Below are positions 1 through 64,000 of a stretch of DNA of 64,000 nucleotides, in pieces. Source of the DNA: the human T2T-CHM13v2.0 reference genome, Homo sapiens. The stretch lies in NCBI RefSeq assembly GCF_009914755.1, contig NC_060930.1; one strand, 5' to 3'. The translations under genes and the position numbers were made by a program. Every line of letters starts with the position of its first letter. The stretch's first letter is position 1. The notes under the pieces were generated by a model. It was not told where the DNA came from, searched no databases, and saw only the letters and a program-made list of their open reading frames with translations.

Positions 1-1347
1 TATTGTATAGCTTATATTCCAAATATTGGAGGAAAGAGAGGGAGTTTGGAAAGAAGTTTTAGTTTAGAGAGCTCTTAAAGTACTCTTGGCTCATCATTCT
101 TTAAATTCCAAAAATGACTAATTTGTGGGGATACATAATTAAGGAAGAAAAGGTTTTGTGAGGGAAAGGAGTAGCAGGGAGTGCTGAGAGCTTGGCGTAT
201 GTATTGGAAAATTGTGGTAACTTAACAGGTAATCAAGGATGTTGAGAGAGGTGCTTGTCATCATTTCAAAAGAGCGTAGAATATTTTATTTCATTTTGTC
301 TACTGTGGATCGGTTCTCCTCTCATTTACTTCTTTTCACATTTCATATTTGGGAGGGCTTTGGGCTCTATCTTCTATTTCCTTCTATTAAAAAAAGTTTT
401 ATAAGTTATTCCACTTGGCATTCGGAACACAATAATGTCATACTTCACTGAGGCATACTAATGCTCTGGAAAGAAAGAAAAAGAAGGAAAATTAATTTAG
501 AGGGAATGGAGGCTAAATTTTCCATGGTGAAGAAATTCTGACCTTTTCTGAGTTATCGTAAAAGACTGACATTGCTACCCTTTGGATGTTAAGAAAAAGT
601 CTTTCAGATACCTTGGCTTGTAAGGGACCTGGGAAGCGCCAGGGTCCATCAAAAATGTAAAGACATTTATTAGAACATGCATATCCGAAAGCTTTCTGAA
701 TTCTGTGGGGACCATCTAGCTTTTACATGATCTTGAGGGAACCAAAGTTGTACTGAGAAAACCCAGTTTCCTCTTAATTCCATCCTATGTGAAAACAACT
801 TAAGTCTCAACTGCACTAAGTTATGAAAATGGATCCTCTTTTTTTAACATTTGGTTTTTGGTTATTCATATTGTCTATATTCTGTTCTATAATTGTATCC
901 AAGTGTTAAAATATATTTTATAAATATACTGACACTGAAAAAGAAATCAAAAGCTGAGAAACGTTTGTGAATATGGCTGGAGAGTCTCAGTAAGATGGGG
1001 GACATCTCCTCAAATTGAAGATCTGGGAAGTAAGTAATAGAAACTTACAGACAGATTGAGGTGCAGTTTTTTTTCTACTTTTTTTTCCTGAAAATTTCAG
1101 AAATATGAGAAGTGAAATAATAGCAAACATGACTCAGACCTTTATAAATTGTCTTTCTTGACAGCAGAGATGTACAATTTTGTAAAATATTGTCCTCAGT
1201 CTTGAACTGCAGAAACTCCTTTCTCTGATACCTGCGGTCTTATTTAATTTTTACATCTTAACAGCAAGAGCATACCCGTGATTTGTTTTCACAAATGTTA
1301 GAAATACTGTGTAAGAATAGACTTATTTTTATATTGTAAACTTTTAC

Positions 1348-1672
<325 letters not shown>

Positions 1673-1837
1673 TAAACAACCAATAATATTTGGCATAATT
1701 TAGTATTTTGCCAGTGCTTCATTGCTTATGTGCAATGAGGCATTTAACAAAATAAATTGGACATATATATTTATAATTATTTTACCTATTCCGTCAGATA
1801 GTACATTTCTTAAGGAGTAAGGAAACTTGAAATATAA

Positions 1838-2172
<335 letters not shown>

Positions 2173-3169
2173 TCACAAAATATTTTTTCCTCAGAAGTGT
2201 GGCATTGAATGATGTATTGTTTTGTAGTGAGTACATTATCTCAGTGAACACACAATTTCTTTCAGATAGTCACCAGAGTAGTCATCAAAAGGAAAAGCAA
2301 TCTAAGTACCATTTAATGGGCTGCACTACACTAATATTCTATTTGATGAATTAACTGCATGTTTTTAGTTATCTGTTAGACTAGTTTTCATTCTTTTCCT
2401 TCCCTTCGGTATGATAAATTCTTTTAAAATGGTTTTATTCAATCCCAGGAAACTGAAAATACTTGAAAAAATAATATTTTGCAATTTGTCAGAAAATATT
2501 TCCTCACTACTTGACTGGTAATCTCAAGCATGATTAGTATAGTGTTTCCTATGAGCTAGAAGGTTTTTGGATTAGATGTGCAGGAATAGGCATTCTGCCT
2601 GCTTTTAAATGTCTAGCTGCACAGCTGAGCAAAAAAGCCCAACCTGGCAGTCAGAACAGGCTGCCCAGGGGAACTCCTATTGTTCAGCCCCATTCAGGCA
2701 AACTATAAGATCACGCATAGTGTCCGAGCCGGTGCTGGTGCCTAGTGAGAACATGGACAGTCCAGGCATGGGATGTGTGGATATGCTGCCTTCGCAGTGA
2801 TCAAGAATTCAGGATTTTAGAGCCCAGTAAATAGCTCATGAGAACTTGGGTTTAGAAAATCTGAACTGCTGGGCCACCCTGAAGTATCTTGAATTGAGGA
2901 GCTTGGGTGAAGAAGTCCTGGTATCAGTTGGGGGCCCTTCAGATGAGCTGCCACCTTGTGACTGTCCGTCAGGGTCATCTTTTGGCCATCCCTGGTTAGC
3001 GTTGCCATGTGGGTGACAACTAGGAGACTTTACTTGAATGTTCCCACAGATGCATGGCTGGGATGGCGTAAGTTCTTTTCTGTTTCTGGCAGCAATGGCT
3101 CAGGATTAGGGTTTATGAGGTTAAGATTAACGGAGACAATAGAAGAGAATCTTGACTTGATAATATGTT

Positions 3170-3690
3170 TTTTATTTTGTAAAAGCTTTGTTGCAATATA
3201 ATTCATATTCCAAGTAATGTACCCATTGAAATTGTGCATTTCAGTGGTATTTAGTGTATTTATAGAGCTGTACAACCATCACCACCCTGTAGCTATTATC
3301 TCCGCATCCCTACTTCTCCCTAGCTGCTGGAAACCTTGGGTCTACTTTCTGTTTGCCATTCTGAGTATTTCATATAAATAGAATCCTACAGTTTATAGTG
3401 CTTTAATGACTGTCTTTTTTCACTTAGGATCATGTGTTTAAGGTTTGTTCATGTTGTAGCTTTTGTGGTACTTTCCTTTCTCTTCATTGATAAATAATAT
3501 TCCACTGTGTGGATAGGCTACATTTTGTTTGTCCACTCATCAGTCGATGGGCATTTGGGTTGTTTCCATATTTTGGCTATTCCGAATAATGCTGCTATGA
3601 ACATTTATGTGCAAGTTTTTGTGTGGTTTTATTCCTCTTGAGTAGAACTGCTAGGCCTGTTAATATGTTTTTAGTCTTTTGTGTATATAT
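3170..3690 (-). mobile_element. Old L1M (L1MB-like) 3' fragment
   Basis: tgtacaaccatcacc ... tgggcatttgggttgtttcca ... gctgctatgaacatt, typical of an antisense L1M 3' end. Confidence 0.75.
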
Positions 3691-3763
3691 GGGAATATTG
3701 TCACCTAGTATGAAATGGTTTTTAAAGGCAATCAACAATCTAAAACCTCCAGTTATTTGTGTG

Positions 3764-4075
3764 TTTTTTTTTTTTTTTTTTTTTGGAGACATGAGACAGG
3801 GTTTTACTGTGTCACCCAGGCTAGAGTCCAAGTAGTATGATCTGGGCTCACTACAGCCTTGACCTCCTGGGCTCAAGCGATCCTCCCACCTCTGCCTACT
3901 AAGTAGCTGGGACCACAGGCACACACCACCACCTCTGGCTAATTTTCCTATTATTTGTAGATACAGGGTTTCGCCACATTACCAAGGCTGCTCTCCAACT
4001 CTGAGGCTTCAGTGATTTGCCCACCTTGGCCTCCCAAAGTGCTAGAATTAAGGGCGTGAGCCACCATGCCCAGCC
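3764..4075 (-). mobile_element. AluJ
   Basis: Poly-T and the J-type signature cagccttgacctcctgggctcaagcgatcctccc. Confidence 0.92.
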
Positions 4076-4129
4076 TGCAATGTCCTTTTCTGAATTCATA
4101 GACTTCTCAGTATTACTTAGCAGCTAGCC

Positions 4130-4441
<312 letters not shown>

Positions 4442-4774
4442 TAGGCCCCCCTGCTGCCTTTAAAAAAAATTTAATAATTCACATTATTGAAATATTTAAA
4501 CCTAGTCATTCTTTCCTTTGGCTGTGACTTCTTAGAAAATTATTATTTTTTTTAAATATATGAATGTGGTGACTTTTGACACTGTATTTGGGTGTTTATT
4601 TATAATTTATATGTATGAATTTTAAGTACCCTAGAATTGAGTGTAATAGTGATAGTATTTTTAAAAGTGGAAATTTTTAAGGTATAGTATGTTGCAAATT
4701 TTTAATAAAAGTTTCTACTCCATCGAAGTGTAAGCCGTCATGATTTGTTTCATACTTTCTTATGCTTGTAATTA

Positions 4775-5156
4775 GAGAAAATGTGGCACATATACACCAT
4801 GGAGTACTATGCAGCCATAAAAAATGAGTTCACGTCCCTTGCAAGGACATAGATGAAGCTGGAAACCATCATTCTCAGCAAACTCACACAGGAACAGAAA
4901 ACCAAACCCTGCATGTTCTCACTCATAAGTGGGAGTTGAACAATGAGAACACATGGACACAGGGAGAGGAACATCACACACTGGGGCCTGTCAGGGGGTG
5001 GGGGGCTAGGGGAGGGAGAGCATTAGGAGAAATACCTACTAATGTAGATGATGGGTTGATAGGCTCAGCAAACCGCCATGACATGTGTATACCTATGTAA
5101 CAATCCTGCACGTTCTGCACATGTATCCCAGGACTTAAAGTATAATAAAAAAAAAA
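4775..5156 (+). mobile_element. L1PA (about PA7-8) 3' end, 5'-truncated
   Basis: aaaatgtggcacatatacaccatgga ... gggagttgaacaatgagaacacatggacacaggg ... ttaaagtataataaaaaaaa. Confidence 0.92.
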
Positions 5157-5562
5157 TAGTTTTAAGCTGGTTTCTCTAAGAAAGTTTTCCTTTGATAATG
5201 AAGATAACAAAGAAGATAGATTTTAGCAGCAGAAGTATTCTTTTCCTCATATTTCCAGACATTTTAATACATATTTGCAGACATTGTAATAGTCATCTTT
5301 ATAGCTCACTCCAGTGCTATACATTGGGATTATAGTTGCTTGCAGTATAGCATTTACATCTTCCTTATTCTTTTTTCTTCGTTCATTCTCTCTTTCTTGA
5401 ACTCTCATTCTCTCTCTCACTGGTCTTGTGAAAGAACATGATTGGATTTCTGCTTTGAGCTATCTTTAAGTTTGATTACAAACTGTAACAGAGTAGCCTT
5501 GAGGTTTTTTTTATTGGTAACTATTTTGTGATGAGGTGGTTGAAATCGTGCTTCTTTCTTGA

Positions 5563-5872
5563 TTTTTGTTTGTTTGTTTGTTTGTTTTTTGAGACGGAGT
5601 CTTCATTGACACCCAGCCTGAAGTGCAGTGATGTGATCTTGGCTCACTGCAACCTCTGCTGCCTGGGCTCAGGAAATCCTCCTGCCTCATTCTCCCAAGT
5701 AGCTGGGACCACAGGTGCATGCCACCACACCCGGCTAGTTTTTTGTATTTTTGGTAGAGACAGGGTCTTGCCATGTGGCCCAGGCTGCTCCCAAACTCCT
5801 GAGCTCAAGCAATCTAACTGCCTCGTCCCTCCAAAGTGCTGGGATTACAGGCGTGAGCCACTGCGCCCAGCC
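5563..5872 (-). mobile_element. AluJ with (TTTG)n tail
   Basis: Antisense dimer; imperfect TSD gtgcttct..ttgattt. Confidence 0.92.
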
Positions 5873-7423
5873 AAGTGCTTCTTGATTTCTATCATATTGT
5901 GATGTTCAGAATCTAATGTAGTTATGTGGCCCTTACGTTACTCTGCCCTGTACTATCTTCTTTATTATTTTACATTCATTTATATTATACTTCTAAATTA
6001 TAAAATAAAATTATAGTTTAATATAAACTATATATAAATCTAATATAGATTTTTACACTATGAAATAATGCACGTTTCTTGAAAGAGCAACTATAGTAGT
6101 AGATACATGTTATAACGTGCAATGTCTCCTGCCCTGGGATTCTTCCTAAGTACCACACCCAGAATAACCACTGTGTCTTATACAGCTTTCCAGAAAATTT
6201 TATGTATTTTTATACAAGCACTTGTATTCACATACACGTTGTTTAAAAAAAAAAAAAGAAATGGTGTTTTTCTGTACGTGGCATATGTTTCAACATCTTG
6301 CCTTTTCCCCTCCACCCTAATGGACATTGGGTAATGATGTAACTAATTTCTGCTTTTCTGTTAGCTTTGGCAGCCAGGGAGCTCCAGGCTCATTTACACT
6401 TGCTGGGAGCCCTGTGCTCAATTATAATTGCCTACGATAGCCTCCACTTTCTGATTTAATGTTCTTCTTTTTCTGAATTTTTAAAAAAATCTTTTTAAAA
6501 AGTTTTATTATGGCTTCTTTACGTGAGCCTTTTAAACAACTTGAGTGAATAGGAGGATTCAGGAATTATGGCTCATAGAAGAGACATATTTAACCTTATG
6601 CATCAGACATTGTTAGACACTACGCTGTATTTGTATAGCTTCAGTGTTTGGTAGCTCTAGATATCAAGATAGTATTTAGGAAATTTTCTTTTCCAACATG
6701 TTAGTTAGTTCTGAAATACCCCAAATGGTTAATGTAGTTTATAAACTCCGAAAAGCTTTTTATCTAATGAGAGCACTGTTTTAAAAAAACCACTAATGAT
6801 TTTCTAGTTGAAACATTTGAAACAATTTTGAAGTACAGGGGACTTTTCTTTAAAACAGTGCTCATTATACTCGGAAGATAAGCTCTTGAGCATCTGTCAT
6901 CCTTGTTGATGTATTCATACTGTTTTTATTCTTTGAAATGTATTTAAATAGAAAAAATAGTTCATGTTTTTTGTCATTCTTTCAGACTGCAGTGTTTTGT
7001 TTTGAATGTGGTGAAATTGGTTTTATTACTCTTGGGACTGCTTATCTCTAGGGCCTGGATGCTTCCTTTAAATAGGGATTCACAGGTAGTAAATCATTAG
7101 AATTTTTGTTTAACAGTGAAAGAAGTCACTTAACATAGGTCTGTCATAGTTCTGTCTTTGTCACTGTATGTAGAATTTCATAGTAATACAACATCCATTT
7201 TCTTAGCAAAAAGTTAGGTCTAGGGTATATCTGTTTGGAAAATTACATCAGAATTGATTTTCAATTAATCAAAGTTACTAAATAGTGCTCTGAGTTACCA
7301 GTGGTATTTAAAATTAATTTTGGAAGTTGCACACATACTTTATGTGTATTTTCTTTTTCTTGTATGAGAGAATGATATATATTAAATTGTAGTTATTGCT
7401 TATAATCCTTTTAGAAGGCAATG

Positions 7424-7708
7424 GGGCTACTCAAGGAGGCTGAGGTGGGAGGATCGCTTGAGGCCAGGAATTCAAGACCAGCATGAGCAACATAACGAGA
7501 CCCCGATCTCTAAGAAATTTTTTAAAAAAAGTTAGTCAGGAATGGCTCATGCCTGTAGTCCTAGCTACCTGGGTGGCTGAGGTGGGAGGATTGCCCAGGA
7601 CTTCAAGGCTGCAGTGAACTATGATCTTGCCACTGCACTCCAGCCTAAGGGACAGAATGAGACTTTGTTTCTAAAAAATAAAATAAAATAATAAAAATAA
7701 AAGAAAAG
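7424..7708 (+). mobile_element. AluJ, 5'-truncated
   Basis: ggaggatcgcttgaggccagga ... A-rich tail; TSD gaaggcaatg on both sides. Confidence 0.9.
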
Positions 7709-7729
7709 GAAGGCAATGATGTTCTGCAT

Positions 7730-8270
7730 CAGTGACAACAGCATGGGCATTGCCAAGATCTTTGATGACCTTACTGCTTACCTCTCCCCAGATTTTACAT
7801 AATTTTATCTTCCTGTCCCATTGTACACTGACAATACTCTCCTTCAAGTGTCCTCACCTCTTGATTTGTCATATACTCTTAATTTTATTGCTACATTTGG
7901 CCATTTTTTTCACTTTTTTTCTTTGTTCACTTTCCTTTGCTCCATACTTAACTAATTTTCCAGATTTCTGTCCTTAAATCTCTTTCATTTTCACTGGATA
8001 TACTCTTCCCAGGCTTCCCAGGCTTCTGTAACAATCTATTTGCTTTGTCTCCATCCCATAACTCTCCCTGAGCTCTAAATTATTATATGCAACTGCTCAC
8101 TGGACATACAAGTTCGTGATTCAACAGACCCTTTAAAACTCAAATCTGTTTCCCTTAGTATATTCCCTTGTTTGTTAATCTTGCTCAGTTACCCAAGCCA
8201 GAAATTTAGGTATCATTCTTGAATACATTGTTTCTCTTCCTTTCCACACCCGATCAATCAAATACACAGT
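7730..8270 (+). mobile_element. L2 fragment
   Basis: Pyrimidine-rich, with L2-like motifs ctctccctgagctcta and cagttacccaagccagaaatttagg. Confidence 0.55.
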
Positions 8271-8649
8271 CTTATTGCTTCTTACTTTTTTTTTTTCTTA
8301 TCTTATTGCTTTTATTTTCAGTATTTTTTTGAATCATGAAGCTGTATAAACAGACAAGGTGATCTGTGTTGTGTTAGGGCTGTCTGTGCCATGTTGCTGT
8401 GGGAGTTTCTATATGGAAGAGGGGCATTAACAAAGCTTTGAAATGCCAAAGCAGACTTTCCAGGGAAGAGCGTCTGCAGATAATTCTGAAGAATGTGTTG
8501 ATAGTATCTTGGCCACAGGGCCATGAGGCATTATCAGGGGCAGGAGAGAGGGAGGCTATTCCCAGGAAAGGCTCCAGCATGTGCCAGAGATGATGCAGAC
8601 AACATTAAGATTTGAAAAAATGGCCCAGTGAACAAAGTGTTTTTGGTTT

Positions 8650-8700
8650 TGAGAGAGAGAGAGATTGAGAGACAGATTGAGAGACAGAGAGAGAGAGAGA
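8650..8700. repeat. (GA)n/GACA compound microsatellite
   Basis: gagagagagagagattgagagacagattgagagacagagagagagagaga. Confidence 0.9.
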
Positions 8701-9662
8701 AACCAAGGGATCATGATAGTTATAGTCAAATAGAGGAAGGATTATCTTTTGAAAATGTGTTGGTTCTGTGATACAAGAGGAAGCTAAGACATATCGTGGA
8801 AACATCTCCCCCCTCCACCTTAATATCAAGAACAAATTGTGGAATCTAATGTTAATGAGAAGTAGTTCCCCACTGTGTCAGATGCGCAAAGAGAAATTGG
8901 AATATACTTATCAAGTATATTATAGATGGAATTGAATTATTGTAAAGAGTAGATTAGAGAGGACCGCCAAAGTCCAGTCCCAAACATGATACATTAAGTG
9001 TATCCCTTAGTATAATACCAAGGAACCCCAAAAGCTTTACAGTGTCTAAACTCTATTTTACGTCTTCCTAAACTGATATCGTACATTCAATTTATATATT
9101 TCTGTACTAAGATCATGAATTTAGAGTTTATTGAGAAATTGCCAGAAAAAAATGTGTTAAGTTTTTATCCCTTAAAGAGTATCTCATAACTTACAGATTT
9201 GAGCAGGGAGGTATATAATCAGGAGTACAGTTTATGTTTGTTTATTCAAAGCTCTGATCTCATGAAAATTGCTATATAAATGCTTGTTTTAACAACTGTT
9301 ATTATTAGGGGTTTGTATGAAAGTCTGCCAACTTGGTCCCAATATTTATATTATAAATTAAAATGTTTTGAAAAGAACTGCTTCTCAACTGTGATCCTCA
9401 TTGTTTTTGAAACCTAAAATATACTAATTTTTAATTTTTGCAGTTGAAATAGTTTTTAATGCCAGCAGTCTTTTGGTTATCAGTTTCATTTGAAGACCAG
9501 AAGTTCCTGAACAAAGAATATTTATTTCAGATTAATAAGTAAATAAAGTGAAATAAAAGATTTTTTTCCTTTGAAATTGAGGAAGATCAGTTATTAGTAG
9601 TACAAACTGTGCACTAGATTGTATCTTAGGGTTCCTAACTCATTCTTACCAATGATAATAAC

Positions 9663-10253
9663 TCTGAACCCAAGAATATCTGAGACAGTTCTCAATTAAT
9701 TTAAAAAGTTTATTTTGCCAGGGTTAAGGATGCACCTATGACACAGCCTCAGGAGGTCCTGAGGACATGTACCCAAGGTAGTTGGGGTACAGCCTGCTTT
9801 TATACATTTTAGGGAGACATAATACATCAATCAATACATTTAAGATTTACATTGGTTCGATCTGGAAGGGTGGGACAACTCAAAATGGAGGGACGGGTGC
9901 TTCCAGGTCATAGGTAGATTTGAAAATTTTCTGATTGCCTATTGGTTGAAAGAATTATTCAATGTAGAAAAGAATGTCTGGGTTACAATAAGGGGTTGTG
10001 AAGACTAAAGTTTTATCCTGCTGGGGAAGCCTCCAAGTAGCAGGCTTCAGAGAGAACAGATTACAGATGTTTCATATCAGACTTAAAGTCTGTGTTGATG
10101 TTAATGCTGGAGGGGTGTAATGAGGCATGTTGACCCCCTCTTCCATCTTGGCCTGAACTAGTTTTTCAGGTTAACTCTGGAACGCCCTTGGCCAAGAGGA
10201 TTGGTCCATTCAGATGGTTAGGGGGGCATGTAGAGTTTTATTTTGGGTTTACA
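9663..10253 (-). mobile_element. MER4 (MER4A/B-type, ERV1) solo LTR
   Basis: gacacagcctcaggaggtcctga ... ttttatacattttagggagacat. Reverse complement starts TGTAAACCCAAAATAAAA. 4-bp TSD taac. Confidence 0.88.
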
Positions 10254-12125
10254 TAACCCATTATGGAAATGATTCCTTGGCCCTAAGGTAATTATAGATT
10301 CTGGATGCCATGCTTATATTAAGTAGATACCAAAATGCTACTTTTAGAGTTTGAGTTTCTCTTACGTTTTTAGAAATTCAATTGAGTAGAACTCGTTATT
10401 AAGGAAAAAATACTCAAGACCCGAATAATATTGCCATGAATAAAGCGGTTGATTAGTGATTGGTTGACTTTATGCTTTTCAGTTCACAGAAATATTGCTG
10501 AGGAATCTTGACACAGGCAATGCAAGTGTTTACATGAATATGAAATTAGCAACTATATTTAGCTATAATTAAAATCTAGTAAGGTATGTAAAACCTGTTT
10601 GTCTTTGACTAGAACTTATTCCAAGTTAATGAGATCTCAAACAAGGCATAGAGTGTATGTCCCTTTTTGAAAAGATGATGATATTTTCTTAATTACTGTC
10701 TGTGTTTGGGCTGGCCAATTTTGACCCAGTTAAAAAGCTGCAAAAGCGTGGTCTGAACTTCTCTTTTTATTATGGCTAATTTTCCTTTAATTTAGACTAC
10801 TTATACAAATACCCAGTATTATGAGCCAGCAAAATTAACAGGTGTGGATTTAATATGTAGTGTGGGTCCACAGAGATTATATTCGTTGTATAAAGCCTAA
10901 TTTTTTGTCTTAGTTGTCCTTGTCATGTTTAGATCTTATTTCAAGCCATTTCTTTTTCATTTTCTGATAATCTGATTTCATTGTCACCTTAATATCTTCT
11001 TTTTTTGTGTTTGCAATCTTTTGTTTTTCTAACTCTAATCCCAAGAGGCAAAAGTAATACATTTTGAGGGATTTTTGAGAAGTTTTGTGCTTGCCTTCCC
11101 CTTGTTCAGATAAGTTGTGCTGCAAATGGCTCCATTCCTCCTGTTTTGTACTAGTGACAGGAAAGTTCGTCTAGAGATAAAATGTCACAAATCTGTCCAC
11201 CTCCTCTACTCTCTCAGGGGACTCTACAACGTCACGTTTTCTTAACTATTTAATTTGTAATGCCTTCTTTATTTTGGGGAAATTACAAAATAGTGACACA
11301 GTCTCCCCAGCCCAAGAAGGAGGAGATTTTTTTTCCCCAGTAGGGCGGTTGTTTTATTTTGACTATATAGTCTTCCCTAGAATTGGGGGAATAAATATTG
11401 GTATGGTTTTTTAATATTGATTTCCCTGGGTAGATTATATTTCTGACTGTAAAATATATTATTGGATGTGCTTCTCAAATAGATTTTACATAATCAGAGA
11501 AATTTTGACCATGAGCCTAATTTAATACTTTTTTGCTCCTTCTGAGTTTACATAAACTTTTTATTTTTCCATGGAGTTTATCAGAATCCCAAATCCTCTG
11601 CTTCAGTCTTCCTTTCATCCTGATCTTCAGGATATTTTTCCTGGAGTTATTATTGTTATTTTATAGTATCTATATAGCTACTATTTTATAGTAGTATCTA
11701 CTATTTTATAATAGATTGTCCTGGAAAACCTACCGGTGCATGAGAGAAAAGTTCAAGGCTAAACTTAAAGGTACTGGGTAGTCAACAGCTCATGTCTCTA
11801 TCAGAAAATGATGGAGACTAGAAAGTAACATACATGAGTGGTTATCATTTTAAAACTAGAGAAAGAGTCATGGAAGTTGGTAGGGGGGACTTTAAAGGTG
11901 AAAGTTTAGATTATGGTCTATCAGAGAGGAATGGAAAATAATGTATTTTAAGGAGACTGTAAGTATCCAAAGTATAAGTTAAGGTTTAAAATATTACATT
12001 TGAGTAAAACAAGAAGAAAAGAGTTTAACGTTTTCCTGTAAGAGAGTAGGTTGTATTGGATAGTCATGTTGTTCAGATTTTTATTTATTTTGTAAATAGT
12101 TTTGTTTTGTTAAAAATTTGTGTTA

Positions 12126-12423
<298 letters not shown>

Positions 12424-13358
12424 TTTGTTAATTTTGCTGAGGTGGTCCTGAGACTGGATCAAAAATTGCAGCACTATATTCTTCTAGAAACATGCACACG
12501 TTTTTTAAAATTGCTTTACCTGCACAATTGAGTTCATGATATTTCTGTCGTGTCGCATTTGTAATGTAGTTAATTATTTTCATCATCTTCCTGAAAAAGG
12601 CAAAATCGATGGGAAATTTTTCTTCTTAATATTGAGTCACGTATGACTAATTTATATTTACTTTTGCAAAGCAGGGAAATATGTGAATAAGAGGCATGAA
12701 TCCACAATTGCTGAAGCAAATCAATACATGTGAAGGAAAAGCAAAACCCTATGTAGGCCTATGTAGAAACCTTATGCACAGAACTAAATGCTTGTTAAGT
12801 AAAAATTCCTAATCCTTATCCTCTTATGCCATTTTAAATTAACTCTAAAATTAGTATTGGAAAAATCTCCCTGATTTGTTCAAATGGCTGATGCTTACAT
12901 GTCATTTTGGATCCAGAGATGCAAAATATAAGAGCTTCATACATAGGTTCAATACTTTTCTAAACTGAATTGGGTTTTTGAATAAAATACCAGGGTATTC
13001 CAAATGAATGATTTTTATCTGACTCATTAAGAAGTGAAAATAAATATTTTATTATACATGTAATATGATTTAGTTTTACAAACTGTTAATATCATAATAA
13101 TCTCAAGAAGTTCTAAAAATGGAGATAATTATGACAGCCATAAAATATAAAGTATATGGAATTATATATTTGGCTATATATTAGTCATATATTTTTAGGG
13201 CCTACTTTATATTTTTTTCCCTGGCAGTGTTTTAGTTACATTTTTCCACAGTGTTTTTCTAAAAAGAAATTGTATCATTTTGTAATTCTTAGTTTGTCAG
13301 AGAAACCAACTTTATCTCAACTTCATTAAAGAGTAATAATAAATTTGAATTTAGTTGA

Positions 13359-13780
13359 TGTAAGAGTTGCCAGTACCAAAATGGAGTGGTTTATGCCAAG
13401 CAGTAATAAAATGGAGCCAGGAGGCCATGAAGTAAGGGAGCACACACATGTATGCCTATGATGGAACTTTTCCCAAGAAATTCCTCAGAACCATAGTATT
13501 CCAGATAAGCTGCTTGCACAAGGAAGTTTGCCTAACAAGAGCTGCCTTCATCAATGAGCTAATGTGGATTCCTGTAACAAGCTCCTGGAACCAGTGGTCT
13601 TTGTTTCAAAACAGTTCATGTGGACTTTTTTTCTTTCAAAAGCTTCCCCTTGCTTCAGCCTCTTTGCATGCACCTGTGGTGGGCCATAGCAAGCATAACC
13701 CGAATTGCAATTTCTTGCTATTCTCAATAAACTCTTTGTTGTGGAGAGTTGGTCCCTCTATTGTTTATTTTAGGTTGAGA
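13359..13780 (+). mobile_element. ERV1 solo LTR (MER67/MER34-like)
   Basis: Starts TGTAAGAGTT, contains accaaaatggagt and AATAAA near 13726, ends ttaggttgaga. Confidence 0.7.
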
Positions 13781-15945
13781 TTAGCATAGAATTTTGTAAA
13801 GTCCTGGAGGTATATCCATGCCAGGGATTAAATTGGATTCTATTCCCAAGTAATTTTTGTTCTTAAGGACACTCTAAGGAATTATTTGTGTCTGCTTTAA
13901 TTATTAAAAATAATTTTGTTTATTCAGTTCAATAGAATTGTATCTTTTAAAATACTTATAGTCCTTAGATACTGTTTTGTTATAAAGTATTTTGTTTTGA
14001 AGATGTCTTTAAATTCACTGGCTTCAAAGATAACTTCTGCATTATTCCTTGGGCTTTCCTCTTAGTTCAATTTAGAAGGAACAGAGAAAACACAAACATT
14101 TAGGTAAATAATGGAAATAGGATTCACGTCATAAAACGATACTTTGCAAAATTGACAAGGTGGCAAACATACAGGTGATGTTAGTTTTTTGATTAATAAC
14201 AAGAGACAGAATCTGAAGGGTTAGAGGAAATGCATAAGAATCTGAAAAAATAAAAGGATCTGGAGAAGACACCCTTAAAGGTGATGATCAAGAAGTCTGT
14301 GTTGTATAACGGGGCTGTTGGGGCTCAAGGAGAACAAATTTTAAAAGTGGCAGGAGGTATGGAGAAAGCTGTGTTGGTGATGTGAGTATTATGGGCTTCT
14401 CAAAGCATGGTTCTGACTCTGGCAAAAAGTGGGAGGTCAGAGCAGAGTTGGCTGCTTGTAATGGGAGTGGGGGAGAAAGCAACTCTTTAAAAAAATTTAT
14501 GTCAAAATGGTATTCAGTGGTCCATCACATTGAATCAACACACCTTTATTGAAAACATATTATTTAGCACACACTCTAGGGGTTCATTTCTCTTATTCTC
14601 TGAACTTGAAATCCTTTTCTTGTTGATCTTTCATATGGGTCACTAAACAGATTCTATTTTACCTGATTAAATAAATGGTAACAAGGCCTAGGTCTACTCC
14701 TTCGATTTTACTGTATACTTACTTAACAGTTCACTTTGTCAGACTTCTACCCCCTCTACAAGATTAAGAAAATTAGTGGTTACAGTGTCATGCAATTCTA
14801 TTCGGCTTCAAAAGTTATTGAGGCATGTTTTTCCACCTTTTTAACCTTCATTTATTTAGTAGAAGCATTCCCTTAAGTGTATGATGAGTCAACACTGGTT
14901 TTGCCTGACTCCAGTAAAGTCAAAGCATTATTTAATTTAAAATGTGTGCATGTTAAGTTCCTTTCTTTGCATTTAATTGGAGACTTTTTTCCACAGTTAG
15001 CTCACCAAAATGTTACTAGGTTCCTCTGTGGCTGTCTACTATTTGAACAGACAAGCAACTAATTAGAATAACAGAACAACATGACTGTCATTCCTCCATT
15101 CTTACAGGTTATTTTTAAAAAGAGATTTTGTTTAAAAAGAGAAAATATGTATTATATTAAGGAAATATAAGATCCATACTCTCCTTGAGGCATTTTTTCA
15201 CTTCACCATGCCAACATTCCTTTATTCCCTATCATAATACCGATCAAGAAATGGGAGGTTTTCCTAAGTCAAGAAAACCTCTCACACATAAAAATTCAAA
15301 CTGGGAAAGCAAATGTATCAGGGGGCGGCTTTTAATTTGACAAAAGATCTGCTACATTACAAAAGAATTTTTCTAAAGATTACTTTATGTAGACAACTCC
15401 CTCAGTGTACCGAAAATCAAAGAATGTTCTACATTTTAAACACATTTTAAAATGGGCACACCTGTTCCTAATATTCTTATGTAAATGGACCTATTTACAT
15501 GTGAGACCCAATGTGGTGGGTAAATGAAAACCAGTGTGTGAGTTACTCAAGTTTGTTAATGATGTTAGAAATATAGTCAAAATAGCTCAGTCTGCTCTTG
15601 CTATGCTATTTTGTCCAGCCAATCTCTCATCCTCCCTTCATCCTAATTCCAGAAGAGAGGATAGGAGTAAAAACAAAATCTTATTACAAAAAACACACTC
15701 TGGAAAGAAAGAAAACTGTATTGGATAATACTCAGTTTGGTATTTGTTTTCTCCTGTCTAGTTCTTAGTACCCTTAGAATTGAGATAATTCATTATTTGT
15801 CACTCAGGTAGGTTTCGAGTGAACTGATATATTTAATTAGATCCTTAAAGCCCATAGGATTTATACTGGTCATTTCTGTCAATTGTGAATCTGCTCATAC
15901 TTGTTCTTCATGAAACTATGGAATAATTTTTCATGTATTTTCATG

Positions 15946-16413
15946 TGTCAATCTGAAAAGAAACTTAGGTTCTCCAGAACAGAGGAGTTTATTTGAAAAT
16001 AGCAGAGGATTATAACCCAGAAAATGTGTGCTGAGCCAGATCACAGGCGCATCAAGGAGACTGGGACCAAAGGGAGACTTTTAAAGACAAAGAGAAGTCT
16101 TCATAAACTGTTTGTTAAACCAGAAAGATCATTGGTTACAAGAGCTTGCTGTAAGAGTTGGCGACAAATCATTGTTAAAGACGTCATTACTAGACAGATG
16201 TCCTTGTGCAAGCTGCTTATCTGGAGCTTTGCGGTCTAGGGGAATTTCCTTGCTAAAAGTCCTGTTACAGGCAAATGTGCAGTAAATGCGGGAATGTCTC
16301 CTATAAGGCCTTTACAGGCATTTGTGAGTGAGGGCTCCCCCTTCGTGGCCTTCCAACTCCATTTGCTAGGGTTTGACATAATTGATTCCATTTTGGTATC
16401 AACAACTTTCACA
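15946..16413 (-). mobile_element. ERV1 solo LTR (MER67-like)
   Basis: TG...CA termini and TSD catg at 15942-15945 and 16414-16417. Reverse complement starts tgtgaaagttgttgataccaaaatgga, related to the LTR at 13359. Confidence 0.75.
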
Positions 16414-16569
16414 CATGGATAGTTCAAAATGGAAGCTCCTGTAAAATAATACTTTCATATGTATTTTTTCATGGTGTCTAGTACCTGTGCCACATAGTGA
16501 ATGCCTGAATAAAGGACCACATGTATTACAGTTGTTAGATTTTCTTAGGGACCCTATTGTTTAAATGAC

Positions 16570-16740
16570 TTATAATAAGCACTTACTGTGTGATGGTAAA
16601 CACTATGCTATTTATGTCACCTATACTTCTTACTTAACATTAACACAACTCTACACAGTTTGGAATATTGTTGAAATAATCACTTTATAGCTGAGAGTAG
16701 AGCATGTATGGGTTAAACTCTTGCCCAAGGTCAGACAGTG
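16570..16740 (-). mobile_element. MIR
   Basis: aagcacttactgtgtg ... ggttaaactcttgcccaaggtcagacag. Confidence 0.6.
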
Positions 16741-17103
16741 AGTTGACTTGTGTCTTCCCATGTTGTCACTGATGCGTCTTCTCCTTTGCTGGCTCTTGTT
16801 CCCTTTATTCCTTCAGTAATATAGAGAAACTACAGCCTTTCATTCCCAATAGAGTGAAAATACACCACTCATTCATTATTTTTCAATTATAGTGCAAGGA
16901 CGAGCAGTTTACCCTAATATCCATTTCTTGTTTGGTTGGGAAATTCACCAACAGAGCAGAAAAGCACAGTGGGGAGAGACCTCAGGGGAAACACATACAA
17001 CTTTGAGATAAACCCTGTTTTTGTTTTAATGTTAAAATTTAACTTTTAATCCCTTTGTAGTATTTACACAACTGTCAGTGAAATGATAAATCTTCTAGCT
17101 CAT

Positions 17104-17121
17104 TTCACAAGAGGGCAGCAC
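17104..17121 (+). promoter_or_regulatory. CTCF-like motif ttCACAAGAGGGCAGCAc
   Basis: Matches the CTCF core CCACNAGRGGGCRGC except for the first C; lies in non-repeat sequence. Confidence 0.45.
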
Positions 17122-17961
17122 TTTCTTTTAAAATTTAAAGTATGACTAAAAAAATACAATCAAATTAACGTTTTCTATCATGAAGTTAAGCTTGAATGAT
17201 TTACAGGAAGATGGGAGCCTCTCTGTCCTGGGGGCAATTTATGAGTTAAGATGAGTGCAGATCTGCAGGGTAACTTGGGATCCTTAGAAAATGGAACGAT
17301 GGATTAAAATCAAGCCCTAGAATTTTTGACTTGCAGTTTGAATTTGGAGACTATTTTGGTAACTTTGTAAATGTGTAAAAGTCTGTCAAGATCATGTCTT
17401 TCTTTTCTATTATGGCAAAACATGAAGAGTGAATCATTTTAATATATTCAAATTGTTTTGCTCATATCAAATAAAAAGTATTTATTGAGCAATGGTTTTA
17501 TGTTTAGGATTCTATAGGTCATTTGAGGAACAAATAAATTTAACTTTTTTCTTCATTATTTAAAGAGCTTAACTCCCTTGGGGTGACAAGGAAGGGAAAG
17601 CACATTGGCAAAACAACCTGTAAACAAGCCAAGGCAACATGTAAATAAGGTACAGGGTAACAGTACAGCATAATGGAGATGGCCGATTTGGATAGGGAAT
17701 TGTTGAATTAGGGTTTTAATGCAGGGCTTTGAGTAGAAGGTGGAAATTGAATTGGTCCTCAGTGGGTGGATAAAATTTGAATAGATTTAAAAAAAACAAA
17801 ACACGAGGAGGCTATTATTTAAGAAAATAGAATCCTGTCAACAGAGAAAAAGTACAAAGTGCATCAGGGCATGCTAGGAAAGCCTGTTGTTTAGAACATT
17901 GTAGGAATGATGCCTGGTAGGTAGGATAAGGCTGTATTGTGGCACCTTGAAAGTTAGGAGT

Positions 17962-18160
17962 CAGGGCTGCACTCTCCAATACCATTGCCGCTGGTTGTAT
18001 GTGACTATTTAAATTTAAATGAATTAAAATCAAAATCAAAATGTATTTCCCCAGTCACATCATTAGCCACATTTCAGATGTTTAATAGCCATCCTATTAT
18101 TGAACAACACAAAGATGGAATATTTTCATTATCACAGAAAGTTCTATTGGACAGCACTGC
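17962..18160. mobile_element. MER3-like hAT-Charlie DNA transposon
   Basis: tagccacatttcagatgtttaatagcc ... cattatcacagaaagttctattggacagcactg. Confidence 0.75.
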
Positions 18161-18558
18161 ATCACAGTTTAGTTATTTGGGGGTTGGAATATGGAGAATC
18201 ATTAAAGAAACAGGGAATGATACGACAGTATAAAGAATGTTTGAATTTTAAATCTGTAAGCCGGGAACTTAAAGGGAACTTCTTTTTTTTTAATGTTAAG
18301 TGTTTTCGATGGAGCATAAACAGAACTTGCAAGGTATAAGCATTTTGTATAAGTGTTCTAAAAACTGTCATATTTATTTTTTATTTTAAATTAGCTACTA
18401 GTATACTAGCTTTAATGAGGAAATAGAAGGTGAGCTAAAGGAAGTAACTTTTTCATTAGTTTTCAAATTCAGTTAGGTTTGTCATGCAGCATACAGAACT
18501 GGAGAATACAGAGAGACTGGATTCAGGAATGATGACGTGAAGAAATCCTGTGAGGAGA

Positions 18559-18927
18559 TGTATTAGCTCATTCTCATGCTGCTAATAAAGACAGACATAC
18601 CTAAGACTGGGTAATTTATTTAAAAAAAAGAGGTTTAATGGACTTACAGTTCCACATGGCTGTGGAGGCCTCACAATCATGGCAGAAGGCAAAGGAGAAA
18701 CAAAGGCACATCTTACATGGTGGCAGGCAAGAGAGCTTGTGCAGAAGAACTCCCCTTTATAAAACCATCAGATCTCATCAGACTTATTCACTATCAGGAG
18801 AACAGCATGGGAAAGACCCACCTTCATGATTTAATTACCTCCCACCAAGTCCCTCCCACAACACGTGGGAATTATGGGAGCTACAGTTCAAGTTGACATT
18901 TGGGTGGGACACAGCCAAACCATATCA
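18559..18927 (-). mobile_element. THE1 (B/C) MaLR solo LTR
   Basis: tgtattag..cattctcatgctgctaataaagac ... gacacagccaaaccatatca; TSD ggaga/ggagg. Confidence 0.92.
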
Positions 18928-19199
18928 GGAGGTGGAAGAGAAAAGAAGCAAGAAATATCAAAAAATATTAAGATATTTTGATATTTAAGTAGTGTGTATA
19001 TGTGGGTGTATTAATTGGTGATTCCAACTTGTTTTAAAGTTTCAAAGTTGTTTGAGATGATATGTATGAGATAATTTAGTAATTCAATAACGACTTTTGG
19101 TTGTCTACTATATGGTAGAGACTGTTGTAATTTCTGGGGATACGTCAATGAATACAATAGAGCATTGCTATTTTAGGAATGGCTTCACTGATGTGATGA

Positions 19200-19540
<341 letters not shown>

Positions 19541-19702
19541 TAATAATTACTGGTCATTGATAAATCTTTATGTAACCTATTTATATTTTATTTTAAAATT
19601 TTATTGTTAATAATAACCAGTGTTAACTCATAACAAGTTTTCTTTGTGGTAAAAAATGAAGAAATATTTTAAAATATCATACACTTAGCTTCTCTCAAAA
19701 TA

Positions 19703-19751
19703 TTAGGTTTGTGCAAAAGTAATCACGGTTTTTGCTGTTAAACCAACCGAA
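19703..19751. mobile_element. MADE1 (mariner MITE), internally deleted
   Basis: ttaggtttgtgcaaaagtaatcacggtttttgc matches the MADE1 TIR; only accaacc.aa remains of the second arm. Confidence 0.8.
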
Positions 19752-20429
19752 ATAATAATACTATAATAATATATTTTTAGAGTTTTTATCAATTTTTTTG
19801 ATATATATGAAAACTAGTGGAACCCTCACCTCTGAAAAAGTCAATGCAGGCATTTCTGGTATACATATAATAATAAGAAAGTCTTAATTGTCCTGTAACT
19901 AAAACTATCTAAATCTCAATAAATTTGTGTTGAAACAAATGCGCAATTATATAGTACTAGTGAATGTCTTTCTTGATAAGAGTGTTTGCTCAAGTGTTAG
20001 AGGAATATTCTACACAGAAAAATCAAGGTTCAGACAAGAGTTCCAGGGTCAAGCAGCTAGATAAGTGTCATAAAGGAAATCATGACACAGGTCGTTTGAT
20101 TTCGAGAGTGTTATTCTTTCTTTTTTATCCCATGAAATATATACTATAGGGCCAGGATGAAATAATACAGATAAGTAATCTAGTTTACATGTAACATCAA
20201 TGAATATTTTCTCATACAATTAAAACATTTTCTGTATTGCTTTTCAGACTATCATAGTAGTAGAATGATCTGACTCAATTTTTAGTGAGGAAGTTATGTT
20301 CTGATGACTTAAGTTCTTATCATCCTGAACTACATATAGTCTTTTCTATACCAATGTGTAGTGTTGTCAGTTTGCGTGTTGTAAATATCTTCTTCCAGTT
20401 TGTGTCTTGCCTTTTTATTTTCTTTACAG

Positions 20430-20605
20430 TATTTTTTTTTATTTCAATAGGTTTTTGGGGGGCAAGTGGTGTTTGGTTACATGAATAAGTTCTTTAGTGG
20501 GGATTTCTGAAATTTTGGTGCACCCATCACCTGAGCAGTGTACACTGTATCCAATGTGTAGTCTTTTATCCCTCACCCCCCTCCCACACTTTCCCCTGAG
20601 TCCCC
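20430..20605 (-). mobile_element. L1PB 3'-terminal fragment
   Basis: ttggttacatgaataagttctttagtgg ... ggtgcacccatcacctgagcagtgtacact. Confidence 0.85.
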
Positions 20606-21917
20606 ATTGTGTTGTACTTTTAAAGGCTCTTTTACTTCCTAATTATTCCATATTCTGATTTTAAAGTTAAAACACTCTCCAGATTAAATTCTAGATGGAA
20701 ATTGTACTTTAAATTCCTTTGTTTAGCAATTTCAAATGCAGAGCTTGAGATGACAAGACATTGCAAAGTCCCTTCTACTGTGGCTTAACTTATCCCTAAA
20801 CAAGAATGTGGCTGATGTCAGTGTCAGATGGTGCTTCACCTGTGGACGTTCATTTCCTTTAATATTTTGTTACAGTAACCTTCATGGCACATAAAGCCTC
20901 CTGTCTCTGAACCTGACAAACAGGGTCCAGGGAATAAGACTTAATCACTATCACAAGAAAATCACGGGAAAGACCTGCCCTCACGATTAAACTATAATTT
21001 TCTTTTTCACTTCTGCAACTTAGATCCATGTACGAAGGTGCTATTCACATTGCAGCATCTCTTTAGACACTAGTAGACTCTGGCGCTTTCACTCTGCCAC
21101 AGTCTAGGTGGGATCACTTAAACCTACTTGAAAGATAAAGCGATGCTTCAATTGCCTGGACAAATCAGGCCAGACATTCATTTTCAAGCGTTATCAATGG
21201 ATTTTTATAAACATTCCAAAAAACTTTAGACCGTAGTATCACAGTATTAGATGACAATAGGGATACTCGTTTCCTTGGGAAGAGAATAGCTCGAGTTATA
21301 TAATGCCTGTTTAGACACAAAGTTGTCCTTTAAGTAAGCAGGAGTTACTAGTTATAAAGTAACTTATGACAACAAAAAGGCTTTGTTCTGTCTGTCCCTT
21401 AGAAAAGCTTACCATTGACCAGCCCACTGCTGCAGAAAGCTTGTTTCTATTGAGGGCTGGTTTGGTAGTGTTAGACCATCTGGCACCTCAAAACTTCTGA
21501 AACTTTTAAAGGCAAAAATAATTGTCTCCAGTAGCATTAGCTTTCAAATATAATGATGCCACCCTTTTTGGAATAGGTATCTACTCAGGAAGGTAAATGT
21601 GTTTTACTTGGGTATTTTCTATCTAATGATTTAATTTTGTATGAAAATAGAAACACAGGCTGTGGTGAAATTTTCACACAGTATAAAAGATTGAACATTG
21701 AAATGTTTCATTCTAGACACTCAGCTCTCCAGTCCCTCCCTTCCAGGTCGCCATTATTGCTGTATTATAGATCTTTACAGAAATATTATCTGTATCTCAT
21801 AGATTGTACCTGTACATAACTACATATCACTCCCCCCCTTTTTGGCGTATACATAGGATATGTACGTGCATACATATTAGAGGTTAATTATTTGCTCTTA
21901 GAAATTATCTCCCTCTT

Positions 21918-22250
<333 letters not shown>

Positions 22251-25034
22251 TCATTATGTGAGTCTGCCATAACTTGTTTACCCAGTTACCTTTTCATGGA
22301 CATATAGATTGTTTTCAGCTCAATAAGTCAAGTAGGACTTATTGAGCATCCTTGTACATATGTCTGTACACATGTTTGCAAATTCCTAGTGATAGAATTT
22401 CTGAGTCAAAAGTTATATGCATTTTAACATTTGATGGGCATTGTTAAATTATCCCTTACCCTCAAATTTGGCAGATTCTAATAATCTCTAGGAAATGTAA
22501 TGACTTAAAGTAAAGGAATTCTTCATTTTGTAATCAGCCTACTGATTTCCATGAAAGGTGCATAATACATTGTCTGTGTTCACCGTCTATGTAGAACTCA
22601 TTGCTCAGAGCAAACATCTGAAGGAAGAGAGATAACGGTACAGAAAGTAAATATGACTGGAGGGGAGAAAATGTGTGATTGTGGTGTGTGACTTTTTGTG
22701 GGAAACCATAGTTGTAAGTGTGAGTGGTTCATGTGGTTAAGTATTAACTGGTTATTGGTGATATTAGTGAAGATGGATCATGATTAGGGAGTTGAAGTAG
22801 GTTTAGAGTGTGATTTTGCAGAGAATGCAGAATGGGTTCCTAAGTAAGAAGATGACAGGGACATGGTTCAGAGTTGAAGCAGTAGCTCCACAATGAATGG
22901 ATTAGCCTCCAAGCATGAGAGAAATCCCACTGCTTAGTATTATACACAAAAGTATAGCTGATCGCGTGGGGTTAGTTTGAACTTCCTCTGTGTTTACCCA
23001 ATGTTCAGTTCCTTAAATATGTATTCAGATTATAGTAACAATGCCCTCCTGGGGAAAGTACCAGCTTTTTACTTGTGACTGAAAACGGCGCTTTCAATTT
23101 TGATTTGTTTTGACATTTTAGTTGCTGTTATTAAAATTTGTATTTTAATTTTGGCTTCAATTTACTAAATCTACATAGCTGAAGAAAACTGGAGAAACCT
23201 TTATAAAACCTTTTGAAAACCTTTAAGAGCCTTTTTCCCAGAGCCCTGTGGATTTAGTTGCATATGCTACAGGCTTGTGCTGTCAGTAGACATCTGGAAT
23301 TTGAGGCTTGGCCTCCTGAGATTGTTTCCCTCTTGTCTGATGCTGCATATTTTTTAGGAAGAATATGGTTTGGAAGCATTAACTTGTCTTGGCATTATTT
23401 TTAGTCACCTAATAAAGTGCCGTCTGAATTGTTAAATATTTAGAAGGTTGCTGAAGGCTGACTCCTGCACCTGGTTGGCTAATTCAGAAGCAAATCAGCT
23501 GGTATTTCTCTTCCTGAACCCCTACCCCACCCACCCATTTTCCTGAAGAAGAAAAAGCTCTTTGAGCCTCTTTGAATGTCTATTGGAATCTTTTGGTTAT
23601 GTGTTATAGAAAATATATTAAGTATTGAATCTTTTTCTTATGAATCCTAATTTTTATTTCTCCATGACCACCTGTAAAATTATCAAAGTAGATGGCATTA
23701 TACTGAAGAGACAAACATTAAAAATAATTCTTTGCGTACAAAGCATAGTGCCTGAACTTCCTGGGATAAAAGGAGAGTTTTCCCTTTCATCAGGGGACTC
23801 AGGCCTCCATCCTTAGATTGAACTTTTTGCCCTTTAGGGCTGTATATTACCTTAAATAGCTACCAGCTGACACACTTTGCTGCAGGCTGATGTTAACTTG
23901 AAAGTCGAAATGTATGGACTGGTCTCTCCCTAATGGAACTTCAGTGGTAGAAGACAATGAATTGAAAACTCAGATCACGATTAGGGTCTTGAAGCTATTT
24001 TATTTTTGAATTCTAAATCCCAAGTTAGAAGGGTTATGAAAAGGAGAATTGTGTATATTTCTTTCACAAGAAATAAGTTGGATCTTTCTTTGAGTCAGAA
24101 TGGGCTTACAACAAATAAACTTTTCTCCCCATGCCAGAAACTCCTCATTTTAGTAATGAATAAGCCATGATGTAGCGATTTATGTGTAATCACCTATTGA
24201 CCTTCCATATGCTTCACTTTAGAGGCTCCTAAGAAGCTTTTCTTCTTTTCTTTTCTTTTTGTTCTTTGTGTTGGCCAATATAAAGAGAAACCTGTTAGAA
24301 TTTACATAGAAAACATACTTGATCTTTACAGTTTTAAAAATTGTCTTTAGTGGGAAGGGTGCCTTAAGATCCACTATAGGAGTAAGATGTAAAGTTCTTA
24401 TTTGAGCTGTAAAGAATCTTTTATTGCCTTAATAAAATTACTAAATAGGTCATCTTTTAACAAATTATATGAAATATAGTTTTTAAGTACAAAACATTTG
24501 TAAATTGTCCTACCCTTTGAAAGTTGTTGGCAAAGCCATACCTATAGCTCTCTTCATTTTGGCATTGGAATGTGGTTTTTATTAAGCAGTTTAGATTTAG
24601 ATTTTCTTGAGTCCATTGCTGAGTTTTCCTGTGCTTCTCTGTGGTTCTGGAACTTTTTGCTTTCTCATGAAACTCTATGTCTATGTTTGAAACATGGTTT
24701 ATTTAGCTAGAGATTCCTGGGTTATTCAGTGTTGATCTGATACAGGGATTGGTAGTGTCAAGCATATTCCACCTACTGAGGATTAGTGAACAATTTATTT
24801 GCACATTGGCTTAAATTGGGAAAATGTCAACTACTTCAAATGTCATCATCTAATTTATTAAGTCTCTCTGGTGATGTATTGCTTACACTGGAGGCATCTA
24901 TTTTTTGTTTTAATAATTACAGGATTACAGGTGATAATGTATCAAAGAGGTGGTTGATAAAAAAGGACTGTAGAAATGTAGGTATATTACCAAGATGATA
25001 TTTTGTGTACTGACTTTAAACTAAGAAAGTACTC

Positions 25035-25192
25035 TTTGTTTTGAGACAAAGTCTCACTCTGGTTGCCCCAGCTGGAGCGCAGTGGCACGATCTCGGCTCA
25101 CTGCAGCTTCGACCTTCTGGGCTCAGGTGATTCTCCCACCTCAGCCTCCCAAGTAGCTGGGATTATCGTCATGGGCCACTACATCTGGGTAA
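25035..25192 (-). mobile_element. FRAM / Alu right monomer
   Basis: Single monomer; TSD aaagtac(t/a)cttt. Confidence 0.85.
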
Positions 25193-25476
25193 TGGAAAGT
25201 ACACTTTATCTTATAGATATCAAACACAAATTCATGATGAAATGTGCTCACTTTTATAAAAGCAACTCACATTTACAAGTCTTTTAATGTATCAGTTATC
25301 AAAGAGTGCAATACTTTTGAGTAATATATTAGATATTTAGCTATTTGAATTTCACAGAATGACTTTGGATATTTACATGAATAATCTATTTGACTTTAAC
25401 ACTTAAAAAACAACATTTTTAGTTGCTTTCTTGTGTTTTAGTGAGAGTATAGTTACCCTGTGATTAAAATTAGTTA

Positions 25477-25885
<409 letters not shown>

Positions 25886-27799
25886 GAGGCTGACATCATA
25901 GCTAGATTTGTCAATATCTTAGTTTTTGTTGCTGCATAACTGTATATAAGGGAGTTTTCGGTAAGTGTCATCGTTTCTACCTTAGCAGAGGATGTCAGTT
26001 CTGAGAAGGTAGCTGATACAAAGGCAACAGTTTCTGGATATTCTACTCTCGAATTCCACAGGAGAACATACTCTTGTTCCTTTCTCCTGTCCAGGACTCA
26101 GGTACTTATCAGGCTGATAAAAGTTCCCATGCTCTTATCTTTTGGGAAGAAGGCCTAATACAAAGGATACCCTTTCTTTTCCCTCATCTTTATGCCTTGT
26201 GTTTAACCTTGGGTGTGGATACAAGATATGTGGGACTCTAACAATAACATATCATTCTTGTCTTGTTATAAGAGCCCTTTAAACAGAAAGGGTCTACTTT
26301 AGAGAAAGACTATGGTATTCCCTGTTGTTCCACGGAGTTTTTGTTTAATTCACCCTTCTGATCTGTGCATGGGGGAATGGAATGGCGTGTTTGCACATGT
26401 CCCTGATCCCAGCCATCCAGCACCCTGGGTGGTAGCTGGAAGTTTGCCCAGCTGAGAAAGATTGTTCTTTTTCTCTCCCTTTTTTATTTATTTATTTTTT
26501 TGTGTGTGTGGTGGTGGTGATGGTGCTGGTGCTGGTGGTTTCTTTTGTCTTGTATTTATGTAAAAAGTTTATTTGCTGCTCTTGAAAGATCTCAGCATGT
26601 GGCCCCAGAGTCTTTACAGACCAGGTTCCCTGTGGCCACTTTCTCTGTAAGTTTCTTCACCACAGTTCTGATGGTTGGTCTTCATGCTGATGTCAGTGCT
26701 GTTTTGATCCAAACTGTAGATTATTTTTACCTGTGAATTTCTGAATAAGCATTAGATTAACACATTTGTTTTTGAAATCAAATGTGCGTTGAGGTGAAAC
26801 ACGTTCTGCTAGAAAGCTCATAAAGCCATTTTGCCCCTGGGGACATACAGGTTTTTATGAAAAAATAATGAAAATATTTTAAAAGCTTGTTAAAATTTGT
26901 ATAGATGGGCATATGTAAAACACATGCTATTTAAATACTGATATGAAAATAAGTTAGGAATGAAATAGAAAGAAAAATGATTTGCAAATCCAAAAAATAA
27001 TACCAACATTGTATACTGTTCCCTGATAGATTTTTAGTTTTTCTGGTTTTAAATGGAATCTCTTACGACCCATGATTAAATAAGTGCTAACGGTATTGAT
27101 ATTTAAGCAACTCATTAGCCCTTTAGGAGATGCATATTCTGATTTTAGGGGTTCCCCCCCCCACTTTGGTCTATGCCCTGATGCAAAAAAAGTAAACTTA
27201 CTTATATTAAAATTTACATTATTCTACTTGTGGTAGTGTCACCATTATAAGCACTGCATCTTTATGATGAAACTCTGCCTACAACTAGAGAAACATGTTT
27301 CAAATGGACATTTCTGTTATACTTTATTGGTATACTGTATAGCTATGTAATGCAAAAGCAAAATCACATTTGCCTTGGAATGATATCCATAATATCACTA
27401 CAAAGAATTTATAATTTGGATTGGAGTTTTTTTCTTTAAAGCGATGACACTTAAAACTTCCTGGAAGATGGTGTTTCTCTGAGTGCCAGTAGTAATTTAA
27501 CATCAAAATGGAAGACACATTCAATGTAGTTATTACTCACATTTTGAGTACAGTAGTTTCTCTCATTAAGTTTTATGTCAGAAACAAGTAAATTCCCTAT
27601 AAGAAAACAGTCTGAATGACTTTCAGCGGCATCAAAGAGATCGAAACACTTTAAAACTATTTTCTTCATCAGTTGCCTGCTAACACCTTTTTGAAAAATA
27701 AAATTAATCAACGCGTATTTCCTTTTGTGATTTGTATTGTTTTGTACATTCACTCCCTTTTCTTTTCATGGGTTGGCTCCCAACTGGAACATGGAACCT

Positions 27800-28560
27800 G
27801 TGATCCATTCAAGATTGAGACAATGTAAAAGATAGAGAACTGACTTTTGGGGCAGGCAGGCCTCCAGGAAGTGGGAGTGAGCTTTCACTTCAAACTGGGT
27901 GAGGGGTGGTGGAAAGGGAGGATGCTGATTAAAATAATAAACAACTGCTGGAAAGAGAAGTTGATTACCACACTGCTGTCAGATCAGCCAGGGGAGCTGC
28001 CAGAGCCCACTGAGGCTGCTCTCCCCGGCCACAAAGCCGGCAGAAGGGACTAGATTTGCTGCGAGAGCTTTTCTCTGGACAGACAGAACACCTTTTAAAA
28101 CAAGTTTAGTTCTGTTGCATTGACAGCATCCCTTAGGCCAGGCTGACCTAGGGAAATGGACTGAAACTAGCTTGGTGGTTACCATAGCAACCCAGGCTGC
28201 TGGTGTCTGGGAGAGTGAGAACCGGTGGCCTCTTGTCCTGTGTTTTGGTGTTTCTTCAGCTAAGAGTACACTCCTCCTTCGAACTCTACATAAGTCATGC
28301 TCTTTGAAAACTGGCTCTTTACCCAGGATTTTTTTTTTTTCGTTCTGAAATCGGTCTGAATGGAGGAAGTTGGTAATACTTGGCTTTTTTTTTTTCTTCT
28401 CTCATGCAAGTTTCCAGGATATAGCTTCTTTTTTTGCTGTATGTAATTGAGACCAAACTCTAAGCTTGGGGCCCTGGAGAGAACAGTTGTGGCCTGCAGG
28501 TCATTAGTGAGGTGAGCAGAAGGGAATCCTGGACTTCCCAGAGAAAGAGGAGACCATGCC
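27800..28560 (+). promoter_or_regulatory. Candidate internal non-CpG-island promoter and 5'UTR
   Basis: Locally raised GC, no recognisable repeats, a perfect RFX X-box and SOX-like sites (ACAATG near 27820, ACAAAG near 28031). It lies directly upstream of the candidate first exon. TSS unknown. Confidence 0.5.
28178..28191. promoter_or_regulatory. RFX X-box GTTACCATAGCAAC
   Basis: Exact match to the palindromic RFX consensus GTTRCCATRGYAAC. Confidence 0.75.
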
Positions 28561-28630
28561 AGCCTCGTGGAACACAGCTACCAGGAAATACAGAAGCAGG
28601 TCTATTCCTTGCGAACTCCGAAGTCCATGA
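28556..28630 (+). other. uORF1 MPASWNTATRKYRSRSIPCELRSP*
   Basis: gaccATGc start. Its TGA (28628-28630) overlaps the ATG at 28627-28629 (ATGA). It only matters if the region is transcribed. Confidence 0.4.
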
Positions 28631-28749
28631 AAAAACGGACCCACAGTGGGGTGGCTAAAATGTCCCAGCGCAAGCTGCCGCTGCTGCTGATGGACCATAG
28701 CTCAAGGGCAAGGCTTGTAAAGGATTTTACAAAGGATTTTAAAGTATAG
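28627..28749 (+). other. uORF2 MKKRTHSGVAKMSQRKLPLLLMDHSSRARLVKDFTKDFKV*, in frame with the candidate UTRN start
   Basis: ATG at 28627 to TAG at 28747-28749. Same frame as ATG 28837 and the donor at 28887. Confidence 0.4.
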
Positions 28750-28836
28750 CCAGAAAAGATACGGTGTTTAGAAGTTAAACGCTGTTGTCTGAAGGAAGTT
28801 TGCCGGAAAGATGTAGGCTTCAAGGGCTACTGGACA

Positions 28837-28887
28837 ATGATTGGTCTGAACTTCAACTTACGGGAACTGCTGACAAAATTTGAAAAG
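28837..28887 (+). CDS. UTRN: Candidate coding part of an alternative first exon of a short UTRN isoform (MIGLNFNLRELLTKFEK)
   Basis: ATG in acaATGa context (A at -3), 17 codons, then AAG|GTATGC donor exactly at a codon boundary. Joining to the phase-0 exon at 47017 gives ...TKFEK|DIQAE in frame. It lies in a repeat-poor island downstream of an RFX motif. Splicing is inferred, not observed. Confidence 0.62.
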
Positions 28888-31520
28888 GTATGCAGAAAGC
28901 AAACTTCATGAATGTACTTTTTTCCTTTCTTTCTTGCCTTTTTTTTCACTATACATTTAGATAGATGCTCTATTGACTCTTTGGTGGTTTAGTATAATTT
29001 ATAAGGAATATTCAATTTTGCTGTCTCCTTTAAAGATGTTTTTCAAGTAAAGGGCTAATTAGCAATTACTTCCTTTGGTCAGGAGGGCTTCTCATGATGC
29101 CTGTCACTTTTAGAATTCCACATCAGAAGAAACTCTTTGTACTCAAGTCAGCTGGTAATTTAACTGAAACTTCTTTGGAGAAAAAAAAAAGAAAATGAAA
29201 ATAAAATAAAAATCCAGCAAAAAACACTGGGTATTGGTGCCAAAGTCTGACTTCGTAGGCATGGGTTCTGTTCTCCATACCCCTCAGGTTTATCTGTCCA
29301 GCCACTGCCTGCCGTGCACTGCCCTGTACAGCCCTCTGCCTGGGGACTCAGCTGTGGGTGGCAGAAGTCGCTTCACAGTGACAGTGGCACATCTGACCTC
29401 AGGCTTTTTATCTGAGCGTGTCTGTTTTAAACATGGAGTGCTTGCATGCACTGTGAAGCTTTAATGCTTGGATTATTAAATGTGCGTATAGCTCTTTTTT
29501 CCATAGGAAGGCTCCTGGCACAATCTAGATGGAGTCTAGCCTGCCAAATACTACCTTACATTTATAGTTAAAACAGAAAACCTCCACATGCGTGTATGCG
29601 CTCCTGCCCTCTTTAGCCTTTGGATGCCAAACACCAATCTTCTTCCAATTTCCAGTCTTTAAAGAAAAAGAAAGGCAGAAAGGGGTGAAGTCCTCCCTCA
29701 CTTGGTATGTAAGTCAATTATTAATATTTAAAAAGCTGTGCTCAGTGGCTTTCACCGTGAATGCCCCATGGATCATTGCAAGTACAAATACTGTAGAAGC
29801 GAGACTGGATTGAGTCATTAAAAGAATAATGGGCTTTTTCTTACAAACCACAATTGCCAGAGGGAAAAGATGCAACATCATGCCATCTGAAAAGTTTGGA
29901 AGCTTTTCCAAAACAATTGCAGTCACTGCTTGCCTTTTGATGATAGGAACGTTATGGTGGGATGAATGTGGAGAGAGAAGAATTTAGCTCTTTGCTCCCT
30001 CCTGGCTGCAGTTGCTTCTCCCAATCTCTCTCTGCACCTCTACTGTAATGTAAGGATTAGGCTTGTAACACAGGGCGGACTTCGACCTCTCGCTTTAATA
30101 TGTGGTTAAGCATCTAAATTCCTGAGAGTAAAAGACGGTTCTCCCTCAGCTTGCTCTCCACTTAGAAGGGGCGGGGAAGGCAAGGAATATCTTCCTTATG
30201 GCAGCTGGTAACAGCAGGTGACAAACTTTATGACCATAAAGAGGTCTGTTAGCTTGTTTTGTATAGATTTGTCTGTTTCTTCCTTTAAAGGTATAGAGCA
30301 TATGTTACATGAATAATTCATTACTTAGACCCCCTGAGAGGCAGTAATTGTGGGCAATAGCTGGACTTTTGTATTGTAATTGCTGCTATTAGTCTTAAAA
30401 GTCTAGGTCAGATACCAGGGGTTCCTAACCTGCCTCAGCTTCAAGCCATTTTATTGGCAGAGTTAGAAGTTCTGGTTATATTAGCATGTTTCCCCTTTTA
30501 ACTCCCATGTCTTAGTATTTGTCTTATTCCTATTTTAGTAGTTGAATTGACAGTAGAAGATATCTACTGGCTTTTTCCTGTCAAAGGCTTGATTTGGGAT
30601 TTTTATTATTATTATTATCTATTTATTTATTTATTTATTTTTGAGACAAAAGGCGAACTCAAAGAAACAGTCCTGATGTAATTCTCAGTCTGAAGTTCTC
30701 CATATATGTGTATTTTTGTGTTAGGCAGTTTTATAAAAACCTATGTGAAAGTTGATCTCTTTGGCCGTATTTTACTTCTAGGAAGTTGTCGTACATGAAT
30801 GTATTCTTTCCAAAGTGTTAATAAAATCCTTTGCGTATTCTTACAAAATCTGTCTCATATATTGAGATGTTGCTTCATTGGTTTATTGGCAGGAAAACTG
30901 GAATTACGGAAAAGTATCAGTACCTCACACGTCTCAAATACAACTAACCACCTTCCCCCAACAAAGCAATAATGCCATTTCTAGGGAAAGACCAAGGCCT
31001 ACTGCTATAATGCAGAAGCCACAGGATCCCTTCAGAAGCTGAGTAACAGCCATTCTACACGCAGAGGTAGAGTCCCTTTACCCTCAATTCTCAGTCCTGT
31101 CTCTTCCTCAGTATTAGTAACCTGTTTCTAGAGAGAATACTAGCCTTAACGATTTACCACTTTTCATATCAGCAGTTGTCATTGTTCAGTCTGAAGTTTA
31201 GGTGACCACAGTAGAAAGGGGATTTTGCTGTATTCCTGAAGGAATTTCAGGCTTTAAGAAAACGAGGGTCCACTGTTGGACTAGTAGACTCAAATCCTGA
31301 TACGCTTAGTAGTTGAGGCCAACAGCTGAGCAGCAGGCCTTCCAATGGTGGCTAATCTGGAAAGTTATAGACTGGTCAGATCATTAAAATTCCCAGGTGA
31401 AAGCAGACCTTCAGCATAACTTTAAGACAGCAGTTTTTTTGTGAAGGTAAATTGAAAGGGATATTTTAGTTGATATTTTTGAATTTTGGAGACATCCAGT
31501 GGTTTTGTGATTTTTACTGG

Positions 31521-31569
31521 ATATAAGAATGTTTGGCATGTTATACTCATATAAGAATGTTTGGCATGT
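31521..31569. repeat. 21-bp direct duplication atataagaatgtttggcatgt
   Basis: Copies at 31521-31541 and 31549-31569. Confidence 0.9.
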
Positions 31570-33083
31570 GGTTGAGCACCTTGTCTCAGCATGTGTGATG
31601 CTGGGATTGTAGTTTCCCAGCACAGGCAGGATGGGCAATTTCTTACATTGGGTACTGATTTCTAGTCTTCTAGAACCAGAAAGGGCAAGGCTAGGAGTCT
31701 CTTGCAGGCAGGAAGTATTATGTTCCTACAAGATGACAGCTCATTACAGATTAGGAAGGCCCAATTGGAGGGAACCATGCCAACTCGAGTGGTACCTAAA
31801 GAGGAAGAACTTCTTACCAGGGGAGGATGACCCCATACCAAGATGTGCCTGCCAGCAAGCAGGTCCTAATCATCTAACAAAGTGATAAGGGATGAGAAGT
31901 TGTGGCCATGGGCTCAAGGGTGACTATGGGAAGAGTTCACATTCAAAGTTGACTAGTCCACCAACACACCTCTCTGAGATCCAGCCAATAGGTAGTTTTA
32001 TTTGCCACGCTGATTTTAATTAATTTTTTTCCCTGAAAGTACTTCCTAAAGGAAGTATCTCATGACTTTAGGGACTATTAACATACTGTCATACTTAAGC
32101 CATTTGCATTGTGTACTGTATTTCTTTTGTTTAATAGTCACAGAGGATAGTGTAATGGCCAATTTTAGCTCAGTGACATTTTGAGTGACTGCTGCCTTTT
32201 ATTAATTTATTCAGACCTGCTACTGAATGGTTAATGATAATCGTAGTTCTCTAAGGGATTTTTTGATGTATGTGTCTGCTGTGTGTGTGAGTGCCGTTCT
32301 CTTAGTACCATTCTCTTGGTGACTCCTTGGGCAAAGATGCTTCCTATCATAACAACACAGAGAGAAACCACTCAATGCTGAATTACTTTATGGCATTTAC
32401 CTCCTTTCACATGACTCTATCTTTTATAATTACAATTTGAAGCTATATTGTATTGCTCAGTTTGCCATATCTCATTTTAAAACAAATGTGTCCTCAATAA
32501 GATATAGTAAACACATTTCAAAGTCTCCTCATTTATTCCCTACTTAGCAAATATTTGTGAAGTATGTACCAGGTGCTAGTCTAAGTGTATAGATGGAGAA
32601 GACATTGATCTTATGGCCGAATGGGAGGATACAGACAAGGACATTTTCAATGACAACTGCATAATTAAGCAAAAGTAGATGAAATTATAAGAGTAATGAT
32701 AGCCCTAATCTCAGTACTTGTGAAGTCTCTCCTGGAGAAATTACATTTAAACTGAGACTTAACAGATGAGTTTAAGTTGAAAGAAGGAAATGAGATTATA
32801 TACCAATGTGTGTGCATGTGTGTGGCCCATGGGTGGACTTGTGTCAGGGGAAGAAATTGGGAGCTTTCAGGGTAACAGGGACTGCTTTGACATGGGTCAG
32901 AAGTTGAGAAGCTGTGTGCCCCAGGCTTGTAGTTTTAAACATTTGAAATGCGATAATTTTTCTCTGGGTTTTCTGACCTGTTCAGTTTTGATTACACGAT
33001 CTGATTTGTTTGTTCAGTTTTCATCACACTATCTGAGTTTGTTCCACTTAGTAATTTGACTGTTTTCTACTCTGTTGTCTTAC

Positions 33084-33170
33084 TTTTTTTTTTTTTTTTG
33101 GAGACATGGACTTGCTGTGTTGCTCAGGCTGACCTTGAACTCCTGGGCTCAAGCTATCCACCCACCTCGA
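33084..33170 (-). mobile_element. FLAM-like Alu left-monomer fragment
   Basis: Poly-T, gaactcctgggctcaagc; TSD gtcttac. Confidence 0.8.
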
Positions 33171-33990
33171 GTCTTACCTATATTTATCATCACAGATAAT
33201 AGGAAAAGAACATTATTAGCATCGATTTCTTAATTCAGAAATGCTGCTGTAGACCTGATGATACCACCTCTATTGTCAGTCAAAAATGTGATTCAATAGA
33301 GTGATTAAAATCTGTGAGATTAGCTGTTGGAAGAAAATTTATAGAATAATAATTAAAATCAATAAATTAATTGAATAATTAATGACAATTACTATCCCAG
33401 AAACCTCACAAACTGTTTCAAAACATATTTACATATGACATAACCTTTGAAGATGATGTTATTTGCCTATTCTATTATTATTTAAGTAATATATATATAT
33501 ATTTTTAAAATCATGATTCCTCATTTTCAAAACCTAAAGCTCTGGCAGTAATCCTGCTGAGCTCCTGATAATAATTCTGAAATCTAGTCTGACTTTTGAA
33601 AGGAATGGTGGATTTATTTTCCTCTAATGATTAACTTTGTTTAGTTAGGCTGAGCTTTGGGACATGATAGCGAAATTGTTCTAACCTCATTTCTTCTTCA
33701 CCTTCAGGAAAGGGGTCAGAACTCCTTCAGAAAAAAACATCACTGTTGCCACATAAGGTTAAGTAAATAGTTGGTGCAAAAATAAACCAAAATTATTTTA
33801 ACAAGACCAAAGAGGATGAATCTAGTCTAGCACCCATTTAGTTGTTGAAGACTTCCTGGTGGTACTGTTCTAAATCTCTGTTTCCTGTCAGAGATTTCAG
33901 ACAGTTCTGTTTATTATAATGTGAGGAAATATTTTTGCTTACATATTTAAGCAAAATATGTTTTATTTTCATGATGTTTTATTGATTTGT

Positions 33991-34116
33991 TTTATAATGT
34001 ATATCACATAATTTGTTTATAATGTTTTATAATCAAGCTACTACTTGTAGCTTTATAATCAAGTAGTAGCTTGACTGTGAAACATTATAAACAAGTTATT
34101 TGATATACATTATAAA
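33991..34116. repeat. Long inverted repeat (57-bp arms, 12-nt loop)
   Basis: Arms at 33991-34047 and 34060-34116 are 52/57 Watson-Crick complementary. Confidence 0.95.
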
Positions 34117-35590
34117 GTGTTTACAGTTATATCTCTATGGGTTATATCATTAGAGAAATGCCCAGTTAAGGGCAAAACTTGTAGTCAAATACTAATTATT
34201 AAATAAGTAAAAAGTAAATAAATAAATGTTTTCCCGTATTTGTGAAGTTTATCTTGATCTGAATAGTGGGTGTTGTTTACAGAAAGACTAACCACTTATC
34301 AGTGAACCTCAGTGAGCTTTTGTAGCCATCTTCTGGAGGGCTGTTCTGAGGGTTTGCATCTTATGCTTTTGATGGTGTTTTATTTAGAGAAAAGTGTGTA
34401 GTCCTATTTTTCTAACTCCTGGCTTTTCTTAACCTTCTACATTATACTTACATTGTTTTAAAATACTTTTCAAGTGAATCCTTAGGACATTGCTTCTGCC
34501 CTGTTTTCAAATGTTAGTTCAACTGCTTGAATATCTTGCCATGGCCCCTCTGTGCACATGACTGGCTTATGTTAAATGCTTGGAAGAGCATTGCTTTGTG
34601 CTTCAAGATGGATTACATTCCCATAACTAATTATCAGTAACCATTTTGTGCTGTTTAAAGTTCAGAAGGGCTTGCAGGTGACAGAGGTAAGCATCAGTAG
34701 GGCCAAGTCTCCCAGCTGTGCAGTGAGAGCCAGCCCTCTTTCATGGAACTTTAATTTATTGTAGCATTTGACGCCACATCAGGGTCATGATCTGACAGCC
34801 TCCCATGCTGACATCCTGAGTTTCAAATCAGTGCATCATTGCATAGTGATCTACGAAGAAACATGATTCATTAACTGCATTTATTTCTAAATTTTCAGTG
34901 CAAGCTTAGCCAGGACTTTGCAGTGCAGGCTTCTAAATTATTTTAAGTTCCCCCATTAAACTTTTCAAGTGAAGAAATTGCACAAAATGATTACTACATT
35001 TCCTTCCAATTTTTCAATTGTTTGGTTTTCTCCTAGCACTATAGTGGCCAATTTGCCAGTCAATCAAAATAAACCTATTAATCCACTCATACATTGATAT
35101 GTGTATCTATGTGTCATCTATCTACTCTGTTTACATTAGGATCCTTCTATGTAACAGAGACTGTGAGGATACAGAAGAAATATTAAGATGATTTTCTGTT
35201 TTGAGGCACTCTGGGTATATTTGGCAAAGTTAATATGCCACCAAATGTCAAATAAAACAAAATAATGTCTGTGGATTTCCTTTTCTTTGATCACTTGTGG
35301 TTTGATTTTCTTCCCAACTTTTGATGATGATCATGTGTGGAAGGGTTTTCCACATACTGAAAATTATATTCCAACATGAACATATGATCACTGGTAGCAC
35401 AGTTAAAGAAAGGTTTGTGGAACTGCTTATCATCCTTGGTTGGGCCAGCTATGCAGTCCTGTTTCATTCCCATTCGTCGTGGTAGCTGGGTTGGAAAACA
35501 CATCGCCTGATCTGATGTGAGAAGGCGAATTTTCTTTATGTTCTTGGAACCCAAATGTCCTGATGTTGCGTATGCTCTTGTGAAACTTAG

Positions 35591-35970
<380 letters not shown>

Positions 35971-37085
35971 TTTTACTTTTTGCTTCTCTTCAATGTGAAA
36001 GGAATCAAATAGGTCAAACCACATCAGGATGTTGTAGTTTGAAGTTGTCTTGTGATTTTAGGTGTGGTTCATCGATAATGATGTATAGGAACTTAAACAG
36101 GAAATTTGAAGCCAGGTTCTCCTTGGCAATAGAGAGCAAAGAGGTGCCTTGCTTGTCGTGTCATTGAGCTTCCTGAGAAAGATGGCTACCTTACAGATAT
36201 ATAGCGTAAGCATAAAATCATTGCAAAACACTATCTGCACACCTTTAAATATGTCTCTTTAGAGGTCTTAAAATGCACTTCAGGACACAAAAATAGAACA
36301 GTTGTATCAGGAGATGACACCAAAGAACTTTTCAGCGGAACTTCCCTTTTTCTTTTTTTCACTGAGAATTTCTATTTGGCACATCTCAAACTATGATTGT
36401 AATGAGACTGCAATTTTCTACACATAATGTTGCACAGCCTGAGAACCTTGAATCATTATCTGGCTCTGTTTCCCAGCTGCCCTATTCACTTCTCTTCTGC
36501 ACTGCTCTGGGATAGAACTGCCAGTGAAATGCAAAAGATTCAACAATCTCAGAGTTTTTATTCAGCGGTTAGGCCTAATTCTGCAAACTGCAAACCACAC
36601 TTTGCATTGGACCAGATTTGGTTTTGTCATTTGGGTCAGATAACCTCAGAGATCAATGGGTTTGCAAATTTGGACCATAAATCTTGCAGGAGCTGTCTAT
36701 TAAACTTTGTGTTCATCTCACCCAGTCTCTAAATCTGACCCTATTAGTGTCATGTTAGACATCTCAAATCCCATCAGAAATAATACTAGGTCAGTGCTGC
36801 CAATTCACCTCATGTAACTGACATCTTCCTAACATGCTGATTGGAGTAGTGAGGTGCAAAAGGCCCTTCCTTGGGTGTTTCTGGTTAGTGGAGGTCTATG
36901 GGTGATTGAAAAACAAGCACTTAGATGCTGGTCCCTAAGCCTGGATTCTTGGTAGAATGCATGGGTGTGCTTACTAGGAGTGAATTTTAAATAAAGAAAA
37001 GCATTCTGAGTATTTAAAGTATTCCTATGTAAATTTTCACCCTGCTTATTTATTTATAACAAGAGAAACTTACAATGAGTGAGGC

Positions 37086-37451
37086 TGTCTTAGTCAGTTT
37101 GGGCTGTTATAACAAAATGCCATAGACTGAGTAGCTTATAAACCACAGAAATGTATTTCTCTCAGATCTGGGGACTGGGAAGTCCAAGATCATGGCACTG
37201 GCAGATTCGATATTCTAGTGAGGGCCTACTTTCTGGTTCATAGGTGTTACCTTCTAGGTGGGTCTTCACCTGATGGCAAGGGCAGGGCAGCTCTCTGGGG
37301 CTTCCTTTATAGGGGTAGTAATCTCGTTCATGAGAGCTCCACCCATGACCTTATCACCTCCCAAAGGCCCCACCTCCTAATACCATTATTGTCAGGGTTA
37401 GGGGTTCAAAAAAAAGAATTTTGGGAGGACACAAATATTCAGACTATAGCA
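37086..37451 (-). mobile_element. MLT1A-type MaLR solo LTR
   Basis: tgtcttagtcagttt..gggctg.tataacaaaat ... ggaggacacaaatattcagactatagca; TSD gaggc/gagtc. Confidence 0.88.
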
Positions 37452-38568
37452 GAGTCTTATAAAGAAAAGCTTCAGAGTAGAAGGACAATAGAACTATGGT
37501 GTTTAGGAGTTTGCTCTCCTTTACTAATTCAGATTCATTGCCTGAAATGCAAGTTTTTTATTTCTGCAGTGAGCTGTTTTACTGTTCATTACCAATGATA
37601 GCCATGGAGACTCACACCACATCTTCATACCCAGCTCTGGTCCCTGCTTTTCTGTTTGTAATTCACACTTACTTATGATACATTACTGGCTGTCATGCCA
37701 GAGTTAGCTACAATTAGGTTGCTTCCATTAAATTCAGGAGGAAAAGATAATTGCCAAACTAATATGGATAGTTATGCTGACAATTTTATAAGGGAAAAGT
37801 AGGAAAAAAATTGGATAGACACTCTATATCTTAAATTTGTTAGATTTATCTAATAAAAAGAAACTTTGAGTTTAACTTTTTGAAAACTCAGAGAAGTATA
37901 GAGATGAAAACTAAACTTATCTGTAATCCTCTTCTATAGAGGTTACACTATTTTTGTTTATTTTTGTAGTCCTATTGTGTATGTGTCAAATTATACACAA
38001 ATGCATATGCCAATTAAAGTATGTACTTTTAAAAATGAAATTATCATAATATATAGTTTTATATCCTGTTGTTAAAAATATTATATCACCACTAATATAT
38101 TATGATAGCTTCCACTCTTTTACTCTAAAAACAATCAGTGTGTTAAAACATTTTTATACATAAGTCTTCTTAAGTTAGATAATTTTAACATTTTTATGGC
38201 TTTTTAAAATTGCAGTAGTTTTGGGGGGAACAGGTGATGTTTGGTTACATCCATAAATTCTTTAGTGATGATTTCTGAGATTTTGGTGCACCCATCACCC
38301 AAGCAGTGTACACTGAACCTAATGTGTAGTCTTTTATCCCTCACCCCACCTCCCACCCTTCCCCTGGAGCTCCCAGAGTCCATTATACCATTCTTATGAC
38401 CTTCTGTCATCATAGCTCAGCTCCCACTTATAAGTGAGAACATACGATGTTTGATTTTCCATTCCTGACTTACTTCACTTAGAATAATGGTCTCCAACTC
38501 TATCCAGGTTTCTGTGAACGCCATTATTTCATTCCTTTTTATGCCTGAGTAGTATTGTAGTATTCCAT

Positions 38569-38603
<35 letters not shown>
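38569..38603. repeat. (TG)n microsatellite inside L1PB
   Basis: About 17 TG units. Confidence 0.95.
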
Positions 38604-38606
<3 letters not shown>

Positions 38607-41600
38607 CATATATGTTTACATTTTCTTTATCCACTTGTTGACTGATTGGTATTTGTACTGGTTCCATATTTTTGCAATTGCAAATGGTGCTGCTATAAAC
38701 ATTCCTGTGTACATGTCTTTTTCATATAATGACTTCTTTTCTTCTGGGAAGATACCCAAGTATGGAATTGATGGATCAAATGGTAGTTCTATTTTTAGTT
38801 CTTTAAGGACTCTCCATACTGTTTTTCATAGTGGTTGTACTAGTTTATGCTCCCATGAGCAGCGTAAAACTTCCCTTTTTACCACATCCACACCAACATC
38901 TATTTTTTTTTATTTTTTAATTATGGCCATTCTTGCAGGAGTAAGGGGGTATCACATTGTGGTTTTGATTTGCATTTCCCTGATAATTAGTGATGTTGAG
39001 CATTTTTTCATGTGTTTGTTGGCCATTTGTGTATCTTCTTTTGGGAATTGTCTATTCATGTCCTTAATCAAGTTTTTGATGGGATTATTTGTTTTTATTC
39101 TTGCTGATTTGTTTGAGTTCCTTGTGGATTCTGGATGTTAGTCCTTTGCTGGATGCATAGTTTGTGAATATTTTTCCCACTCTGTGACTCTATGGGCTGT
39201 CCATTTCCTCTTCTGATTGTTTCTTTTGCTGTGTAGAAGCTTTTTCATTTAATTAAGTCCCGTCTATTTATAATTGTTTTTGTTGCATTTGCTTTTGGGT
39301 TCTTGGTCATGAAGTCTTTGCCTAAGCCAATATCTAGAAGAGTTTTTCTGATGTTATCTTCTAGAATTTTTATGGTTTCAGATCTTAGATTTAAGTCTTT
39401 GATCCATCTTGAATTGATTTTTGTATAAGGTGAGAGATGAGGATCCAATTTCATTCTTCTACATGTGGCTTACCAATTATCCCAGCACCATTTGTTGAAT
39501 AGAGTAACTTTCCCCACTTTATGCTTGTGTTTGCTTTGTCGAAAATCAGTTGTCTGTATGTATTTGGCTTTATTTCTGGGCTCTCTAGTCTGATCCATTA
39601 GTCTGTGTGCCTGTTTTTATACCAGTACCATGCTCTTTTGGTAACTATAGCCTTGTAGTATAGTTTGAAGTCAGCTAATGGGATGCCTCCAGATTTCTCC
39701 CTTTTGTTTAGTCTTGATTTGGCTATGTGGGGTCCTTTTTGCTTCCATATGAATTTTAGAGTTTTTTTTTTTCTAGTTCTATGAAGAATGATGATAGTAT
39801 TTTGATGGGAATCATGTAGAATTTATAGATTGTTTTTGACAGTATAGTCATTTTCACAATATTTATTCTACTCATACATGAGCATGGGATGTGCTTCCAT
39901 TTGTTTGTGTTGTCTGTGATTTCTTTCAGCAGCATTTTATAGTTTTGCTTGTAGGGATCTTTTACCTCCTTGGTTAGGTATAATCCTAAGTATTTTATTT
40001 TTTTTACAGCTATTTTAAAAGGGGTTGAATTCTTGATTTGTTCTCGGCTTGGTCACTGTTGGTGTATAGCTGTGCTACTGATTTGTGTACATTCATTTTG
40101 TATTCTGAAACTTTACTGAATTTATTTATCAGATCTGGGAGCTTTTTGGTTGAGTCTTTAGGGTTTTTTAGGTATACAATCATGTCATCAGCTAACAGTT
40201 TGACTTCCTTTTTACAGCTAACAGTTTGACTTCCTTTTTACAGATTTGGATGTCCTTTATTTCTTTCTCTTGTCTGATTGCACTGTCTAGGACTTCCAGT
40301 GCTATGTTGAATAGAAGTGATGAAAGTGGACATCCTTGTCTTGTTCCATTTCTCAGGGGGAATGCTTTTAACTTTTCCCCATTAAGTATAATGTTGGCTG
40401 TGAATTCATCATAGGTGGCTTTTATTACCTTAAGGAATGTCTCGTCTATGCCAATTTTGCTGAGGGTTTTAATCATAAAGGGATGCTGGATTTTGTTAAT
40501 TGCTTTTTCTGTGGCTATTGAGATGACCATGTGATTTTTTGTTTTTAATTCTATTATGTGTTGTATCACATTTATTGACTTGCATATGTTAAACCATCCC
40601 TGCATCCCTGGTATGAAACCCGTTTGATCATGATGGATAATCTTTTTTATACGCTGTTTGATTCAGTTAGCTAGTATGTTTTTGAGGATTTTTGCATCTG
40701 TGTTTATCAGTGATATTGGTCTGTAGTTTTCTTTTTTGTTATGTCCTTTTCTGGTTTTGGTATCAGGGTGATACTGGCTTCGTAGAATGATTTAGGGAGG
40801 ATTTCCTCTTTCTCTGTCTTGTGGAATAGTGTCAATAGGATTGGTACCAGTTCTTCTTTGAATGTCTGATAGAATTCGGCTGTGAATCCATCTGGTGTGG
40901 ACTTTTTTTTTTTGGTAGCTTTTTAATTACCATTTCAATCTTGCTGCTTGTTACTAGTCTATTCCGAGTTTCTCTTTCTTCCTGGTTTAATTTAGAAGGG
41001 TTGTATATTTCCAGGAATTTATCCATCTCCTCTGTGTTTTCTAGCTTATGTGTGTAAAGGTGTTCACATTGTTCATGGTAGCCTTGAATCATCTTTTGTA
41101 TTTCTGTAGTATCAGTTGTAGTATCACCCATTTCATTTCTAATTGAGCTCATTTATATCCTCTCTCTTCTTTTCTTGGTTAATCATGTTAATGGTCTATC
41201 AGTTTTATTTATCTTTTCAAAGAACCAGCTCTTTGTTTCACTTACTTTTTGTGTTTTTTGTTTGTTTGTTTCACTTTCATTTAGTCCTGCTCTGATCTTT
41301 GTTATTTCTTTTCTTCTGCTGGATTTGGGTTTGGCTTGTTCTTGTTTCTCTAGTTCCTTGAGGTGTGACCTTAGGTTGTCTGTTTGTGCTCTTTCAGACT
41401 TTTTGGTGTAGACATTTAATGCTGTATACTTTCCTCTTAGCACTGCTTTTGCTATATCCCAGAGGTTTTGATAGGTTGTGTCACTATTATTGTTCAGTTC
41501 AAATAATTTTTTAATTTCCATCTTGATATCTTTGTTAACTGAAAGATCATTCAGGAGCAGATTATTTAATTTCCATGTATTTGTTTACTTTTGAAGGTTC

Positions 41601-43178
41601 CTTTTGGAATTAATTCACAATTTTATTCCATTGTGGTCTTCTGAGAGAGCACTTGATATAATTTTGATTTTCTTAAATTTATTGAGGATTGTTTTATGGC
41701 CTATCATATGGTCTATCTTGAAGAATGTTCCATGTGCTGATGAAAAGAATGTATATTCTGCAGTTGTTGGGTAGACTGTTCTGCAAATATCTGTTAAGCC
41801 CATTTGTTCTAGGGTATAGTTTAAGTTCATTGTTTCTTTGTTGACTTTCTGTCTTGATGACCCCTCTAGTGCTGTCAGTGGAATATTGAAGTCCCCTACA
41901 ATTATTGTGTTGCCATCTGTCCCATTTCTTAGGTCTAGTAGTAATTATTTTATAAATTTGGGAGCTCCTATGTTAGGTGTATGGACTAATCCTTTTATCA
42001 TTATATAATATCCTTTCTTGTCTCTTTAGTTTTTGCTTTAAAGTCTGTTTTGTCTGATATAAGAATAGCTACTCCTGCTTGCTTTTGGTTTCCATTTGCA
42101 TGTAATATCTTTTTGTAATCCTTTACTTTGAATTTTTATGAGTCCTTATGTGTTAGGTGAGTCTCTTGAAGACAGCAGATACTTGGTTGTTGGATTTTTA
42201 TTCATTCTGCCATTCTGTATCTTTTAAGTGGAGCATTTAGGCTATTTACATTCAATGTTAGTATTGAGATGTGAGGTACTATTCTATTCCTTATGCTGGT
42301 TGCTGCCTGAATACCCTTTTTTAAAAAATTGTGTTGTTGTTTTATAGGTTCTGTGAGATTTATGATTTAAGGAGATTATATTTTGGTGTATTTCAAGTCG
42401 TTTTTCAAGATTTGGAGCACCTTTTATGATTTCTCGTAGTGCTGATTTGGTAGTGGTGAATTCTCTCAGCATTTATTCATCTGAAAAAGACTTTATCTCG
42501 GCTTAATTTATGAAGCTTAGTTTCACTGGATGCAAAATTCTTGGCTGATAGTTATTTTGTTTAGGGAGGCTAACAATAAGACCCCAATCCCTTCTGGCTT
42601 GCAGAGTTTCTGCTGATAAATCTGCTGTTAATCTTATAGGATTTCCCTTGTAGGTTACCTGATGCTTTTGCCTCACAGCTCTTAAGATTCTTTTCTTCAT
42701 TTTGGTTTTAGATAACCTGATGACTGTATGCCTAGGTGATGATCTTTTTGTGACGAATTTCCAAGGTGTTCTTTCAGCTTCTTGTATTTGGATGTCTAGA
42801 TTTTTAGCAAAACCATGGAAGTTTTCATTGATTTTTTTTTTCAAATAAATTTTCCAAACTTTTAGATTTCTCTTCTTCCTCAGGAACATGAATTATTCTT
42901 AGATTTGGTTGTTTAACATAATCCTAAATTTCTTGGAGGCTGTTTTTTTTTTAATTATTTTTTATTTGTCTTTGTCAGATTGGGTTAGTTGGAAAGCCTT
43001 GTCTTTGAGCTCTAAAGTTTTTTTTTTCTACTTGCTCAATTCTCTTGAAACTTTCCAGTGTATTTTGCATTTCTCTGAGTGTGTCTTTCATTTCCAGAAG
43101 TTGTGATTGTCTTTTATTTATGATATATATTTCTCTAAAGACTTTTTCATCCGTAACCTGTGTTGTTTTTTTAATTTC

Positions 43179-43485
<307 letters not shown>

Positions 43486-45134
43486 TAAGGTAGTTTTTAC
43501 CTTTCTCTGGTGCCTCCTTGAGTAGCTTAATAATCAGCCTTCTGAATTATTTATCTGGCAATTCAGATATTTCTTGTTGGTTTGGATTGGATCCATTGCT
43601 GGAAAGGTAATGTGATCTTTTGAGTGTGTTATAGAACATTATTTTTTCATATTACCAGAACTGCTTTTTTAGTTCCCCTTCTCATTTGAATAGACTGTTT
43701 CATTGGAAAGATCTGGAACTCATGGGCTACTGTTCAGATTCTTTTGCCCCATAAGATGATCACTTGATGTAGTGGTCTCCCCCTTCCCCTAGGGATGGGG
43801 CTTCCTGAGAACCAGACTGCAGTGATTGTTGTGCTCTTCTGCGTCTAGCCACCCAGCAGGGCTACCGGGCTCCAATCTGATCCTAGGGAATGTCTGCAAA
43901 GAGTCCTGTAATGTGATCTGTCCTCAGGTCTCCCAGCCATGGATAGTAGCACCTGCTCCAGTGGAGGCTGCAGGGGAGTGAAGTGGACTCTGTGGGAATC
44001 CTTGGTTGTAGTTTGGTTTAGTGCTCTGGTTTTCTCGAATGCCAGTTATGCTAGCAGTGAAGTTGTCATGTGAACAGACTCAGGACTTGTGGTTAAGCTG
44101 ATGTGTGGTAAGCAGTGGAATTAGCTGTTGTTTTCTCCTTCTTTGGAGCAGGGTTGTTCTGTTATGAGTTGCTGTCATAACTTGAGTTGGTTGGCCTCTA
44201 GCCAGGAGGTGGTGCTTTCAAGAGAGCACCAGCTGCAGTAGTAGAAGGATGGTATAATGTTGCCCTATGTTGGCCAGGATGAGTACTCAGGTCATCTCAG
44301 GTGATGGGTAAGGCTGTAAAACTCCCAAGAGCTTATGCTGTCTTGTGGCATTTGCAGTGGCAAGTTGCTTCCTTGAAAGGGTCTGTGAATTCTTTTGGTT
44401 TTCCTGGTATGTTCCTGCAGTGGTTCTTGGAGCGAAAGTTCACGGTGTGAGTCTCCAGACGCTGTTCTGTCTGCCTAAGCAGGAGCTGTGCATTAGACCT
44501 GTCTCCTATCTGCCATTTTCCTCAAAAGAATTTTAAGTCTATGGCTTTTGATATAGATTGCCAAATGTTTCCCCAAAATCTGAACCAATTTTAAAAAAAT
44601 TTATAATAATTCTAATTTTACTTAAACTGCCCCCAAATGTATTTTATAAAGATAAACTATTTTTCTTTTTTTTTGGCTTTTTCATTTAATACTAGATATA
44701 AATAAATTATTGAAATTTCCCAGATAATGCATGCAATTGTTTTGGATAAATCAGTGGGATAATATTTTCTTTTATATTTAGTTATCAAAATAGATTAAGG
44801 GCAAGTAAAGTTAGGGAGACTGACTTTCTTTGTACTTTCTTTATACTTAGCCAGAAATTTTTCTGTTACAGAAGAATTAGATTGTTATTTACATGCCAAA
44901 TATATGTTTTTCGTGCTTATTCCCAAGAATGATCTTTCACATCAATAATAAAATAATTAGGTTGATAAATTTAAGAACCATTTTAAATCAAATAACTTCA
45001 CTTAAATATGTGCATAAAGGCTAGATCTTGTCAAAATTTCCCTCTCCCCTCTTTCTCTGTTTTTGTGTGTGCATAAGCCTGAATATATCAGTTATTCTAT
45101 GCTTTTGGAAGTATTTTTGCTGACACGTTAAAAG

Positions 45135-45321
45135 TTTTTTTTTTTTTTAATTATACTTTAAGTTCTGGGATACATATGCAAAATGTGCAGGTTTGTTACA
45201 TAGGTATACATGTGCCATGTTGGTTTGTTGCACCCATTAACCCGTCATCTACATTAGGTATTTCTCCTAATGCTATCCCTTCCCTAGCCCCTCACCCCAC
45301 AACAGGCCCCGGTGTGTGATG
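45135..45321 (-). mobile_element. L1PA 3'-terminal fragment
   Basis: tttaattatactttaagttctgggatac ... aacaggccccggtgtgtgatg. Confidence 0.9.
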
Positions 45322-45717
45322 AAACCGTTGTTACTAGTTTTTATTTCTTAAAGATGATGAACTTGTATATAAAAATATTCTTTTAACATTTTAGAAATAA
45401 ATTTTATAAGACTGAAAGGACAAACTATTAGTAAATGTTTCAAAATGTGAAAAACACTTTAGTTATAGTTATGTAATATCTTAGTGACCTCTGTAAGATG
45501 TAATATTTTAAGGGAAGTTTTACCTATGTGAAAACGGGAGAGTAAGAGTCTGTTGGATATTAGGCAAAGTTCAGTGATTTGGCAACAACAGTTGTATAAG
45601 ATTTCAAAAATTGCTAATTGAATCTGATATACCAACATCTAACTAGCTGGTACATGAACTATAGATTACAATACATTTTTTTAAAAAATTGAGGAGTCAG
45701 TGTATTGAACACCTTTT

Positions 45718-46845
45718 AAAAAATTTCAATTTAAGTTCTGGGATACATGTGCTGAACGTGCAGGTTTGTTCCATAGGTGTACATGTGACATGGTGGTTTG
45801 CTGCACCTATCAACCCATCATCTAGGTTTTAATCCCTGCATACATTAGGTATTTGTCCTAATGCTCTCCCTTTCCTTTCGCCCTACCCCCCGACATCCCC
45901 CGGTGTGTGATGTCCCCTTCCCTGTGTCCATGTGTTCTCATTTTTCAGCTCCCACTTATGAGTGAGAACATGCGGTGTTTGGTTTTCTGTTCCTGTGTTA
46001 GTTGCTGAGGATGATGGTTTCCAGCTTCATCCATGTCCCTGCAAAGGACATGAACTCATTCTTTTTTATGGCTGTATAGTATTCCATGGTGTATATGTGC
46101 CACATTTGCTTTATCCAGTCTATCATTGATGGGCATTTGGGTTGGTTTCAAGTCTTTGTTACTGTAAATAGTGCTGCAGTAAACATACATGTGCATTTGT
46201 CTGTATGGTAGAATGATTTATAATCCTTTGGGTATATACCCAGTAATGGGATTCTGGGTCAAATGGTATTTTTGGTTCTATATCCTTGAGGAATCGCCAC
46301 ACTGTCTTCCACAATGGTTGTACTAATTTACACTCCTACCAACAGTGTAAAAGCATTCCAATTTCACCACATCCTCGCCAGCACCTGTTGTGTACTTGCC
46401 ATTCTAACTGGCAGGAGATGGTATCTCATTGTGGTTTTGATTTGCATTTCTCTAATGACCAGTGCTGATGAGCTTTTTTTCATATGTTTGTTGGCCACAT
46501 AAATGTCTTCTTTTGAGAAGTGACTCTTTGAATCCTTTGCCCACTTTTTGATGGGGTTGTTTGCTTTTTTTCTTGTAAATATAAGTTCCTCGTAGATTCT
46601 GGATATTAGCTCTTTGTCAGATGGATAGATTGCAGAAATTTTCTCCCATTCTGTAGGTTGCCTGTTCACTCTGATGGTAGTTTCTTTTGCTGCCCAGAGT
46701 AATTGATAGATTCAGTGCTATTCCCATCAAGCTACCATTGACTTTCTTCACAGACCTAGAGAAAATGACTTTAAATTTCATATGGAACCAAAAAAGAGCC
46801 TGTATAGCCAAGACAATCCTAAGCAAAAAGAACAAAGCTGGAGGT
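45718..46845 (-). mobile_element. L1PA (about PA8) with 5' inversion
   Basis: Antisense 3' part at 45718-46690, then a sense ORF2 piece at 46690-46845 ([25 protein letters not shown]...KKNKAGG). Confidence 0.9.
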
Positions 46846-47016
46846 ACTGAAGATTTAAAGACTATAATTTTCAGAATAATAAGAATTTTGGAAGCACTTG
46901 AATTTCTTATAATTTAAGGTGAAATGAACTATTTTGCTTGAGAGCAACTCATCTGTGAATATAAAGATATACTGATTCCTAACACTTGCATTATCTATTT
47001 GCTTTTTTCTGTTTAG

Positions 47017-47189
47017 GACATCCAGGCAGAAATTGATGCCCACAATGACATATTTAAAAGCATTGACGGAAACAGGCAGAAGATGGTAAAAGCTTTGGGA
47101 AATTCTGAAGAGGCTACTATGCTTCAACATCGACTGGATGATATGAACCAAAGATGGAATGACTTAAAAGCAAAATCTGCTAGCATCAG
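47017..47189 (+). CDS. UTRN: Utrophin internal coding exon (spectrin-repeat rod domain; paralogue of DMD exon 56)
   Basis: Acceptor ttgcttttttctgtttAG|GAC with a branch-like ctaac near 46979-46983, and donor ATCAG|GTcaga. The exon is 173 nt (phase 0 to phase 2) and reads [57 protein letters not shown](R), with the spectrin helix-C motif L..mNqRWndL. It matches utrophin from memory, and length and phase equal DMD exon 56 (DLQGEIEAH...). It is absent from the ORF track because it has no start codon. Confidence 0.96.
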
Positions 47190-47444
47190 GTCAGAATAGT
47201 CAATATCAAAATAAAAATAATGGGGTGGAAGGGGTAGATACTTGTGATTTTTGTATATCAGAAAGAGAAAGCGCAGCCTTACCACCACTTCTATTTCATC
47301 AGAAATAGTTTAAGATTTTAATGCAAAGCCTGTTTCCTTGAGTTATATAGTTCAAGCTCTATTTGTGTCCAATACTTTCTGCCACCTGTTCTAGACTATT
47401 CATAAATGTTCATATATTTTAAATCTAACAATACTAGTAACAAT

Positions 47445-47665
47445 ACTGTTAGCAACATCTGCTAATTACTGAGTGTTTACCTTGACTAAGTACTTGTTAG
47501 GATCTTTACAAATGTTACTTTATTTCGTAATCAAAAAATCCTAGTAAGGTGGGTGGTAACATTATTTCTTCTATGAGGAAACAGAGGTTTAATGAATATA
47601 AGGAACTTGCCAAGTTTTGGGGCTAAGAAGTGCCAAGTCAGAGTTTGAATCTAGATCTTTTTTAC
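47445..47665 (-). mobile_element. MIR
   Basis: atgaggaaacagagg ... aacttgccaag ... gagtttgaatctagatct. Confidence 0.65.
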
Positions 47666-48084
47666 TCTTGGCAGTGAACATGTTTTGCTTAATCATGTTG
47701 TTTTTTATGCCTCATTCAAGATGTATTTATAGAAATTAAATATCTCTTATGGACACTAAAATGGAAAATTGATGATTCATGTCTGCATTTGGAGAGAGTA
47801 AAATTAAATAAGGATGAACCTTAGGACCAGAATTCTGACTAGGAAAAGACCTTGAAAATTACCCAGAGAGACAGTATGATTAGTGTTATTGGGATCAAGA
47901 ATATTTTAAGATCATATTTAATAGAGAGTGGACAGCTCCTAATTATATATAAATTTAGTGAATACTGGCTGAAAAATATGTTATTGAGCAAAAATCTAAA
48001 AGCAGAACATTGGCAGGAAGTCCTGGATCAGCTTTTGTTTTGTTTTGTTTTTTGCCTTGTACCAAGTGTACATCCTTTAAACCA

Positions 48085-48235
48085 AATGGTCTTGAATTTG
48101 ACTCTGACTTCACTATTTACTCTCTGATCTTGAACAAACTACTCAGCCTCTTTGAGCCTTGGATTATTTTATTTACAAAATCAGAATAGAAATATTTAAC
48201 ACTCATGATTGCTATGAAGATTTAATGGAATGGTT
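48085..48235 (+). mobile_element. MIR
   Basis: tgatcttgaacaaactactcagcctctttgagcctt ... gattgctatgaagatttaatg. Confidence 0.6.
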
Positions 48236-49149
48236 TGATAGTTCCCTAATCTATGTAAATCCTGCCTAAGAAAGCATCTAGTTAAGTATTTTTATACATA
48301 AAGGGGCTCACTGGATCTGCCTCAGCTGGTTTCAAGATTTAATGGAGAACAGAATTTTCAATGATTACTTATCATAAATGAATTAAAATTTTTTTTTCTA
48401 AGATGTATTGAAAGGTTTTTATTCTTCTGGAGCTCAGAGAGTGGAATTTGCAGTTCCTCTTACATGTGAGGAAGGGAGCAATGCAGCATGGACATGGATG
48501 CTCTGTGTAAAGTTCCCATTGGGAAATACAATAGGTCAGCATTGGCCAACTACTTTTTCTTAGTAAGAGAAGAAAATTAGGGAGTTCTATGTAGTGAGGG
48601 ATTATACTTTTTTAAGATTTGAATTTTCAACTGCCTAGATCCCATCAGGTTGCAACTTTCCATTCCTCATAAATATGAACAAAAATATTTAAAATATTAA
48701 TAGTGAAAAGCATTCACTGAGCATCCAACAAGTCATCTATGCCAGCAACCTAAGAATTCCAGAGCTGGCCCTAGTGAAGATGGTATACATGGTGCTGGGA
48801 TTTTCAGAGGTTAGAGAATGACTTATTTAGGAAGAATAATTTAATGAAGACCTATATCATAAACAGATCATTCTAAGTAAAAAGTTACAGACAAGAAATT
48901 TTTGGTCTTTCTTGGGAGTTATTGCCTAAGCCTATCATGACACATTTTTTTTTAACCTGGAAAGAAAGAACTTATAAACTACAGTTGGAATATTATGTAA
49001 TAAGTAAGTTAACATTATTTTTAGAAGATGGGAGAATATGCTTGTGGCAGTGGACTTTTGCATTAAGGTAGATCAGACATTCCAGTAAAATGTAATAATA
49101 AATTAATGTGATAATGAATTAAAATAACTTTTACTTTGATTAGTCACCT

Positions 49150-50310
49150 CAAGAGATTCAAGCACTTATTCAAGCATGTAATAAAAACTTATTTCTGTGC
49201 TTAAGGCATTGCTATTAATAAGATGTAGTCCCTACCCCTAGAGGTTCACAAATCTGTTTAGATTAAGGTAGGGCCCAAAGCAGAGAGTGGTTACTCTCAC
49301 TTCAGATGATCAAAGAAGGCTTCATAAAAGAGGTCATTCCTTAGCTGAGCCTTGAAACATATATAGTTATTCCCCAGATAGTCTAGGTGATGACTGGGGA
49401 AGGGTAACTAAGTTAGGGGCTTGAAATAACACTGTGTTGATATGAAAATCAATACATTAAGTCTGGCTGAGAATACAGTTTGCTGCTGGTGTCATGGGGA
49501 AAAGACTATGGCTAACAAAAAGACAGAGGTGTAAGAGACAAGTCATGCACACCTATGTGTAACCAAGCTCCCTTCCATTGTGGATGGAATTGGGAGCCTT
49601 TTGAGTAACATGATTAGATTTGGGCTTTGGAAGAATCCCTCACACAGCTACGGAGGATGCCTCGGATGAGCCTGTTCTGAAGAGGGGAGACCTGGTAGGA
49701 GACACTTTCGGCATCTAGGAAAGGGAAGAGAGATTGAGCAGATAATTAGTTCACGTTGTTAAGACACTGGTGAGACATCCAGGAGAAGACAGCCAAAGCC
49801 ATTAGATGGAGATCTGCTCTTCAAAAGAGAGCAGTAGGTGAAATAGACAGACGGGAGGCGGTGTCCAGAGACAGGTGGCAGGTAACCATTGTGAGTTAGT
49901 TATTAGAGAGGTTGAAACATTAGAAGAGGGCAAAGAAGTCCAAGAAACTCTAATACATAAGGAATGGTGAAGGAGAGGGAAGCAGCAAGGAAACTGAGAA
50001 GTCCCTATCCTGAAGAGGGATGAGATCCAGGAATGCTGTCGAGAGCCAAGGAAAGAGGGATTTCTAAAAGAAGTGCATAAGTAATGGTGCAAGCTGCTTG
50101 AGGAAGTGGAGTAAGATCAGGCCTGCAGAGTCCAGGAGCAATTAGAAGGGCTTTGGTGGCCTTTTGCCAGGGCCTTTTTTTTTTCTGGTTGAGGGAGAAA
50201 TCTGATTGCAGAGGACTAAAGAGACAGAAGGGGAGGTGAGTACGTGGAAAAAGAACTGAGTCTACTCAGTCTCGTTATCTCAAGGAACTCATCTGTGAAG
50301 GGAAGAGGAG
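49150..50310 (-). mobile_element. L2 fragments
   Basis: Purine-rich, with agatgtagtccctacccctagagg, aaagaaggcttcataaaagagg and gagccaaggaaagagg. Confidence 0.6.
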
Positions 50311-50434
50311 GGAAGAATGCATTTGCTCTATTATTATAGTTGATAGTATTGCAAGTTTATAACAGCTTGAAGCTGTATCTGTATCTATATTAACCTGTCC
50401 GTGCTTTTACAGAGATTAGATATGGCTTTTAAAA

Positions 50435-51292
50435 ATTTTTTTAATTTTATTTTTAACGTTTGTGGGCATATAGTAGGTGTATATATTTATGGAGTACACG
50501 AGATATTTTGGTACAGGCATGCATGCAATGCATAATAATCACATCGTGGAAAATGTGGTATCTATCCCCTCAAGCATTTATCTTTTGTGTTACAAACAAT
50601 CCAATTATACTTTTTTAGTTATTTTAAAATGTACAACTAAGTTATTATTGACTATAATCACCCTTGTTTTGCTATCAAATACTGGATCTTATTCATTCTT
50701 TCTAACTGTTTTATACCTATTAATCATCACCACTTCCTCCCCATCACCCCCCTGCCCCACCAACTACCCTTCCCAGCCTCTGGTAACCATCCTTCTACTC
50801 TATCTCCATGAGTTCAATTGTTTTGATTTTTAGATCCCCAAAATAACTGAGAATAGTCAATGTTTGTCTTTCTGCACCTGGTTTATTTCACTTAACATAA
50901 TGATCTCCCCTTCCATCCACATTGTTGCAAATGACAGAATGGTGGAATAGTACTCCATTTTGTATAAATACATTTTCTTTATCCATTTATCTGTTGATGA
51001 ACACTTAGGTTGCTTCCAAATCTTGGCTATTGTGAACAGTACTGCCACAAACATGGGAGTGCAGATATTTCTGCGATATACTGATTTCCTTTCTTTTGGG
51101 TATATAGCCAGCAGTGGGATTGCTGGATCATATGGTAGCCCTATTTTTAGTTTTTTGAGGAACCTCCAAACTGTTCTCCATAGTGTTTATATTAACTTAC
51201 ATTCCCACCAACAGTTCACAAGGGTTCCTTTTTCTCCACATGCTAGACAGCATTTGTTATTGCCTGACTTTTGGATAAAAGCCATTTTTAAC
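50435..51292 (-). mobile_element. L1MA 3' fragment
   Basis: Minus [31 protein letters not shown] (ORF2 C-terminus) plus an L1MA 3'UTR. Confidence 0.88.
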
Positions 51293-52643
51293 TAGATTAG
51301 GTAAGTTTAGCTAAAGGCGTAAATGATCTCTTCTTTATTTTTATATTTAAAAAATGAATAAGATAAAATTAAAATAGCATGTTTGTTATTACTTGGATAT
51401 TTATAAAAGATAAAATAGTTTGTTATTTAATTTAGCCTCTGCATTTGCCAAAAATGGTGGCACGTGGTATGTGTTCAGTAATTGTTAGCTATTATTATTC
51501 TCATTGATTACCTCTTTGTTTGGCACTAATTTAAAATACACAGGAATTCTCTCTACCCTATGTTTTTCTCTCGGTCGGTAATGTTGGGGATTTCCGAGAA
51601 GGTCTCCCAAAACAGCTTCCCCCTTTGCTGGCTGGATTCTGAACAAGTATGAAACAAAGTGTGCTCAAGGGGCATTCATCATGTGGCCAATAGAGAACTC
51701 AAATGCCATGTTAATTACTGATAGAGGCCAGGTTGGAGGTGGTAACTTAGAGTGAAGGTGAGTGGAGCTGTCAACCAAACCCCAGAATGAGGCAGAATCA
51801 CCAGCAGTCACTGGGCAAGGTGGCTTCCCAAGTGAGAAACCATACATGGAAGAGTAGAAAAGAACTCAGTATCTTCATGGCCTGTTGTCAAGTGGACCGT
51901 ATGGGCTGAGCTAAGCATGCCCAATTATTCTCCCTGAATTTACAGATCAGATTCGTCACTCTACCTTTGCAGGGACTGTTTCAGGGGTGGAGAAGAGACC
52001 AGAGTGTGCTTAGTGAGAAAATCCCTCCCCAAGGAGTGGGAGGAGTGTTCTCATAACAAATCTGTAGAGGCAATCCACCTCCCAGGCTCCTGGCTCCTTC
52101 ATTGCCTACTGAAAGTGATCACTGTGGAGCACACTGTTCAGCCCTACTTCTCTGTTCTTTCCTCTCATTCCTTTCATGCACAATCTGCTCCTTATACTGC
52201 CTTCTATTGTGAACACATTCTCCTATGTCTCAAATATTTCTCGAAACTTTTCCATCACTTTTCTCTCTAAATGTTGGGTTTCCCCTTAATTGCCTACTTC
52301 GCTTGAAACTCTTTTCAATAGAGGTTAATTTCCTCATTTTCCTCACCTAGCAGCCAATGAGAATATTCTGAATCTCTACCAACTGCTATGGACACCAAAC
52401 GGCCTGAATACCAGCCATAAACATCAAATGTGGTGCCAGAAAACACTGGCTGAAAAGGGAGCCCTGTCACACAGGGATAAGAGGGACAATTGCCAGCCTC
52501 ATTGTGACTCATTAAGCATTGCTTCTCCATCTTTCAACAACATCTCCTTAGAAGTGAATGCATCCATTATCCTAATCTTTCATCATCTTATTTCTGCTTC
52601 TTCCTGATCTATATATAGGACATGCTTCTACATTCCTCATTAA

Positions 52644-53024
<381 letters not shown>

Positions 53025-53452
53025 TAACTTTTTATATTTTGATTTCCAAGTTTCTTTTTACTTTATCTGTAAATGCCTTTATCCCTGTTCTAAGTCCCGT
53101 AGACCTTGTCACACTGGGAGTCAGTTAACATTTCCTGTCATCTTGGCATCCCTGAGATAATCAATTTCCAGGAGATCAAGGGCAGACTGTTTTCCAGAGT
53201 ACACATTTTATTTTATTACATTCGACCTGGCCATGTGCATCTGAATGCAATTGGTTTTCCCCTATTAGTTAGTGAAGAGCCCTCTGTTGTATCAAATCAA
53301 ATAAGAATTGTTTTCAACCTCATCAGTAAGATGGCTCTCCTTCACATTAAGGTTATGAGTCCTATCCAGGGGGGTGCCTTCCTTCATTAGCTTATTATAT
53401 ACTGGACCTGTCTATCTACTGTTATTTAACTTTACAGTTTTATCCAGTTCAT

Positions 53453-60055
<6,603 letters not shown>

Positions 60056-60469
60056 TAAATGCACATCCTAAAGTATTTTCAACTGTCAAATTCTCCAGCT
60101 TTTAAACATTTATTCCTTTTTTTTTCCTGAATTTTCACATCTTTCTTCTAATCTTCAGTTACTTAAACCCTTCCTCTTTTCAGACTCCATTAATCCCTTC
60201 TACCTAGTTTGGAGCCCATCATAAGATACTTCAGCAGTGTCAAGAGCTTGAATTTCCTTTCCCCTTTTAACTTCTTCTATTTCCCAGTCTCTGACATTCC
60301 AATGTCCATACTCTCTCTATCCCTTGTCTTTAATCTTGGATTCTGCCTAGTGTTGCACTAGAAAGTGAAAAATGGTAACATTGATCCTGCTATAATTTGA
60401 TACTTTCTACTTAAAATTGGCATTGTGATTTGCAATGATTTTCTATTATATTCACCACCTTGTCTATTT

Positions 60470-63530
<3,061 letters not shown>

Positions 63531-63969
63531 ATCACCATGCCTATTTTAAAAGATTTTGATCCTTTTTAGTCCCCAAATTCTCTCTCTGCAGGTGGCCTTT
63601 TTTTTTTTTTGAGAGTGAGGCTATCTGATTGATACTCTTTATGCTACTTGGAGTATTTAATATGCATTGGTTCTGTATTTCACATTATGCTTTTATTGCG
63701 CTAAAGTTGATATTAAAGTTTTATAGCATAAAATGTCATGGCAGGGAACATTTGCTCTAATTTATCATAATTTTTTAAAAAGAAAATGTCTGCTAAGATC
63801 ATAATAACAGCTAATATTTATATGCTAGATCTACCCTAAGTGTTTTACAGGTATTAACTTCTTTGACCATGGTGTGGCCATTGGAACAATGTAATAATAT
63901 GTGGCTCAATACCATAGGTTAATATCTTAAACGTTATTTTTCATTCTCTTTGGATAGCCATGATTAAAC

Positions 63970-64000
63970 TTTTTTTTTTTTTTTGAGACAGAGTCTCACT
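63970..64000 (-). mobile_element. Alu 3' end, cut by window edge
   Basis: Poly-T plus gagacagagtctcact. Confidence 0.85.

What the first reader, a model, noticed from the sequence alone, without database searches (positions are those of the whole stretch)
28100..28893. Candidate internal first exon for a short utrophin with a distinct N-terminus (MIGLNFNLRELLTKFEK)
Seen: an A(-3) ATG at 28837, 17 codons, and an AAG|GTATGC donor at a codon boundary 18.1 kb upstream of the phase-0 UTRN exon at 47017. Splicing would give [26 protein letters not shown].... Known: DMD uses the paralogous intron for Dp116, and UTRN uses it for G-utrophin/Up113, whose unique N-terminus (recalled as about 48 aa, beginning MQILR) is different and not visible here. 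Inference: this is a second internal start producing a roughly 110-kDa utrophin that lacks the actin-binding domain but keeps the last repeats, the WW/EF/ZZ domains and the C-terminus. It may already be annotated as a minor transcript; I cannot check.
Basis: partly seen in the sequence, partly recalled or inferred. Interest (0 to 1): 0.85.

Follow-up and report, generated by a model that had tools for sequence, protein, structure and literature searches.

The report
Conserved first exon of short utrophin
This is a real alternative first exon inside the human utrophin gene, conserved from sharks to mammals, that gives a short utrophin of about 109 kDa, and it most likely matches an isoform already named Up109.

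Summary
There is an ATG at 28837, 17 codons (MIGLNFNLRELLTKFEK), an AAG|GTATGC donor at 28888, and a phase-0 acceptor at 47017.

Human sequence signals alone do not exceed chance. The 47 kb upstream holds 7 comparable candidates, against 11.0 +/- 3.5 in shuffles.

Conservation decides it. Of 120 listed vertebrate proteins containing the exon-56 peptide, 21 begin with the same 17-residue peptide joined directly to DIQAEIDAH. They come from 3 mammals and from bony and cartilaginous fishes. Another 43 carry the different 48/49-residue G-utrophin N-terminus.

The G-utrophin exon lies outside the window, 76.8 kb further upstream. This is therefore a second, separate start in intron 55.

The product would be 957 residues and 109.6 kDa. 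That fits the isoform name Up109, which one review lists. The primary paper was not available, so this identity is inferred.

No counterpart was found in 130 kb upstream of DMD exon 56. Human transcription, the transcription start site and the protein were not testable here.

The parts
28837..28887 (+). Coding part of the alternative first exon: ATG plus 16 codons, MIGLNFNLRELLTKFEK
   Evidence: tblastn of the marmot model's first 17 aa hits only here (16 of 17 identical, E 1.4e-7). 21 of 120 vertebrate proteins start with this peptide type.
28888..28893 (+). Splice donor GTATGC after AAG, at a codon boundary (phase 0)
   Evidence: It matches 7 of 9 positions of MAG|GTRAGT. In all 21 models the peptide joins directly to DIQAEIDAH.
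28627..28836 (+). Presumed 5' leader and proximal promoter; its true 5' end (the transcription start site) is unknown. It contains an in-frame TAG at 28747-28749 and upstream ATGs at 28627, 28660, 28690 and 28811 (the last is ATG-TAG).
   Evidence: Positions 28627-28743 translate to 34 of 39 residues identical with the N-terminus of one camel gene model, so this DNA is conserved between human and camel. Window 28000-28840 has no TATA, GC box or CpG island.
28888..47016 (+). Intron removed from the short transcript (18,129 nt)
   Evidence: Follows. No transcript data were available.
47017..47189 (+). Shared UTRN exon (paralogue of DMD exon 56), phase-0 acceptor, starts DIQAEIDAH
   Evidence: the hub annotation (NM_007124.3), and 98% identity to residues 49-107 of model P0013.

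Best explanation
Window 28837-28887 is the coding end of a genuine alternative first exon of UTRN. The exon lies in the intron that corresponds to DMD intron 55. A transcript starting here splices from the donor at 28888 to the shared exon at 47017. It is translated from the ATG at 28837 into a 957-residue utrophin of 109.6 kDa. That protein lacks the actin-binding domain and most of the rod. It keeps the last spectrin repeats, the WW, EF-hand and ZZ domains and the C-terminus. It would therefore still dock on beta-dystroglycan, syntrophin and dystrobrevin without linking them to actin. The 17 unique residues probably lengthen the first helix encoded by the shared exon. The exon is separate from the G-utrophin (Up113) first exon, which lies 76.8 kb further upstream, so the intron holds two independent starts. 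The exon dates back at least to the common ancestor of jawed vertebrates. It is most likely the isoform known in the literature as Up109. Shown here: the sequence features, the cross-species conservation of the peptide and its junction, its separateness from G-utrophin, and the mass. Inferred: human transcription, promoter position, binding behaviour and the identity with Up109.
For: 1) The ATG, 17 codons, the phase-0 donor and the phase-0 acceptor are all present.
2) A search with the exon-56 peptide found 134 hits, of which 120 were listed. When classed, 21 of the 120 begin with MIG[LFW]..-type 17 residues directly before DIQAEIDAH. These are marmot, Brandt's bat, Tasmanian devil, gar, sturgeon, two mormyrids, zebrafish, cod, salmonids, seahorse and others, plus elephant shark and a devil ray. 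M1, I2, G3, L8, L12 and E16 are invariant in the 18 distinct peptides. Human versus elephant shark is 11 of 17 identical.
3) The models come from several annotation pipelines: NCBI XP models, UniProt/UniRef entries without an NCBI record, and authors' own annotations.
4) These models carry spectrin, WW, EF-hand and ZZ Pfam domains.
5) The G-utrophin N-terminus (43 of 120) is absent from the window. It is encoded at G000:C6:145776080-145776223, which is window -47920 to -47777, with its own AAG|GTAACT donor.
6) Mass: 940-residue body + 17 aa = 957 aa, 109.6 kDa. The gar 957-aa model is 109.4 kDa. The G-form is 988 aa and 113.2 kDa, matching its name Up113. Review PMC10789850 lists short utrophins Up140, Up113, Up109 and Up71 (passage seen).
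7) An AlphaFold2 model of a 170-aa fish fragment predicts a helix over residues 8-35 that runs through the exon junction.
Against: No human transcript, CAGE, junction-read or peptide evidence could be consulted. The hub's RefSeq table for this assembly lists no such transcript. Human sequence signals alone are at chance level. Window 28000-28840 has no TATA, GC box or CpG island, so nothing marks a promoter. Among the 120 listed proteins no bird, reptile or amphibian has this N-terminus, and only 3 mammals do. The exon may have been lost in some lineages, or this may reflect clustering at 90% identity. Some models may have been placed by cross-species protein alignment rather than RNA. The Up109 identity rests on the mass and on recall; the primary paper was not held, and a title-phrase search and an author-name search found nothing. 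The structure model has low confidence at the N-terminus (pLDDT below 50 for residues 1-6, block means 46 and 68 for residues 1-20).
Confidence: 0.8

Rival explanations
1. The exon is the first coding exon but not the first exon. Transcription would start at a non-coding exon or promoter further upstream, so the stretch 28.1-28.6 kb is intron or leader rather than promoter.
For: Window 28000-28840 has no TATA, GC box or CpG island. Several upstream ATGs (28627, 28660, 28690, 28811) would burden a long unspliced leader.
Against: By eye, no convincing acceptor (pyrimidine tract plus YAG) lies between the in-frame TAG at 28747 and the ATG. Positions 28627-28743 are conserved between human and camel, as expected of a leader or proximal promoter. 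None of the 120 listed proteins joins exon-55 sequence or the G-utrophin peptide to MIGLNF.
Confidence: 0.15
2. The exon is ancestral and works in other vertebrates but is silent or nearly silent in human. It would be a conserved relic, or a DNA element kept for another reason such as enhancer activity.
For: It is absent from the RefSeq table given for this assembly. Only 3 mammalian models were found among 120 proteins. Human carries N at residue 7 where other species have S or G.
Against: The human ATG, all 17 codons, the GT donor and the A at -3 are intact. The G-utrophin exon is also missing from the same RefSeq table, although it is an accepted isoform. Absence from that table therefore says little.
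Confidence: 0.1
3. It is a chance ORF and donor in intronic DNA.
For: Seven comparable candidates occur in the 47 kb upstream, against 11.0 +/- 3.5 in shuffles.
Against: The same peptide at the same junction appears in 21 of 120 proteins from mammals to cartilaginous fishes. In a profile scan of the window, this site scores 65.3 and the next ATG candidate scores -1.8.
Confidence: 0.02
4. It is the 3' part of the known G-utrophin (Up113) first exon, with human using a downstream ATG. This was my own first guess, prompted by the Cys-rich open frame upstream of the ATG.
For: The frame is open for 29 codons upstream and contains four Cys.
Against: The G-utrophin peptide is MQILRC...YQKLCK. It gives no significant hit in the window (best E 0.87) and maps 47.9 kb before the window start at 94% identity. 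The 17 residues show no similarity to its end.
Confidence: 0

Closest known systems
Up109, a short utrophin isoform
   Same: One review lists it beside Up140, Up113 and Up71 as a product of an internal UTRN promoter (PMC10789850, passage seen). The product computed here is 957 aa and 109.6 kDa, matching the name. The neighbouring G-form computes to 113.2 kDa, matching Up113.
   Different: The published Up109 5' sequence could not be compared. The primary paper (recalled as Jimenez-Mallebrera et al., Mamm Genome 2003, mouse) is not held. I recall that its unique exon lies between the G-utrophin exon and exon 56, but I did not verify this.
G-utrophin / Up113
   Same: It has the same architecture: a unique first exon in intron 55, a phase-0 donor onto the same exon, and the same 940-residue body. 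It is also conserved across jawed vertebrates (PMC1790709, passages seen).
   Different: It is a different exon 76.8 kb upstream. It encodes a different peptide of 48 aa, with no detectable similarity to the 17 aa.
Dystrophin Dp116 (Dp118), first exon S1 in DMD intron 55
   Same: It is a short isoform that starts in the paralogous intron and splices onto exon 56. It lacks the actin-binding domain and keeps the dystroglycan-binding end (PMC5664101, passages seen).
   Different: Exon S1 lies 755 bp upstream of exon 56 and encodes 10 residues, or 24 as the proposed Dp118. The paper PMC1790709 pairs it with G-utrophin, not with this exon. A profile scan of 130 kb upstream of human DMD exon 56 found no MIGLNF-like ATG exon: the best score was 7.5, against 65.3 here.
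DRP2
   Same: It has the same overall layout as Dp116 and G-utrophin: two spectrin repeats plus WW/EF/ZZ (PMC1790709).
   Different: It is a separate gene with an unrelated N-terminus. I did not compare it here.

Membership tests
Internal-promoter short isoforms of the dystrophin/utrophin genes (Dp116 / G-utrophin class) | A unique first coding exon with its own ATG inside the intron before exon 56 | tested here: met
   ATG at 28837, with an in-frame stop 30 codons upstream and no ATG between them.
Internal-promoter short isoforms of the dystrophin/utrophin genes (Dp116 / G-utrophin class) | A donor in phase with exon 56, so that the common reading frame continues | tested here: met
   AAG|GT at a codon boundary and a phase-0 acceptor. 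The junction is seen in 21 of 120 proteins.
Internal-promoter short isoforms of the dystrophin/utrophin genes (Dp116 / G-utrophin class) | Conservation of the unique peptide across species | tested here: met
   Found in 3 mammals and in bony and cartilaginous fishes, with 6 invariant positions. No bird, reptile or amphibian example appears among the 120 listed proteins.
Internal-promoter short isoforms of the dystrophin/utrophin genes (Dp116 / G-utrophin class) | Its own transcription start and promoter, with a transcript observed in tissue | not testable with these tools
   No RNA-seq, CAGE or EST resource was available. No classic core-promoter motif or CpG island was found.
Internal-promoter short isoforms of the dystrophin/utrophin genes (Dp116 / G-utrophin class) | The product keeps the WW, EF-hand and ZZ domains and the C-terminus | tested here: met
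   Precomputed Pfam domains of the models P0030, P0060, P0109 and others: PF00435, PF00397, PF09068, PF09069, PF00569.
Up109 | Predicted mass of about 109 kDa | tested here: met
   957 aa, 109.6 kDa.
Up109 | 5' exon sequence identical to the published Up109 cDNA | not testable with these tools
   The primary paper is not held. Searches found only the name, in one review.
G-utrophin / Up113 | A 48-aa N-terminus MQILRC...YQKLCK | tested here: not met
   This is a different peptide. That exon lies at window -47920 to -47777.

The most novel reading that the evidence does not exclude
The exon marks a second, utrophin-specific start in intron 55. It is as old as jawed vertebrates and has no counterpart in human DMD. 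The 2007 survey of dystrophin-family promoters discusses only G-utrophin in the passages I saw. The human transcript is missing from the RefSeq table given for this assembly. If the published Up109 turns out to use a different exon, this would be an undescribed, deeply conserved utrophin isoform.
Probability: 0.25. Interest if true: 0.5.

Novelty: already known. Interest (0 to 1): 0.3.

Why it matters
Utrophin is the main candidate for replacing dystrophin in Duchenne therapy, and drugs and CRISPR activators are aimed at its promoters. A short isoform without the actin-binding domain could compete with full-length utrophin or dystrophin for dystroglycan. Knowing every internal start and its tissue pattern therefore matters for reading UTRN expression data, and for designing antibodies and knock-outs. 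The exon has been kept from sharks to human and has no detectable DMD twin. That suggests a utrophin-specific job, which most reviews do not mention: one of the two reviews I checked lists only three internal promoters. For human annotation, the practical point is that the RefSeq table supplied does not show this exon.

Tried and rejected
1) G-utrophin exon hypothesis: rejected.

2) Origin by duplication of the 3' end of exon 55, or of the G-utrophin exon. Ungapped profile comparison gave no signal: best score -7.8 against a null of -4.3 +/- 3.9, with a fraction of 0.82 of permutations reaching it. For the G-utrophin end the score was 0.8 against -1.8 +/- 4.7, fraction 0.27. An earlier version of this script timed out.

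3) DMD paralogue. In 130 kb upstream of DMD exon 56 on the sense strand, 46 candidates had ATG + 17 codons + GT. The best scored 7.5. Without the ATG requirement the best of 2,350 scored 19.1, similar to background in the UTRN window (15.4). The scan used a fixed length of 17 codons, so a shorter, longer or much diverged exon would be missed.

4) A protein search with the 46 codons upstream of the donor gave 4 candidates, none at E of 10 or below. A 17-residue match cannot reach significance in that database, so this says nothing.

5) A census search with residues 1-40 of the Tasmanian devil model added no new carriers: 33 hits, and the 9 carriers among them were all already listed.

6) Literature. 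The peptide string was in 0 papers. Up109 together with utrophin was in 1 paper. A recalled title phrase and author names each gave 0. Spelling variants gave no relevant hit among the 15 listed of 44. Utrophin plus 'intron 55' gave 11 papers. By title or abstract, and for two of them by the passages I read, none describes this exon.

7) Closed or not held: the supplementary files of PMC1790709, which hold the first-exon alignments and may bear on whether that study saw this exon; Blake 1995, PMC42028; PMC2896903; earlier findings of this scan.
Full report
What is in the sequence.
An ATG lies at 28837-28839 with A at -3. It is followed by 16 sense codons (MIGLNFNLRELLTKFEK, 28837-28887) and then by GT in the context AAG|GTATGC. 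The annotated UTRN exon at 47017 follows a good pyrimidine tract and AG, and opens in phase 0 with DIQAEIDAH. Splicing would remove 18,129 nt and keep the frame. The same frame is open for 29 codons upstream of the ATG, back to a TAG at 28747-28749, with no ATG in between. So 28837 is the first usable start in that frame.

Is it more than chance?
Not from human DNA alone. I counted ATGs with R at -3 followed by at least 5 open codons and a phase-0 donor matching at least 7 of 9 positions of MAG|GTRAGT. Window 1-47016 holds 7 of them, this one included. Fifty block shuffles gave 11.0 +/- 3.5, and a looser rule gives 94. Window 28000-28840 has no TATA, GC box, CCAAT box or CpG island. Its CpG observed/expected ratio is 0.26-0.44 in 500-bp windows, against 0.18 for the whole window.

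What decides it.
I searched the large protein collection with the 57-residue translation of the shared exon, asking for longer proteins (134 hits, 120 listed). I then sorted the 120 by what precedes DIQAEIDAH.

- 43 of 120 carry the 48- or 49-residue peptide MQILRCLQKCGKLK...SSPRYQKLCK. One of them is a mouse cDNA-derived entry. Its length of 48 residues agrees with PMC5664101 (passage seen).
The species are marmot (MIGLNFSLRELLTKFEK), Brandt's bat, Tasmanian devil, spotted gar, a sturgeon, two mormyrids, zebrafish, a minnow, Arctic charr (two models), a whitefish, bonefish, a jack, a goodeid, seahorse, a blenny, pollock, one unnamed source, elephant shark (MIGLNFSLQEWLRQFEQ) and a devil ray.
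- 56 of 120 are full-length fragments, intron read-throughs or other predictions.

In the 18 distinct 17-residue peptides, M1, I2, G3, L8, L12 and E16 never change. Positions 4, 6, 11 and 15 stay hydrophobic. Human and elephant shark share 11 of 17 residues. A profile of these peptides scores 65.3 at 28837 and -1.8 at the next ATG candidate in the window. The models come from NCBI's pipeline, from UniProt/UniRef entries and from authors' own annotations. Whatever evidence each pipeline used, the genomes of these species encode this peptide, with a start codon and a splice junction in the same place. Chance is excluded.

A caveat: no bird, reptile or amphibian among the 120 has this N-terminus, and only three mammals do. 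The collection is clustered at 90% identity, and a follow-up search added no new carriers. I cannot tell loss from under-sampling.

Relation to G-utrophin.
My first guess was that the Cys-rich open frame upstream of the ATG was the G-utrophin exon with a human-specific stop. That guess is wrong. The G-utrophin peptide gives no significant hit in the window (best E 0.87). In the window's own genome it maps at 94% identity to chromosome 6 positions 145776079-145776228. There an intact ATG, 48 codons and an AAG|GTAACT donor can be read. That is window -47920 to -47777, which is 76.8 kb upstream of 28837 and 94.8 kb upstream of the shared exon. The two peptides show no similarity, and the 17 residues do not resemble the end of exon 55 either.

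The product.
The 940-residue body of a primate G-utrophin model plus the window's 17 residues gives 957 residues and 109.6 kDa. The masses were summed without building the joined sequence. The 957-residue gar and ray models compute to 109.4 and 109.9 kDa. The G-form computes to 113.2 kDa, which is exactly its published name Up113. The models carry spectrin-repeat, WW, EF-hand and ZZ Pfam domains.

An AlphaFold2 model of a 170-residue fish fragment, made with a 7-sequence alignment, has mean pLDDT 70.9. It predicts one helix from residue 8 to 35, running through the exon junction at 17|18. Residues 1-6 have pLDDT below 50. This is weak support for the idea that the unique peptide simply lengthens the first helix of the truncated repeat.

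From established knowledge of the family, such a protein should bind beta-dystroglycan, syntrophins and dystrobrevin, but not actin. From general knowledge, a Met-Ile N-terminus keeps its methionine and is a typical NatC acetylation substrate. That is inference only.

Comparison with what is known.
Review PMC10789850 lists short utrophins Up140, Up113, Up109 and Up71 (passage seen). Another review, PMC8518368, lists only three internal promoters (passage seen). The mass match makes Up109 the obvious identity. I recall that Up109 was described in mouse in 2003, with a unique exon between the G-utrophin exon and exon 56. That paper is not held, and a title-phrase search and an author-name search found nothing. 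The identity is therefore inferred, not shown.

PMC1790709 is the broad evolutionary survey of dystrophin-family promoters. In the passages I saw it discusses G-utrophin, and pairs it with Dp116, but it does not discuss this exon. Its supplementary alignments could not be opened and may bear on this point.

Dp116's first exon lies 755 bp from DMD exon 56 and encodes 10 residues, or 24 as the proposed Dp118. A scan of 130 kb upstream of human DMD exon 56 found nothing like the MIGLNF exon. The exon therefore appears specific to utrophin, within the limits of a fixed-length scan.

What remains open.
Human transcription, tissue pattern, the cap site and the protein remain open. The stretch 28627-28743 translates to 34 of 39 residues identical with the start of one camel gene model. 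That model uses a weaker donor, AAA|GTATAG, at 28744. I read this as conservation of the 5' leader or proximal promoter, not as a second coding start, because only 1 of 120 proteins has it. If the leader reaches that far, it carries upstream ATGs, including an ATG-TAG pair at 28811-28816.

Verdict.
The exon is real, ancient and separate from G-utrophin. It is very probably the isoform already named Up109, and it is already present in many species' gene models. Its novelty is therefore low, though it is absent from the human RefSeq table supplied.

Noticed in passing
window 28627-28749 (+): A 40-codon ORF (MKKRTHSG...KDFKV*) lies in the same frame as the main ATG, just upstream of it. A camel gene model named 'dystrophin Dp140ab isoform' (P0007) uses its first 39 codons as an N-terminus, spliced at AAA|GTATAG (28744) onto the shared exon. 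Human and camel share 34 of 39 residues. Only 1 of 120 proteins has this N-terminus. It could be a conserved leader or a conserved upstream ORF.
   Followed up: partly
window 28811-28816 (+): An ATG followed immediately by TAG (a minimal start-stop) lies 21 nt before the main ATG. It would sit in the leader if transcription starts upstream of it. Its conservation is unknown.
   Followed up: no
G000:C6:145776080-145776223 (locus L003 1502-1645; window -47920 to -47777): The human G-utrophin (Up113) first exon is intact, with an ATG, 48 codons and an AAG|GTAACT donor. It is not in the RefSeq table supplied for this window's gene, which lists 2 transcripts.
   Followed up: yes
window 1751-2500: This is the only stretch of the window with island-like CpG content: 23 CpG in 500 bp, observed/expected 0.91. 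It overlaps a repeat-masked stretch (1842-2163), so it is probably a young repeat.
   Followed up: no
proteins P0068 and P0078 (mormyrid fishes), P0063, P0102, P0115: In some fishes the models start 1 to 8 residues upstream of the conserved MIGLNF (MRARHSTM-MIGLNF, M-MIGLNF). The start codon position therefore varies a little, while the peptide from MIG onward is fixed.
   Followed up: no
protein P0115 (zebrafish 'utrophin-like', 274 aa): Zebrafish has a short 'utrophin-like' model with the MMIGLNL start. PMC1790709 reports a transcribed G-utrophin pseudogene in zebrafish. I did not examine whether this model belongs to the gene or to the pseudogene.
   Followed up: no
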